A program made the translations under genes and the position numbers. Of a DNA stretch of 64,000 bases, positions 1 through 64,000 are shown one piece after another. Source of the DNA: Thermodesulfobacteriota bacterium. GTDB taxonomy: Bacteria; Desulfobacterota_D; UBA1144; Nemesobacterales; Nemesobacteraceae. The notes beneath the pieces are model-generated. The model saw only the letters and a program-made list of their open reading frames with translations, did not search any database and had not been told where the DNA came from. Positions within the stretch are counted from its first letter, which is position 1. Every line of letters begins with the position of its first letter. The DNA lies in assembly GCA_965249045.1 (NCBI GenBank), contig OZ252213.1, forward strand, positions 799,971-863,970. Direction: 5' to 3'.

Positions 1-1
1 C

Positions 2-469
2 GAAAACGGAAAAATCATGTGTTCCCTCAAGATAGGTGGCGGCTTCTTTCATTTCCCCCGTATCAAGCTTCCCCGGGATATGCCATACCCTGTTTCTCTG
101 CAGGGCAGGGGGGTGTGGCCTGTTGAAAATCCTGTATTCGTATACCTTGCTCCGGGAGCTGAACTGTGCATGAAAACCGTCGGGGACCTCTCGGGCTTTT
201 ATGATGGATATGTCCCGGGGAAGGGTGGAATTTAACGCTTTTCGCAGGGTCTCGGTATCCATTTGGGTTTCGGTAAAAAAACTGGCCACCTGGCCCATGG
301 CGTGCACGCCCGTGTCCGTTCTGCCCGAACCTGCTATTTTCACATTCTCTTTGGTGATTTGGCGGATGGCGTCTTCTATAGTCTTCTGTACGGTGGGGAG
401 ATCTGCCTGGCATTGCCAGCCGTGGTAATCCGTGCCGTCATACTCGACAATTATCTTTACGTTTTTCAT
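2..469 (-). CDS. truA: tRNA pseudouridine(38-40) synthase TruA, N-terminal part (runs off left edge)
   Basis: Not in the ORF track. Manual translation from ATG at 469 gives MKNVKIIVEYDGTDYHGWQCQ...IAGSGRTDTGVHAMGQVASF, with the YDG-GWQ and GRTDxGVHA motifs. Confidence 0.95.
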   Translation of the reverse strand, partial: MKNVKIIVEYDGTDYHGWQCQADLPTVQKTIEDAIRQITKENVKIAGSGRTDTGVHAMGQVASFFTETQMDTETLRKALNSTLPRDISIIKAREVPDGFHAQFSSRSKVYEYRIFNRPHPPALQRNRVWHIPGKLDTGEMKEAATYLEGTHDFSVF

Positions 470-491
470 TTTTGTCTGCGTTTGTGTCTGA

Positions 492-1427
492 TCAGGCGAC
501 CGGTTCCTGTTTCTTAAGCTCTATCCTCGGATCAAGAATGGCGTAGAGAAGGTCGACAATGAGATTCGCTATTACGAGCAGAAGCGCGTAGATGATGGTT
601 ATTCCGAGCACAACGGAGTAATCCCTGTTCGCCACGGCGAAGACGAAAAACCTTCCCATTCCCGGTATCGCGAATATATGCTCGACGACAAACGATCCCG
701 TTACCAGATAGGCAGTCAGGGGGCCGAGAACAGTTACGACCGGTATCAGGGCGTTTCTCAGTATGTGCTTTGTGAATATCTTTGTTCTTCCGAGTCCCTT
801 TGCTCTGGCGGTTCTTACGAAAAACTGTCCCGACACGTCAAGCATATTGGAGCGGACAAGCCTTGATATATAAGCGAACGGAGCTAAGCTCAGGGTCAAC
901 GCGGGAAGAACTATGTGTTTGGGTTCTCCCCAGAGGGCCGCTGGCAGAACTCCCCATTTAACAGAGAAAAAATATATGAGCGCCGCTCCCACGACGAAGC
1001 TTGGAACCGATACTAGGGAAGTGGAGATCAGCACGGAAGCGATGTCGTGGATGCTTCTTGGGAACAGCGAGGAGATCATACCGACCGCAGTTCCCATGAA
1101 AAACGCGAACAGCAGGGAAACGAAACCGAGCCCCATTGAAACCGGCAGGGTTTTTTTGATTATGTCAGCAACTGGTCTGTCGTTGTATTTGTAGGAAGGT
1201 CCGAAGTCCCCGCGAGCCAGGTTTCCCATGTAGACGAGGTATTGTTTGTGCAGCGGCTTGTCCATGTGATATTTCTTCTCGATATTCTCGAGTATGTGCG
1301 GGGGGATGCTTTTCTCCGTGTCGAAAGGACCTCCGGGAAGCACCCTGAGGAGAAAGAAGGTTATGCTCGCGACCGCGAGGATCACAACTGCTCCGGTCAG
1401 TATTCTAAAGGAAAGGAATTTAAGCAT
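492..1427 (-). CDS. oppB: Oligopeptide ABC transporter permease OppB/DppB
   Basis: PGGPF N-terminus, GDFGPSY, EAA-type loop RTARAKGL...KHILRNAL, C-terminal DLLYAILDPRI. Confidence 0.9.
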   Translation of the reverse strand: MLKFLSFRILTGAVVILAVASITFFLLRVLPGGPFDTEKSIPPHILENIEKKYHMDKPLHKQYLVYMGNLARGDFGPSYKYNDRPVADIIKKTLPVSMGLGFVSLLFAFFMGTAVGMISSLFPRSIHDIASVLISTSLVSVPSFVVGAALIYFFSVKWGVLPAALWGEPKHIVLPALTLSLAPFAYISRLVRSNMLDVSGQFFVRTARAKGLGRTKIFTKHILRNALIPVVTVLGPLTAYLVTGSFVVEHIFAIPGMGRFFVFAVANRDYSVVLGITIIYALLLVIANLIVDLLYAILDPRIELKKQEPVA

Positions 1428-1486
1428 TACTTCGTTGCCGGGACTTCATCCGCTGTTCTCAGTGCTTGCTCGCTATATGCCGAAGC

Positions 1487-4423
1487 TCAGGAAACATCTT
1501 TTCTTATGGCCAGGGTTTTTTTCGACGTCATTCCTTTTTCGTCTTTGGCCACTATGGTGAAAAGATTCATTCCTTCCTCAAGAGCTAAGGGGAAAAGCAG
1601 GGAAACATTGTTTCTCCCCGGTGTAAAAAGCTTTATCTTGTCGTCTTTTTTCCACACCGACACGCTCTCTATACGGTCGGTGTCCTTAACCGACCCCTCT
1701 ACTGTTATCTTGGAAGCTTCTGTGGACGTCGGGAAATCCGAAATCAGGATCGAAGGAGGTTTTTCGAATGTTTCTTCAAGAAGTGAAATCTCCTGTGCGG
1801 TGCTGTCTGTTCCGTTTTTTTCCGACGCTCCGGGCGAATTGTCGTAGCCGGCCCGATTAACCCTGACGGTTTTCCCCTCAATCCAGCCCGCCACTGAGTT
1901 TTTTCCCTCAACACGGATCCATTGCCCAGATGTGCCGAGAACTTTTACCATGGAATTTTTTTTTGCAAGAGCCGTTACGGAGGCTCCGAGGAAAGTCCCA
2001 CCAAGTATGGAGCTTGTGTCTTTGAATACAGCGGTTTTCTTTGCCGAAGCTGGAGAAAACGGTCTTTCCTGCGCGAAGACCGGCAGGGTTATTTTCTGTG
2101 CTTTTACTTCCCGGAAGTCTTCATCCATTACAAAAAGCTCAAATTTCGTTTCACCGCCTTCGCCATTTTGCCTGAAACGAAACGGTGCGTAGCGGATTTC
2201 CCCCGGACGGAAATTTTCAATTTCAACTCTTCCTTTTTCAAGAAACACGTTGTCGCCCGAAAGATTCTTTAGAGTCGCGACCGTCTTTTCCGATACTCCA
2301 TCCCCGATGTTTTTCAGTCTTACGTTGAGTACTACCGTTTCTTCGAGCTCCGCGCGACCGTTTCCGTTGCCTCTGCTCTCAAATTTTCCGTTGTCCACTA
2401 TTTCGTGGTTATGGGAGTAGACGGGGCGCTTGTCCGCTACGGTTTTTACGAGCAGACTTTTCTCCGTAAAGGTTTTGTTCCCCGAACTTGTGAAAGCAAG
2501 TTTGAGATTGTCCTCTCTGGTAGTCATCCACCTGGGTACGGAAAATCTGACTTTCGAGGTCTTGCTCTGACCGGGGAGCAGTTTTCCGAACAGAAGTTCT
2601 CCATCGCTGTAAACGCGGTTTTCACAGTCAGTAACGGCACTGAGCCTGTATATCGGGTCGGGGCCGGAGTTTGTCACCTTTATCTCGAGAGAACCTTCTT
2701 CACCGGCCCGGAAAACGGTCTTCGATGGAACCGTTTCAACCGATACGGCGGGTTTTTTCGTTTCACCGGCTGACCAGTCGATTCCAGTATCTTCGATCTG
2801 GGTTCTGATTTCTTCAAGCTGGGCGTTGGAGAAATCGGTGGCTGTGGCATGTATCTGTTCCGGGGTCTTTGCTAGAAGAAGTCTGCTTGAGAGTTTCACG
2901 TAAAAATCATTTCCCAGCTTTTCAAGTTTCTGCGCTTTTGTAAGCGATTCATCCGGCTGGGTTTCATCATCGTCTTCTTCCTGCGGCGCCAAGCTTTTGT
3001 CAATATACTTGATCGTGAGTTCGGGGGTTGCCAGTTGTCCTTCCTCTGAGTTCTCTCTTTTCTCGGGCAGAGGGTTATAGACGACTTTTTCTCCGGTTAT
3101 CACGGATCCCTGAAGAAGAATGTCGGGAGTTATGCCGCTGTCCTGTATGGATATATCGCCCGGGGTCAGATATTTCGCTATGGTGAGTTTCAATGCCGCG
3201 CCGTCTTCAAACTCGAAGACCTTCTGGACCGATCCCTTGCCGAAGGATCTTTTTCCTACCACAAGTGCTCTTTTGTTGTTTTTCAGCGCTCCTGCCACTA
3301 TTTCTGACGCACTCGCGCTTCCCTGATTCGCAAGCACTATTACTTTTCCTCTGTACTCAGGCTGTTTTGCCGTCGCCCTGTAGGTTTTCGAATAGTCCCT
3401 TGCTTTTGTCGTCATTATCGTTCCCGAGGAAAGGAAGAGATCGGCTACTTTCTCCGCCTCTGAGAGAAGACCTCCGGGGTTTCCTCTGAGATCAAGGATT
3501 ATTCCGTTGATTGCATAAGAGCGGCTTCTTATCTCTTTTTTTAGGTCGGAGGATGTGTTTTTCTGGAAATTTCTTATTCTCAGGTAAAGAATGTTGTTTG
3601 CAAGATCAAACCCTTCAACGCTTTCTATCTTTATGGTATCCCTCACTATTGAAAATTTCCGTGGTCTGGCAAAGTTTTTCCTGGATATAAGAAGATTCAC
3701 TTTAGTTCTTTTCTTCCCCCTGAGTTTCCCAACGGCTTCGAGAAGCGGCATGTTTATGGTCGACTCGTTTTCTATCTGCACGATCCGGTCTTTGGTTTTT
3801 ATCCCTGATCTGTAAGCGGGAGTACCCTCTATGGGGGAGATTACAGTCAACTGACCGTCTCTTATGCCGACCACTATCCCAAGCCCGCCGAAACTTCCCT
3901 CGGTGTCTATGAGAAACTCTTTGTAGACATCCGGTGGAATCATCGCGGAGTGGGGGTCGAGAACCTTCAGCATGCTGTCCGATATGGAATATTCTATGTT
4001 CTTGACAGCACGCTCTTCGGCCCCTGTGTTAGAAAGGACAAAAGACACAACCTGGCCCAGAGTGCTTGCAACGTCGTTTGAGGACGGCAACTCTTTTTCT
4101 TTGAATCTCTTTGTTTTCCCCTTTACCTGAACGGTGAAGCTTCCGCCCCGGTCTTGTGGAAATTCCACCAGCACGTCGTCAAGAAAGGTTTCAAGGCTGG
4201 AGACCCCTTTTTCAAGCATTTCCGCATAATTGATCTTGCTTTTGTCCAGATAAAATTTGTTTACGTGCTTAAGGGCGTTTTCGGCAATTTTTATGCTCTG
4301 ACTGTTGTATTTGCGATCAAGACTGACCGGCTCGGCGACAAGAAAAAAAGAAAGGGCAATAACAATTCCCAAGGCAAGGGCTAAGTACCCGTTTCTGAGA
4401 AAGCTTGGAATTTTTTCAGACAA
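1487..4423 (-). CDS. Large S41A carboxyl-terminal protease with PDZ domain and long C-terminal extension (MXAN_5808-like)
   Basis: LDPHS, GGLGI PDZ motif, DLRGNPGG, SASASEIVAGAL, SFGKGSVQ; N-terminal TM segment; about 500 aa of C-terminal Ig-like sequence. Confidence 0.85.
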   Translation of the reverse strand: MSEKIPSFLRNGYLALALGIVIALSFFLVAEPVSLDRKYNSQSIKIAENALKHVNKFYLDKSKINYAEMLEKGVSSLETFLDDVLVEFPQDRGGSFTVQVKGKTKRFKEKELPSSNDVASTLGQVVSFVLSNTGAEERAVKNIEYSISDSMLKVLDPHSAMIPPDVYKEFLIDTEGSFGGLGIVVGIRDGQLTVISPIEGTPAYRSGIKTKDRIVQIENESTINMPLLEAVGKLRGKKRTKVNLLISRKNFARPRKFSIVRDTIKIESVEGFDLANNILYLRIRNFQKNTSSDLKKEIRSRSYAINGIILDLRGNPGGLLSEAEKVADLFLSSGTIMTTKARDYSKTYRATAKQPEYRGKVIVLANQGSASASEIVAGALKNNKRALVVGKRSFGKGSVQKVFEFEDGAALKLTIAKYLTPGDISIQDSGITPDILLQGSVITGEKVVYNPLPEKRENSEEGQLATPELTIKYIDKSLAPQEEDDDETQPDESLTKAQKLEKLGNDFYVKLSSRLLLAKTPEQIHATATDFSNAQLEEIRTQIEDTGIDWSAGETKKPAVSVETVPSKTVFRAGEEGSLEIKVTNSGPDPIYRLSAVTDCENRVYSDGELLFGKLLPGQSKTSKVRFSVPRWMTTREDNLKLAFTSSGNKTFTEKSLLVKTVADKRPVYSHNHEIVDNGKFESRGNGNGRAELEETVVLNVRLKNIGDGVSEKTVATLKNLSGDNVFLEKGRVEIENFRPGEIRYAPFRFRQNGEGGETKFELFVMDEDFREVKAQKITLPVFAQERPFSPASAKKTAVFKDTSSILGGTFLGASVTALAKKNSMVKVLGTSGQWIRVEGKNSVAGWIEGKTVRVNRAGYDNSPGASEKNGTDSTAQEISLLEETFEKPPSILISDFPTSTEASKITVEGSVKDTDRIESVSVWKKDDKIKLFTPGRNNVSLLFPLALEEGMNLFTIVAKDEKGMTSKKTLAIRKDVS

Positions 4424-4623
4424 ATAAGATCACCGTCCCGGAAACTGTATTATCAATCATATCGAATATTATATCAAACTGCTTTTTCGCGGGGCGGCCG
4501 ATATAGAGTAAAGAGGGGAATAGGGGCGGTTATCTTGCTTTAGATGTCGCGAGAATACGCATTAGCTTTGCGTTTAGACGCAAAGAAAAAGAACTAGGGT
4601 TATTTGGAAGAAAAACAAAAAAC

Positions 4624-4663
4624 AACGGACAGAGAGAATTCATTATGATTCTCCCTATCCGTT
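4624..4663 (-). terminator. Rho-independent terminator of the AmiS/UreI gene
   Basis: Minus-strand hairpin AACGGATAGGGAGAAT / ATTCTCTCTGTCCGTT (with G-U pairs) followed by a T-rich tract. Confidence 0.7.
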
Positions 4664-4688
4664 ATAAGTTAGTTAAACAACAAAAATC

Positions 4689-5213
4689 TTAGCCTGGTAC
4701 TCCACCGAGAGGGTTCCACTTTTCAGTAAGCAGAAGCATTCCCGGAATCAACAGAGTTACTATTGACTCTATTACGAACAGATAGGCTATCGGCTTACTC
4801 AGATCCTTGCCCTGCGAGAACGCAAAGAAGCAAAGAAGCACCAGCAAAGCCCATGCCCAGCAGAAGTACGCAAAGTACGCTAGCCCAAGTGACTGGAAAT
4901 GAGCTCCGTACCATATAAACACTACCGTTGCGAAAAGACAGAATACTCCAAGTCCCTTCGCGTCATATCCGTGTACGAATACCGCGTAGACTAGCAGGTA
5001 TATCAAAGCAAATACCGACACAAGCGCGGTCGCTGCCGTAAGACCAAGAGTGTGCAGCTTCCAAGCGGCAATCGCTATAAGCACGCCGACACCCAGATTA
5101 AGAACACCCACTTCCTTAGCACCGGTTTTACCCAGAAGAGTCATACCGTTTGCAAAGAACACAAATCCTACGAGCAGTAACACGTAACCTAATAAAGCTT
5201 CTATTGGAACCAT
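4689..5213 (-). CDS. AmiS/UreI family urea/short-chain amide channel
   Basis: 174 aa with about 6 TM helices; LLLVGFVFFANG, KEVGVLN, DAKGLGVFCLF and WAWALL match the AmiS/UreI pattern; AAGGAGG SD. Confidence 0.85.
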   Translation of the reverse strand: MVPIEALLGYVLLLVGFVFFANGMTLLGKTGAKEVGVLNLGVGVLIAIAAWKLHTLGLTAATALVSVFALIYLLVYAVFVHGYDAKGLGVFCLFATVVFIWYGAHFQSLGLAYFAYFCWAWALLVLLCFFAFSQGKDLSKPIAYLFVIESIVTLLIPGMLLLTEKWNPLGGVPG

Positions 5214-5274
5214 AATTAACCATACCTCCTTATGAGATCATAAACGTTCCTAGCCCACGCATCGGGGCTCATTA

Positions 5275-5306
5275 AACTTTTATCACAGGGTGACATTCAA
5301 TGTCAA
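5275..5306 (-). promoter_or_regulatory. Putative sigma70 promoter of the AmiS/UreI gene with an overlapping palindromic operator
   Basis: TTGACA at 5306-5301 on the minus strand, overlapped by the perfect inverted repeat TGACATT-c-AATGTCA (5291-5305). Confidence 0.5.
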
Positions 5307-5695
5307 GCATAATTTTTATTGAGTAGGATTTCGGTATGCGGCATTCAACTTATGAAGTAACTAACTTCTTATCATCATAAGTTAACCCGATTCCTGCCCC
5401 TTTCGCCATCGTCTGTGTCCATTGACGTTTGCTGAACTGCCTTTTTGTCTTAAAACCTAGTTGGTTATCTTATGTCTCTGTGACTTGATTGGTCCCTAGG
5501 GACGGGCTTTTTCAAGGAACCCATGCCAGTCTTAATCTGGCTTTGTAAGGTTGGTAAAAAGTGGCGATCAGCTAGATCTGAAGAGCGGTTCTTTCTTATT
5601 AAATTCTCGGTAAAATTAAATAACGAAGTTCTTAACTTACAGTTTTTCTATGGTATAATCATCCTGTAAAATTGCTTTTGCATAGGAGAAGCGCT

Positions 5696-6076
5696 ATGGC
5701 GAATGAGAAAACGAGTGGTGGGGTAAACCCGAATATCTGGATAAGGCCGCCTGAGGAAAGAACCGACAAGGGCGGTATTGTGGGTACGACTCTGGGTTCG
5801 CAGCCTAAGACTTCACCAAAATACAAGACATTTGAAGTAGTTACGTTACGAATAAGCAATGAAGATTTTGAATTTCTTCACAACCTTGAAAGAGAGATAA
5901 TGAAGAACCGTTCCAAGGAAAACAAAAAAGAGAGAATAACAAAAAACAGCATTATACGAGCGATGCTCGACTGTCTCAAGAACGTAAATTTCGACAGAAA
6001 AAATATTCCAGACGAAAATGAGCTTCGGATCAGGATCATGAAAGGACTGAAAGAGCATCCTTCCTGGTTCTTTTAA
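5696..6076 (+). CDS. Small hypothetical protein, ribbon-helix-helix-like C-terminus
   Basis: ATG at 5696 with AGGAG SD and an extended -10 TGgTATAAT at 5651; PKY...VTLRI...ERITKNSIIRA resembles ParA-partner RHH proteins (recollection). Confidence 0.6.
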   Translation: MANEKTSGGVNPNIWIRPPEERTDKGGIVGTTLGSQPKTSPKYKTFEVVTLRISNEDFEFLHNLEREIMKNRSKENKKERITKNSIIRAMLDCLKNVNFDRKNIPDENELRIRIMKGLKEHPSWFF

Positions 6077-6183
6077 ACCGGTTTTCCAACTGATTCCAGT
6101 CGAAAACACCTTGAAAAATCCATGAATTTACGGGTTGTTACCGCTAAAAACCGGAAACATTAGTTTAGGTAACAAAAAAGTAC

Positions 6184-6213
6184 TTGACAAAGGGGGTTAA
6201 GTTTTGATTTAAT
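6184..6213 (+). promoter_or_regulatory. Sigma70 promoter of the ADC-fold gene pair
   Basis: TTGACA-18 nt-TTTAAT with a TGn extension. Confidence 0.6.
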
Positions 6214-6349
6214 GAGAGTCGGGTGAGGTTGCGTCTATTCGCATCCAAGCAAGGCTGTAAACGCTTTATCAACAGGGGCTATGAGGAGTGTGAGGTATGG
6301 AGAGTGTTTAGGAGTTTTGGCCCTAATCTATAATTAAGGAGGCTTAAAT

Positions 6350-7330
6350 ATGAGCCATAGTCATTTAAACGTCCCAACGAAGTACTGGGAGTTGACGAAA
6401 GAGGTCCCGCCCCCTCCGATAGAGCGGGATATCAAGTCATGGATCATAGCGAATCCGGCGGATCCGCTATGGGACATAGACGTGCTGCCGCTGACTTATA
6501 CGGACAGCAGGTGGTCAGCATTCATAGTAAGATGCGATGAGGCGACGAGGACACGTCTGTGCCCGAATCCCCCGTTGCAGGTATGGGACGGAGAGAATGC
6601 AGACCTTGTAGAGTTTTGGTATGTGGATCATAAGAACACGATGTTAGGTCCATATCTTGAGTTTGGCGTAACGATCTCGGCAACGTACAGCGACCCAGAG
6701 GGTAATGTATGGAAAGCGGGATACTATCCGTATATGTATCTGACGGGAGACGCGCCTGTGGACGCGGGTCGTGTACTTGGATTTCCAAAGAAGATGTCGT
6801 ACATCAGATGTACGGTACACGGTGGAGAGAAAGGCACTGACTTTTTTGGGTTTGCGATGAGTCGTAACGGTTACCTGATGCATAGCGCGACAGGGCAGTT
6901 CGACGACAAGCAGGTAACACCTCCGTATTTCTATGGCAAGACGGACTGGGGCAAGTTCAACATGAAGGTAATAACGCGGCCGGACGTATCGAGTTCGGAG
7001 TGGCAGCTTACATATCTGCCATCGGCGTTGCCGCCTCCGTTTGACGCGATGATCCAGGGGCACAGGTTCAAGATCAAGCCTGAGCACACCAGGACGGCAA
7101 GTGGAGACGCAGTAAACTGGTTCATGCAGGCGACACCGTTTGACAACATGGGAGCGGAGCTGAAGATCCAGGAGGTAACGGGACTGATATCGTTTGTATT
7201 CGATCTCGTAATACCGCCGGCGGTGGTACTCTGGACGGAGACGTACGAGAGGCCAGCGAGTTACAGGGGTTATGCCACACCATACAAGTATGGATTGAGG
7301 CAGCAGTTCCCGATCAGTCAGGGTTCATAA
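6350..7330 (+). CDS. Acetoacetate decarboxylase (ADC)-like family protein, paralog 1
   Basis: LGPYLEFG, YYPYMYL, GRVLGFPKK (Schiff-base Lys motif); AAGGAGG SD. Confidence 0.75.
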   Translation: MSHSHLNVPTKYWELTKEVPPPPIERDIKSWIIANPADPLWDIDVLPLTYTDSRWSAFIVRCDEATRTRLCPNPPLQVWDGENADLVEFWYVDHKNTMLGPYLEFGVTISATYSDPEGNVWKAGYYPYMYLTGDAPVDAGRVLGFPKKMSYIRCTVHGGEKGTDFFGFAMSRNGYLMHSATGQFDDKQVTPPYFYGKTDWGKFNMKVITRPDVSSSEWQLTYLPSALPPPFDAMIQGHRFKIKPEHTRTASGDAVNWFMQATPFDNMGAELKIQEVTGLISFVFDLVIPPAVVLWTETYERPASYRGYATPYKYGLRQQFPISQGS

Positions 7331-7359
7331 GCAAAGAAAGTTAAGGAGGTAAAACCATA

Positions 7360-8331
7360 ATGGGATTACAAGCAAATGAGTACAGTTATCCTTGGCTGGA
7401 TGAGGGAGAAGTTCCACCATTACCATTGGACAGGGACAGGATCCATATCATCAGTCAGGGCGTAGCGGACCCGGTGTTCGACTACGATATCATACCGCTT
7501 ACGTATACAGAGAGCAGGTGGATGGCCTATGTAATAAGGGCAGACATCAATGCTATGAAAGCGGTGGTACCGGAGCCGATCGAGGTCCAGGATGATGTAA
7601 TAGAGTTTTGGTACGTAATACACAAGAACACGATGTTAGGTCCATACATGGAGATGGGCGTAACGTTCTCGGCAACAGTGGATGACGGGAGTGGTCACAT
7701 ATACAGGGCGGGATACTATCCGTACATGTATCTGTCAAACGACTCACCGATATTCGCGGGTAAAGAGCCCTTCGGATTTCCGAAGAAGGCTGCTTACATC
7801 GCCGGGTATGAGCATGGTACCAACAACAACTACTTCAATCATCTGATGGAGCGCAGAGGTTATATACTGCACACAGCGAACGGGCGTTATTCTGACAGGC
7901 CGCTATCGGCGAGGCCGACATTTTACGGCAAGACCGATTGGGGACGTATGAACTACAGGATAATAACGAGGCCGGATGTAACGACCAGTATCCACGAAGT
8001 AACGTATCTTCCTTCGGATCTTCCTCCGGGATTTGGGACAGGACACAGGTTCCAGCTGAATCCTGAGAGCGTAAGGACCGCAGTAACAGAGGATGTACGT
8101 TCGTGGTTCCTGTCAGGCACACCGTTTGACTATATGGGTGGACAGATACCAGCGATGGAGGTAGTAGGGTTGATAAGCTTCACGTTCAACCTGATCATAC
8201 CGCCGGCGTTGACGATCTGGACAAGGACGGTAGAGAGGACAACTGAGGACTTTAGTCATGTGGTCTACTCCACGCCGTTTGTGTACACGATGCGTCACAG
8301 GTTCCTGCTGCCGCAGTATAGCCAGGGCTAA
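7360..8331 (+). CDS. Acetoacetate decarboxylase (ADC)-like family protein, paralog 2
   Basis: LGPYMEMG, YYPYMYL, GKEPFGFPKK; co-linear with paralog 1; AAGGAGGT SD. Confidence 0.75.
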   Translation: MGLQANEYSYPWLDEGEVPPLPLDRDRIHIISQGVADPVFDYDIIPLTYTESRWMAYVIRADINAMKAVVPEPIEVQDDVIEFWYVIHKNTMLGPYMEMGVTFSATVDDGSGHIYRAGYYPYMYLSNDSPIFAGKEPFGFPKKAAYIAGYEHGTNNNYFNHLMERRGYILHTANGRYSDRPLSARPTFYGKTDWGRMNYRIITRPDVTTSIHEVTYLPSDLPPGFGTGHRFQLNPESVRTAVTEDVRSWFLSGTPFDYMGGQIPAMEVVGLISFTFNLIIPPALTIWTRTVERTTEDFSHVVYSTPFVYTMRHRFLLPQYSQG

Positions 8332-8378
8332 TGACAGAGATGAGCTTGCGTCAACAGACGTTGAGCTTGTGATAGTTG

Positions 8379-8425
8379 AAGGGGGGAGGGAAGCCGGAAA
8401 CGGTTATCCTTCCCCCCTTTTTTTT
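8379..8425 (+). terminator. Rho-independent terminator
   Basis: AAGGGGGGAGGGA...TCCTTCCCCCC hairpin followed by T8. Confidence 0.85.
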
Positions 8426-8463
8426 GTGCCTGGATTGATTTTTCCGTAAACTAATACGAAGCG

Positions 8464-9213
8464 ATGCCTTCCAGTACTCTCATAGTGTACGAACCTTTGG
8501 ATTCTTTCAGAGAGAAATCTGAATACTGGAGCAAATATCTTAAGTTTTATGAGCTTTACTGGGGTGGTCCCACTTCTCCTTTCGGAATATGGTTCGGCAA
8601 TGAGTACAGCGCGTTTCGCCAGGCGTTATCCGACCATCTTAACCTGCCCCATGAAGACCTGCCCGACTGTCTTTTCATGAAGGATGAAAGTGGCAACTAT
8701 TTCGTTGCGCCAACTTCGAATTCCCTTAACTGCTTTTCGTCCGAAAACGTTATTCCGCTTGAGTGGTTCCTCCTTTTTTCCGAGGAGGGAAGGAAGAATT
8801 TCTATACACACTGGGGCTTTAACTCGATCCATTACAATTCGACACTTGAGCAATCGAAAAAAAGACTGACCTCCTCCCGGGAAAGAATCGGGGAAACGAT
8901 GTCCGGAGAATCCATAAACCCTCTTAAATTTTTTCTGAGCAATCTTGACCGAAGTCTCGAAGACCTTAGAAAATGGCTTGTGCAGTTTGACGCGCAAAGC
9001 TATCTGGTGCTTAGCTACGGCGACATCTGCAATTACATACACCCCTACACCCTGAAAAATGAAAACAGCGTAACGGAAGTCACGAGAATTCTGGAGTTTA
9101 TCTCCTTGTCGGACTTCAGAGAAGCGGAGCTTGCTCTTAAGGTTTTTTTTCAGAAATGGGAGGATATAGCAACCAAGTGCGCCGGCGGCACTGAAGATTC
9201 CCGAATCCAGTAA
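8464..9213 (+). CDS. Hypothetical protein
   Basis: 249-aa ORF filling the gap before nth; no motif recognised. Confidence 0.6.
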   Translation: MPSSTLIVYEPLDSFREKSEYWSKYLKFYELYWGGPTSPFGIWFGNEYSAFRQALSDHLNLPHEDLPDCLFMKDESGNYFVAPTSNSLNCFSSENVIPLEWFLLFSEEGRKNFYTHWGFNSIHYNSTLEQSKKRLTSSRERIGETMSGESINPLKFFLSNLDRSLEDLRKWLVQFDAQSYLVLSYGDICNYIHPYTLKNENSVTEVTRILEFISLSDFREAELALKVFFQKWEDIATKCAGGTEDSRIQ

Positions 9214-9232
9214 GGATCCGCTCTCGATTAGC

Positions 9233-9901
9233 ATGACCGCAAAACTTGAAAGGAGAAACATCGGAAGGGTTCTGGGAATACTGAGAAAGGAAGCCGCCGG
9301 ATGGAACGTTCCGGTGGTTACGCTTACGGCCGTTTCCTCAAAAAGTCCTTTCAGGGTTCTTATCTCCACCGTACTTAGCCTGAGAACCAAGGACGAGACC
9401 ACAGCCGAGGCCTCAGCGAGGCTCTTCCGCGAGGCTTCCACTCCGCACGCCATGCTTGAGCTGGGGGAAAAAAAGGTAAGGGAACTTATATATCCCGTCG
9501 GTTTTTACAGGGTAAAGGCGCAAAACATTATTGGGATATGTGAGAAACTGATAGACGAACATGACGGCCGGGTTCCGGACAGTATCGACGAGCTTTTAAA
9601 ATTCCGCGGTGTCGGGAGAAAAACGGCTAACCTGGTTCTTTCTCTCGGATATGGAAAACCAGCCATCTGCGTTGATATTCACGTGCACAGGATCTCGAAC
9701 AGGTGGGGCTACGTGAACACCAAAAGTCCTTATGAAACCGAGATGGCTCTTCAGGAGAAACTGCCGCGCAGATACTGGATAGAGTATAACTCCCTTCTGG
9801 TGGCTCTGGGACAGCAGATCTGCAGGCCCCTGTCTCCTCTTTGCAGCCGTTGTCCCGTAAGTGGTTACTGCCCGAGGACGGGAGTTTCCAGAAGCAGATA
9901 G
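9233..9901 (+). CDS. nth: Endonuclease III (HhH-GPD DNA glycosylase)
   Basis: GVGRKTAN HhH motif, VDIHVHRI, C-x6-C-x2-C-x5-C 4Fe-4S motif. Confidence 0.93.
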   Translation: MTAKLERRNIGRVLGILRKEAAGWNVPVVTLTAVSSKSPFRVLISTVLSLRTKDETTAEASARLFREASTPHAMLELGEKKVRELIYPVGFYRVKAQNIIGICEKLIDEHDGRVPDSIDELLKFRGVGRKTANLVLSLGYGKPAICVDIHVHRISNRWGYVNTKSPYETEMALQEKLPRRYWIEYNSLLVALGQQICRPLSPLCSRCPVSGYCPRTGVSRSR

Positions 9902-9975
9902 GGCCCCTCGCCGGGTTTGACTCTGCCCGCATTGTAAATATAATTCATTGCCAAACCTTTTTCCGGAAAACCCCA

Positions 9976-10485
9976 TTGTCTCATACTGTCCTTTTTTATA
10001 TTTTTTCTACGCTTGCCGTCTTGGGGGCTATTATGGTCGTCAGCCATAAAAACCCCGTTTCAAGCGCTATTTCGCTTGTTCTTACACTTTTTTCAACCGC
10101 TGTGCTTTTCGTTCTTCTCCACGCCCATTTCATCGCGGCGATACAGATACTGATTTACGCGGGAGCGATAATGGTGCTGTTTCTCTTTACAGTCATGTTT
10201 CTCAATATAAGGGACAGCGATCTGCGGTTTGACAGTATGAACAGACCGAAGAGGATGATGTTTCTTTTCCTTTTTCTTGTCGTTGTCGGATTTTTTGCCT
10301 CGAAGCTTTTTTTGTCTTCTCCGGTAGTTTTCTCGGAACTTCGGGACCCTGAGAATTTCGGTACCGTGGCTGAGGTGGGAAGGTCTCTTTTCAGTGACTA
10401 CCTGCTCGCGTTTGAACTTACCTCGGTTCTTGTGGTTATAGCCATGGTGGGTGTTCTGGTCATAGCCAAGGGGAAGGAATCATAA
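9976..10485 (+). CDS. nuoJ: NADH-quinone oxidoreductase subunit J
   Basis: KNPVSSA, QILIYAGAIMVLFLF, FELTSVL; start moved to TTG at 9976. Confidence 0.9.
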   Translation: MSHTVLFYIFSTLAVLGAIMVVSHKNPVSSAISLVLTLFSTAVLFVLLHAHFIAAIQILIYAGAIMVLFLFTVMFLNIRDSDLRFDSMNRPKRMMFLFLFLVVVGFFASKLFLSSPVVFSELRDPENFGTVAEVGRSLFSDYLLAFELTSVLVVIAMVGVLVIAKGKES

Positions 10486-10486
10486 G

Positions 10487-10792
10487 ATGGAAATCACGGT
10501 CACTCACTACGTAGTCCTGGCTTCCGTTCTCTTCGCTACAGGGGTTTACGGGGTAATTACCAGAAAAAATATACTTGTAGTTCTTATGTGCCTTGAGCTT
10601 ATGCTTAACTCCTGCAATCTGCTTTTCGTCGTTTTCTCAAGGCTGTATGAAGGCGCCACGGGACATGTGTTTGTTCTGATGTCGGTAACGGTGGCGGCGG
10701 CTGAGGTCGCGGTCGGCCTAGCGTTTGTCGTTTCGATTTACAGGCAGAAAGAGAGTCTTGACATCGATCTGCTGAAACTGCTTAGGGGTTAA
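10487..10792 (+). CDS. nuoK: NADH-quinone oxidoreductase subunit K
   Basis: LMCLELMLN, VAAAEVAVGLA. Confidence 0.95.
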   Translation: MEITVTHYVVLASVLFATGVYGVITRKNILVVLMCLELMLNSCNLLFVVFSRLYEGATGHVFVLMSVTVAAAEVAVGLAFVVSIYRQKESLDIDLLKLLRG

Positions 10793-10816
10793 TTTATTTT
10801 TCGGAGGTTTGCCTGA

Positions 10817-12802
10817 GTGCTGGCTTTAATAGTTCTTGCGCCGCTTGCGGGGGCAATTTTCAACGGGCTTTTCTTCGCCACCGGTCTTTGCGGAAAGCTT
10901 ACCGGAACCGCAAGACACACAAGTGACAGGATTGTGGGGACGGTGGCGTGCGCGGCAGTTTTGGTTTCAGCCCTTCTGTCCACGCGTCTTTTCCTCGACC
11001 TCCTTTCTCAGAGCCCAGCCGGAGCCGAGCCGATTACGGCTGAGCTTTTCACCTGGATGCTCTCGGGCACTCTTAACGTAAGTTTCGAGTTTTTGTTTGA
11101 TTCTCTATCCGCCGTAATGGCCCTTGTCGTGACGTGGGTCGGATTTTTAATCCATGTTTACTCGATCGGCTACATGCACCACGATCGCTGTTACGCACGA
11201 TATTTCACTTACCTTAACATTTTCGTTTTCTTCATGCTCGTTCTGGTCCTCGGCAACAACTTTCCAATGATGTTTATTGGATGGGAGGGAGTGGGTCTTG
11301 CCTCCTATCTGCTTATAGGATTCTGGTACGAAGACTCGTTTAGGGTGTACGCGGGAAGAAAGGCTTTTGTGGTCAACAGGATAGGGGACTTCGGATTTAT
11401 TCTCGGCATCTTACTTATTTTTACAGTGTTCGGTTCGCTTAACTACCAGGATGTTTTCTCCCAGCTTGGTGACCCGACTTTCGTTTCCGGGATTTCACAG
11501 TCGCTTATAACAGCGATGGCGCTTCTTCTGTTTGTGGGCGCCGTCGGAAAATCGGCGCAGTTTCCCCTTCACGTCTGGCTTCCGGACGCGATGGCGGGTC
11601 CGACTGCCGTGAGCGCCCTTATTCATGCCGCGACAATGGTCACCGCCGGGGTTTACATGGTAAGCCGCTGCTCGGCGCTTTTTGACCTGAGTCCCGTGGC
11701 TTCAAACGTCGTTTTGATCGTGGCAGCGTTCACAGCGTTTTTCGCCGCCACTATAGCCATCACCCAGAACGACATAAAGAAGGTGCTTGCTTACTCGACC
11801 GTCAGTCAGCTGGGTTACATGCTGATGGCTGCGGGAGCGGGAGCGTACGTGTTTTCGATATTTCATCTGGTTACCCACGCTTTTTTCAAGGCACTTCTTT
11901 TCCTCGGGGCGGGAAGCGTTATACACGCCATGGCCGGAGAGCAGGACATAAGAAAGATGGGTGGGCTTCGCGGAATGATTCCCGTAACGGCAGTTACGTT
12001 TCTTGTGGCGACGCTTGCGATTTCCGGGGTTCCTCTGCTCTCGGGATTCTTCAGCAAGGATGAGATACTGGCCTCGCTTTATAACGGCGGCCATACGTTT
12101 TTCTGGGTTGCGGGGCTTGTGACTGCGGTACTGACCGCTTTTTACATGACAAGGCTCTACGTGCTTACCTTTGAGGGGGCGGCGAGGATGGATTACAAGA
12201 CGAAAAGCCGCGTGCACGAATCCCCGGCCGTAATGACCATACCTCTTGTGGCTCTTGCCGTTCTGTCGGTTCTGGGAGGTCTTCTGGGAGTGCCGGAGTT
12301 TATCGGCGAGAGCGTGGGTTTTCATTACACGGGACTTATTGAGAAATTCCTTTCCTCTTCCGTAGTGGTCCACCACGGCGCGGAACATGCCTCTTCTCAC
12401 CATTTTGGTCACTGGACTCTTGTAGGATTTTCGGTGCTTGCCGCGTTTGCGGGAATAGCCGCCGGTGTTGCGGTTTATTACCGTGGGCTTAGGGAAACCG
12501 CCGTAATCCCTGGAGAAGCGGCCGCCACGGTCCAAAGAGGGTCTTACAATAAGTGGTACGTGGATGAAATCTATGATGCGGTTTTTGTATCTCCGTTTAA
12601 TTATGTCTCGGGACTGTTCTCCGATTTTGATCTCTCGGTAATCGATGGTGCGCTTAACGGACTGAGTGATTTACTAAGGGACCTCTCAAGACGGCTTAGC
12701 GTCCTTCAGTCCGGTCTGCTCAGATATTACGCGGCGGCTATGGTCGGCGGGGTTGTCGTAATAATCGTCCTTCTTTTCATCTACAACTCCATGGGTTCCT
12801 GA
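10817..12802 (+). CDS. nuoL: NADH-quinone oxidoreductase subunit L
   Basis: GWEGVG, NRIGD, GKSAQFPLHVWLPDAMAGPT, IKKVLAYST. Confidence 0.95.
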   Translation: MLALIVLAPLAGAIFNGLFFATGLCGKLTGTARHTSDRIVGTVACAAVLVSALLSTRLFLDLLSQSPAGAEPITAELFTWMLSGTLNVSFEFLFDSLSAVMALVVTWVGFLIHVYSIGYMHHDRCYARYFTYLNIFVFFMLVLVLGNNFPMMFIGWEGVGLASYLLIGFWYEDSFRVYAGRKAFVVNRIGDFGFILGILLIFTVFGSLNYQDVFSQLGDPTFVSGISQSLITAMALLLFVGAVGKSAQFPLHVWLPDAMAGPTAVSALIHAATMVTAGVYMVSRCSALFDLSPVASNVVLIVAAFTAFFAATIAITQNDIKKVLAYSTVSQLGYMLMAAGAGAYVFSIFHLVTHAFFKALLFLGAGSVIHAMAGEQDIRKMGGLRGMIPVTAVTFLVATLAISGVPLLSGFFSKDEILASLYNGGHTFFWVAGLVTAVLTAFYMTRLYVLTFEGAARMDYKTKSRVHESPAVMTIPLVALAVLSVLGGLLGVPEFIGESVGFHYTGLIEKFLSSSVVVHHGAEHASSHHFGHWTLVGFSVLAAFAGIAAGVAVYYRGLRETAVIPGEAAATVQRGSYNKWYVDEIYDAVFVSPFNYVSGLFSDFDLSVIDGALNGLSDLLRDLSRRLSVLQSGLLRYYAAAMVGGVVVIIVLLFIYNSMGS

Positions 12803-12874
12803 TTAGGACCTTTTTCCCCGAATGATAAGTACACCGCAATCTTATGTCTGGATGAATTTACTGATGGGGGTATT

Positions 12875-13414
12875 TTGGCTGAACTGATTGAAAAACTGTT
12901 GAGAAGGAAAAAACTGCTGGTAGCGGTTTTAATTGCTGTATCCATGCTCTATTTTCTACTTGGGCGTTATGATGTCTCGGCGACGAAGCCGCATCCAGCG
13001 ATTGTAAACAAGATTCTTCACGGTATTGCCGAGAGGTCGATAAAAAGAAACTCCGCGAGTCTCACAGTTCCCTACGACATCAATGACAAGAACATGTACG
13101 TGAAGGGTTTTAAGGAATACGAAGAGATGTGCGTTCAGTGTCATGGGGCTCCCGGTGTCGAGCCATCTTCAACCGGGAAGGGTCTTTTTCCAAAACCTCC
13201 CAGATTTCCTGAAGAAAAGCTGTCCGAGTATTCTCTGAAAGATATTTTTTGGGTCACAAAAAATGGGGTCAAAATGACGGGAATGCCCGCTTATGGACCC
13301 ACGCACGAAGACGAGACAATCTGGGCGATCGCCATATTTCTTGATAAATCGAGAGATTTACCCGAAGCGGAATATAAGGAGCTTAAGGATAAATATTCGG
13401 ATACGCATCATTGA
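12875..13414 (+). CDS. Membrane-anchored monoheme cytochrome c
   Basis: N-terminal TM segment, CVQCH, GVKMTGMPA (axial Met). Confidence 0.85.
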   Translation: MAELIEKLLRRKKLLVAVLIAVSMLYFLLGRYDVSATKPHPAIVNKILHGIAERSIKRNSASLTVPYDINDKNMYVKGFKEYEEMCVQCHGAPGVEPSSTGKGLFPKPPRFPEEKLSEYSLKDIFWVTKNGVKMTGMPAYGPTHEDETIWAIAIFLDKSRDLPEAEYKELKDKYSDTHH

Positions 13415-13554
13415 TGGTTTTAGTCTAAGGAAATGTTTAAGTCATTTAAAAAGTGTTTCTTTTTTCCTCGAGTTGACTTTGTCCGAATAATGGTAAAAGT
13501 TACCAATTAGTATAGTTGTTTTATGGATGTACAAAGTTTACAATACTTAAAGTT

Positions 13555-13974
13555 ATGCAGGTAAGCAGAACTCTTGATTACGCCGTCAGATGCCTTATCC
13601 ACATGGGAGGTCAGCCGGGGTTTAAGTTCAGCATGAAGCAGATATCCGAAACCCAGCACGTTCCGCAGAACTATCTGGCCAAAGTAATGAGAAGGCTTGT
13701 TAATCGCGGCATACTGAGGTCGAAGGTTGGTCCTGATGGTGGGTATATGCTTCGAAGATCCCCGCATGAGCTCAGTTTGAGAGAGGTTTACGAAGCCATA
13801 GAGGGAGAGATAAGGATAGTGGACTGCATGGACGACGATGGACCCTGTGCCCTTTATGAAAACTGCGGGCAGCTTCCTCTTTGGGATAAGCTCAAAGTGT
13901 CCATGACAAGGATTCTTGAGGACACCACTATCGGGGATATGGTTGATGAGATGCAGGGCGGCAAAAGTCATTAG
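13555..13974 (+). CDS. Rrf2 family regulator (IscR/SufR-like, three Cys)
   Basis: DYAVR, GPDGGY, CMDDDGPCALYENC; directly upstream of sufBCD. Confidence 0.9.
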   Translation: MQVSRTLDYAVRCLIHMGGQPGFKFSMKQISETQHVPQNYLAKVMRRLVNRGILRSKVGPDGGYMLRRSPHELSLREVYEAIEGEIRIVDCMDDDGPCALYENCGQLPLWDKLKVSMTRILEDTTIGDMVDEMQGGKSH

Positions 13975-13992
13975 CAGGAGGACATTTTCTTA

Positions 13993-15429
13993 ATGAGCGT
14001 TGATCTTGAAAAACTTGCACAAGAAGAATACAAATACGGATTCGTAACCGATGTCGAGCAGGAAATTGCTCCTAAGGGTCTCAATGAAGATGTTATCCGG
14101 ATGATCTCCTCGAAGAAAAATGAACCCGAATGGCTTCTTGGGTGGCGCCTAGGGGCATATGAGGGCTGGAAGAAGATGAAGGAGCCCCGGTGGGCCTTTC
14201 TAAGGTATCCGGACATAGATTTTAACGACATGAGTTATTACGCGGCGCCGAAAAGCAACCCGAGACCAAAAAGCCTTGATGAAATCGACCCGGAGATAAA
14301 GGAGACCTACGATAAGCTCGGGATTCCCCTTGAGGAGCAGAAGATGCTGGCGGGAGTTGCCGTCGACGCTATTTTCGACAGCGTTTCGGTCTTTACGACT
14401 TTTAAGGAAAAGCTTGCCGAGGAAGGGGTTATTTTCTGCTCAATATCCGAGGCCGTGGAGGAACATCCGGATCTCGTGCGCAAATACCTAGGTTCGGTCG
14501 TGCCCCGCGGGGATAATTTCTACGCGGCTTTGAATTCCGCGGTCTTTACCGACGGTTCTTTCGTCTACGTTCCCAAGGGAGTACGGTGTCCCATGGAGCT
14601 TTCTACCTATTTCCGCATAAACGCGGAGAACACCGGACAGTTCGAAAGAACGCTTATAATCGCCGATGAGGGCAGTTACGTCAGCTATCTTGAGGGTTGC
14701 ACGGCCCCGAAAAGGGACGACAGCCAGCTCCACGCCGCGGTGGTTGAACTCATAGCCCACGATGATGCCACCATAAAGTATTCGACGATACAGAACTGGT
14801 ACCCGGGAGACAAGCAGGGCAGGGGCGGAATATACAATTTCGTCACCAAACGAGGAAGATGTGCGGGCAGGAGTTCCAGGATTTCCTGGACGCAGGTTGA
14901 GACCGGTTCGGCGATCACATGGAAGTATCCGAGCTGCATTCTGGAAGGGGATAATTCGGTCGGGGAGTTCTACTCCGTCGCCCTTACAAACAGGCTTCAG
15001 CAGGCCGACACCGGAACCAAGATGATTCACGTGGGGAAAAACACGAGCAGCACGATTATCTCCAAGGGTATTTCCGCGGGCGAGGGACAGAATGTGTACA
15101 GAGGACTTGTTGAGATTGGCAAAAACGCCGAGAAGGCGAGAAATTACACGCAGTGCGACTCGATGCTTATAGGGGACTGCTGCGGAGCGCATACTTTTCC
15201 ATACATAGAGGTCAGAAATTCCACGGCTCACATGGAGCACGAGGCTTCTACCTCTAAAATAGGCGAGGACCAGATGTTTTACTGTCGCCAGAGAGGGCTT
15301 TCCGCCGAAGACGCGGTTTCGCTCATAGTGAACGGTTTCTGCAAGGAAGTTTTCAAGGAACTTCCGTTTGAATTTGCGGTTGAAGCTGAGAAACTGCTGA
15401 GCGTAAGTCTTGAGGGAAGCGTGGGTTAA
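13993..15429 (+). CDS. sufB: Fe-S cluster assembly protein SufB
   Basis: [34 protein letters not shown]-terminus. Confidence 0.97.
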
Positions 15430-15479
15430 TAAAGGTTCTGCCGAAATTCTAAAAAAAAGATTTTTAGGAGGAGCGAAAC

Positions 15480-16214
15480 ATGCTCGAGGTGAAAAACCTG
15501 CATGTGCAGGTGGATGATAAAGAAATACTGAAAGGGGTAGATATCACGGTAGCGCCTGGAGAAGTTCACTCTATAATGGGTCCTAACGGTTCCGGGAAAA
15601 GCACTCTTGCCCAGGTTCTTGCGGGCAGGGAAACCTACGAGGTGACCGAAGGGGAAATAACTTTCCAGGGCAAGGATCTTCTTGATCTTGAGCCCGAGGA
15701 GAGGGCGTGCGAGGGGATATTCCTCGCTTTTCAGTACCCCGTTGAGATCCCGGGAGTTGCGAACACCTATCTTCTTCGCGCAGCCCTTAACGCAAAAAGA
15801 GAATATCGGGAAGAAAAACCGCTTAAGCACATTGAGTTCGCGAAGCTTGTCAGGGAGAAAATGAAATCGCTCGGTATTGGCGAGGATCTTCTTAAAAGAT
15901 CTGTAAACGCCGGGTTCTCGGGTGGAGAGAAGAAAAGAAACGAGATATTCCAGATGCAGATACTTGAACCCTCGTTGGCGGTGCTTGACGAGACGGATTC
16001 AGGTCTTGACATAGACGCGCTCAAGATAGTGGCAAAAGGGGTGAATTCCATGAGGAACGCCGAGCGTTCTTTTATAGTGATAACCCATTACCAGAGACTT
16101 CTTAACTATATAGTTCCTGATTTTGTCCACGTAATGGTCGATGGAAGAATTGTAAGATCGGGAGGAAAGGAACTTGCCCAGGAGCTTGAGGACAAAGGTT
16201 ACACGGGTTTTTAA
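15480..16214 (+). CDS. sufC: Fe-S cluster assembly ATPase SufC
   Basis: GPNGSGKS, AFQYPVEIPG, FSGGEKKRNE, LDETDSGLDIDA. Confidence 0.97.
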   Translation: MLEVKNLHVQVDDKEILKGVDITVAPGEVHSIMGPNGSGKSTLAQVLAGRETYEVTEGEITFQGKDLLDLEPEERACEGIFLAFQYPVEIPGVANTYLLRAALNAKREYREEKPLKHIEFAKLVREKMKSLGIGEDLLKRSVNAGFSGGEKKRNEIFQMQILEPSLAVLDETDSGLDIDALKIVAKGVNSMRNAERSFIVITHYQRLLNYIVPDFVHVMVDGRIVRSGGKELAQELEDKGYTGF

Positions 16215-16246
16215 GGCACCGGGTAACCGGCAAGGAGCATAATAAG

Positions 16247-17593
16247 ATGGCTATTGTTTTTGACGGTACGCGTGAAAGTTACGTCGACGGGCTCTCAGAA
16301 TTTCTCGATAGCGGGCGAAAAGATGTCCCCAGTTGGGTAGCCGACCTTCGCCGGGAGGCGATTTCGGGATTCGGGAAGCTCGGATTTCCGACGCTTCACG
16401 ATGAAGAGTGGAGATTCACCAACCTTGAAGTGCTTCGGAGAGGCTCCTTTTCAATTGCCGAGAATGGAATATCCGAGGTTTCTAAGAAAACCGTGGATTC
16501 TTACGGGTTCTCGGGGCTTGATTGCCTGCGGCTTGTTTTTGTAAACGGTCGTTTCGCTTCTTCCCTTTCAGACGCCGGGGATGCCGGGGAGGGGGTTCTG
16601 GTGAAAAGTCTATCGGAGGCGATCCGCGAGCACGGCGATCTAGTAAAGGATCACTTGGCGAGATACGCCGATTATGAAAAAGACGCTTTTATCTCCCTTA
16701 ATACATCCTATTTTGAGGACGGAGTATTTGTTTACGTTCCAGACGGGACCGTTTTCGAGAAACCCGTACATGTTCTTCACCTATCAACGGATGAAGGCCG
16801 TCCTTTATTCATAAACCCGAGAAACCTCATCATAGTCGGGCAAAGCTCGAGCGCCAAGGTCATTGAGCATTACGTATCGGTTTCCCAAAGCGTTTATTTT
16901 TCAAACGTTGTCACGGAGGTTGTCTGCGGGGAAAACGCGAACCTTGAGCATTACAGGCTTGAGTTTGAAAGCCAGAAGGCGTTTAATTTTTCCACCCTGA
17001 GGGTAAATCAGCAGAAAAACAGCAACATCACTTCTCACTCCATTCTCTCCGGAGGGGCCATAGTAAGGAATAACGTTCATCCCGTTTTGGCGGGAGAAGG
17101 ATGCAACTCCGATATTTACGGCCTTTTCATCTCCGAGGGACGCCAACATATGGATAACTTCATGCGTGTTGAGCACGCGAGCCCTCATTGCGATAGCCGC
17201 CAGTTCTATAACGGCGTGCTTGACGGCCGCTCAAAGGGAGTTTTTCATGGAAGAATACTGGTTCACGAAGGCGCCGAGAAAACGGACGCGAAGCAGACCA
17301 ACAGGAATCTTCTTCTCTCTGATACAGCCCAGATAGACACGAAGCCTCAGCTTGAGATATACAACGATGACGTTAAGTGCACTCATGGCGCCACGATCGG
17401 GCAGATGGATGAAGAAGCCCTTTTTTACTTGTGCTCAAGGGGGATCCCCATGAGAAAGGCAAAGATCATAATGCTCCGCGCCTTTACTAACGAAACTCTT
17501 GAGCATATGTCGATCGATTCCGTGAGGGAGGCTCTTGAGAGCAAGGTGATGGACTGGTTTGAGCGAAGGCTTGAAACCGGCAGCGGGAGATAA
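16247..17593 (+). CDS. sufD: Fe-S cluster assembly protein SufD
   Basis: EEWRFT, KPQLEIYNDDVKCTHGAT. Confidence 0.95.
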   Translation: MAIVFDGTRESYVDGLSEFLDSGRKDVPSWVADLRREAISGFGKLGFPTLHDEEWRFTNLEVLRRGSFSIAENGISEVSKKTVDSYGFSGLDCLRLVFVNGRFASSLSDAGDAGEGVLVKSLSEAIREHGDLVKDHLARYADYEKDAFISLNTSYFEDGVFVYVPDGTVFEKPVHVLHLSTDEGRPLFINPRNLIIVGQSSSAKVIEHYVSVSQSVYFSNVVTEVVCGENANLEHYRLEFESQKAFNFSTLRVNQQKNSNITSHSILSGGAIVRNNVHPVLAGEGCNSDIYGLFISEGRQHMDNFMRVEHASPHCDSRQFYNGVLDGRSKGVFHGRILVHEGAEKTDAKQTNRNLLLSDTAQIDTKPQLEIYNDDVKCTHGATIGQMDEEALFYLCSRGIPMRKAKIIMLRAFTNETLEHMSIDSVREALESKVMDWFERRLETGSGR

Positions 17594-17597
17594 CCTT

Positions 17598-17912
17598 ATG
17601 TCTGATTTCGAGAAAGTGGCGAAGGTTTCAGACGTGGCGGAAGGAGAAGTGGAATCTTTTTTCGTCGGCACTGAAGCAATTGCCATATGCAGGGTAGACG
17701 AAGATTTCTACGCTTTTCGGGATGAGTGCACTCACCAGTGTTTTCCTCTCTCAGACGGAGATCTTGACGGGGAACGCATCATCTGCTGTTACCACGGGGC
17801 TGAGTTCAACGTCAAAACCGGCGAAGTGCTCTGCCTTCCCGCGACTGAACCTCTTGAGACCTACCCGGTAAAAATTGACGGGGACGACATACTCGTCAAA
17901 CTCGATGACTGA
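17598..17912 (+). CDS. Rieske-type [2Fe-2S] ferredoxin
   Basis: CTH...CCYH Rieske motifs; start at ATG 17598. Confidence 0.9.
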   Translation: MSDFEKVAKVSDVAEGEVESFFVGTEAIAICRVDEDFYAFRDECTHQCFPLSDGDLDGERIICCYHGAEFNVKTGEVLCLPATEPLETYPVKIDGDDILVKLDD

Positions 17913-17929
17913 TCATCCCCGCCTTTTAA

Positions 17930-18355
17930 TTAACCCGCGGGTTTGAATTTGGGGAGTGTGACTTCATCTGTGACGTCATCGAACACCACCTGGACATCCA
18001 TACCGATGGACACTTCATGGGGATCAATGTCAACAACGTTAGACATCATCTTAACCCCTTCTTCCATCTCAATTAACGCAACCACGTAAGGGGGTTCCCC
18101 CTTGTAGGCCTTAGATGGTCCCATGTGATGTATGGAGAAGGTCCATACCTTCCCCCGTCCCTCACTCTCTACCCACTCTATGTCATCACTCATGTCCTCT
18201 CCCGGGGAAAGAGCTCTTGGGTAAAAGAAAAACTCTCCGGTCTCCCTTGATCTGGGGATAACCAGCCTGTGCTCCTTAGCCGCATCCCAAAAAGGCTTTG
18301 TCTCCGGGCGGAACTCAGGCAAAGGCTTGTTATATGCTTTTTTCTCTTCAGACAT
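17930..18355 (-). CDS. DUF35 / ChsH2-like OB-fold acyl-CoA-binding protein lacking Zn-ribbon cysteines
   Basis: PFWDAA, FFYPR, GRGKVWTFS, PYVVALIEMEEG, IGMDVQVVF; start ATG 18355. Confidence 0.85.
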   Translation of the reverse strand: MSEEKKAYNKPLPEFRPETKPFWDAAKEHRLVIPRSRETGEFFFYPRALSPGEDMSDDIEWVESEGRGKVWTFSIHHMGPSKAYKGEPPYVVALIEMEEGVKMMSNVVDIDPHEVSIGMDVQVVFDDVTDEVTLPKFKPAG

Positions 18356-18377
18356 CTTCTTATTCTCCTTGTTTGTG

Positions 18378-19589
18378 TTAATTAAGCGGCTGGTTGCCAA
18401 GAACCACCGTACTGTGAGCAGACACTATCCCGCCGTTTCCATGCACTACCGCCACTTCAGGGTTCTCTACCTGCCTCTTCCCAGCATCTCCTCTTAACTG
18501 AAGCGTAGCTTCCACCACATGATGCATAGCCCCCAGGTGAGCCTGCGAGAGCAGTCCCCCGTGGGTGTTAACGGGAAGATCCTTTCCTATCTCCATCCTT
18601 CCCTCAAGAGCAAACGCTCCCCCCTCTCCCTTGGGAACAAACCCCAGTCCCTCAAGCTCAAGAAGCACCGTTATGGTGAAGCAGTCATAAAGAAACGCTA
18701 TGTCAACGTCCCTTGGCTCTATCCCCGCAGTGCCGAAAGCCTTCTGCCCCGAGCGCTCAACAGCGTTGTATATCTGGTCAAGGTTCTCAAGGCTCGTCAG
18801 GTACTGGTGTGAGTATCCCTGTCCCATTCCCCAGAGGTACGCAAGATCGTTTGTTATTCCAAGCTCCTTTGCCTTGTCCTCTGTAGTGACTATAAAAGCC
18901 GCTCCCCCGTCTGAGATAACGGAGCAGTCATACTTGGTAAGAGGCTCCGCTATAACTCTTGACTCAAGTACGTCCTCTATTGAGAGAGGATCCTTGTTCA
19001 TGGCGTTTTCTTTATCGGCGGCGTGCTTTCTCATTGTTACCGCCACCGCTGCGAGATGCTCTCTGCGGCTACCCCAGTCATGGAGGTATCTCTGCGCCGC
19101 AAGCGCGTATCCCCCGGGAGTAGTGAGTCCGTAGGGGAACTCAAACTCAGCGTGGCACATCTCCCTTATAAGGGCCAGCATACCCGAAGAGGATATCCCC
19201 GAAAGTGTGTTGTCCCCTCTTACGCAAAGAACCACTTCTGCCTGTCCCGAAGTTATGGCCATGGCAGCCTCTGCCACCATCCACACAGCTGTCGCTCCCC
19301 CTACCGCTACTGAGGAGAAGAACCTTGGGTTCATCCCGAAGTAGTCGGCAAAGGTGGTGCAGTGCATAAAAGTGTGCTCCACCAGAGAGAACGCCGTCAC
19401 AAGACCGTCGACGTCGTCTTTCTTTAGTCCAGCGTCCTCAATAGCGAGCTTCGATGCTTCGCTCAGGAAATGAAAGGAGCTTTTATTAGGGATTTTACCC
19501 TGTTCTGTTTCGCCCACCCCGGCGATAACCACTTTTTTCTTCTTAAGAAGTTCTCGGGTCTCTTGTATGCCCGGAAGATTCTCTGACAT
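18378..19589 (-). CDS. Thiolase-fold SCP-x/Ltp2-like protein
   Basis: IAGVGET, CSVISDGGAA, YDCF, VNTHGGLLS; GGAT replaces the thiolase nucleophile Cys motif. Confidence 0.85.
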   Translation of the reverse strand: MSENLPGIQETRELLKKKKVVIAGVGETEQGKIPNKSSFHFLSEASKLAIEDAGLKKDDVDGLVTAFSLVEHTFMHCTTFADYFGMNPRFFSSVAVGGATAVWMVAEAAMAITSGQAEVVLCVRGDNTLSGISSSGMLALIREMCHAEFEFPYGLTTPGGYALAAQRYLHDWGSRREHLAAVAVTMRKHAADKENAMNKDPLSIEDVLESRVIAEPLTKYDCSVISDGGAAFIVTTEDKAKELGITNDLAYLWGMGQGYSHQYLTSLENLDQIYNAVERSGQKAFGTAGIEPRDVDIAFLYDCFTITVLLELEGLGFVPKGEGGAFALEGRMEIGKDLPVNTHGGLLSQAHLGAMHHVVEATLQLRGDAGKRQVENPEVAVVHGNGGIVSAHSTVVLGNQPLN

Positions 19590-19742
19590 TGTACTGCTTC
19601 CTCCTTAACTTAAACGCTTTAATAATTCAAAAATTCCGTATCATATTACTGTATTCATACCGCTTTTGCCAACCTTTACGGGCCGGATCCGCTCCGTGAA
19701 TCATTCTCTTTTTATCTACAAAGAAAGTATAATGTTTCGGAA

Positions 19743-20840
19743 ATGGAACTTGGATACTTCACTATGCCCCTTCATCCGGCCGGCTCCTCCCTTTCCCAGA
19801 CGCTTGAAGCAGACATGGAGCAGATGGTTTTTCTCGACGAAATCGGTTTCAGGGAAGCCTGGATAGGGGAGCACTTCACAGCGGGCTGGGAGAACATACC
19901 GGCCCCCGATCTTTTCATAGCCAAAGCTGCTGCCCTGACGGAGCGGATAATCTTTGGTACGGGTGTTTCATGCCTGCCTCAGCATGACCCTTTCATGCTT
20001 GCGCACAGAATCGCGGTTCTCGACCACCTGCTTAAGGGAAGATTCTACTGGGGAGTGGGAGCCGGGAGTTTCATCGGAGACTTTAAGGCATTTGGCATAA
20101 ACCCCAAAACGGGGGAACAGAGACAGCTTATGAACGAGTCCCTTGAGATGATACTGAATCTGTGGAACAATCCGCGTCCAGGCGATTATGGCAACTCTCG
20201 GTGGAGTTTCACCGTTCCCGATCCCGTGGAAAAAGTTGGTCTTGGAGTGCACACGAAGCCGTACCAGAAACCCCATCCTCCTATAGCGGTCGCGGGAATC
20301 TCAGAGAATTCCACGAGCCTTAGAACCGCCGGGGAACGGGACTGGATACCGATGAGCATAAATTTCGTTACCCGCGACGTACTGAAATCTCACTGGGCGG
20401 GATATCAGCAGGGTGCAGATGCCGCCGGCGGAACGGCGGAGAGGGGGAAATGGAGAATAGCTAGGGACGTCTACGTTGCGGAGACCACGGAGGAAGCGAG
20501 AAAAGAGGTGATAGAGGGCACGCTCGCAAGAGATTTCCGGGATTACTTTTTCAAGATAGTTCCCCTGATAAGAAACAACCTGAATCTGTTTAAGGTTGAT
20601 AAGTCGATGTCGGACCAAGAGGTAACTATGGATTACATGATCGAAAACATGTGGCTTGTAGGAAGCCCCCAGGATGTTGCCCGGAAAATAATCGAGCTTC
20701 ATGAATTTGTCGGAGGATTCGGAGTGCTTCTAGTAATGGGACACGAATGGAAGCCGAAGGAGAAGTGGCAAAAATCAATGAGGTTGCTGAAAGAAGAAGT
20801 TATTCCGATTGTGAAAAAGAATCTGCGGCAGGGGATCTGA
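19743..20840 (+). CDS. LLM-class (luciferase-like) flavin-dependent monooxygenase
   Basis: YFTMPLHP, AWIGEH, KPYQKPHPPIAVAG, LVGSP. Confidence 0.9.
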   Translation: MELGYFTMPLHPAGSSLSQTLEADMEQMVFLDEIGFREAWIGEHFTAGWENIPAPDLFIAKAAALTERIIFGTGVSCLPQHDPFMLAHRIAVLDHLLKGRFYWGVGAGSFIGDFKAFGINPKTGEQRQLMNESLEMILNLWNNPRPGDYGNSRWSFTVPDPVEKVGLGVHTKPYQKPHPPIAVAGISENSTSLRTAGERDWIPMSINFVTRDVLKSHWAGYQQGADAAGGTAERGKWRIARDVYVAETTEEARKEVIEGTLARDFRDYFFKIVPLIRNNLNLFKVDKSMSDQEVTMDYMIENMWLVGSPQDVARKIIELHEFVGGFGVLLVMGHEWKPKEKWQKSMRLLKEEVIPIVKKNLRQGI

Positions 20841-20857
20841 AATCCACTCCCTGCTCT

Positions 20858-21586
20858 CTAGGATTGCGGTTCGTGACTGAAGTGAATTCCGCATTCCTTG
20901 TCCGAGTCCTGCTCCCACCACCACCTGCCCGCCCTTGGGTCTTCTCCCTCCTCGATGGCTCTGGTGCAGGGAGCGCACCCTATGCTTGGATACCCCATGT
21001 CGTGAAGCTTGTTGTACGGAACGTCGTTTTTCCGTACGTAATCCCATATCTCATCAACGGTCCAGTCGAGAATCGGGTTTATCTTGAGCATTCTTCCGTG
21101 CAGGTAGTCAATCTCAAACTTGCTTGAGTCAGCCCGTTGCTGTGTCTGGTCTGCCCTTATAGATGTAATCCAGGCGTCAAGGGTTTTTAAAAATCCGTTT
21201 AGCGGGTTGGTTTTCCTCACCCCACAGCAGAGTCTTCTGTTCTCGACGCTTTTGTAAAAAAGATTCACCCCGTGGCTGGTTACCATTTCCTCTACTTCGG
21301 CCGTGTCGGGGAAAAGCACCTCGATATTGATGTTGTACTTCTCTCTTGTTTTTTCCATTGCATCGTATGTATGCGAATGAAGCCTTCCGGTATCAAGAGT
21401 GAAGACTCTCGCTTCGGGGTCTGTTTTTGCGAACATATCAACAAGCACCATCCCCTGGAGCTGAAAACTGGTCGCAAGCGCCACCGACGAACCGAGGTTC
21501 TCCGAAGCCCAGGCGAGGATATCCTGGGGAGAACTTCGTTCAAACTCGCGATTAAGGCTTTTTATATCTTCTTCTGAGAATTTCAT
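20858..21586 (-). CDS. cysH: APS/PAPS reductase (4Fe-4S type)
   Basis: LDTG, CCGVRK, GYPSIGCAPCT, C-terminal ECGIH. Confidence 0.93.
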   Translation of the reverse strand: MKFSEEDIKSLNREFERSSPQDILAWASENLGSSVALATSFQLQGMVLVDMFAKTDPEARVFTLDTGRLHSHTYDAMEKTREKYNINIEVLFPDTAEVEEMVTSHGVNLFYKSVENRRLCCGVRKTNPLNGFLKTLDAWITSIRADQTQQRADSSKFEIDYLHGRMLKINPILDWTVDEIWDYVRKNDVPYNKLHDMGYPSIGCAPCTRAIEEGEDPRAGRWWWEQDSDKECGIHFSHEPQS

Positions 21587-22594
21587 CTAACCGAGAAAAC
21601 TTAGATACGACGACAAACCGTATTTTATATATATGAGTGATCCGTAATAGCTTACCCCCACGGCTACCACAGGAACAACAAACCAGAAAAAACCGATTTT
21701 GACAACATGACTGTTCTTGGAAGTCTCGGCGAATCCATGTTGCGCGCACGAAAACCCAATCACTCCGGCCGTGACTATTTCGGCGATCGAAACGGGAACT
21801 CCGTATAACGAGGCAAGCAGTATTATCACGGCGGCCGTAAACTCAACCGAGATAGCCCTTATGATACATATCTCCGTTATTTTCTTTCCAAGTGTCTCAA
21901 GAACCCTGCCTCCGAGGAGAATCGCTCCCACTCCCATCGCAACGCCGGCAAGAATCGCGCCCGGATAAGAATCTATAAGCCCCAGACTCACTATGGGACC
22001 GATGGCGTTTGCGGAATTGTTTGCACCTCCCGAAAACGCGATAAACGTTCCGGATATGGTGATGAGAACGGTCAGGATAATGTTAACTTTTTTTTCCGAG
22101 AAAGTACTTGCGAGATAGAGGACTATCTTGAAGTAGAATAACTTCGCTACGGCGAAATTTATTATCCATGCTACTATGGGCGCCACGATCCACCATTTGA
22201 GCACCCGGAGGAAACTGCCGGAATCAAGCGTCTGAGTATAAAGACCGATCCCGACTATGGCGCATACTATGGCATGGGTAGTGGCGATGGGTGTGCGTAC
22301 CACGTTTGCCCAAGTGACGAAACCTATTCCTAGGAGCAGAATTATAAATATGAAGCCTATGTCGGAGGAGAGAGTTTCGGCGGGCACTATTCCCTTGCCC
22401 ACGGTTTCGACCACGGGAGCTCCGGCTGTAAGCGCCCCGAGAAGGGCGAAGATCGCTATGAGCCATACGGCCTGTCTTTTCGACCTTACCCCGGCGCCGT
22501 ATGAAGTTGCCATGGACGCCGCGGAATTGTTGGCTCCTATGTTAAGGGCCAAGAATCCCGAAAGTACGAGCGTTACAACCAGTAAAGTGCTCAA
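21587..22594 (-). CDS. PiT-family anion permease (CysP-like sulfate permease)
   Basis: Two GANN motifs; adjacent to cysH. Confidence 0.8.
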   Translation of the reverse strand: MSTLLVVTLVLSGFLALNIGANNSAASMATSYGAGVRSKRQAVWLIAIFALLGALTAGAPVVETVGKGIVPAETLSSDIGFIFIILLLGIGFVTWANVVRTPIATTHAIVCAIVGIGLYTQTLDSGSFLRVLKWWIVAPIVAWIINFAVAKLFYFKIVLYLASTFSEKKVNIILTVLITISGTFIAFSGGANNSANAIGPIVSLGLIDSYPGAILAGVAMGVGAILLGGRVLETLGKKITEICIIRAISVEFTAAVIILLASLYGVPVSIAEIVTAGVIGFSCAQHGFAETSKNSHVVKIGFFWFVVPVVAVGVSYYGSLIYIKYGLSSYLSFLG

Positions 22595-22695
22595 TAAACT
22601 GTCTCCACGCCTAATATATCAGCGGCAATAATTACGTAAAAACTGAATAGCATTCCGGTTTGTGCGAAAAACAAAAGGGTTTTGCGAGGTGTTCT

Positions 22696-23238
22696 CTAGA
22701 GAAGTTCCGAAACCCTGAATATGGAAAAAAAGCTGCAGCCCCGCTCAAGGAAAGTTTTTTCCGTTTCCTCTCCCCTGTCAACAACGCAAAGAACCCTGCA
22801 GACGCTGGCTCCCGCGGACTCGACGAGATCAATAGCGCTTAGCACGGAACCGCCGGTCGTAATCACGTCCTCGACTATGGCTACCCTGTCTCCTTGGCCA
22901 AGTCCGCCCTCTATCATGTTTCCGGTACCGTGTTCCTTCTCCTTCTTTCTTACTATGAACCCGCGAAGCGGCATATCCTCCGCATAACTTCTGGAGATAA
23001 TTGCGCCCACCATGGGGTCGGCACCCGAGGATGGTCCTCCTACAGCCGTTACGCCTCCCTGCGCGGCGATATCACCCAGGAATATTTCTGATATCAAATT
23101 TGCGCCTTCGGGATCCAGGGTTGTGAGCCTGGCGTCAATGTAATAGGAACTCTGCTTTCCTGATGCCAAAGTGAAATTTCCGAGCAGGATTGATTTGCTC
23201 CTGAGAATTAGTTTTAATTTTTCCCTGCTCTTGTTCAT
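22696..23238 (-). CDS. pyrE: Orotate phosphoribosyltransferase
   Basis: FTLASGKQSSYYID, RKKEKEHG, IVEDVITTGGS; start trimmed to ATG 23238. Confidence 0.93.
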   Translation of the reverse strand: MNKSREKLKLILRSKSILLGNFTLASGKQSSYYIDARLTTLDPEGANLISEIFLGDIAAQGGVTAVGGPSSGADPMVGAIISRSYAEDMPLRGFIVRKKEKEHGTGNMIEGGLGQGDRVAIVEDVITTGGSVLSAIDLVESAGASVCRVLCVVDRGEETEKTFLERGCSFFSIFRVSELL

Positions 23239-23287
23239 CTTCCGGAGTTCCGAGCCGAATGAAACTTTATTCTTGTAATTGTACCTA

Positions 23288-24709
23288 TTGATGCAGAAAA
23301 TCAATAAACCGAACCGCCTCCTTCTCCTGTGCGGAACCGCCGTTTTTTTCCTGCTGGGGGCTATTGCGAAAATCTCCCCGCAACTCTCTTCAGAGGCTTT
23401 CGAAAAAGATCTGATACCGGTTTTCATATCGCTTCTGGTTGCCGCCTCGGTCATTTACTTCGTGGCGGTGAGAAGTCTCGGAAAAAACCGCGCATGCTCG
23501 CTTCTTCTCATAGTTCTTTTCGGTCTCGGTTTCCGTGTTCTGTTTCTGTTTTCGACCCCGATACTTGAAAACGATTTTCACCGCTACTTCTGGGACGGCG
23601 CCGTTCTGGCAAACGGGATAAATCCCTACGAGCACTCGCCAAAGGAAGCGGTGGAGGATGGGGGGAGCGAAAAACTCAAAGAACTGAAGAGCCTCTACGG
23701 CGATACGCTTGAAAAAATAAACCACCCGCACGTAAAAACCATCTATCCGCCGGTTGCGGAATTCTTCTTCGCCGTATCCTACAAAATATCTCCCATGAGC
23801 CTTACGGGGTGGAGAATTATGCTTATAGTGTTTGATCTGGCCACGCTCGCGCTTTTGTTTGCGAGCCTGAAAAAACTTAACATTCCCCTTCAAAGTTCCC
23901 TTATCTACTGGTGGAACCCGCTTCTGGCAAAGGAAATATTCAACTCCGTGCACATGGATGTCCTGGCGCTTCCGTTCGTACTGGGAGCGATACTTCTTTT
24001 TCTTTGCGGAAGGAAAAGGCTCTGGACGCTTGCACTATCGCTTGCGGTGGGAGTTAAGCTATGGCCTGCGCTTCTTTTCGGGGTGTTTTTAAAACCCATT
24101 AGGGAGAAGCGTGAAACGCTTTTGCAGACCCTTGTTTTCGCCGCCGCACTTTTAATCATACTTCTTCCCACATTTGCGTTTAAACTGGATTCGGCTTCCG
24201 GGATCGTGGCGTATGGAAAGAGCTGGCAGAACAACAGTCCGTTCTTCGCGACGATTCTTTTGGTATGGGAATTCGTTCTGGAGGCGCTTGGCATTCACCC
24301 CGGACATGCGCAGATGCACTCAAGAGCCGGCATCATTATGCTTCTTTTTGGCTGGAAGTTCTACGTGGCGTTTGCAAGCGGGTCTTTTGGCATCCACAGA
24401 AAAGCCCTTCTCATAATCGGAGGCGCGTTTCTGCTGAGCCCGGCGCAGTTCCCCTGGTACTACACGTGGCTTCTTCCGTTTCTCTGCATAGCTCCGAGCC
24501 CGGGTTTCCTTGCCCTCACCGCGTTGCTTCCGCTTTATTATCTCCAGTATTATTTTCCTTCTCCCGCCGGGGAAGCTGGAATATTCGGAAACGCGGTGGT
24601 ATGGATAGAGTTTGCGCCCGTATGGGCGTTGCTTGCCTGGGAATGGTGGAGATTCCGGTCTTCGAAAAAAGTCTCGGCTGCCTATGCGGGTACTGCTGAG
24701 GGAGGCTGA
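23288..24709 (+). CDS. Polytopic membrane GT-C glycosyltransferase (GT87/DUF2029-like)
   Basis: DFHRYFWDG, NPY, TIYPP, WNPL, H-x-D, PWYY. Confidence 0.75.
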   Translation: MMQKINKPNRLLLLCGTAVFFLLGAIAKISPQLSSEAFEKDLIPVFISLLVAASVIYFVAVRSLGKNRACSLLLIVLFGLGFRVLFLFSTPILENDFHRYFWDGAVLANGINPYEHSPKEAVEDGGSEKLKELKSLYGDTLEKINHPHVKTIYPPVAEFFFAVSYKISPMSLTGWRIMLIVFDLATLALLFASLKKLNIPLQSSLIYWWNPLLAKEIFNSVHMDVLALPFVLGAILLFLCGRKRLWTLALSLAVGVKLWPALLFGVFLKPIREKRETLLQTLVFAAALLIILLPTFAFKLDSASGIVAYGKSWQNNSPFFATILLVWEFVLEALGIHPGHAQMHSRAGIIMLLFGWKFYVAFASGSFGIHRKALLIIGGAFLLSPAQFPWYYTWLLPFLCIAPSPGFLALTALLPLYYLQYYFPSPAGEAGIFGNAVVWIEFAPVWALLAWEWWRFRSSKKVSAAYAGTAEGG

Positions 24710-24748
24710 GAGCGCGAACCGTCCGGGTTGCGGGGGAACAGGGGTTTG

Positions 24749-26104
24749 TTACTGGACCGAAATTCTGCTTTGTATGGCGTCTCTTACGGTCTTGTAATCG
24801 TTTGGAAGTTCCACCGGAGCGTTTCTCAGCTCAGACGATATCCCCTCAAGGGCTGACTTATGGTAGCCAGCTTTGAACTCCACGAACTTCAGTCCGTGAG
24901 CGGTGGAAACGACCACTATTTTTTCCTTCGGGGAAAGAACCTTTTTCTTAAGAAGTTTCAAAAACACCGCGAGCGCGACTCCGGTATGGGGACAGTTAAA
25001 GGTGCCCGTTCTGTCCGCCATTGCCGAGGCGTGGGAGAGTTCGTCTTCCGATGCCTGTTCAACGACTCCGTCGAATCGCCTGAGAATCGAAATCGCTTTG
25101 TTGATGCTTACGGGGTTTCCGATCTGTATGGCGTTTGCGAGGGTTTTTTTCGCTCTTACCGGGACAAATTCGCTGAAGCCCTTAAGGAAGCTCAGGTAAA
25201 GAGGGTTTGCGTTCTGCGCCTGCGCGCAAACTATTCTCGGAAGTTTTTTTATGAGACCGAGATCATACATCATCAAAAATCCCTTTCCGAGCGCGGACAC
25301 GTTGCCGAGGTTGCCGCCCGGAATTATCACCCAGTCCGGAACTTCCCAGTCAAACTGCTGGCAAAGTTCTATGCTTATCGTTTTCTGCCCCTCTATGCGC
25401 AGGGAGTTAATGGAATTTGCGAGATAGATGTTATGCTCGCTGGTTATTCTCTGGACCATCTCCATGCAGCCGTCAAAATCGGTGTCCAGAGAAAGAACCA
25501 GGGACCCGTTCGAGATGGGCTGAATCAGCTGAGCAATGGATACCTTGTCTTTGGGAAGAAAAACTATTGAAGGGATGCCTGCTGACGCGCAGTAGGCGGC
25601 CAAGGCAGCCGAGGTGTCCCCTGTTGAGGCGCAGGCGACCGCCGGGATGTTCACATTGTCGCTTATCATCTGGTTTACGGCCGAAACAAGCACGGTCATC
25701 CCCAGGTCCTTAAAGGATCCCGTGTGACTGTTGCCGCACATCTTTATCCAGAGATCTTCCGCGCCGACGTGTTTTCCTAACCTTTCGGCCCAGAAAAGAT
25801 TCGTGCATCCCTCGTACATTGAAACTATGTTTTCGTTTTCAATAGAGGGCAGTACCCACTCCTTTTTTCCCCAGACTCCGCTTCCAAAAGGCCAGGACTG
25901 CTTTCTGTATCTGCTGTCGAAAAGCTCTCTCCACTGCTCGGGCGTTTTTTGCCCGAGAGTTTCCATGTCGTGCTGAACGTCGAGAAGATTGTTGCACTTC
26001 CTGCATCTGTAGATGATTTCATCAAGGGGATAGGTTTCAGAGCAATTCTCGTCGATGCATCTGAAATGGGCTCGGTACTCACTCATCAGGCTAACAAAAT
26101 ACAT
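24749..26104 (-). CDS. thrC: Threonine synthase
   Basis: TGSFKDLG, CASTGDTSAA, PGGNLGN, TAHGLKF. Confidence 0.93.
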   Translation of the reverse strand: MYFVSLMSEYRAHFRCIDENCSETYPLDEIIYRCRKCNNLLDVQHDMETLGQKTPEQWRELFDSRYRKQSWPFGSGVWGKKEWVLPSIENENIVSMYEGCTNLFWAERLGKHVGAEDLWIKMCGNSHTGSFKDLGMTVLVSAVNQMISDNVNIPAVACASTGDTSAALAAYCASAGIPSIVFLPKDKVSIAQLIQPISNGSLVLSLDTDFDGCMEMVQRITSEHNIYLANSINSLRIEGQKTISIELCQQFDWEVPDWVIIPGGNLGNVSALGKGFLMMYDLGLIKKLPRIVCAQAQNANPLYLSFLKGFSEFVPVRAKKTLANAIQIGNPVSINKAISILRRFDGVVEQASEDELSHASAMADRTGTFNCPHTGVALAVFLKLLKKKVLSPKEKIVVVSTAHGLKFVEFKAGYHKSALEGISSELRNAPVELPNDYKTVRDAIQSRISVQ

Positions 26105-26225
26105 TTTGCCTTTTTCCCTGTCAACGCTGTGTAACCTTTCTCTCTTGTCTTGGGAAGCATTCGAAGTCCTGGATCCCCGCGTTCATTGACGCCAACAGAG
26201 GCTTTCGGTAGTCTTGGAGAGTCGG

Positions 26226-26519
26226 ATGGAACAAAAAGTGCTTATCCTCGTGAAGGGAAGGGTACAGGGAGTTTATTTCAGAGCCTCGGCGGTGCAAAAA
26301 GCTATTGGGCTTGGTATCAGGGGACATGTTGAGAACCTTGCGGACGGAAACGTGAGGATAGTTGCCGAAGGAACGACCGAGAACCTCGAAAAACTGATTG
26401 AGTGGTGCGGCGAGGGTCCGCCCCGCGCAAAGGTGGAATCGGTTGAACTCAAGTGGATGCCGCCGGAGGGCGGATTCACTGATTTTCGCATAAAAGAGAC
26501 TCAGAGGGGGTCAGATTGA
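26226..26519 (+). CDS. acyP: Acylphosphatase
   Basis: GRVQGVYFR, NLADG, GPPRAKV. Confidence 0.92.
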   Translation: MEQKVLILVKGRVQGVYFRASAVQKAIGLGIRGHVENLADGNVRIVAEGTTENLEKLIEWCGEGPPRAKVESVELKWMPPEGGFTDFRIKETQRGSD

Positions 26520-27157
26520 TAATAAAATGCGTCCCGGGTGGGGTATTCATTGAAAACTGCTATATCATAGGGGATGAAGATACCAACGAGGCGATGCTCG
26601 TTGACCCTGGAGAGCAGATAGAGGAAATATCCGCGGAAATTGAAAGATCGGGACTCGAGGTAAAAAAAATAGTCAACACCCACGCGCATCTGGATCATGT
26701 GGCCGGTGTTGAGGCTTTCAAAAAGAAGCTCGGCATACCCTTTTACATACACCAAAAAGAACAGCCCGTGCTTGACGTGCTTCCCGAGGCGAAGATGAGG
26801 TTTCCCGGATTTGACTTTGTCGAGGTCCCCGAGGTAGACGGCTACGTGAAAGAAGGAGATACGCTTTCAGTCGGGAATCTCAGGGGAGAGATTCTGCTTG
26901 TCCCGGGACACACCTGGGGGCACATATGCTTTGTTTTCGAAGAATCCATAATAGCGGGCGACACGGTTTTCGCGGGGAGCGTCGGCAGAGTGGATCTTAC
27001 GGGGGGAACAACCATGGCGGAACTTGTCGGGTCGATCTGCTCCGAGATTCTTAAATATCCCGACCACTATGAAATCCATTCAGGCCATGGTCCCCGAACG
27101 ACCGTGGGAATTGAAAAAAGCACCAACCCTTTTCTTATTGGAACTTTTGCGCTGTAA
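26516..27157 (+). CDS. MBL-fold metallo-hydrolase (glyoxalase II family)
   Basis: THAHLDH, PGHT, GD, GHG, C-terminal NPF. Confidence 0.9.
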   Translation: MIIKCVPGGVFIENCYIIGDEDTNEAMLVDPGEQIEEISAEIERSGLEVKKIVNTHAHLDHVAGVEAFKKKLGIPFYIHQKEQPVLDVLPEAKMRFPGFDFVEVPEVDGYVKEGDTLSVGNLRGEILLVPGHTWGHICFVFEESIIAGDTVFAGSVGRVDLTGGTTMAELVGSICSEILKYPDHYEIHSGHGPRTTVGIEKSTNPFLIGTFAL

Positions 27158-27163
27158 AGACAT

Positions 27164-27439
27164 ATGAAACCGGGGAAATTCATCAGGCTGGCTCTGTATT
27201 CGGTAATTATCGTGGTGGTGGCCTTGGTGTTTTTCAACGAGATTTCCAAGGTCTATTTTCTCAAAAACGAAAACAAGAGGATAGAGAAGAGAATAGAGGA
27301 CTTAAAAGCGCAGAACAGCGCTTACAGAGAGGAAATAGACGCCATAAAGCAAGACCAAAGATACCTTGAGAAAATACTGAGAGAAGAACTGGGGATGATA
27401 AAAGATAAAGAAAAGATATTCAGGTTCAAGGAAGAATAA
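27164..27439 (+). CDS. Septum formation initiator FtsB/DivIC family
   Basis: TM segment plus coiled coil, LREELGMIKDKE. Confidence 0.8.
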   Translation: MKPGKFIRLALYSVIIVVVALVFFNEISKVYFLKNENKRIEKRIEDLKAQNSAYREEIDAIKQDQRYLEKILREELGMIKDKEKIFRFKEE

Positions 27440-27615
27440 CTTTGCGGGCTTCATTATTTTGTTTTCGTACTCAAGAGTTGCTCTAAAGTAGTATCCGTTT
27501 GCTTCGCTGGCGGGTGATCCCGCGTAATCTCCGAAAACATAGAATCAGAGTATAGTTTTACGGTTGTATTTTCCCGCAGGGTCGGGATCGATACCGGTTT
27601 GAGCAGATAGATGAT

Positions 27616-28425
27616 ATGGAGCAGGAAGAGACATTTCGCCATACTAAAAGGCTCGGACAGAATTTTCTGAACGACCCAAACATACTGCGTAAAATCAGCG
27701 TTGCCGCAGAACTCCGGGAAGAAGACCATGTGATTGAAATCGGTCCCGGCAAAGGCAGCCTCACCGAACATCTCATGCTTGGTGCCGGCAGAGTCACGGC
27801 GATTGAAAAAGACAGTAGGCTCAAAACCTTTCTTGATGAGAAATTCGGAGAATCCGAAACCGTCAGGTTTGTTTACGAAGACGCCCTTAAAGTCAGTTTC
27901 AGTCGTTTTTCCGCTGGGGGAAAAATGAAGCTTGTATCCAATCTTCCATATAACGTATCCACCCGGATTCTGATGAAGCTTCTTGATGAAAGAGAGCTTT
28001 TCTCGAAAATAGTTGTGATGCTGCAAAAAGAAGTGGCGCAGAGAATATCTTCTCCAAAGGGACGAAAAAGCTACGGTTCTCTATCTGTGCTTCTTCAGAG
28101 CTGCTTTAGTATAAAGCTTGCCTTCAAGGTCTCGCGCCGCGCATTTTATCCGGTTCCCGCTGTGGATTCGGCAGTGGTGATCCTTGATCCGCTGAAAGAA
28201 CCCGTGTTTTCGGTATCAAGAGAGAAGACATTCAGGGCCGTTACAAGGCATGCGTTTTCCTCTCGGAGAAAAACCATAAGGAATTCGCTCGGCAATTTCT
28301 TTGAGAGGGAGACGATTGAACGGGCGCTCTCGGATTCGCGCATCGATCAGGGAAGAAGGGCTGAATCGCTTTCGGTTGAGGAATTCGCTAGATTGGCGGA
28401 CAGTTTCCACGGAATAAATCAGTAG
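27616..28425 (+). CDS. rsmA: 16S rRNA adenine dimethyltransferase
   Basis: LGQNFL, EIGPGKG, NLPY, RRKT. Confidence 0.95.
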   Translation: MEQEETFRHTKRLGQNFLNDPNILRKISVAAELREEDHVIEIGPGKGSLTEHLMLGAGRVTAIEKDSRLKTFLDEKFGESETVRFVYEDALKVSFSRFSAGGKMKLVSNLPYNVSTRILMKLLDERELFSKIVVMLQKEVAQRISSPKGRKSYGSLSVLLQSCFSIKLAFKVSRRAFYPVPAVDSAVVILDPLKEPVFSVSREKTFRAVTRHAFSSRRKTIRNSLGNFFERETIERALSDSRIDQGRRAESLSVEEFARLADSFHGINQ

Positions 28426-29822
28426 ACAAGTTCTCGCAGAAGTAGGTTCTGAAGTTTTTTTACCCTCGCCCCCATGCCGTTTGATATGATGGAAAAAACG
28501 TAAACCCGCCCGTTTTTCCCGAAGGCGTAACCGGATAGGGACCTGGCTCCTTCAAGATATCCGGTTTTCGCGTAGACCTTGCCCTTGAGATTGCGAAACC
28601 TCTTCTTAAGAGTCCCGTCAACCCCGGCGATCGGAAGAGATGCGATAAACTCCTCGGAAATATTCGGATCTTCGTATACCTTGGCGAGTGCCTGGGTTAT
28701 ATCCTCCGGGGAAACCCTGTTCAGCCTTGAAAGACCGGAGCCGTCAGCCATGGAGAAGTTTCCGTTAAGACCGATTTTCCTCAGATGATTTTCAATTACG
28801 TACGTGCCGGATTTCCATGATCCTGGGGCACTGAAATACTTTGCGCCGATCACCTTGACTATGCTTTCTCCGATTATATTGACGCTTTCCTTGTTGTACT
28901 CACGGATAACGGTGCCCAGAGGTTCTGAGTAATGGGTGAATATCTTGCCGGCCCACCGGGGCACTCTCCTGCGGTCTATATTTCCGTTTACTTCGATTCC
29001 ATTTTCTTCAAGAACTTGCTTGAGTACCGACCCGAAGTAAAAAAACGGGTCGGGTACCGAAAGTTCCAGGGTTTCAGCTTTTTTCCGGGAGGAGACGTAT
29101 CCGGAGATCCTGAGCTCATTTCGTTCGTTGTATTGCGCTCTCACGCCCGATTTTTTTAGCGACGTGGAAACCCTGTTTCTAATCGGGAAGGGAAACTCGG
29201 CAGGTTCCGTACTTACTATCGCGGGTACCCCCTGTACTCTGGACGCGGAAATCTTTATCTTGGCCGAGTTGTAGTTAAACGAAATTGCCGTTACCGGAGG
29301 GCAGAATCCTTTACCGAACCAATCCGGGTCCCAGCCCTCTCCGTAATGGATGTCGTCAAAATACGAACCGTCGAGATGCACCCCGCCGTCAATTCTTGTT
29401 ATCCCAAGGGCTTTAATCCGCCCGGCAATCTCCCGAAGCTTGTCGATGTCTATAGAGGGATCTCCGAACCCTTTTACGTAAAGACCGCCGTGGCCGACTC
29501 CCGAGTGTATTCCTCCGCCCAGATAAAGCTCCGTTTTGAACTGAAAATCCTTCCCAAGAAGCGAAAGCGCCGCGACTGAGGAAAGTATCTTGTTGTTGGA
29601 GGCGGGAATGAATTCCTTTTTGCTGTTGTAGCGGAAAACCGTTTTGCCTGTATCGGCGGAGCGGACCATGATCCCGATTTTCCCCCGCGACGAGGCGTTT
29701 TTTGAAATAAAGGAGAGGATTTTCTTCTGGTTTACTTCAGCGTAGGAAGATGCTGCCGGTAGAAAAGCGAAAAATAAAACCAGTGCGCGCAGAATCAAGG
29801 TTTTTCTTCTGGAGTTAATCAT
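28419..29822 (-). CDS. dacB: D-Ala-D-Ala carboxypeptidase/endopeptidase PBP4
   Basis: PASNNK (SxxK), SVN (SxN), DGSGLSR, KTG. Confidence 0.92.
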   Translation of the reverse strand: MINSRRKTLILRALVLFFAFLPAASSYAEVNQKKILSFISKNASSRGKIGIMVRSADTGKTVFRYNSKKEFIPASNNKILSSVAALSLLGKDFQFKTELYLGGGIHSGVGHGGLYVKGFGDPSIDIDKLREIAGRIKALGITRIDGGVHLDGSYFDDIHYGEGWDPDWFGKGFCPPVTAISFNYNSAKIKISASRVQGVPAIVSTEPAEFPFPIRNRVSTSLKKSGVRAQYNERNELRISGYVSSRKKAETLELSVPDPFFYFGSVLKQVLEENGIEVNGNIDRRRVPRWAGKIFTHYSEPLGTVIREYNKESVNIIGESIVKVIGAKYFSAPGSWKSGTYVIENHLRKIGLNGNFSMADGSGLSRLNRVSPEDITQALAKVYEDPNISEEFIASLPIAGVDGTLKKRFRNLKGKVYAKTGYLEGARSLSGYAFGKNGRVYVFSIISNGMGARVKKLQNLLLRELVY

Positions 29823-29842
29823 TGCTGTATCGTTCTTTTAGG

Positions 29843-32533
29843 TCAGTGGGCGTCGGCCCAGTTCTTTGCGGGGCGCATCTCCACTCTAAGCGGCACACGA
29901 AGCTCCCAGGCGTTTTCCATATCGTTTTTTATATGAGTTTGCAGTTCTTCAAGTTCCGTTTCATGCACCTCGAAAAGAAGCTCGTCGTGAACCTGAAGAA
30001 TCATCTTGGAGCGAAAACCCCCTTCTTCAAGTCTTCTGAATATTCGGATCATGGCCAGATTTATTATATCCGCCGCGGATCCCTGTATCGGAGTGTTTAT
30101 GGCTTCACGCTCTCCTCTGCTCCTCTCCACTCTGTTTCCCGACACAAGCTCCGGTATCGGCCTTCTTCTCCCGACAAGCGTCTCGGTGTAGCCTCTGTTC
30201 CTCGCTTCTTCAACCGATGACTTCATATAGGCTTTCACCTCTGAATATCTGTCGAAATACCGGCTTATATAGTTTCTTGAGACCGAGACCGTGGTGCCGA
30301 GCTGTTTTGAGAGCCCGAAAGCGCTTATCCCGTATATTATCCCGAAGTTTATGGTCTTGGCGAGATTCCGCATCTCGGAAGTGACCCGGTCCTCAGTCGC
30401 GTTAAAGATTTCGCAGGCCGTTGCGACGTGTACGTCCTTGTCGTTTCGAAGCGCCTCAAGCAGTGTGGGGTCTTCCGAGAAATGGGCGAGCAGACGAAGT
30501 TCTATCTGGGAATAATCGGCCGACAGTATAACGCGGCCGTCTTTCGCCACAAACGATTTCCTTATTCTTTTTCCGTCCTCGGTTTTTATCGGGATGTTCT
30601 GAAGATTCGGATTGCTTGAGCTTAGCCTCCCGGTTGAAGTGCCGGCGGGATTAAAAGAGGTGTGAATTCTTCCCGTGGCCGGGTTGATGAGCCTTGGGAG
30701 CTGATCGATGTAGGTGGATTTCAGTTTGGAAAGAAACCTGTGTCTCAGTATGAGACGGGGCACCTCATGGATTGTCGAGAGATCCCTCAGCACCTCGGAA
30801 TCGGTGGAGAAAGCGCCTTTCGCGGTTTTCTTCCTGGCGGGAAGCCGAAGTTCTTCGAAAAGCACTTCGGAAAGCTGCTTTGTTGAGTTTATATTGAACT
30901 TTTTTCCGGTTTTTTCATATATTTCGGTCTCAATGGAACCTAGGTCTTTTTCAAACTCCTCGGACATCTCCCCGAGAATCGCGGTGTCAACACTCACTCC
31001 CGCAGACTCCATGTCGCAGAGAACCGGAAGAAGACCGAGGACGTTTTCTGTGTAAAGGTCCCAGAGACCCTCTTGTTTGAGAGTCTCAAGAAATTTCCTT
31101 GAAAGAATAAGCGTCACGTCCGAATCTTCGCAGGAGTATCTTGTCGCCGTCTCGATGTCCACTTCGGCGAAACTCTTTTTGGACTTCCCTTTTCCCGTAA
31201 CGTCATCGTAGGAAATCATCCTGTGACCCAGCTCCGTTCTTGAGAGTTCGTCAAGCTTGTAGCTCCCTCGGGAAGCGTCGAGGAGGTGCGCGGCTAGCAT
31301 AGTGTCGAAGTAAATCCCCCTGAGCGTGACGCCGTGGTTTTTCAGCACTAGCATCTCGTATTTTATGTTCTGACCTATCTTCCTTACGCCCTTGGATTCT
31401 AAAACGGGTTTCAGCATAGAAAGCGCATTGTCGAGTTTCATCTGTCTTTCGGTTTCAATGGTTCCGATGTGCCCGACGGGAACGTAAAAAGCCTGCCCTG
31501 GAGCGGGGCAGAGCGAAAATCCCACTATCCCTGCATTCATCGGCAGCTTTGAGTCAGTCTCGAGATCTATTGAGAGTTCTCCCGCTTCCTCTATCATGCT
31601 TATGATCCGACCGAGCGATTTCTCCTCGAAAACAGTTTCGTAGGAATCGTATCTTACCGCTTTGCCTTCGCTTGGCGGGCGAGAGGTGCCGCCGATCTCG
31701 TCAAGAAGCTTTTCAAACTCAAGTTCTGAGAATATTTTCCGAAGATCTTCGGCCGCGTATCCCCCGTATCTGAAATCCTCAATTCCGGTTCCTACCTCGA
31801 CGTCCGTTTTTATGGTAACGAGTTCGCGGCTCAGGTACGCATTATCTTTATGCTCTCTGAGTTTCTGGGCGACACTCGGGCGAAGCGCGGCGAGGTTGCT
31901 GTATACGCCGTCAAGATCTCCGTACTCGGATATAAGGGCCGAGGCGGTTTTCTCCCCGACGCCTGCGACTCCCGGCACGTTATCAACCTTGTCTCCCACA
32001 AGAGCGAAGAAGTCAATCATCTGTTCAGGCCCGATTCCGTATTTCTGCCGTACTTCCCGCACCCCGGTTACCCGCTCTCTCATTGTGTCAATCAGAGTTA
32101 CGTTCTCGGACACGAGCTGGCAGAAGTCCTTGTCTCCGGTAATCAGAACGACCTTTGATTCTTCCTGCGCCCTGGCTATGGTTCCCATGATGTCGTCAGC
32201 CTCGTATCCTTCCATTGCCAGCATCGGAACTGAAAAGGCCCGGACCAGCTCGAAAATCTTCGGAAACTGAAGCTTCAGACTCTCAGGAGCTTCATCCCTG
32301 TTGGCCTTGTACTCGGGGTATATTTCGTTTCTGAACACTTCTCCCTTGGAATCAAACACTATTCCCAGGTATTCCGGTTCGTATTCCCTGAGAAACTTAA
32401 GAAGCATGTTGGCAAATCCGTAGACGGCGTTGGTGGGCAACCCATCTGATGTGGAAAGATCGGCCCTTATACCGTAATACGCCCTGAATATATATGAACT
32501 GCCGTCAATCAGGTAGAGGGGATTCTGGGACAT
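29843..32533 (-). CDS. polA: DNA polymerase I
   Basis: 5'-3' exonuclease domain, DLET 3'-5' exonuclease motif, DYSQIELR, QVHDEL. Confidence 0.97.
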   Translation of the reverse strand: MSQNPLYLIDGSSYIFRAYYGIRADLSTSDGLPTNAVYGFANMLLKFLREYEPEYLGIVFDSKGEVFRNEIYPEYKANRDEAPESLKLQFPKIFELVRAFSVPMLAMEGYEADDIMGTIARAQEESKVVLITGDKDFCQLVSENVTLIDTMRERVTGVREVRQKYGIGPEQMIDFFALVGDKVDNVPGVAGVGEKTASALISEYGDLDGVYSNLAALRPSVAQKLREHKDNAYLSRELVTIKTDVEVGTGIEDFRYGGYAAEDLRKIFSELEFEKLLDEIGGTSRPPSEGKAVRYDSYETVFEEKSLGRIISMIEEAGELSIDLETDSKLPMNAGIVGFSLCPAPGQAFYVPVGHIGTIETERQMKLDNALSMLKPVLESKGVRKIGQNIKYEMLVLKNHGVTLRGIYFDTMLAAHLLDASRGSYKLDELSRTELGHRMISYDDVTGKGKSKKSFAEVDIETATRYSCEDSDVTLILSRKFLETLKQEGLWDLYTENVLGLLPVLCDMESAGVSVDTAILGEMSEEFEKDLGSIETEIYEKTGKKFNINSTKQLSEVLFEELRLPARKKTAKGAFSTDSEVLRDLSTIHEVPRLILRHRFLSKLKSTYIDQLPRLINPATGRIHTSFNPAGTSTGRLSSSNPNLQNIPIKTEDGKRIRKSFVAKDGRVILSADYSQIELRLLAHFSEDPTLLEALRNDKDVHVATACEIFNATEDRVTSEMRNLAKTINFGIIYGISAFGLSKQLGTTVSVSRNYISRYFDRYSEVKAYMKSSVEEARNRGYTETLVGRRRPIPELVSGNRVERSRGEREAINTPIQGSAADIINLAMIRIFRRLEEGGFRSKMILQVHDELLFEVHETELEELQTHIKNDMENAWELRVPLRVEMRPAKNWADAH

Positions 32534-32643
32534 GAAGAAAACCGCTTACGCGTTATTCGTTTAAGTATACCCAACTGCCCTTGCGGTGGGGAATCCGGTT
32601 TGCCGATCCGGTCTTGGCCGGGGCCGAATTGAGGGAGATGAGA

Positions 32644-33225
32644 TTATTTTTCCGCGCTGTACACAAACGCGGGAGGGAAATTGGACCAGACAGTTTTTGA
32701 CTTGACGACACTTGTGAACTTGCTTCGCAGAATCGAGCGGAATCTCCTGGCGTTTGGAACCACCATGCTGATTGAGTAACTGAAGGTAATCATCTTGCCT
32801 CCGGGCCTCAGCACGTCCCAGATAGCGTTAAGCAGTCTATCCTGGGTTCCGTGGTCAAACACCGCCCACGGAAGACTTGAAATAATACAGTCGCAGGAAT
32901 CTTTTCCGTGCCTCTGAAGATATTTTTTCATATTCTCCGCGGAGTCCATGTAGACTGTCGCGGAAGGACATCGGGACTTGGTAGCTTCGTAGAACTCGGG
33001 GTTGATCTCTATTGCGAAAAACAGCGCTTCAGGGCTTTTCTTCTCCAGGATTTTCTCGGTAAAAACCCCGGTTCCCGGGCCCAATTCTACCACGGTCCCC
33101 ATTTCGCTTAGCCGGGCGGTCTCGGTGACAAGTTCTGACAGTTCTTCGTTTGAAGGTGCTATAGAACCCGTGCTCTTCGGATATCTCATGAACTGCTTTA
33201 TGTAACCGTATACTCCGAGTTTCAA
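32644..33225 (-). CDS. Class I SAM methyltransferase (phospholipid N-methyltransferase-like)
   Basis: GSIAPS, VELGPGTG, ISSLPW, NFPPAFVY. Confidence 0.8.
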   Translation of the reverse strand: MKLGVYGYIKQFMRYPKSTGSIAPSNEELSELVTETARLSEMGTVVELGPGTGVFTEKILEKKSPEALFFAIEINPEFYEATKSRCPSATVYMDSAENMKKYLQRHGKDSCDCIISSLPWAVFDHGTQDRLLNAIWDVLRPGGKMITFSYSISMVVPNARRFRSILRSKFTSVVKSKTVWSNFPPAFVYSAEK

Positions 33226-33322
33226 CGGTGCCTCCGAATAAAATGCAAATCAAGCTAATTATAATAGCCTTGAGTGTTTTGTCCATTTGCTTGTGAATGA
33301 CAAATACAACTGAGACCGTGAA

Positions 33323-33916
33323 GTGTGCCGTGGAAAGGCGTCATAGACCCAGCGGGTGCAAATTCCGTCCGGCTAACTGTTGCTCCGGCCGGAAGCAATT
33401 GGAGCGGCTTAGGGAGGTAACGACTTAGGCTGAAGCACACCGACAAGAAGGGCCGCTAAAGGCGGCCCAGCGAACACGCGGGCCGCAACGCGAGTGAACG
33501 CTGAGCAGGCCTCGAAACGAGTAATGTGGAAGCCGACCTGTCTTCACGGTGGGGAGGGCTGCCACCGGAGGGGAAGAGAGCGATACAGGCACCGTCCGGC
33601 TCCACCGGGGTATTGGCGGTGGCACACATGGAAGAGGGATATGACAGCAACACGGGAAGCCCCTGAGGTGGCTTGCGCGAGCCAACCGACAACCCGCGAG
33701 GGACAGGTTGGGCCGCAGGGGTGGTGGATGGGTCAGCAGTAGCGAGGAGGCCGGGTAATGCCGGCGGAGCGAAGGGGCCCTGCTTCGAGAGGGACGTATG
33801 AAGGAGGAAAGGACGTGGAGACTGTCGAGAGACTAGAAGCTTCAAGGAGAGTTCAGAAACTTCAGAGTACGTTACATGCGAAAGCGAAGGATAACCTTGG
33901 CTTTCGGTTCTACGTA
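33323..33916 (+). mobile_element. Group II intron, 5' fragment (domains I-III and start of RT ORF), truncated
   Basis: Begins GTGTG (GUGYG consensus); AACACGGGAAGCCC near the end of DI; DIII-like GCCGGGTAATGCCGGCGGAGCGAAGGGGC; ORF start VQKLQSTLHAKAKDNLGFRFY resembles intron RT N-termini; no RT core, DV or DVI follows. Confidence 0.8.
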
Positions 33917-34009
33917 AAGAGATGTCTTCTCAAGCTCGTTCTTGATAAGGTTCATGTCTTCGCCAAGCATGGTTTTTATGAAGCCGACCGCCCCGGCGCT
34001 GAGATCCAT
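33911..34009 (-). pseudogene. Fragment resembling DNA polymerase III delta subunit (HolA) central region
   Basis: Manual translation [33 protein letters not shown] (G-x-D...NELEKLxLY pattern); in-frame stop just upstream. Confidence 0.55.
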
Positions 34010-34029
34010 TCAGAGTTTTTCCCCTAGGC

Positions 34030-34185
34030 GTCTTATTTCCCGACCCGGAGATTGCCTGGTGCGGAATCGCCGAAAACGAGGCGGGGGAGGCCGGGGTGGA
34101 AATAGAGGTGTCGAAATTTCCTTGGGCCGCCTCGGGCAGGGCCTTTACGCTTAACAGAACAGATGGTCTTACGAAGATCATAACC
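34030..34185 (+). pseudogene. Fragment of dihydrolipoamide dehydrogenase dimerisation domain
   Basis: Manual translation [51 protein letters not shown]; no N- or C-terminal continuation. Confidence 0.8.
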
Positions 34186-34509
34186 CATCGGGGAACCCGT
34201 GCGAGGCGAAATCTTCGGCGCTGATTTCCCGGAGGAACTCTTCCCGGGGCAAAAAGCGCTTTGACCAGAGAAAATTGGATATGACCGGTTAGTTCATGTT
34301 ATACTTTCGAAAAAGTTAGTTTTGTATGGGGGTGTCCTGCAGTGCCCGATTTCACCGTATCGTCCGACTGCGATATTCTGGGAAGAGCCATGAATTCCGT
34401 GGAGGATTGCAAAACGATCCTTTTGATTGCCCCCCCCCCTTTATTTTGTAGAGCGCCGAGCCGAGAGTCGGCTATTCCTTCCGTAGTCTGGCCTAAAGAG
34501 TCCCGACGC

Positions 34510-37500
34510 GTGTTCCAACGGTTGTTCCAATGGCTGCTGTGTGTGGCGCTGGTCGCGGGTTTGGCGACCGCTGCCGTGCAGGACGCGGCCGCGCAATCGC
34601 CGTCATTGGTACTCACCCCGACTTCCCTGGAAGTGCCCGAGGCGGGTTCCGCCAGCTACACGGTGAAGCTCCTCACGCAGCCGAGCGCTGACGTGATGGT
34701 GTCGATAGGCGGGACATCGGGCACAGACCTGTCGCTGAACAAAACGGGTCTGACGTTCACCACGTCGAACTGGAACATGGCGCAGACGGTGACGGTGTCG
34801 GCGGTGGAGGATTCGGACGCGACGGACGACAGCGCCACCCTGACCCACACCGCGTCGGGCGGCGGCTACGGCACGGTATCCGCCGATCTGCCGGTAACCG
34901 TGACCGACACCACAACGATGCGGTTGGAGGCCGTGGTCGAGAACGTACCGGAGGGCGAGAGCAGGCCGATACGGGCGATGCTCCCCATGACCCTGGACGA
35001 AGATGTCACGATCACCGTCACGGTAGCCCCGAATGGCGGCCGGGCCGACGAGTACGAGCTGAGCGCCAACACGACGTTGACGATTGCCTCCGGGACGACG
35101 GAGAGCACCGGGGATGTGATGTTCACCTCCCTGGACGACTTCACCTATACGGGCACTCGTTACTTCAACGCGACCCTGACTTCGGACCATCCGCGCGTGG
35201 ATGCGGACACCGAACCATTCGCCGTTGTGGACGACGACAACACCCCCACTGGGTGGCGCGTCACCCCGTCGACGATCTTCGAGAACGGCGGCGAAACTAC
35301 GCTGCTCGCGTTCAAGACCGGATTGCACGAGGGCGTGGTGAAGATGGCGGTGTCGCTGGAGCCGAGCGACCGGGCCACGCTGAGCGGCACGACGTTGACC
35401 TTCGAACCGGGAGCGATCTACGCTACCGAGACCCTGACCATCACCGCCGTGGACAACGCTGAGGACGAGCCGGACCAGACGATCACGATCTCAGCGACGG
35501 TGACCGAGGGGCGCGGCATTCGGACGCCCGGACCGCTGGCGCTGACCATCGTCGACGACGACGGTATGTCTCCGGAGTTGGCCCTGGTGCTCACACCGCC
35601 GAGGGTCAGGGAAGGACTGGTCAGCACGGTCACGGCCGTAGCGAGCGGCCCTCTGGACGAGGAGGCGACGATCACCGTGTCCGCGTCGCCGGGGCACGCC
35701 GATACCCGTACGGACGACTACGTGTTGAGCGCCAATACGGTGCTGAGGATTCCGAAGGGCGGAACACGGAGCACCGGGACGGTCACCATCGGCACGGTCG
35801 ACAGCGAGTTGAGTGTCGGAAACCGAAGGCGGGTGGTTGAGGTCTCGGGGACGGTGACCGGCGGCGGAGGCGTGGCAGACCCCGCGGACCAGACGCTGAC
35901 GGTACTGGAGGACGATCTGCGGGTGGTCGTCTTTCTCATGGCGACACCGGCCACGATAGGGGAGGGCGAGGTCAGCACGATCACCATGCGTGCGGTGAAG
36001 CCGGTGCCGGCCGACGTGAGCGTGACCGTCGAGCAAATCACCGAATACGACGCCGCCGGGCTGAGCGCTAATAAGGTCCTGACGATAGCAGAGGGAGAGA
36101 CCGAAAGCATGGGCGCGGTGACACTCACGGCGATGGATGACACCGACATGAGGAACGAGGTCGTTGCGCTGCGCGGAACCCCGTCTCCTGCCAGTCAATT
36201 CGTGTCGACCGGGCGTCTCGTAACCCAAGTCTACATCCTCGACGACGATGCCACCAGCGCGTACGTGGTGATTTCGCCGGTGCCGTCACGGGTGACCGAG
36301 GGCGAGACCAGTACGATCAACGCGTACCTGAGCCAGCCGTTGTCCAACGAGGTGACGCTGACGATCGGCGTCGACGAAGCGGACTCGAACCACACGGCGA
36401 CATCCGACGAATACGCGTTGAGCGCGAACCGTACGTTGACCATATCCGCGGGGCAGACGCGCAGCACGGGCGAGGTCACGCTTATGGCCTCGAACGACGA
36501 GTACTGGGGGCCACTCTCGCTCAGACGGGTCGCCCTTGCCATCGAGTCGGTAGCCGGCATAGACCGGCAGGACGTCCTAGAGCACACCGACTGGACCATC
36601 TCCGAGGACGAGGACCAACCCCGGGTGACGCTCGAGGTTACCCCGGCCAGCATCTCGGAGAACGGTGGACAGAGCACGGTGACGGCGAGGCTGAACACGA
36701 AGGTGGCCAGCGACGTCGAGGTCACGATATCGGCGGCGCCGGCCGGGACGACGGAATCCGACGACTTCACCCAGACCGGCACGCAGTTGACGATCCTAGC
36801 GGACGCGAAGGCCAGCACGGGAACCGTGACCATCAGCGCGGTGGACGACGCCGTCGACGGTCCAGACAAGAAGCTGGTCGTGACAGGAACGGTGGACGTG
36901 GTGGGAATGGAGGAGTCCGGGCTCGTTTGGCACCCCTACGCCGAGGGTTTGACGATCCGGGACGACGACGAGACGCCGGAACAACCAGCGGCGGTGCTCA
37001 CGTACCGCTTCCACGTGACGAACTACAGCATCACGCGGGGCAGCGACGTCGTGGGCGAGCGCAAGACCGGTGGGTATGTGGGTGTCCTCAGAGACGACGA
37101 CCCCGACACGTTGGAGGGTGGGGAGACGGTGGAGAGCGACACGACGTTCACGCTGACCTGGAACGGGAGATCCACCGACGAGCTGCACCCGGACAACCCG
37201 ACGTCGGTCACGATCAAGGCCGGGCAGAGGGGCGCCCGGTTCTCCCTCAAGGCCGCTGCCGACGACGACGATCCGAAGGTCTACAACCAGCCCGTGAAAG
37301 CCGATGTCGTCGCGACGCTCGGCGCCCTCGAGCTCCGCGGCCAGCTCGTCGTGTGCGACGACGAATCATTGCCGGTGGTGTCGGTCAGCGTGCCGGAGAC
37401 GGTCGAGGAGGGCGACGCGTTCCGGGTCACGGCGACGCTCGCGCACCGTCTTGACGTCGACACGAGCGTACCCATCGTCGTCGAGAACCCGTCCGAAATG

Positions 37501-40500
37501 ACGCTTCAGGGGATCGACGGGCCATATCCGTCCATCAGGATTCCCGCAGGAGAGATTTCGGGCGAGACCGGCGACATACGCAAGCAAAACGACGGCGACC
37601 CGGACGGCTACGGCGACCTCTACGTCAGCGTCAACGGGATCAGCCCCTACCAATGGTGGCCTTCGAGCAACAAGGTGAAGGTGCGAGTGACGGACGACGA
37701 AAGCACCGATCCGGAGCACCGCAGGTACGCCGGCACCCCGAGGATCTTCACCGCCTGCACTTCGGCGACGGAAGGCAGCGGTGCAGACACCGTCACGAAG
37801 ATGCCGATCACGGTATTCATGTACCCGACGACGAGGGCGACGGTGACCGTGGACTACCGCACCGTGGACGAGTCCGCGAAAAGCGGCGTCAACTACACGA
37901 GCAAGAGCGGAACGCTGACGTTCGGCCGGCACGAGAAGACCAAGACGATCGAGGTCGACATCCTCAACGATGGCGTGGGGGTTCACACCAGATTCGGACT
38001 CGTGCTGGAGAACCCGACCGGCGGCGAAGCGGAAGCGCAACCTCATCCCGCAACGTGCGTGATCTACGACGAGAAACCGACGCTCGTCACGTACGACGAA
38101 TCGGCGCACGAGAGCGGCGACGGCACGGCCACGGACATGACCTTCACGGTGAGCCTGAGCTTCGCCGACGAGAACGCGACCTACACGGTTGACTACGCCA
38201 CCACCGACGGCACCGCAAGGGCAGGGAGCGACTACACGGCCACCAGCGGGACGCTGACATTCGCGCCGGGCGAAAGCCAAAAGGAGGTGACGGTGCCGGT
38301 GCTCGACGACGAGATCCAGGATAGCGGCGAGACGTTCTCGTTCATCCTGTCGAACCCGACCGGGGGCGCCCAGCTGCATGCGTGGAAGTCGACGAGGACA
38401 GGGACAATCCTGAACACCGATCCGGCGGCTGCGCTCACCGCGACGTTCCCCGAAAGCCGCTTCGCATCGGCCTCGCACAGCGGCTCTGACGACCGCCCGC
38501 AGGTGGTCGTCACGTTCAGCGAAGCGGTGACGGGAGTCTCGACCGACACACCGTCGGTGACGGTCACGGGCGCAAGCATCGCCTCGGTCCAGGCCCACAC
38601 CGAAGAGGGCCTCGAGAACGCGTGGATGTTCTTCCTCAACCCCGACGGGGACGGCGACGTCACGTTCACGCTGGTCGCCGACGCGGCGTGCGCCTCGGGT
38701 GGGATCTGCACTGCCGGCGGGACGCCACTCACGCAGGCGCCGACGGTGTTGACGATTCCGGGTCCGGGTGGAACGGATGACGCGTCGCTGTCGGCGTCGT
38801 TCGAGAAGGTTCCGGCGTCGCACGACGGCACAGCGACGTTCACCTTCGAGGTCGAATTCAGCGAAGCACCCGATGTCGGTTACCAACGGATGCGCGATCA
38901 TGCGTTCACGGTCGCGGGGGGCAGCGTCAAGAACGCCAGGCGCGTCGTACCGCCGTCGAACCTCGAGTGGGAGATCACCGTCGAGCCGTCAGGCAACGAC
39001 GACGTCACCATCACGCTCAAGACCACGGCGGATTGCGACGCCAGTGACGCCATCTGCACGAGCGGGGGAACACCACTGACCGCCGTGCCCGCCACGCTGA
39101 CCATCCCCGGCCCGGATGCGGATGACGGGAACACCGATGGGTCCACCGACGACGCCACCGTCACCGACCTCACGGCATCGTTCGGCGCCATGCCGAGCGA
39201 GCACGCAGGACCGGGCACGGAGTTCGTCTTCCAGCTCACGTTCAGCGAAAACCCGGAGCTGAGCTATATAACGCTCCGCGATCACGCCTTCACCGTCACG
39301 GGTGGCGAGGTGCGAAGGGCGCAGCGGCGGCAGCAGGGCTCCAACGTCGCCTGGAACATCACGGTCGAGCCCTCCCCCTCCGGATGGGGCGACATCGCCA
39401 TCAGCCTCCCGGGGGGCAGAGCGTGCACGTCGACCGGCGGGGTCTGCATGGCCGACAACCGCCAGCTCTCGAACTCGCCGAGCGGCACCGTGCAGGGCCC
39501 GGCGGCCCTCTCGGTCGCCGACGCGAATGCGCAGGAAGGCACCGACCCGACGCTCGACTTCGAGGTCACGCTGTCCCGGGCCGCCGGGGAGACGGTGACG
39601 GTTGACTACGCGACCTCGGATGGTACCGCCACTTCGGGCGCGGACTACACCGCAACAAGCGACACGCTTACCTTCTTGCCTGGAGAGACGGAGAAGACGG
39701 TGAACGTGACGGTGCTTAACGACACCCATGACGACGGCGGGGAGACGGTGACGCTGAAGCTGTCGAACCCCTCGGGCGCGCGTATCCGGGACGCCGAGGC
39801 GACAGGCACAATAGAGAACTCAGACCCGCTGCCCAAGGCCTGGCTTGCCCGCTTCGGGCGCACCGTGGCAAACCACGTTGTGGAAGCCGTAAGAAACAGG
39901 ATGTCCTCTGTGCCCGAGCCCTCACGCCGCGTAACCCTTGGAGGGAAGGAACTGAGACAGCCTCCTTCCCCGGAGATAACGGAAATATCCCCCTGGGATG
40001 AACTGGTTCCAGAAGACCAACGCCCCGAGAACTTAAGAAGCCTGAGGGTGCGGGAGTTCCTGCTTAGCTCCTCCTTCGAGCTCCCCCTTGCCCAAAACGC
40101 AACCCAAAACCCTGGGTCCGGATGGACGGCGTGGGGAGGAGCCGCGCAGACGCGTTTCTCGGGACGCGACTCCGAGGTCTCAATTGACGGAGACGTAACC
40201 ACGGCAACCCTGGGAGTTGACCGCGCGTGGAACCGCCTGCTTGCGGGCCTCGCGCTTGCAAGAAGCACGGGCGACGGCTCTTACAACGCGGGTGATATAA
40301 GGGGAGATCTTAAAAGCTCTATCACAAGCGCCCACCCCTACCTCCGCTTCTCCTTAAACGACCGCTTAAGCGTCTGGACCCTTCTTGGCTACGGAAAAGG
40401 TGAACTCACCCTTACCCACGGAGGAGGGGAGGAGAGAACCGATATTGAAATGAAGATGGCGGCTCTCGGAGCCCGGGGCGCTCTGCTTGCCTCAGGGGGA

Positions 40501-41196
40501 TTTGACCTCTCCGCCCGCACAGACGCCCTGCTCGTAAGAACCTCTTCTGAGGGAACTTCGCAGATGGCAAAGACAGAAGCTGACGTAACCAGGCTTCGCC
40601 TTGTCCTTGAGGGTTCCCGGCCCCTCGCCTTTGCTTCTGGAAGCTCCCTTACCCCATCTGTTGAGCTTGGAGTGAGACGCGACGGAGGGGACGCGGAGAG
40701 CGGCATGGGTTTTGAAGTGGGAGGAGGGATGCGCTACGCAAACCCCTCCCTTGGACTCACAGTGGAGATTACGGCGCGCAGGCTTATGGCCCATGAGCGA
40801 AGCGGCTACTCTGAATGGGGAGCAGGGGGTTCCGTTCAGTTCGCTCCGGGGGGAGTGGAGAGGGGTTTCTCCGCGAAGCTCGGTTCATCTGTGGGAACGA
40901 CGGCAAGCGGGGTTGAGGGTCTTTGGGCAATGGGGGATACGCGGGGACTGGCCGGAGGCGCTCAGGCACCGGGACGCCTGGATGCGGAGGCGGGTTACGC
41001 GATGGGGGCGTTTGGGGACTCTGGAGTTATCACTCCTTACGGAGGGTTCTCCATGTCGGGAGACAGGAAATACAGGGCTGGATGGCGCCTGAGGCTTGGC
41101 GACTCTTTTAACCTCAGCCTCGAGGGCGACCGCACTGAGAACCCCGACGCCCCTTCCCGCCATGGAGTGGCGCTCCGCGGCGAACTTAGATGGTAG
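34510..41196 (+). CDS. Giant surface protein: Calx-beta/Ig-like repeats with C-terminal autotransporter-like beta-barrel
   Basis: Signal-peptide-like start at GTG 34510; Calx-beta motifs (TVDYATxDGTAxxGxDYT...TLTF); C-terminal amphipathic strands ending GELRW. Confidence 0.85.
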   Translation: MFQRLFQWLLCVALVAGLATAAVQDAAAQSPSLVLTPTSLEVPEAGSASYTVKLLTQPSADVMVSIGGTSGTDLSLNKTGLTFTTSNWNMAQTVTVSAVEDSDATDDSATLTHTASGGGYGTVSADLPVTVTDTTTMRLEAVVENVPEGESRPIRAMLPMTLDEDVTITVTVAPNGGRADEYELSANTTLTIASGTTESTGDVMFTSLDDFTYTGTRYFNATLTSDHPRVDADTEPFAVVDDDNTPTGWRVTPSTIFENGGETTLLAFKTGLHEGVVKMAVSLEPSDRATLSGTTLTFEPGAIYATETLTITAVDNAEDEPDQTITISATVTEGRGIRTPGPLALTIVDDDGMSPELALVLTPPRVREGLVSTVTAVASGPLDEEATITVSASPGHADTRTDDYVLSANTVLRIPKGGTRSTGTVTIGTVDSELSVGNRRRVVEVSGTVTGGGGVADPADQTLTVLEDDLRVVVFLMATPATIGEGEVSTITMRAVKPVPADVSVTVEQITEYDAAGLSANKVLTIAEGETESMGAVTLTAMDDTDMRNEVVALRGTPSPASQFVSTGRLVTQVYILDDDATSAYVVISPVPSRVTEGETSTINAYLSQPLSNEVTLTIGVDEADSNHTATSDEYALSANRTLTISAGQTRSTGEVTLMASNDEYWGPLSLRRVALAIESVAGIDRQDVLEHTDWTISEDEDQPRVTLEVTPASISENGGQSTVTARLNTKVASDVEVTISAAPAGTTESDDFTQTGTQLTILADAKASTGTVTISAVDDAVDGPDKKLVVTGTVDVVGMEESGLVWHPYAEGLTIRDDDETPEQPAAVLTYRFHVTNYSITRGSDVVGERKTGGYVGVLRDDDPDTLEGGETVESDTTFTLTWNGRSTDELHPDNPTSVTIKAGQRGARFSLKAAADDDDPKVYNQPVKADVVATLGALELRGQLVVCDDESLPVVSVSVPETVEEGDAFRVTATLAHRLDVDTSVPIVVENPSEMTLQGIDGPYPSIRIPAGEISGETGDIRKQNDGDPDGYGDLYVSVNGISPYQWWPSSNKVKVRVTDDESTDPEHRRYAGTPRIFTACTSATEGSGADTVTKMPITVFMYPTTRATVTVDYRTVDESAKSGVNYTSKSGTLTFGRHEKTKTIEVDILNDGVGVHTRFGLVLENPTGGEAEAQPHPATCVIYDEKPTLVTYDESAHESGDGTATDMTFTVSLSFADENATYTVDYATTDGTARAGSDYTATSGTLTFAPGESQKEVTVPVLDDEIQDSGETFSFILSNPTGGAQLHAWKSTRTGTILNTDPAAALTATFPESRFASASHSGSDDRPQVVVTFSEAVTGVSTDTPSVTVTGASIASVQAHTEEGLENAWMFFLNPDGDGDVTFTLVADAACASGGICTAGGTPLTQAPTVLTIPGPGGTDDASLSASFEKVPASHDGTATFTFEVEFSEAPDVGYQRMRDHAFTVAGGSVKNARRVVPPSNLEWEITVEPSGNDDVTITLKTTADCDASDAICTSGGTPLTAVPATLTIPGPDADDGNTDGSTDDATVTDLTASFGAMPSEHAGPGTEFVFQLTFSENPELSYITLRDHAFTVTGGEVRRAQRRQQGSNVAWNITVEPSPSGWGDIAISLPGGRACTSTGGVCMADNRQLSNSPSGTVQGPAALSVADANAQEGTDPTLDFEVTLSRAAGETVTVDYATSDGTATSGADYTATSDTLTFLPGETEKTVNVTVLNDTHDDGGETVTLKLSNPSGARIRDAEATGTIENSDPLPKAWLARFGRTVANHVVEAVRNRMSSVPEPSRRVTLGGKELRQPPSPEITEISPWDELVPEDQRPENLRSLRVREFLLSSSFELPLAQNATQNPGSGWTAWGGAAQTRFSGRDSEVSIDGDVTTATLGVDRAWNRLLAGLALARSTGDGSYNAGDIRGDLKSSITSAHPYLRFSLNDRLSVWTLLGYGKGELTLTHGGGEERTDIEMKMAALGARGALLASGGFDLSARTDALLVRTSSEGTSQMAKTEADVTRLRLVLEGSRPLAFASGSSLTPSVELGVRRDGGDAESGMGFEVGGGMRYANPSLGLTVEITARRLMAHERSGYSEWGAGGSVQFAPGGVERGFSAKLGSSVGTTASGVEGLWAMGDTRGLAGGAQAPGRLDAEAGYAMGAFGDSGVITPYGGFSMSGDRKYRAGWRLRLGDSFNLSLEGDRTENPDAPSRHGVALRGELRW
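38434..39480 (+). repeat. Three diverged ~100-aa repeats each ending in a Cys pair
   Basis: L(T/S)A(T/S)F...H-x-G...FSE...VxG...W...P...GD(V/I)...C-x4-6-C...G-x-x-L occurs three times (starts about 38434, 38788, 39169). Confidence 0.7.
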
Positions 41197-41489
41197 CGGA
41201 GCCCGGGCGTCTGAATACTTCCCCGGTGTCTTAAGAGGGTTCGGTGGGCCCGCGCGGGGTGCAGTCTTCGGCACCGATTTTCTAAAGGAGGTCTCCCGAG
41301 GCAAAAGCGGAGAACTCTCGTGATATGGATCCGGACGGATGACATATTATTAACACTGCTTCTCCTGAAACGCGGATCTTCGGATTCTTCCGTCCCCCGA
41401 CCGGGGAAAGATTGTATTTTGTAATTCCGGTATTATATAGACCGTAATCACCGCCCTTAGGTGGCTTGAAGCCAGCGGGCAACGCAGCG

Positions 41490-42824
41490 ATGTTTGAAGG
41501 AATCTCGAAAAAACTCGGCTCCACCCTCAAAAAGATAGGGGGGTACGGAAAGCTAAGCGAAAAGAACATAGAAGACGCGCTTCGAGAGGTGCGCCTGAGC
41601 CTTCTTGAAGCCGATGTCAATTTCAGGGTGGTCCGCCAGTTCACAGGGCTTGTCAAGGAAAGGGCGCTGGGTCAGGAAGTCGAGAGGAGCCTCAATCCGG
41701 GACAGCAGTTCATAAAAATAGTAAAAGAGGAGCTTGCAGGTATTCTGGGGCGGGAGAACGAACCTCTGAATCTTAACGTTTCTCCTCCCGTGATAATAAT
41801 GCTGGTCGGGCTTCAGGGTTCGGGAAAAACCACCACGGCATCGAAGCTTGCCAAGTTTCTTAAGGAACGCCATGGAAAAACTCCCCTGCTAGTTCCCGCG
41901 GACATCTACCGCCCCGCCGCGATAGAGCAGCTGAAAGTACTCGGGAAAAAAATAGACGTAGCCGTCTACGATACGGTTGCCGGGACGGACCCCGTGGATG
42001 TGTGCGCAGATGCGGTTTCAGGCTCGGCAAAACAAGGGGCGGACGCGGTGATCATAGACACTGCGGGACGTCTCCACCTCGACCGCGAGCTTATGGATGA
42101 GCTTGGGAACATAAAGAAGAAGATAAATCCCCATGAAATCCTCCTTGTTGCCGACTCGATGACGGGACAGGATGCCGTGAACGTTTCGCAGGGCTTCGAT
42201 GAAGCCGTTGACCTGGACGGCGTGATTCTCACCAAGATGGACGCGGACGCGAGAGGAGGGGCTGCGCTTTCGATAAAGGCTACCACTGGCAAACCGATCA
42301 AGTTTTTCGGAACGGGAGAGAAAGCCGACGCGCTTGAGGTCTTTCATCCCGAGAGGATAGCCTCGAGAATCCTGGGCATGGGGGACGTCCTAAGCCTGAT
42401 AGAGAAGGCAGAAGACGCTTTCGAGGAAGACCGAACGAGAAAACTTGCCGAAAGGATATCCAAAAAACAGTTCTCCCTTGAAGACTACAGGGAATCCATA
42501 GTAGCCATGAGCAAACTAGGCTCGATAGAAAACATAGCGCACATGGTTCCCGGCATGAAGAAGATCACCGATAACCCCGAAGCGATGGTAAAGGCCGAGG
42601 AGGAGATAAAAAAAAGCCTCGCAATAATCAACTCCATGACCTTCCCCGAGAGAAAGAACCACACTATTCTAAACGGCAGCCGCAGGAAGAGAATAGCGAA
42701 GGGAAGCGGGACTACGGTGCCTGACGTGAACCGCATGATAAAAAACTACATACAGATGAGAAGCATGATGAAAAACATGGGAAAAACGGGTAAACTAGCA
42801 AAGAGAATGATGAAGTTCAGATAG
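41490..42824 (+). CDS. ffh: Signal recognition particle protein
   Basis: [30 protein letters not shown]. Confidence 0.97.
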
Positions 42825-42867
42825 TGGGAGCATATCTTTAATCCCGAATTCAGGAGGTAGTAGCAGT

Positions 42868-43101
42868 TTGGTCAAGATAAGATTGAGCAGGATCGGATCC
42901 AAGAATAGGCCGTTTTACAGGATAGTCGCCGCGGATGTTCGTTCCCCGCGCGATGGGAAGTTTCTTGAAATACTGGGACATTACGACCCGAGAAAAAAAC
43001 CCCACGAACTTAAGATAAACATAGAGAGAGTAAAAGCATGGATGGATAACGGTGCCAAGGCAACCAACAGGGTGAGCAAGCTCATGTCGCAGGTTACGTA
43101 G
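42868..43101 (+). CDS. rpsP: 30S ribosomal protein S16
   Basis: [20 protein letters not shown]. Confidence 0.97.
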
Positions 43102-43163
43102 CACATTTTCTTCCACGCGAGAATTTAGGCAGAAAGATTTTAGTTTCAGGAGGGATGCTCCTT

Positions 43164-43403
43164 ATGAGTCAACTCGGAGAGTTTGTCGAGTTCATGGCCA
43201 AATCCATTGTCGATAATCCCGAAGAGGTTAAGGTGACGGAAGTCGCGGGTGAGAAAACTATGGTTATTGAGCTTAGAGTGGCCCAAGAGGACTTGGGGAA
43301 GGTAATCGGAAAACAGGGAAGAACTGCAAAGGCGATTCGCAGCATATTGAGTGCCGCAGCCGCGAAGATGAAAAAACGCGCCGTTTTGGAGATTCTTGAG
43401 TAG
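43164..43403 (+). CDS. khpA: KH-domain RNA-binding protein KhpA/YlqC
   Basis: [17 protein letters not shown]; lies between rpsP and rimM. Confidence 0.92.
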
Positions 43404-43405
43404 CA

Positions 43406-43933
43406 TTGCCGGAAAACGCGAAACAAAGTCTTGTCCTCTACGGAAAGATAACAAAAAGACACGGCCTCTATGGTGAAGTGAAAATGTTTGCCTTCGGCGG
43501 ACGCCCAGAAAACCTCTCCGGGGTAAAAGAAGTCTATATAGAAGTTCCCGACCGGACAGAACCCCGAAGATTCAACCTGTCCCGGATAAAATTCCAGAAA
43601 AAAACCGCGATTTTGAAATTAAAGGGCATCGATACCCCCGAGGCCGCAGACGGACTGAGGGATCTCCACGTACTGATTGAAAGAGACAATCTGCAGTCCC
43701 CGGGAGAAGATGAGTATTTCTGGTCTGATCTCATCGGGCTTCAGGTCCGTACCACCTGCGGGGACAATGTCGGAGAGGTAAAGGACCTTATCGATTCGGG
43801 TGGACACGATATTCTCGTGATAAAAAGCACGAGGCGGGAATTCCTGGTACCATTCGTCAAAAAATTCGTGACCGCGGTGGATCTTGACGGTTCAGTGATT
43901 ACCGTGGAACCGGTAGAAGGGCTCCTTGATTAG
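43406..43933 (+). CDS. rimM: Ribosome maturation factor RimM
   Basis: HGLYGEVK, EYFWSDLIGL, LVPFV. Confidence 0.93.
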   Translation: MPENAKQSLVLYGKITKRHGLYGEVKMFAFGGRPENLSGVKEVYIEVPDRTEPRRFNLSRIKFQKKTAILKLKGIDTPEAADGLRDLHVLIERDNLQSPGEDEYFWSDLIGLQVRTTCGDNVGEVKDLIDSGGHDILVIKSTRREFLVPFVKKFVTAVDLDGSVITVEPVEGLLD

Positions 43934-43948
43934 CCTCGTGATGCTGCG

Positions 43949-45247
43949 ATGAAGTTTGATATAGTAACAATCTTCCCTGATTTCTTTGATTCCATTTTCT
44001 CGTTCGGAGTGATAAGCAGGGCCGTTGAGAACAAGACGGTGGAGATAAACGTCCACGATCTTAGAAGCTATTCAGGCGCGAAGCACGGAAAAACTGATGA
44101 CACCCCATACGGCGGGGGAAGCGGAATGCTTATGACCCCGGAACCTATAGGAAACGCCATCGACCGGATAAGGGAAAAAGGACTTCGCTCCGCCGTAATT
44201 CTCACGACCCCCAAGGGAGAGGAATTTGACGACCGCAAAGCGCAGGAGCTCTGCGGGTTTGAACAGCTGATAATCCTCTGCGGCCGGTACGAAGGGGTGG
44301 ACGACAGGGTGAACGAACTTTACGTCGACATGAAGATATCAACCGGGAAATACATAAATTCCGGGGGAGAATACGCCTGCTCGCTTATAGTGGACGCCGT
44401 ATCGAGATACCTTCCCGGGGTTCTCGGAAACACGGAGTCTCTTGCTTCTGAATCTCTTAAAAACGGGCTTCTTGAGTATCCTCAGTACACAAAGCCGCGA
44501 ACTTACAGGGGAAAGAAGGTTCCCGAGGTGCTTCTTTCGGGAGACCATGGAGAGATAAGGAAATGGAAGAGGCGGGAGAGCATAAAAAGCACTTTCATCC
44601 AGAATCCGGCTTTTCTTGACGACGCGCAGCTCTCCGGGGAGGAGGATGACTTTCTAAAGGAGCTTAAAGCCGAGAATCCTCCCGGTTTTAAGGTTTATAT
44701 AGCGTTGGTTCATTATCCGGCCTACAACAGCCGCCTTGAAGTCGTCTCGACTGCATTTAAGAGCATAGACGCACACGACGTATCCAGAGACGCCACTACT
44801 TACGGAGTGAGAAAACTTTATCTTATAAATCCCGTGGAGGAACAGCGCCGCCTAGCGGGGAGACTTGTTGATCACTGGACCGAGGGAGCGGGAAAAAATT
44901 TTAACGAGACTAAAAGCAAAGCTTTTGGCATTATAAGCATAATGAGCACAATCGAGGAGACCGTGGGGCAGATAGAGGAAATTGAGGGAAAAAAGCCGAA
45001 GATGGTGGTTACAGACGCCCGCTTTTCAAACGACATGACTGGCTACAGGGTGCTTCGGGAAAAAATATTCGAAAACACGGATCCTTTTCTGATTCTTTTC
45101 GGTACGGGGTCGGGACTCACGCGTGAAACGATAGAAGTGGCCGACTATGTGCTCAAACCCGTAAGCGGTTACACTGGATTCAATCATCTTTCAGTAAGAA
45201 GCGCGGCCGCCATAGTGCTTGACAGGCTGCTTTCCTGCGGAGCCTGA
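43949..45247 (+). CDS. trmD: tRNA (guanine37-N1) methyltransferase TrmD fused to a second SPOUT-like domain (DUF2168-type)
   Basis: DDTPYGGG, CGRYEGVD, LLEYPQYT; C-terminal ALVHYP...FNHLSVRSAAAIVLDRL. Confidence 0.9.
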   Translation: MKFDIVTIFPDFFDSIFSFGVISRAVENKTVEINVHDLRSYSGAKHGKTDDTPYGGGSGMLMTPEPIGNAIDRIREKGLRSAVILTTPKGEEFDDRKAQELCGFEQLIILCGRYEGVDDRVNELYVDMKISTGKYINSGGEYACSLIVDAVSRYLPGVLGNTESLASESLKNGLLEYPQYTKPRTYRGKKVPEVLLSGDHGEIRKWKRRESIKSTFIQNPAFLDDAQLSGEEDDFLKELKAENPPGFKVYIALVHYPAYNSRLEVVSTAFKSIDAHDVSRDATTYGVRKLYLINPVEEQRRLAGRLVDHWTEGAGKNFNETKSKAFGIISIMSTIEETVGQIEEIEGKKPKMVVTDARFSNDMTGYRVLREKIFENTDPFLILFGTGSGLTRETIEVADYVLKPVSGYTGFNHLSVRSAAAIVLDRLLSCGA

Positions 45248-45371
45248 CTAGGTGGGATGGACGCTTCGGGAAATCTCCGGGAGCGGCTGAAAAAAAAGCT
45301 CTTTTAATATTTTGACAACACCGTAGAGGTTCTGTATATTCAACATCCCGCGAAAAGGAAGATTGAAAAAA

Positions 45372-45716
45372 ATGGGAATTATAGCAGAAGTTGAAAAAAA
45401 ACACCTGAGAACCGACCTGCCGGAATTTCGGGCCGGGGACACGGTATCGGTCCACTACAACATTAAGGAAGGCGAAAGGAGAAGGATCCAGGTTTTTGAA
45501 GGCACCGTGATAGCCAGAAAAGGCTCGGGCTTCAGGGAAACTTTCACGGTAAGAAAGGTTTCCTACGGTATCGGCGTCGAGAGAATCTTCCCCGTACACT
45601 CCCCGCTTATAGGGAAAATAGAGGTAAAAAGAAAAGGCCGCGTGAGAAGGGCCAAGCTTTACTACCTAAGAGGCCTTTCAAAGAAAGCCAGCAGGATAAG
45701 GGAGAGAAGCTCCTAG
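45372..45716 (+). CDS. rplS: 50S ribosomal protein L19
   Basis: [27 protein letters not shown]. Confidence 0.97.
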
Positions 45717-46453
45717 TCTGTGGCCCCGGTTCCGTCCGTCCCACCGTCTCCCGCTTCGTCTATCTTCTTCATTACATGAGCCATCCTCTGGATCGATGTG
45801 TAAAAGGAGAAGAGAAACAGAATGATGACCGAGAGTTTCAGAAGGTAATCCCTGTTTCCGAACCCGAGAAAAAAAGTAACTATGTTGCCGAGGAAGTTAA
45901 ACGCCGCGAGAACCCCGAGGTAGGCTACCCTCTCGGTTCTCTGCATTATCCCTACCTCGCAGTCGATTCCAAGCCCCTCTGCCCTGGCTTTTGTGTAGCT
46001 GACCATCATGGAACAGCTGACTATCAGGAAAACTATGTAAACGAAAAAAGTGTCTCTGAAAAAGCTCAGAAGACCCATGTAGATAAGAACTTCCGAATAT
46101 CTGTCCACGCAGGAGTCAAAGAAAGCTCCCTTGGGTGAATTGAGACCTTGTGCGCGTGCCACCCTGCCGTCGAAAATGTCAAAGGTCGAACCGGCCAGCA
46201 GCAGCACCCCTGCTATGAAGATCATGCCCAGATGGAAAAAGTAGCCGGCGAGCGCGGAAACCAGCAGCGTGGTAATAGTAAGTACGTTGGGGCGGAACTT
46301 CCTGTCTATGAGAAAGTCCTCTACGGGGCTCATGAGAAAGACCCACCAGGACTTGATCCCGCCCGAAAGAAGCTTGGAAGAGTCCGGTTTTCTCCCGGTC
46401 TTCGATCTCTCGTCGGTTTCTTCGGAGTTAGCGGATATCCGTTCGTTTTCCAT
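45713..46453 (-). CDS. CDP-alcohol phosphatidyltransferase
   Basis: DIFDGRVAR...[10 protein letters not shown] signature; SYTKARAE. Confidence 0.9.
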
Positions 46454-46527
46454 GGGAAAAAATAATAACCTGTAATCTCCCCTGTAGTCTATCTGCGGGC
46501 AGACAGTATATACCCGCCCTCCGCCGA

Positions 46528-47064
46528 TCAGTCATTGAGAGTTACGTAAAACTTGAAGTCTCTTTCTTTCTCCTTTATCTCGCTTCCGTATTCCCGCGCC
46601 TGCTCCTTGGATTGAAAGGTTCCTATCCTCACCCTGTAGAAAGTGGTGATTTCAGAAGGCGAGTACTCTCTTATAAAAGCTGGATACCCTTTGTCTTTGT
46701 AAAACTTTACCGTGCGGTTGGCGACTTTCTTGCTAAGGAAGGAGCTGATCTGAATAGTGTATTTGTGATCGGGGTTGATCATCGCCGACAGGTACTTGTC
46801 ACGAGTGGATATTCTATCCGAAGAAGATTCGTCCGTGGATGCGGCCGGGTTTTCCTCTTCGCCGCTCGGGGATTCCCCTCGCGGTACAAACGAAAACAGT
46901 TTTTCCAGCAGACCGGGAGATTTCTCCGCCGAAGCGGGCTCGTCTGTGGGTATGAATTTCTTCCCCACTACAACTCCCAGAGAAAACACCATTGTGAAAA
47001 CAACGAGAAAAACTAGGGACAGATGCAGCACCCGAGGATTTTTTTCTTTTCTTTCTTCAGTCAT
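46528..47064 (-). CDS. SPOR-domain membrane protein (FtsN-like)
   Basis: TM segment, YTIQISSF, YRVRIGTF; follows argS. Confidence 0.85.
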   Translation of the reverse strand: MTEERKEKNPRVLHLSLVFLVVFTMVFSLGVVVGKKFIPTDEPASAEKSPGLLEKLFSFVPRGESPSGEEENPAASTDESSSDRISTRDKYLSAMINPDHKYTIQISSFLSKKVANRTVKFYKDKGYPAFIREYSPSEITTFYRVRIGTFQSKEQAREYGSEIKEKERDFKFYVTLND

Positions 47065-47066
47065 TT

Positions 47067-48740
47067 TTACATGCTCCGGGGAGCGGTTATTCCGAGAAGC
47101 CCGAGACCGTTTTCTATAACTACCTGTACGCAGCGGGCCAAGTAAAGCCTCGCGGAAGCCTTATCGGCGTTCTCTGAGTCCAGTATCCTTGTTTTATTGT
47201 AATAAAAATGAAACTCAGCCGCCAATTCCTGAAGATAATAGACTACCTTATGCGGAGAAAGCGACTCGGCCGCGGAGGGGACGATCTCAGGGAATCTGAG
47301 AAGTCTTTTCACTATGCTTCGTTCCTCATCCTCTGAGAGCAGGTCAAGATGTTTTTCCGAAGCGCTCACTCCCGCTTCCGCCGAGTTTCTTAGCAGGCTT
47401 GAAATCCTCGCGTTTGCGTACTGAACGTAGTAAACGGGATTTTCGCTTGACTCTTTTTTCGCCAGGGAAAGATCGAAATCAAGGTGACTGTCCGAGCTTC
47501 TCATCAGCAGAAAGAATCTCGCGGCGTCACACCCGACTTCGCGCAGCACTTCGCGAAGCGTAACGTAATCTCCCGTTCTTTTCGACATCGGAATTTCCTC
47601 GCCGTCCCTTACGAGCCTCACGAACTGTATAAGAAGTACCTGCAGAGAAGATTCATCCAGGCCAAGGGCCTTCATGGATGACTTAAGGCGCGAGACGTGA
47701 CTGTGGTGGTCGGCCCCCCAGACGTTTATCAGCCTGGAAAAGCCCCTTGAGTATTTATCCACGTGGTAAGCTATGTCGGAGAGAAAATAAGTAGGGGTGC
47801 CGTCTGTTTTTATTATTACCCAGTCCTTGCCGTCCCCGTACAGGGAAGCCTTGAACCAAAGCGCCTGCTCTTTTTTCTCGACTGCGTCAAGATTTTCAAG
47901 TCTGGCGAGAGTTTCGGCAATTTTTTCTTTCCCTGAGTCGCGGCCATGTATTTCGGTTCTCTCGCTGTACCAGTTGTCAAAATCCACCCTCAGGTCCAGA
48001 AGGTCAGCTTTTATTTCCTCAAGCAGTTCTGAGTAGGCAAACTCTTTGCAAAACTCGATAGCGGCTGATTCATCCCCGGGCACTTGCGGACATCTCTCCG
48101 ATTTCTTTATTTCCCCGGCGAGTTCAGAGATGTATTCTCCGTGATACCCGTCTTCTGGAAGCTCTTTTGTGAGTCCGTACAAGTGTGCGAGGGCCGAGTA
48201 TACGGACTCGCCGAGCATATCCATCTGCCTGCCCGCATCGTTTACGTAAAATTCCCTGGTCACCTCATATCCGCAAAAGGAAAGCATTCTGGACACCGAA
48301 TCTCCGACAACGGCGTTTCGCGCGTGACCGAAATGAAGGTAACCCGTAGGATTGGCGCTTACGAACTCAACCATTACCTTCTGTCCGGAACCCTCGCGGG
48401 AAGCTCCGTATCGGTCGCCCAGACGAAGAATTTCCCGAAGTCCGGATCCGAACAGAGTCTCGTTAACGAAAAAATTGATAAATCCCGGCCCGGCGATATC
48501 AAGCCTTTCTATGAAGTCGCACTGGCGCTGCTCTATGGCCTCTACTATGCTTTGCGCGACTTCGCGCGGATTCGTGCCCGTCATGCTTCCTATAACAAGC
48601 GCCGCGTTTGTGGAGAAATCGCCGAATTCCTTTTTTTTCGGAACCGACACCTCAAACTCCGCCTTGTCCCCCGTCGGGATTCCGGGAAACGCAAGCGAAT
48701 CCACGGACTCTTTTATTACTTTCAGTATTTCGTCCTTCAT
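47067..48740 (-). CDS. argS: Arginine--tRNA ligase
   Basis: VEFVSANPTGYLHFGH, MSKRTG, YVQYANAR. Confidence 0.97.
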   Translation of the reverse strand: MKDEILKVIKESVDSLAFPGIPTGDKAEFEVSVPKKKEFGDFSTNAALVIGSMTGTNPREVAQSIVEAIEQRQCDFIERLDIAGPGFINFFVNETLFGSGLREILRLGDRYGASREGSGQKVMVEFVSANPTGYLHFGHARNAVVGDSVSRMLSFCGYEVTREFYVNDAGRQMDMLGESVYSALAHLYGLTKELPEDGYHGEYISELAGEIKKSERCPQVPGDESAAIEFCKEFAYSELLEEIKADLLDLRVDFDNWYSERTEIHGRDSGKEKIAETLARLENLDAVEKKEQALWFKASLYGDGKDWVIIKTDGTPTYFLSDIAYHVDKYSRGFSRLINVWGADHHSHVSRLKSSMKALGLDESSLQVLLIQFVRLVRDGEEIPMSKRTGDYVTLREVLREVGCDAARFFLLMRSSDSHLDFDLSLAKKESSENPVYYVQYANARISSLLRNSAEAGVSASEKHLDLLSEDEERSIVKRLLRFPEIVPSAAESLSPHKVVYYLQELAAEFHFYYNKTRILDSENADKASARLYLARCVQVVIENGLGLLGITAPRSM

Positions 48741-49381
48741 GAATTTTCGTGGCCTGTCTTATCGCCGGGAGGGCCCAAGTGATCAATATTGTTAAAGGAT
48801 ATTATAATGAATCTGTCGTCACATATCTCAACAACGCTTTTTGAGGCTTCATCCACCATGTAATCGCGGAATTCCTTGAGCGAACTTCCGGCAAATCTGC
48901 AAAGCAGGATCCCTATAACCAGATTGTGGCTTACGATCACTATGTTCTGCGACCCGAAGCAACTTCTGATATCCGCGACGGCATCAAGCGCCCTTTGCTG
49001 AACGCCGCTTAGGGTCTCTCCCCCGGGCAGCTGCAGGGTTTCTGGGTCTCTGCGCCAGTGCTCAAGTACGTCAGAATATTTCTCCCTTATGTAGGAGAAA
49101 TCAAGCCCTTCAAAAACTCCCTGGTCCATCTCCCGGAGATCATCCCTGATATTAAGGTCAAGGGAGTGATACGCGGCGATTTTCTCCGCCGTAGTCTTTG
49201 CCCTTATGAGATCGCTTGAGTATATGCGGTCGATCCTCTCGTCTTTAAGAGAGAAAGCCACTTTTTCCGCCTGCTCAATTCCGCCACTGTTGAGCGGAAC
49301 ATCGCTTACTCCCTGGCATCTTCCGATTTCGTTCCAGTCCGTTTTTCCGTGTCTTACGAATATCAGGCGCATACGGATCAC
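48737..49381 (-). CDS. Histidine phosphatase family protein
   Basis: RHG, SSDLIRA, LREMDQG, VSH. Confidence 0.88.
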   Translation of the reverse strand: MIRMRLIFVRHGKTDWNEIGRCQGVSDVPLNSGGIEQAEKVAFSLKDERIDRIYSSDLIRAKTTAEKIAAYHSLDLNIRDDLREMDQGVFEGLDFSYIREKYSDVLEHWRRDPETLQLPGGETLSGVQQRALDAVADIRSCFGSQNIVIVSHNLVIGILLCRFAGSSLKEFRDYMVDEASKSVVEICDDRFIIISFNNIDHLGPPGDKTGHENS

Positions 49382-50256
49382 TTTTTACTTTCACATGAAA
49401 TGATGAAAAATTCCGATTTTATCCTGTCCCTCAGCTCGTTTGGGGGAGGGGGCAGCGGTGAAGCTGCGTCTACGGCCTTTATGCAGTAAGAATCGAAACT
49501 TCTGTTTCCGGAACTTGTTTCTATACCTACGTCGTACACCTCTCCGTTTTCTCTCATATGAAAATTCACTTGGGCCGCGAGAAAAGCGCTGGAATCTATG
49601 TTAAGGGGCAGGATAAGGTTTCTCTGTATCCGTTTCGATATTGTTTTGTAATAAACGTCAAGCACAAGCGAGATGAGCCCCGGACCGGCCTTTTTGGAGG
49701 CAGGCTGGGCTGACGCCGCTTCCTCTGCTTTCTCGATACTCCTCAAAACGGATTCCTTTTTGATGTCCCTGATAACTTCTCTCTTTCCGGAGTCAAGAGG
49801 ATTTTCCTCGGCAGCAGCTTCCTCTTTCTCAGTTTCGGGCTTCGTGCTCTGCGCGGTCTTTTCTGCAACTGTCTCCTTGCGTGTTGCTACAGGCTCCTTC
49901 CGCTTCTCGGGGGGTTTTGTTTCCGCCGGGGAAACTTTGGGGAGTTCCTGCTTTTTCGCCACGAGTGCAGGCGGACGCTCTTTTTTCCTCTCGGGGGTTT
50001 TCACCTGTGCCGAGGGAGTTTTTTTAACTTTTTTCTCCGCACTTTTTTTTGGTTTCTGGGGACGACTGGGTGACTTTACATCTGATTTTTTTTTGTCGAC
50101 ACGCGGAGCATGGGTCGAAAGTGATACTTCTATTGAACTTTCCGGGGAAACCTCCCCGTGTCCCCCCACTCCCAGAGAAAGCAGACAGACAACAAGCAGA
50201 TGAAGACCCAGAGAAACAAAAAGCCCTTTGCGAAATAGATTCTCTTCTCCCTTCAT
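49378..50256 (-). CDS. tolA: TolA/TonB-like protein
   Basis: SxxxH TM segment, Lys/Glu/Pro-rich linker, SSGNxxFD C-terminal domain; follows tolQR. Confidence 0.75.
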   Translation of the reverse strand: MKGEENLFRKGLFVSLGLHLLVVCLLSLGVGGHGEVSPESSIEVSLSTHAPRVDKKKSDVKSPSRPQKPKKSAEKKVKKTPSAQVKTPERKKERPPALVAKKQELPKVSPAETKPPEKRKEPVATRKETVAEKTAQSTKPETEKEEAAAEENPLDSGKREVIRDIKKESVLRSIEKAEEAASAQPASKKAGPGLISLVLDVYYKTISKRIQRNLILPLNIDSSAFLAAQVNFHMRENGEVYDVGIETSSGNRSFDSYCIKAVDAASPLPPPPNELRDRIKSEFFIISCESKK

Positions 50257-50260
50257 CTCT

Positions 50261-50716
50261 TTACATGTTCGCTTTTATATCCTTTATGCTTTTTGACTCC
50301 GTGACGAGACTTAGCCTCTCAACGCCAGCTTTTTTTATCTCGTCTATTACCTTTACCACGAATTCGTACCTGACCGATTTGTCAGCTCTGAGAAAAACCC
50401 GCCCACTCTCGGGCGTTGTTCCCTCCGCTTTCATGATGTTGCCGAGAGCGGTGGCGATTTCTGGAAGCGGATAGCTGGTGTCTTCGAGAAATATCTTTCC
50501 GGATCCCGTCAGGGTCACGGTTATTCTTTTCTGGTTTTTTATCGGGATTTTAGAAGACGCCGTTTGCGGAAGGTTTACCTTGATTCCCTGGTAGAGTATG
50601 GGAGTGGTGACCATGAAGATAACCAGGAGAACCAGCATTACGTCAACAAAGGGAGTGACGTTTATCTCCGAGAGCACTGATCTGTGCCAGCCTGTATTGA
50701 ATTTTCCCGCTGCCAT
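50261..50716 (-). CDS. tolR: TolR/ExbD
   Basis: INVTPFVDVMLVLL, LRADK. Confidence 0.88.
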   Translation of the reverse strand: MAAGKFNTGWHRSVLSEINVTPFVDVMLVLLVIFMVTTPILYQGIKVNLPQTASSKIPIKNQKRITVTLTGSGKIFLEDTSYPLPEIATALGNIMKAEGTTPESGRVFLRADKSVRYEFVVKVIDEIKKAGVERLSLVTESKSIKDIKANM

Positions 50717-50732
50717 GAAGCGAAATTCCCCG

Positions 50733-51449
50733 TTACCTGTTTAGATATCTTTCCGCCGTGTTTAAAAATCCGGCGCAGAAATTCTCCATTTCCACTTCCA
50801 TCGCTCTTACCCGGTTGACAAAGTAGTTGTAGGCCACTGTGGCGGGGATGGCGGCCGCGAGACCGAAGGCGGTCGCTATAAGTGCCTCCGCAATTCCCGG
50901 AGCCACGACCCCAAGCGAGGGAACCCCTTTGCTTCCCGCGAGTCCTATGAAGGAGTTCATAATACCCCACACGGTTCCAAACAGCCCTATAAACGGGGCT
51001 GAACTGCCGGTGGTGGCAAGAAAAACCAGAGACTTCTCAAGTTTTGAAGCCTCCGCGGTCATCGCTCTGTTAAGCGCCCTTTCCACGAGGTCTACGGATT
51101 CGGAACGAGAAGAAATGTCCCCATGCTGCTGAGGGTCGAGTTCGCCTCGACTTTTCTTCTTGTCCGTTTTCACCACTTCCGCGTAACCCGCCCTGAACAA
51201 TTCGGCAACCGGACCGCCGACTTTCTCCGAGAAGGAAAGAAGCGCTCTCATGTCTTCGTTTGAATGATAAAGATTGAGAAACGCGGCTGATTTCTTGGAA
51301 GAACTTCTTAGAAGATGGAATTTCGAGTAGATAATCGCCCAGGAAAAAATGGACATAAAAATTAAAACCAGAAGCACGACCTTGACCACGGGCCCGGTGC
51401 TTACAAGCAGCATTAATATGTTGTTTGTTCCTTCCGTGAACAGATTCAT
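50733..51449 (-). CDS. tolQ: TolQ/ExbB
   Basis: APFIGLFGTVWGIM, VAPGIAEALIATA. Confidence 0.9.
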   Translation of the reverse strand: MNLFTEGTNNILMLLVSTGPVVKVVLLVLIFMSIFSWAIIYSKFHLLRSSSKKSAAFLNLYHSNEDMRALLSFSEKVGGPVAELFRAGYAEVVKTDKKKSRGELDPQQHGDISSRSESVDLVERALNRAMTAEASKLEKSLVFLATTGSSAPFIGLFGTVWGIMNSFIGLAGSKGVPSLGVVAPGIAEALIATAFGLAAAIPATVAYNYFVNRVRAMEVEMENFCAGFLNTAERYLNR

Positions 51450-51704
51450 AAGGAGTGCTTAGGCGAAATTCGAAAACTCCAGTTCCGTCGGTAAATTTTT
51501 CAAGCCATGTCGCGGATGGCACGCGGTCGGATAACCCAATGCCGAGCGAAGAGATAACCGCTGATAGGAATCAGACAGGAAATCTTAACCATATTATCAT
51601 ACCCGTTTTGGGGGATTAAACATCCCTTCACGGTCAGGTACAATTGAAAAACCGAGTTGATTTGGCGAATATACGTCAATACCGCGCTTAATGGAGGAAC
51701 CAAG

Positions 51705-52151
51705 GTGTCAGTAAAACATTGTTTCTCGGCCGTTTTTATCCTGATTTTCTTTCTTGCGACCGCTGCTGTGGTTCGTGCGGAGGAGGGCAGATACACGGTC
51801 GTAGTGGAAGAAAGTTTCTATACCGTGGCGCCCGAGAACCGTGACGAGTTTCTCAGGGTATACAGAACACGTCTTTTTCCTTTCTGGCAGGAAATGAAAA
51901 AGATGGGTATCACCGTTGACGATTACAGGCTGTATTCACAGAGAATACATACCATAAAGCCGCTTTGGACCTACAAGACCGTAGTTAAATTCAAAAACTA
52001 CGCGGCTATAGACAAGTGGCTTGAGATAAGAGACGAGGTATACAGAAAAATGTTTCCCGGGGAAAAGGGTTACAAGGAACCGAGAAAAATAATAGACGCC
52101 ATTTCCGGGAATCACTGGGACGAGTTCATAAGGGAAATCCCGCTTGACTGA
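51705..52151 (+). CDS. Secreted hypothetical protein (possibly NIPSNAP-like)
   Basis: GTG start with GGAGG SD; signal peptide ending VRA; fold guess only. Confidence 0.6.
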   Translation: MSVKHCFSAVFILIFFLATAAVVRAEEGRYTVVVEESFYTVAPENRDEFLRVYRTRLFPFWQEMKKMGITVDDYRLYSQRIHTIKPLWTYKTVVKFKNYAAIDKWLEIRDEVYRKMFPGEKGYKEPRKIIDAISGNHWDEFIREIPLD

Positions 52152-52175
52152 TGGTCTTCTGATTCTTTGTGCAGA

Positions 52176-53201
52176 TCAGAGAAGCTTCGGCTGACTCTCG
52201 GTTCGGCTGAGTCCGAGGTGCCCGTAGGCAAGCTGCGTAGCCTTTCTTCCCCTAGGGGTTTTCTCCACGAGTCCCTCCCTTATAAGAAAGGGTTCATAAA
52301 CGTTTTCTATTGTGTCTTTGTCCTCGCTTACCGCGGCTGAGATGGTGTCTATTCCTACCGGACCGCCTCCGAATTTTTCGATTATGGCGGTTAGTATCGC
52401 CCTGTCAAGGTTATCAAGCCCCCTTGAATCGATCTCAAGCATCGAAAGCGCGTCCTGGACCACGGGTTCGGTTATACGACCGTCCGATTTCATCTGGGCG
52501 TAGTCTCTTACCCTCTTAAGAAGCCTGTTGGCTATCCTGGGAGTTCCCCTTGCTCTCGAGGTCATTTCCTGGGCACCCTCATCCGTTACCTCGACTCCCA
52601 GAATCCCGGAGGACCTTTTCACTATGCTTGAAAGTTCTTCCGTGCTGTAGTAATCAAGCCTGAGTTCAACTCCGAACCGGGAGCGAAACGGGGAGGTAAG
52701 AAGTCCCGTTCTCGTGGTCGCTCCTATGAGCGTAAACCTGTTCAGATTTATTTTCACTGACCTCGCCGTAGGACCTTCTCCTATCATGAGGTCGATGTTG
52801 AAATCCTCCATCGCGGAATAGAGATATTCCTCGACGACCCTGCTTATCCTGTGTATCTCGTCGATGAAAAGCACGTCTTTTTCACCAAGATTGGTAAGCA
52901 TGGAGGCGAGATCTCCGGTTCTTTCGAGGACCGGACCCGAGGTGAGATGCAGACCCACGCCGAGTTCGTTTGCGAATATGTGCGCGAGGGTGGTCTTTCC
53001 AAGTCCGGGGGGACCGGAAAGAAGCACGTGGTCAAGGGCTTCGCCTCTTGCCTTGGCGGCGCCGATAAATATGACGACCTGATCCTTTACGCTGGGCTGC
53101 CCGATAAAATCCTGAAGAAAAGCGGGACGAAGATTTACGTCCGTAAACTCATCTGTTTCCGTATATTCGGGCGAAACGGTTTTTTTTGTGTTCTGCGACA
53201 T
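52176..53201 (-). CDS. ruvB: Holliday junction helicase RuvB
   Basis: [22 protein letters not shown]. Confidence 0.97.
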
Positions 53202-53786
53202 CTAGTTTCTGATTACCTTAAGAGAATCCTTGAGAACGTCCTCGATGGATTCCGAGACTTCGATGATTTTTTTGATCTCGGAGGTTTTTTTCTCCACCTC
53301 AGACCTAGTGTAACCCAGGTTAAGCAGCGCGGAGACCGTATCGTTTAACATGGTGTTTGATATTGAGGACTCTTCATCCACAGCGAGATCATCAAGCTTG
53401 TCTTTAAGTTCGTTTACTATCTTGGTGGCGGTTTTGGTGCCGATTCCGCGGATTTTTCTCTGCGCGAGGGTTCCGTTTGTTATGGATCTTACAAGCTCCG
53501 GAACTGAAATGTTGGAAAGCACGTTTGTTGCCGCTTTTGGTCCTATGCCGGAAACGCTGATGAGTTTTTCAAAAAGTTTTTTCTCCTCGTCGGTGAGAAA
53601 GCCGAACAGTTCGATGCTGTTTTCCCTGTGACTGGTGTGTATTTTCAGTTCAACCTTTCCCCCGACTGCTCCCAGATCGTAGTAAGTCGAGAGGGGAACG
53701 GTAACGCCGTAGCCGACCCCGCCTACGTCAACGACGACGGTTCCGATTTCCTTACAAGCGATTACGCCTCTAAGCAGATAGATCAT
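53202..53786 (-). CDS. ruvA: Holliday junction binding protein RuvA
   Basis: GGVGY, LFGF, VSGIGPK, ALLNLGY. Confidence 0.95.
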   Translation of the reverse strand: MIYLLRGVIACKEIGTVVVDVGGVGYGVTVPLSTYYDLGAVGGKVELKIHTSHRENSIELFGFLTDEEKKLFEKLISVSGIGPKAATNVLSNISVPELVRSITNGTLAQRKIRGIGTKTATKIVNELKDKLDDLAVDEESSISNTMLNDTVSALLNLGYTRSEVEKKTSEIKKIIEVSESIEDVLKDSLKVIRN

Positions 53787-54357
53787 TTATCGTGTATCTC
53801 TTTTTCCTGCGTCGGTTGCCTACGCCTTTAAGCTCACCGTCCGGCATTCCGTATCTTGAAAAGTTTAAGTGGCAGATCGCGATCGCAAGCGCGTCGGACT
53901 CGTCCGTGCTCCGAAATTCACTGACTCCGAGCATGTAGGAGAGCATTTTCGCCATCTCTTCCTTGCCCGCCCTGCCTTTGCCGGTCAGGGCAAGCTTTAC
54001 CCTCGTTGGGGCGTACTCGCTTACCGGTATTCCCCTTTGCGCCGCCGCCAGGATTACTACCCCTCTTGACTGGCCGAGTTTTATGGCGCTCCTCGCGTTT
54101 TTGGCGAAAAACATCTCCTCGACCGATACGACCGATGGACCGTAATCGTCAATTACTCTCAGGATTCCGACGTAAATGTCGTTAAGTCTTTCGGCAGTTG
54201 AGCTTCCGGATGCGGGAGCAATCGCTCCGCTGGTTACGTAGCTTAGCTGGCTCCCCGAGCCGTCCACGATTCCGTAGCCGCAGTATCTTGATCCCGGGTC
54301 AATTCCCATGACCCTGGTGTCGGAATTATTATGGGAATTATATACAATGCTATCCAT
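53770..54357 (-). CDS. ruvC: Crossover junction endodeoxyribonuclease RuvC
   Basis: GIDPG, VEEMFF, DESDALAIA; the first 8 codons come from the inserted element. Confidence 0.93.
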   Translation of the reverse strand: MDSIVYNSHNNSDTRVMGIDPGSRYCGYGIVDGSGSQLSYVTSGAIAPASGSSTAERLNDIYVGILRVIDDYGPSVVSVEEMFFAKNARSAIKLGQSRGVVILAAAQRGIPVSEYAPTRVKLALTGKGRAGKEEMAKMLSYMLGVSEFRSTDESDALAIAICHLNFSRYGMPDGELKGVGNRRRKKRYTINDLSA

Positions 54358-55630
54358 CAGTTGGTCAGCCTCGCATCAATTTCACGGTTCACAGGGGCTG
54401 TACTAATACCAGCACCCTCCCCGTGCAGTTGCGCCATTCTTAGACGCCGGATGTTTACCGCGGCGTTCGTATCCGCATTGGATACGAAGCCACAACAAAC
54501 GCATTGGAACCGCGATTGAGTTTTGCGGTTCTCTTTATGTGCATGCCCGCATTCCGAGCAGGTTTGCGAAGTGTAGGCGGGATGCACTTCAATCAGTCTC
54601 CCACACTTGTATTCCAAGTTCTTTCTTATCTTCCCGAAGGCCGTATCCAGAATTCCGCTGTTCAATCTGGCTTTCTGCCTTACGTTTTTCCCGGGATTTT
54701 CAACTGTTCCTTTTGCGGAAGCCGTCATGTTCCTGACCTTGAGGTCTTCCACCGCAAGAGTTCCGCATCTGCCTGCCAATTCTCTGGTAGTTTGATGAAT
54801 CCAGTTCTTGCGTATGTTGGCTATCTTCCTGCTTACCTTCCGGAGTTTCTTCTTGGTATCTTTCCGCCTGTTTGAACCTTTGACCTGTCGCGCCATCTTC
54901 CTTTGATACCACTTCCTTCTTGCTTCTTTCTTGCTCATGTCGGGCATAAAGTAAGAATGTCCATCTGAGTCGGCAAGCTGGTGGATGTTCATGTCGATAC
55001 CGAGAACCTCGCTGCCATCAGCTTTTTCTTCTACTTCGACTTCGTAGAAGACAAAGGCTCTCCACCTCTGTCCGTCATGGCGAAGCACCACCTGCTTCGG
55101 TGTGCCGTTCTCCCAAGGATTGCCTCCCCCGCGCACCAGTTTCACCCACCCAACCCTGGAAACACGAAGCAAGGTGTATTTGCCTTCACGGTTTTTTATT
55201 TCAAAGTTGTTTGTATCGGGAAGAATGAAGCTGGGAGCAGTCCTCTTTCTGCTTCTTGGCTTCGGAAAGCCCTTATTACCTTGCATTGCTTGTTTCAAGG
55301 CATCCGCAAAATGCTTGAGTGTATATTTAACTGGATTGGCGGGAAGTTCCCGCAACCATGCCGTCTCGTGCCTCAGCTTGGTAAACTCCACACCTAGGCT
55401 GAAATAGCTGGCAGACGGCCTGTTCCCATTGCCGTCCCTGAACTTCTGGTAACTGCTAAGGTTCTTCTCTCTGAAATGGTTCCAGACAAACCTGCAGGCT
55501 CCAGCTATCCGAAACATCTTCCTTGCCTTGGCCCTGCTTGTGGGCAGGACAACGAACTCCACCGAACGGATTTCTTTGCTCATTGTCATCTGCTCTGCGC
55601 GATTGATGGGTAAAATTGTATATAATCCCC
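54333..55630 (-). mobile_element. Non-autonomous TIR-bounded element carrying tnpB; 8-bp target site duplication
   Basis: TIRs at 54333-54359 and 55604-55630 (23/27 identical); ATTATTAT at 54325-54332 and 55631-55638; no transposase inside. Confidence 0.85.
54357..55589 (-). CDS. tnpB: RNA-guided endonuclease TnpB family protein
   Basis: GACRFVWN; RuvC-I GIDMN, RuvC-II VEDL, YTSQTCSECG..CVCCG Zn finger, RuvC-III NADTNAA. Confidence 0.93.
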   Translation of the reverse strand: MTMSKEIRSVEFVVLPTSRAKARKMFRIAGACRFVWNHFREKNLSSYQKFRDGNGNRPSASYFSLGVEFTKLRHETAWLRELPANPVKYTLKHFADALKQAMQGNKGFPKPRSRKRTAPSFILPDTNNFEIKNREGKYTLLRVSRVGWVKLVRGGGNPWENGTPKQVVLRHDGQRWRAFVFYEVEVEEKADGSEVLGIDMNIHQLADSDGHSYFMPDMSKKEARRKWYQRKMARQVKGSNRRKDTKKKLRKVSRKIANIRKNWIHQTTRELAGRCGTLAVEDLKVRNMTASAKGTVENPGKNVRQKARLNSGILDTAFGKIRKNLEYKCGRLIEVHPAYTSQTCSECGHAHKENRKTQSRFQCVCCGFVSNADTNAAVNIRRLRMAQLHGEGAGISTAPVNREIDARLTN

Positions 55631-55634
55631 ATTA

Positions 55635-56381
55635 TTATCCAATTGCTTCGAGTAATTGTTCGTCTATATCGAAGTTGGCGTACACGTTCTGAACGTCGTC
55701 GCTGTCTTCAAGCGCTTCCATGAGCCTTATCATGTGCTCGGCATCCCGGCCTTCAATCCTCACGCTTGTCTGCGGTATCATGGTGACTTCGGCGGATTCG
55801 TACTGGATTCCGGCATCGGAAACCGCTCTTTTTACTGTTTCATAGTTCTCAGTCGGAGCTACCACCACGATCTCGCTGTCTTCGGTACGCACATCGTCGG
55901 CCCCTGCGTCTATAACCAGATCGAAAAGAGTGTCCTCATCAACCGAGTCTGTCGGAAATGCGATTCTTCCCCTCAGATCGAACATCCACGCCACGCAGCC
56001 GTTCTCGCCTAGCCCTCCGCCGTGTTTCGTGAATATTCTTCTTATTTCGGAGACAGTCCTGTTTTTGTTGTCGGTAAGAGTCTTTACGTATACGGCGCTT
56101 CCGCCGGGTCCATAGCCTTCGTAGAATATTTCGTTGTAGACTACTCCCTCGATGTCCCCTGTGCCCCGCTTTATCGCCCTGTCGATCGTGTCGTTAGGCA
56201 TGTTAGCGCCCTTCGCGGTCGCTATGGCGGTGCGAAGACGCGGATTGGATTCCGGATCGCTTCCTCTTTCCTTCGCGGCAACCGTAAGTTCCCTGATAAG
56301 CTTGGTGAATGCCTTGCCCCGCTTGGCGTCAACCGCAGCTTTTCTGTGTTTTATATTTGCCCATTTGGAATGACCCGCCAT
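55635..56381 (-). CDS. yebC: YebC/PmpR family protein
   Basis: [31 protein letters not shown]. Confidence 0.95.
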
Positions 56382-56674
56382 CTTAGCTCACCCCCTTGTT
56401 TTTTTGTTTTTGCATATTTTTTCCTCTCAAGTATAACTGGAAATTGCTTCAAATTGCCACAACGGTACGAAAATCACCACGGTGGACAGGGAGTGACGCA
56501 AAAGCCGAAGTCCTTGACATTTGTTCTGATTCAAGTATCCTCCTTCTATAATTAGCCGCAGAATCCGAGGCGTTAACCGTGCTTGTCAGGCGGGAGCGGG
56601 GTTCTCAAGGAAAAGCTGGGAGGAGTTTCTGCGGAACAAAAGTCCTTTTCTTCTTGCAAGTTCGGTTTTAGGTA

Positions 56675-56703
56675 TTGACAAGCCCGTTACGCGGCAATAA
56701 TAT
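56675..56703 (+). promoter_or_regulatory. Putative sigma70 promoter of rho
   Basis: TTGACA-17 nt-TAATAT. Confidence 0.45.
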
Positions 56704-56839
56704 TATTACATCGGTTGTATCGGTTTTTCATTTTAAACTCTTAGCACACGCGATTATCGCATTCCTGACACCCCAAAAGACCTCGATTGTTTTTTGAACC
56801 AAAATTTCAACTATGCCTTAGTTCAAGGAGTTTCATCGT

Positions 56840-58165
56840 ATGGCAAAAGTCTCTAAAGCGGAAGCCGCCGACATTGTCCAGAAAGAAGAGGAGCAGGAAA
56901 ACGGAAACGGCAAGCTGGTTTACCTGAACGATCTCAGGGCGAAAAAGCCCTCGGATCTCATAGAACTGAGCAAACTGGCAGGCATTGAAGACACTGCCAG
57001 AATGGCAAAACAGGAATTGATATACTCCCTGCTTAAGGCGCAGAGCGAAAAACACGGTTCCATAATAGCTGAAGGAGTGCTTGAAATACTGACCGAAGGT
57101 TACGGCTTTCTAAGGTCCCCAAAGTACAGCTATCTGCCGAGCCCCGACGATATATACGTCTCAAAATCCCAGATAAGGTCTTTCAGCCTGAAAACCGGAG
57201 ACACGATAAGAGGCCTCGTGAGGCTTCCGAGAGAAGGAGAGAAAAATCTGGCTCTTCTGAAAATAGAGCAAGCCAATTATGACTCTCCCGAGATATGCAG
57301 GCGGAGAATGCCTTTTGAAAGCCTCGTTCCCCTTCACCCGGATAGAAAAATCGACCTTGAATATGACAAAAACGAGTTCTGCTCAAGGGTGATGAATCTT
57401 TTCGTGCCGGTGGGAAAGGGACAAAGAGCAGTGATAGTGGCTCCTCCACGAACCGGTAAGACCATAATCATCCAGAGGATAGCCAACGCGATAACGGAAA
57501 ATCACCCCGAAGTTGAACTGTTCGTGCTGCTTATAGATGAGCGCCCGGAGGAAGTTACCGACATGCAGAGGTCGGTCAAGGGAGAAGTCATCAGTTCAAC
57601 TTTTGATGAACCGGCGCAAAGGCACATACAGGTCGCCGACATGGTGATTGAGAAGGCAAAAAGGTACGTCGAGCACGGAAAAGATGTCGTTATTCTGCTA
57701 GACAGCCTCACCAGGCTCGCAAGAGCGAGCAACACCGTAAGCCCATCGAGCGGAAAAGTGCTCTCGGGAGGAATCGAGGCAAACGCTCTTCAGAGACCCA
57801 AAAGATTTTTCGGGGCGGCGAGGAATACCGAAGAAGGCGGGAGCCTTACTATAATAGCCACCGCCCTTATAGATACCGGGAGCCGGATGGACGAGGTTAT
57901 CTTCGAGGAGTTCAAGGGAACGGGAAACATGGAAGTGTACCTTGACAGGCGCCTTGCGGAGAGAAGGGTGTTTCCGGCCATAGATCTTCAGAGATCTGGA
58001 ACCAGGAAGGAAGAGCTGCTTATCCCAGAATCCGAGCTTAACCGCATATGGCTTCTTCGGAAGGTCCTCAATCCGATGAACACCACCGAGTCAATGGAAT
58101 TTCTGCTTGACAAGCTTCGGGGAACGAAGAGCAATGCAGAATTTCTGAATATGATGCACCAATGA
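56840..58165 (+). CDS. rho: Transcription termination factor Rho
   Basis: [32 protein letters not shown]. Confidence 0.97.
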
Positions 58166-58284
58166 GACGGTTCGTGTCTGAATCGGTTCACTAGTACCTT
58201 CCCATCGACTTCCTTGCACCTGACCTGAAGATAATACTTGCCGAAATATATGGAATTGGGGGATTATGGGGTCTTGTCCGTTTT

Positions 58285-58767
58285 TTATCGCTGTATACGT
58301 TTGGCCGTGCTGGTTTTTTGTTTAACTCGGCGCACTCTGGGATCGGTAATCCTGCCTTTAGTGACTGTTAAGCTGTGTTCTGATAAACACTGCTCAGTAA
58401 TACGGAGCAACTCCTCAGTTATTTGATTCTTAAGCAGAAAGCGCCGAAACTTGCAAAGAGTAGTCTCATCCGGAATTCTCTGCATCGACACTCCGGCAAA
58501 ACGGCGCATGGACTCAATATCATAAAGACTTTCTTCCATGGCAGGATCAGACAACCCATACCATTGCTGCATTAGATAAATCCGCAGCATAACCCTGGCC
58601 GGGATAGGTCGGCGTCCCTTGCGCGACTTCGGATATTTCTTTAATATCGGTTCAAGCAACTGTTTCCACGGTAAGACCTCATCCATCTTTTCGAGAAACC
58701 GCTGCTTACGGGTTACTTTCTTTTTGTTTTTGTAGGCTAAGTCAGAAAAACTGGGCTTGTTCAGCAT
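58285..58767 (-). pseudogene. Truncated IS5-family transposase (N-terminal domain only)
   Basis: MLRIYLMQQWYGLSDPAMEESLYD, IPDETTLCKFR; similarity ends at KGRITD, so no complete DDE domain. Confidence 0.85.
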
Positions 58768-58883
58768 TCCCCCCGCTCCTCGCTTCTTTATAAGAATATA
58801 CCACAATGACTTAATCGAGGTTTATTACATTGAGTTAGACCCTTAAATCATACATACTTAACCCCTAAGTCCGGTGACGAAGC

Positions 58884-59615
58884 ATGAACAAATCTAAAGG
58901 CAGTCAGCTTGACTTAAGCGAGAAGGGAAGAGGCGATGGCGGAGAGACCGTGTCTCTTGACAGAAGGCTTTTCATGCAGTTTCTCGGCTTCGGAGGCCTT
59001 GATCCAGCACTTGAGTCCCGCTTGGCCCGAGATCTAGAAAACTCCCCTGTAGCGGCGGTTCTTTATGCGGACATGAACGATTATGGAGGCGTGGGCCTTT
59101 TGACCATGAGCGAGAGTCCCGATTTTTTCGTTAGGGAGTTCAGGCGATTTCTCGCAGGCTCCTCTTTTGCCGGACTTAAGCCGAAGCCTGAGCACACGAT
59201 GCTTGGAAGAACATATTCACTCGGTTACGAAAAAGATCTTGAAAGAACATTGGTTTCAGGTCCGACGCAGAAGGTTTTTGACCCGGAACTTGCGTGGGCC
59301 ATCTGGTACCCGCTTAGAAGGGCGAAGGCTTTTGAAACTCTCGCGCCGGAGCAGCAAAGAGCTGTATTGGCGGAACACGGCAAGATAGGGTTTCAGTTCG
59401 GAGACGCTGGATACGCTAAGGACATCCGCCTTGCTAGCCATGGTCTTGACAAAAACGACAATGATTTCGTGATAGGGATTCTGGGTAAAGAACTCTATCC
59501 GCTCTCCGCGCTAGTGGAGAGAATGAGAAAAACACAGCAGACTTCAATGTATCTTGAAAGCTTGGGACCATTTTTTGTCGGTAAAAAACTGTTTTCAACC
59601 GAACAGGCCATATGA
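58884..59615 (+). CDS. Chlorite dismutase / coproheme decarboxylase (HemQ/ChdC) family protein
   Basis: WYPLRR, EHGKIG (proximal His), SHGLD..NDF, GPFFVG. Confidence 0.8.
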   Translation: MNKSKGSQLDLSEKGRGDGGETVSLDRRLFMQFLGFGGLDPALESRLARDLENSPVAAVLYADMNDYGGVGLLTMSESPDFFVREFRRFLAGSSFAGLKPKPEHTMLGRTYSLGYEKDLERTLVSGPTQKVFDPELAWAIWYPLRRAKAFETLAPEQQRAVLAEHGKIGFQFGDAGYAKDIRLASHGLDKNDNDFVIGILGKELYPLSALVERMRKTQQTSMYLESLGPFFVGKKLFSTEQAI

Positions 59616-61012
59616 AAGAGACTGCTGAACTCTTCTCGGGAATTGGGACCCATATTGACCCGGCGGTTATTATCCCGGTTGCAATAGCCGTCGCCGTCTT
59701 TGTGGCGGTTTATTTCTTCTTCAGAAAAAAAGAACTTCCGCCGGAAACCGCCGTGGAGGCGGAGCGGGAACAGCCCGAAACTGTTTCCGCCGAACCCGAA
59801 AGAATTGAGCGGCCAGAGGAACCTAGCGCCCCGGATGTTTCACCGGCTGAGATTGCCGAGCCCGCATCCGAACCGCAGTTTGTCGCCCCCAAGCCTGTAG
59901 CGGCGGAAGAAAAAGAGATTGTCACACCGCCGCCCTCTGCCCCCGTACCCGCGGTTGAGCCGACTGAAATTCCCAAAGAACCGGTTCCTGTTGAAGAAAC
60001 GGAAGTGGAGACCGAAGAAGATACAGTCACGTCAGAACCGCAGCAGGAGGTCGTTGCGGAACAAAAAGAAGAGGATACGGAAAAAGATTTCTTCTCAAGA
60101 CTGAGTCTCGGACTTTCTAAGACTCGCAGGGGAATCTTGCAGAATCTTGAGCATGTTTTTTCATCCGGTCGGATTGATGACGGCACCTGGGATGAATTCG
60201 AAGAGATACTGATAATGTCAGATATGGGTGTCTCTACCACCGCGAAACTGAGAGAGAAAGTCTCATCCGCTGTCGCGGCGGGAGAAAGCGGAGACATAGA
60301 GAAAATAAAAACCCTTCTGGAAAAGGAGATTCTCGATATCCTGAGGGGAGTCGAGAGTTCGGTATCAGAACTTTCCGCCAAGCCGACGGTTTTCGTGGTT
60401 GCTGGAGTTAACGGCGTCGGAAAGACCACTTCCATAGGGAAAATCGCCAACAGATTCGCACAGGACGGAAAAAAAGTAATGGTTGCCGCTGCCGACACAT
60501 TCAGGGCGGCCGCGGTTGAACAGCTCGGTGTCTGGGCCGAGAGAGTGGGAAGCGATTTTCTTCGCGGCCAGACCGGAGCCGACCCTTCCGCCGTGGCTTA
60601 CGACGCGGTAAAGGCGTCGGTTTCAAGAGGTGTTGACCTGCTCATAATAGATACTGCTGGACGGGTTCACACGAAAACGGGACTTATGGATGAACTCAAG
60701 AAACTGAGAAGGGTGGTTGCGCGGGAACTTGAGGGGGCTCCGCATGAGACTCTCCTTGTCGTTGACGCGACCACGGGGCAGAATGCCGTGGAGCAGGCGA
60801 GGGTTTTCGGCGAGACCATCGGGGTGACGGGTATAGTTCTTACGAAACTCGACGGAACTGCCAAGGGAGGAATAATAGTGGCGATAGCGGAACAGCTCGG
60901 TCTTCCGGTCAAGTATATCGGCGTCGGAGAAGGTCTCGGGGACCTTCGCGAATTTGACGCCGAACAGTTCACAAAAGCGCTTTTCACATCGGATAAGGAG
61001 GCTTTGCACTAG
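59612..61012 (+). CDS. ftsY: SRP receptor FtsY with N-terminal TM segment and acidic linker
   Basis: GVNGVGKTT, DTFRAAA, DTAGR, TKLDGTAKGG. Confidence 0.95.
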   Translation: MKETAELFSGIGTHIDPAVIIPVAIAVAVFVAVYFFFRKKELPPETAVEAEREQPETVSAEPERIERPEEPSAPDVSPAEIAEPASEPQFVAPKPVAAEEKEIVTPPPSAPVPAVEPTEIPKEPVPVEETEVETEEDTVTSEPQQEVVAEQKEEDTEKDFFSRLSLGLSKTRRGILQNLEHVFSSGRIDDGTWDEFEEILIMSDMGVSTTAKLREKVSSAVAAGESGDIEKIKTLLEKEILDILRGVESSVSELSAKPTVFVVAGVNGVGKTTSIGKIANRFAQDGKKVMVAAADTFRAAAVEQLGVWAERVGSDFLRGQTGADPSAVAYDAVKASVSRGVDLLIIDTAGRVHTKTGLMDELKKLRRVVARELEGAPHETLLVVDATTGQNAVEQARVFGETIGVTGIVLTKLDGTAKGGIIVAIAEQLGLPVKYIGVGEGLGDLREFDAEQFTKALFTSDKEALH

Positions 61013-61019
61013 ATTTTTA

Positions 61020-62126
61020 ATGCCCGCTCGAAACGACACGGAGTTTATGAAAAAAGCTCTGAGGCTTGCCCTCAGGGGAGAAGGGTGCACCAGCCCCAAT
61101 CCCATGGTCGGCGCCGTCTGCGTAGTTGAGGGACGGATTGTAGGCCGTGGCTACCATAAAAAAGCTGGCTCTGCCCACGCGGAAATGGAAGCGTTCCTAG
61201 ACGCTACGAAGAAAGGGATTTCTCTTGAGGGCGCCACACTTTACGTGACGCTTGAGCCCTGTTGCCATACTGAAAAGCTTACTCCTCCGTGTACCGACGC
61301 TATAATAGCCTCTGGAATATCCGATGTTGTCGTGGGAGCCATTGATCCTAATCCCAAGGTAAGCGGAAATGGGGTGGCAAAGCTTCGCGAAAACGGTATA
61401 ACCGTGAGGACGGGGGTACTTGAGAGGGAATGCGCGGAAATAAACGAGTTTTTCAACAAGCATGTTGTCTCGGGGCTTCCTTTCGTAATATTAAAATCCG
61501 CCTCGACTATTGACGGCAAGATAGCTTCCGTGACCGGTAACTCCAAGTGGATAGGGAGCGTGAGGCAGAGAAAAATGGCTCATCGCTTGAGAAAAAAAGT
61601 GGATGCCGTAATTGTCGGGATAAACACGGTGCGTGCGGACGACCCGGGACTTGACGTTCGCTTGGTCGGGGGAAACGTACGCCAGCCGATCCCGGTGGTT
61701 ATGGATTCAAAACTTCGTATTTCGCCCGAAGCGAAGATTTTCAGTACTCATCCCCGCTCTATAATGGCCACTACGCAGGCCGCGGGACAGCTTAAGGCCA
61801 AGAGGCTTCGTAAGCTCGGCGCCGAGATCCTGAGATTAGAATCCGACGCTACGGGCCGTGTATCTGCCGCAGACCTTCTTCGCGAACTCGGGGCCATGGG
61901 AATGTGCGGCGTTTTGGTTGAAGGAGGGAGCAGGGTGGGGGCCTGTTTTCTTCGCGAGGGCCTGGTTGACAAGGTGGTTTTCTTCTACTCGCCCAGGATT
62001 ATCGGAGGCGACGGGGTGAGCATGATCGGGGAACTTGGGAAGGAATCGATTGAGGAATCAATCAATATCAAGAATATTAAGGTCAGAAGGTTCGGCGATG
62101 AAATGATGATAGAGGGCTATATATGA
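61020..62126 (+). CDS. ribD: Riboflavin biosynthesis deaminase/reductase
   Basis: PNPMVG, HAE, TLEPCCH, VEGG; start trimmed to ATG 61020. Confidence 0.95.
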   Translation: MPARNDTEFMKKALRLALRGEGCTSPNPMVGAVCVVEGRIVGRGYHKKAGSAHAEMEAFLDATKKGISLEGATLYVTLEPCCHTEKLTPPCTDAIIASGISDVVVGAIDPNPKVSGNGVAKLRENGITVRTGVLERECAEINEFFNKHVVSGLPFVILKSASTIDGKIASVTGNSKWIGSVRQRKMAHRLRKKVDAVIVGINTVRADDPGLDVRLVGGNVRQPIPVVMDSKLRISPEAKIFSTHPRSIMATTQAAGQLKAKRLRKLGAEILRLESDATGRVSAADLLRELGAMGMCGVLVEGGSRVGACFLREGLVDKVVFFYSPRIIGGDGVSMIGELGKESIEESINIKNIKVRRFGDEMMIEGYI

Positions 62127-62788
62127 AAATAGGTCTTATGGGCGGCTCATTTGATCCCGTGCATTCGGGTCACATGAGGGCCGCTGAGGAGATAAGCGAA
62201 AAACTGGCGCTTGACGAGGTGGTTTTCATTCCGACTTTTGTTTCTCCTCATAAAAGCTCCGAAACAATGGCTGACTCCTCCCACAGGCTCAATATGCTTA
62301 ACCTCTCGGTGAAAGACAACCCCCGTTTCAGGGTTTCCGATATAGAGTTTCGCAGGGAGCCTCCGTCCTACACTATCGATACGCTCAAGTCGCTTAACAA
62401 AAGCAGTCCGCAAAATGAGTATTATTTTATAATTGGTTCTGAACTTTTCGCCGAGATAGAAACATGGAAAGACTTCGCGGAGCTTTTTAACTACTCAAGT
62501 TTCGTTGTTCTTCGTCGCCCCGGTTACGTTCTTCCCGATTCCGCCAGTCCGATTCCTCTTGCTCTCGGAAATGACTTTCGATATTCTTATAGCGACAAGG
62601 GTATGGAAGTTTTTGCTCACGCAAGCTCAAATGAGCTGTTTTTCGTAGATATTGCCGGTATAAGAGTCTCTTCCACGGAAGTAAGGGAACTCACTTGCCG
62701 GGGCAATTCCCTCAGATATTTGGTTGCTCCCCAAGTGGAGGAATACATAGCGGAAAACGGCCTTTACCAGCTGGAGGAAAAAACATAG
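62123..62788 (+). CDS. nadD: Nicotinate-nucleotide adenylyltransferase
   Basis: GGSFDPVHSGH, SYTIDT, VSSTEVR. Confidence 0.95.
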   Translation: MKIGLMGGSFDPVHSGHMRAAEEISEKLALDEVVFIPTFVSPHKSSETMADSSHRLNMLNLSVKDNPRFRVSDIEFRREPPSYTIDTLKSLNKSSPQNEYYFIIGSELFAEIETWKDFAELFNYSSFVVLRRPGYVLPDSASPIPLALGNDFRYSYSDKGMEVFAHASSNELFFVDIAGIRVSSTEVRELTCRGNSLRYLVAPQVEEYIAENGLYQLEEKT

Positions 62789-63156
62789 AGTCCAGGGAAA
62801 AAGCCTTGCTTGTCGCCCGTGCCGCCTGGGAGAAAAAAGCGGAGAGTCCCATAGTTTTGGAGATTAGAGAAAAAAGCGACGTGGCGGATTATTTCGTCGT
62901 CTGCAGCGCGAACTCCAACAGGGGAGTGCGGACCATAGTAGAAAGCGTTGAGCGGGAACTTAAGAAACGCGGGGTAAAGGTATTCGGAACCGAAGGCGTT
63001 TCAGAGGGCAGATGGGTGCTGCTTGACCTCGTAGACGTAGTTCTCCACGTGTTTTACCGGCCCGTACGGGAGTTCTACGATATTGAAGGACTCTGGATCG
63101 ATACCCCGAGGGTGGACCTGCCATTCCTTAAGGAAGACAGGTCCGAGGTTGTCTGA
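62785..63156 (+). CDS. rsfS: Ribosome silencing factor RsfS
   Basis: ADYFVVCS, WVLLDL, REFYDIEGLW; probable start ATA at 62785 (uncertain). Confidence 0.9.
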   Translation: MESREKALLVARAAWEKKAESPIVLEIREKSDVADYFVVCSANSNRGVRTIVESVERELKKRGVKVFGTEGVSEGRWVLLDLVDVVLHVFYRPVREFYDIEGLWIDTPRVDLPFLKEDRSEVV

Positions 63157-63173
63157 CACCGTACCGAACATTC

Positions 63174-64000
63174 TCAACGGGCGGCGATTCTTTCTCTTCT
63201 TCTGACGAAAGTCGGTATATCGAGGTCTTCCTCCATATTGGGGCTGTACGGCTGTTCCGAAATTATATCGGCGGCCTTTTTATCGATATAATTTTCTATC
63301 CCGGTCGCAACCACAGTGATTCTTACGAAATCCTTGGTCTTTTCATCGAAGACCAGACCGAAAATCAGGTCGATATCGCCGTTTGCTCTTTCCCTTACGT
63401 GGTTGCACGCTTCGTTAAGCTCTTCGATTCCGAAGTCCTCAGAAGCCGTTACGTTCATCAGTATTCCTTTGGCTCCTGCTATGGACACTTCCTCGAGAAG
63501 AGGGCTTGTTATGGCCATCTGCGCCGCCTGAGTCGCCCGGTTCGGACCTTGTGCGAATCCGGAACTCATAAGGGCTTTGCCTCCGTGGTTTGCCATTATG
63601 CTTTTCACGTCGGCAAAATCGACGTTGATGTAACCGGTTCCCGTAACGATGTCGGAAATCCCCTTTACCGCCTGGTAAAGAACTTCATCGGCTTGGCGAA
63701 AAGCGTCAAGGATGCTGACTTTGTGTATGGCCGCAAGCTTATCGTTGGGAATTACGATCAGCGTGTCAACATACTTGTCCAGTTCCTCGATTCCGTAATC
63801 GGCGTTTTCCTTTCGTGCAACCCCTTCGAATTCAAAGGGTTTTGTGACTATCGCCACGGTGAGAATGTCCTTCTCCTTGCATACCTGGGCGATTACGGGA
63901 GAAGCGCCAGTGCCGGTTCCGCCTCCCATCCCCGCGGTTATGAAAACCATGTCGGCTTCTCCGAGAACCTCGCTTATCTGGTCGCGGTCCCCCATAGCGG
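63174..64000 (-). CDS. ftsZ: Cell division protein FtsZ, C-terminal part (runs off right edge)
   Basis: [18 protein letters not shown]-terminal LDIPTFVR. Confidence 0.97.

Follow-up and report, generated by a model that had tools for sequence, protein, structure and literature searches.

The window (the whole stretch of DNA that was analysed, 64,000 nt) carries a 1,298-bp element at positions 54333-55630, inserted in the spacer between yebC and ruvC, both of which lie on the minus strand (Table 1). One long ORF, tnpB, occupies its interior, with the ATG 14 nt inside the right terminal inverted repeat (TIR) and the TGA stop within the left one. Comparison of positions 54333-54359 with the reverse complement of 55604-55630 gave matches at 23 of 27 positions (24 of 30 in a longer comparison). 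These coordinates, the 23/27 TIRs and the identical 8-bp target site duplication (TSD) had been proposed in an earlier sequence-only reading, and all were exact on recheck. A 16-nt terminal pattern occurs twice in the whole window, exactly at these two ends, compared with 0.07 occurrences expected from shuffled sequences; two occurrences were reached in none of 100 shuffles. A scan for promoters and terminators returned two promoter-like sites and one terminator-like site, with no excess over shuffles.

Table 1. Features at the yebC-ruvC locus (window coordinates)
Feature	Position	Strand	Remarks
ruvC	53770-54309	-	host gene on the downstream side of the insertion; ruvA and ruvB come next
Predicted guide region	54313..54332	-	would comprise the TSD and the flank next to it, transcribed in continuation of the scaffold
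Left TSD copy, 8 bp, ATTATTAT	54325..54332	.	3' copy in tnpB orientation; opens the predicted guide (first 8 nt)
Left TIR	54333..54359	+	3' TIR in tnpB orientation; contains the tnpB stop codon
Candidate omega RNA scaffold	54333..54473	-	covers the last ~40 tnpB codons and the entire 3' TIR, as far as the tip of the element
tnpB	54357..55589	-	410 aa; RNA-guided nuclease family protein; RuvC D/E/D and CxxC..CxxC zinc finger present
Right TIR	55604..55630	-	5' TIR in tnpB orientation
Right TSD copy, 8 bp, ATTATTAT	55631..55638	.	yebC stop codon inside
yebC	55635-56381	-	flanking host gene upstream of the insertion
TAM-like position	55639..55642	-	the 4 nt that immediately precede the TSD in tnpB orientation (TTGG in this copy); family consensus A-W-G-R

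The unoccupied form of the site was found in relatives and in RNA libraries. In 10 of 10 same-genus relatives the yebC-ruvC spacer lacks the element and reads TCGGA, a single 8-mer and CCAATTGC in succession. Metatranscriptome contigs from three of four runs join 54324/6 to 55631/3, skipping 1306 bases (1298 + 8); these Logan contigs cover the flanks and leave the element itself without cover, and are thus uninformative on the expression of tnpB or of an RNA. The collapse to a single 8-mer, anticipated in the sequence-only reading, was therefore seen in both kinds of material.

The encoded protein has the architecture of the OMEGA RNA-guided nuclease TnpB, with the Pfam domains OrfB_IS605, Cas12f1-like TNB and HTH_OrfB_IS605. 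Among aligned relatives of 35-77% identity, D199, E281 and D373 of the RuvC domain and C344, C347, C363 and C366 of the zinc finger are invariant. They line up with the corresponding motifs of TnpB-like chains of solved structure, and the D/E/D residues presumably correspond to the catalytic positions of ISDra2 TnpB. The NCBIfam model guided_TnpB was matched at 215.7 bits (cut-off 100); the scores for IS200_TnpB (153) and IS607_TnpB (100.7) were under the respective cut-offs of 425 and 350. ORF analysis, domain analysis and the alignment of relatives thus bear out the proposal of a tnpB-only interior with intact RuvC residues and zinc finger.

The source genome encodes potential partners. It contains 12 matches to DDE_Tnp_IS1595, in proteins that also carry Zn_ribbon_IS1595 and score 169-189 bits with NF033547 (cut-off 75). 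At least seven transposase-bearing elements of this genome begin with GGGRnTTATA at both ends, and these elements have 8-bp TSDs and the same TIR type as the tnpB elements; perfect 8-bp TSDs were recorded at 32 transposase-bearing elements. The best TIR identity between a tnpB element and a transposase element was 25/26 (E308 versus E1109), and the TIRs of the window element match those of the closest transposase-bearing element, E676, whose transposase ORF is split, at 21-22 of 26 positions. Among the copies examined, tnpB and the transposase were never found within one element, and the partnership is therefore deduced from the shared ends alone. Across 35 same-genus genomes, 18 had both genes, four tnpB alone, eight the transposase alone and five neither, so that a transposase match was absent from 4 of the 22 genomes with tnpB; this association is weak, the relatives are not independent, and it was not counted as support.

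The TIRs and the 8-bp TSD are those of elements encoding DDE_Tnp_IS1595 and Zn_ribbon_IS1595, which places the tnpB element with the IS1595 family and, more generally, among TnpBs bounded by the inverted terminal repeats of a DDE transposon. It carries no transposase of its own; since tnpB is the sole long ORF, the element is filed as non-autonomous and not as an IS proper. Ends of the form ggnnatTAT with 8-bp repeats are typical of the ISNwi1 group, a subgroup of IS1595 to which, by this end consensus, the element may belong. The IS200/IS605 family (IS1341 group), whose members lack TIRs and TSDs, have subterminal hairpins and insert beside a 4-5-nt target (PMC13565253), does not accommodate an element that has TIRs and a TSD and whose ORF enters both TIRs. 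Membership of IS607, a family with a serine recombinase TnpA and without TIRs or TSDs, is likewise at odds with the TIRs and TSD, and no Resolvase profile match was found in the genome (97.95% complete).

Homologous tnpB copies have the same kind of boundaries. Of 42 copies examined, 37 had both ends placed, and their TSDs matched at 8/8 positions in 21, 7/8 in two, 6/8 in four and ≤5/8 in ten. The TSD sequence varies from site to site, except for one orthologous insertion common to three genomes. Across the 37 copies conservation ends exactly at the outer tip of the 3' TIR, and none terminates inside the TIRs. The source genome itself has nine tnpB loci, all in shells of the GGGRnTTATA type, that fall into three lineages with a mutual identity of only 24-29%; the 8-bp TSD is perfect at six of them, matches at 7/8 positions at two and is absent at one (E788). 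Both 7/8 copies are those interrupted by other ISs. Insertions of IS256, IS21 and IS110 sit in two tnpB shells of this genome other than the window element. The weak or absent TSDs (10/37 copies; E788) may result from recombination, decay or end-calling.

Perfect 8-bp TSDs next to TIRs of this type were also present at 17 of 31 loci encoding TnpBs 40-48% identical to the one in the window, drawn from Gammaproteobacteria, Alphaproteobacteria, Rhodothermales and Bacteroidota MAGs. Shell elements in other phyla are 1.27-1.46 kb long and carry tnpB alone, and the shell also surrounds a 37%-identical copy from a different family within the same order. Five plasmid TnpB loci, of which two have a Y1 tnpA and three are solo, served as negative control; the shell was absent from all of them. 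In a tree of 24 rows, built after removal of the truncated ORFs L157 and L177, the shell-type TnpBs form one clade (support 100/100) separate from six plasmid TnpBs, three of which adjoin a Y1 tnpA and three of which are solo. The interrupted second tnpB lineage (T2), whose pieces were not joined, is absent from this tree, which requires at least two origins or losses.

The sequence-only reading had named several outcomes that would favour movement of tnpB by a DDE transposon acting in trans: further tnpB copies with the same TIR type and different 8-bp TSDs, copies ending at the TIR tips, IS1595 transposase elements with matching ends in the same genome, and an empty yebC-ruvC allele with a single 8-mer in relatives. 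Each was found, and the TSDs, the empty sites, the shared TIRs and the breadth of distribution together support such mobilisation. As judged from these sequence comparisons, the assignment of the tnpB element to an IS1595-type (DDE) transposon is strongly supported.

A candidate omega RNA was delineated at the 3' end of tnpB. The covariance model R1 matches genome positions 854303-854443 with 122 bits, and its matches stop exactly at the element tips. The predicted RNA has 17 pairs (95.4% paired) with compensatory changes in 8 of 17, in a four-helix structure that was drawn by eye on the broader alignment and whose pairs were counted on the same sequences. In helix 4 an internal segment pairs with positions of the TIR, and compensatory changes were found in 4/4 pairs. 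Over the last 30 tnpB codons, where codon periodicity is lost, identity at third codon positions increases to 0.86, from about 0.72. A structure obtained with RNAalifold from the first alignment was partly different and had a weak covariation term (-2.86); it was replaced by the hand-drawn one. Folding of the 3' 160 nt as a single sequence was no better than that of shuffles (z = -0.71), and an Rfam scan of 54200-55800 gave no match at E values up to 1. In silico, then, the 3' part of tnpB is predicted to yield a structured RNA extending to the tip of the transposon, as is expected of a TnpB system. A covarying RNA fold that takes in part of a TIR would be new here. By analogy with TnpB and Fanzor RNAs, as described in the passages of PMC10711439 considered here, and from the position of the scaffold end, the guide region would consist of the TSD and flank.

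The sequence just 5' of the TSD was compared between elements with tnpB and those of the same TIR type with a transposase. All 43 of 43 tnpB elements have a purine at position -1, versus 15/32 transposase-carrying elements (Fisher p = 1.9e-8), and position -2 is G in 27/43 versus 6/32. On the other side, at the mirror position +1, 22 of the 43 tnpB elements have a pyrimidine, which is the chance level. The transposase-carrying elements have a palindromic AAWnnWTT target without the 5' motif. A purine motif found 5' of the TSD only in tnpB orientation looks like a TAM and, as read from these insertion sites, appears to be new. The asymmetry is correlative, and selection other than TAM recognition could be its source.

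We consider the feature to be a non-autonomous IS1595-family element with an intact tnpB and a predicted guide RNA gene as its sole cargo, operating by the following proposed mechanism (probability about 0.88). IS1595 DDE transposases encoded elsewhere in the genome would recognise the element by its 27-bp TIRs and duplicate 8 bp of target on inserting it; in this lineage, the yebC-ruvC spacer would have been entered after the split from the nearest sampled relatives. The omega RNA would be transcribed through the tnpB 3' end, its scaffold overlapping the last codons and the inner part of the 3' TIR forming one strand of its terminal helix, and would continue into the TSD and flank, serving as guide. 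Such a guide would match the empty allele, where the purine-rich A-W-G-R before the target could act as TAM. Where the element is in place, the pyrimidine-rich TIR tip (...TCCC) stands before this target instead, and the occupied allele would be spared. Like the role proposed for IS605 TnpB, cleavage by the nuclease at empty or rejoined donor sites would compel the cell to repair them from an occupied copy, and the cut-and-paste element would thereby be retained.

A broader reading joins all these parts under a single estimate. An old TnpB clade, spread across phyla, would live only as cargo of transposase-less IS1595 shells. Guide RNA and transposase binding site would have become one, the 3' TIR serving as terminal helix of the scaffold, and the TSD and flank would form the guide. 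The purine TAM 5' of the TSD would expose empty and rejoined sites to cutting, while the pyrimidine TIR tip would protect occupied ones, in a form of RNA-guided homing that serves a bacterial DDE cut-and-paste transposon. The same clade would also be the source of a TnpB-sized effector that has a mini CRISPR-like array, with a repeat descended from the TIR-containing scaffold end (locus L125). This composite is tentative, and we give it somewhat less than an even chance.

The boundaries could in principle have arisen otherwise, through the landing of a Y1-mobilised tnpB element of the IS200/IS605 type in an older IS1595-derived MITE, to which the TIRs and TSD would then belong. MITEs and nested insertions are indeed common in the source genome, but the tnpB ORF fills the shell almost from TIR to TIR, and therefore IS605-type subterminal ends cannot fit. 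The only Y1_Tnp match, weak and partial (33.5 bits, genome position 270481), adjoins no tnpB. Nesting would also have to account for homologous copies in several phyla that all terminate at the TIR tips, and for a conserved RNA fold that pairs with TIR bases; we regard it as extremely improbable.

More weight is due to the view that tnpB, once mobilised by an IS1595 transposase, is now a passive or domesticated passenger without omega RNA or homing, the 5' flank bias coming from target choice by the transposase, polarity on neighbouring genes or sampling. Expression of the omega RNA and cleavage are predicted from sequence only, the single-sequence fold is unremarkable, and most TnpB clusters are described as immobile in the main text of PMC10691335. 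There are also systematic differences between the two TIRs at their inner positions, from which a transposase might in principle tell one orientation from the other. A passive gene, however, accords poorly with catalytic and zinc finger residues that are invariant among diverged relatives, with the codon-independent conservation and compensatory pairs at the 3' end, and with the lack of the 5' motif around the palindromic targets of transposase-carrying elements. Moreover, the yebC-ruvC insertion is polymorphic among close relatives. Passive carriage is thus unlikely, and an element with an active nuclease and guide RNA remains the preferred reading.

TnpB is the ancestor of Cas12. To our knowledge, its selfish role has been elucidated only for the scarlessly excising IS605 and IS607. 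The present family is a natural system, compact, multi-copy and clearly bounded, in which to test how a nuclease might benefit a cut-and-paste element: partner transposases are identifiable in the same genome, the predicted guide RNA overlaps the transposase binding site, and natural insertion sites yield a candidate TAM. Gene-neighbourhood surveys may file such elements under ordinary IS200/IS605 tnpB, since the transposase never lies next to them; the public annotation of close relatives reads 'IS200/IS605 family element transposase accessory protein TnpB'.

The novelty attributed to the element in the sequence-only reading was overstated. Altae-Tran et al. (2023, PNAS; PMC10691335) describe in their main text DDE-transposase-associated TnpB branches, DDE-1 to DDE-6, and solo TnpBs whose flanking ends are almost the same as those of elements with a transposase; for these solo copies mobilisation in trans was proposed. 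TnpB in DDE shells was thus already known, and the likeness extends to prokaryotic TnpBs inside DDE inverted terminal repeats with the TnpB 3' end near the transposon end. That main text names only IS630 (DDE-6) and IS1595 not once; the difference from DDE-1 to DDE-5 is drawn from it, and overlap is possible with the branch members listed in the supplements. As far as that text goes, the pairing of the RNA with the TIR and the TAM-like flank asymmetry are particular to the present family, in which, among the copies examined here, the transposase never lies inside the same element. A 2026 review (PMC13565253) lists, in the passages considered here, ISL2, IS630 and IS1031 as DDE partners of TnpB, calls the association of TnpB with DDE transposases rare in prokaryotes and poses the nuclease's benefit to a cut-and-paste element as a question.

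Fanzor1 and Fanzor2* elements, according to the parts of Yoon et al. (2023; PMC10711439) used here, are likewise non-autonomous and nuclease-only, with clear TIRs and short TSDs. They are TIR transposons of eukaryotes and viruses, whereas the present element is bacterial, has a canonical RuvC arrangement and lies in an IS1595-type shell with an 8-bp TSD; kinship with the Fanzor ancestor clade is not claimed. Solo-tnpB elements of the IS1341 group resemble it in size (~1.3 kb), in carrying tnpB alone and in needing a transposase in trans, but IS200/IS605 elements are described in the cited passages of PMC13565253 as having neither TIRs nor TSDs, both of which are present here. Literature searches covering titles and the starts of abstracts returned no description of an IS1595-TnpB pairing, and nothing on ISNwi1 together with TnpB; the papers that mention ISNwi1 alongside IS1595 gave no definition of that subgroup.

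The IS1595 family includes passenger-carrying elements in the ISfinder grouping. Those of the source genome carry an ankyrin-repeat protein, SocA/Panacea proteins and a methylase-HNH fusion between the same TIRs, all with 8-bp TSDs. In the element described here, by contrast, the passenger is an RNA-guided nuclease, the transposase has been wholly displaced, and the predicted RNA makes use of the TIR itself.

The terminal inverted repeats (TIRs), the flanking ATTATTAT pair and the 1,298-bp interior holding only tnpB, as described in the sequence-only reading, were borne out by the sequence. The 16-nt terminal pattern occurs at two sites in the window, both of them element ends (0.07 expected by chance). 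The element sets yebC apart from ruvC-ruvA-ruvB, with the yebC stop codon lying within the right copy of the target site duplication (TSD). The tnpB stop codon lies within one TIR and its start 14 nt inward of the other. A weak sigma-70-like site on the minus strand (54328-54356; TGGATA, 17 nt, CATAAT; 9/12) is built of the TIR tip and the TSD and points outward to ruvC, severed from yebC by the insertion; it was no better than chance in a promoter scan.

Features of the tnpB element (window positions)
Feature	Position	Strand	Remarks
Left TIR	54333-54359		paired with the reverse complement of 55604-55630, 23/27 positions equal
Right TIR	55604-55630		reverse complement equals left TIR at 23/27
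TSD copies ATTATTAT	54325-54332 and 55631-55638		identical, outside both TIRs
tnpB	54357..55589	minus	410 aa; single long ORF of the 1,298-bp element

The tnpB product carries the Pfam OrfB_IS605, Cas12f1-like TNB and HTH_OrfB_IS605 domains and scores 215.7 bits against NCBIfam guided_TnpB (cut-off 100), and the solved TnpB chains 8h1j and 8bf8 align along the whole protein (E about 1e-28). The RuvC D/E/D residues and zinc finger are intact, as noted before: D199, E281, D373 and four cysteines are unchanged in relatives down to 35% identity.

Close homologues carry public names that indicate Candidatus Dadabacteria of sponge metagenomes. The yebC-ruvC spacer lacks the element in all ten same-genus loci examined, where it reads TCGGA, one 8-mer and CCAATTGC. 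In the nearest relatives (flanks 96% identical) ATTTTTAT is present once where this genome, a single contig of 1.88 Mb, has ATTATTAT twice. Moreover, RNA-library contigs from three of four runs bridge the element, skipping 1306 bases (1298 + 8). The empty site thus collapses to a single 8-mer, which removes the objection that it might not.

Four additional copies, 74-79% identical to the window protein, were found in the same genome; three have perfect 8-bp TSDs, all unlike, and one has none. The copies were then surveyed at 42 loci, including 37 from same-genus genomes; five were dropped (three without a recognisable 3' end or running off the contig, two without a 5' candidate). Among the 37 copies with both ends, the TSDs matched at 8/8 positions in 21, 7/8 in two, 6/8 in four and five or fewer in ten, one of which becomes perfect once an end is moved by 1 nt. 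One insertion is orthologous across three genomes. Boundaries inside the TIRs had been named as the mark of an IS605-type insertion into a pre-existing element; in the 37-sequence alignment, conservation ends precisely at the TIR tip.

The genome contains 12 matches to DDE_Tnp_IS1595. The TIR-bounded ORFs carry DDE_Tnp_IS1595 and Zn_ribbon_IS1595 domains (NCBIfam IS1595, 169-189 bits; cut-off 75), and the transposase-bearing elements (1.3 to 5.6 kb, some with passenger genes) share GGGRnTTATA at both ends with the tnpB shells and have perfect 8-bp TSDs. The best TIR identity between the two kinds is 25/26 (tnpB shell E308 and transposase-bearing E1109), while the window TIRs are closest (21-22/26) to those of E676, whose transposase ORF is split. 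Judging by its end consensus, the element may belong to the ISNwi1 subgroup. Such shells enclose each of the genome's nine tnpB loci, with six perfect TSDs, two of 7/8 in interrupted copies, and one locus without. They include two further lineages, 24-29% identical to the window protein. The interrupted copies (L043:201-3002 and L045:201-5764) are of the second lineage and were disrupted later, one by IS256, the other by IS21 (istA/istB) and IS110.

Relatives of the protein are publicly annotated as IS200/IS605. Membership of that family or of IS607 is ruled out by the TIRs and the TSD, since both families lack these features according to the consulted portion of PMC13565253. No resolvase match was found in the genome, and the one weak Y1_Tnp match is distant from every tnpB. 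The feature is real, and the empty sites, the TSDs of the copies and the matching IS1595 transposases support the proposed recruitment of tnpB by a DDE transposon and its mobilization in trans.

Several other IS1595 arrangements were observed. The passengers lying between the TIRs of elements with intact transposases (L042, L044, L041) encode an ankyrin-repeat protein and SocA/Panacea-domain proteins accompanied by small partners; several other ORFs there have no Pfam hit. At L046:201-5516 (genome positions 676458-681773), two unlike IS1595 elements are arranged head to tail, the first carrying a split transposase and an N6/N4 methylase-HNH fusion; AAACTTTT occurs before, between and after them, so the second insertion reused the TSD of the first. 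In same-genus tallies, four genomes (G006, G015, G016, G065) have the window tnpB family and no IS1595 transposase match, which may reflect stranded copies or assembly gaps.

TnpBs with 40-48% identity were found, scanning one genome per species, in MAGs labelled Gammaproteobacteria, Pseudomonadales, Alphaproteobacteria, Rhodothermales, Bacteroidota and others. At 17 of 31 such loci a solo tnpB has the same TIR type and perfect 8-bp TSDs (elements of 1.27-1.46 kb); among the remaining 14, one TSD is 7/8, two loci lack an inverted repeat and the others have weaker TSDs. The shell also surrounds a 37%-identical copy from another family of the same order. Rhodothermales MAG OY760427.1 shows an unusually big expansion, at least 23 loci (L176-L210) with 41-43%-identical tnpB; the TIR shell and perfect TSDs are present in several of those checked. 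In a tree of 24 rows, these TnpBs form one clade (100/100 support), distinct from six TnpBs encoded on plasmids, three of them beside a Y1 tnpA; the shell was absent from all five plasmid loci scanned. The tree requires at least two gains or losses, since the third lineage of the genome has a long branch of its own.

Over the last 30 tnpB codons, third-position identity reaches 0.86, up from about 0.72, and that of the first and second positions drops, which indicates a second constraint on the sequence. Four helices were drawn by hand on a 27-sequence alignment across phyla. Counted on the same sequences from which it was drawn, this predicted fold has 95.4% of cells paired, compared to 85.3% in shuffles and 28-49% with partners slid, and compensatory changes in 8/17 pairs (39 cells; shuffles 10.0 +/- 2.4, 0/500 as high). 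The terminal helix joins an internal segment to inner bases of the TIR, with covariation in each of its four pairs. A covariance model from that alignment recovered the five window-lineage copies (122-137 bits), all of which stop at the element tip, and scored weakly (about 25 bits) but over its full length at the 3' tips of the two other lineages; its search found no stand-alone RNA copies.

A 401-aa TnpB homologue from another genus of the same order (L125:369-1753; 46% identical) lacks the IS1595 shell, and is nested within the shelled clade. Downstream lie three 39-nt direct repeats, 66 nt apart with 27-nt spacers, the last degenerate; the first extends the conserved RNA scaffold and terminates in a TIR-tip-like ...ATTCCC. 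From its sequence, the arrangement appears to be a mini CRISPR-like array arisen from an omega RNA end, possibly incomplete given the nearby contig start.

Insertion sites were oriented by tnpB (21 unique from Dadabacteria and 22 unique from 53 loci of other phyla). Directly 5' of the TSD, a 4-nt stretch has the consensus A-W-G-R, with a purine at position -1 in 43/43 sites (G in 22/22 outside Dadabacteria), and A is the first TSD base in 35/43; the 3' flank shows no motif, and the mirror position is at chance level (22/43). The control set comprised 32 elements with perfect TSDs, drawn from 50 regions surrounding IS1595 transposase genes; their target is palindromic (AAWnnWTT), with A8 C9 G7 T8 at position -1 (-1 purine, tnpB versus transposase-carrying sites: Fisher p = 1.9e-8). 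Since cargo orientation should be invisible to a transposase that acts on near-identical ends, we infer that the asymmetry reflects selection by the cargo, tnpB. If the guide comprised the TSD and flank, A-W-G-R would occupy the position of the target-adjacent motif (TAM) on the empty allele; once the site is occupied, the pyrimidine TIR tip would precede that target instead. This TAM-like asymmetry and the putative RNA-TIR fusion are new leads, which would open the role of TnpB within a DDE transposon to testing.

Associations of this kind are known. As far as the accessible text goes, Altae-Tran et al. 2023 (PMC10691335) describe six DDE-linked TnpB branches with inverted repeats at the element termini, as well as solo TnpBs between those same ends, "mobilized by transposases in trans". 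The transposase family named there is IS630, to which a 2026 review (PMC13565253) adds ISL2 and IS1031; IS1595 has no mention in the main text of PMC10691335, the branches being listed in its supplements. The available part of Yoon et al. 2023 (PMC10711439) reports that TIR and TSD form part of Fanzor guide RNA scaffolds. Literature searches turned up no account of IS1595 or ISNwi1 paired with TnpB. The novelty is thus narrower than first claimed: DDE-linked solo TnpB had already been reported (PMC10691335), but, relative to the portions of these sources covered, the partner family, IS1595, and the architecture are new within a known kind.
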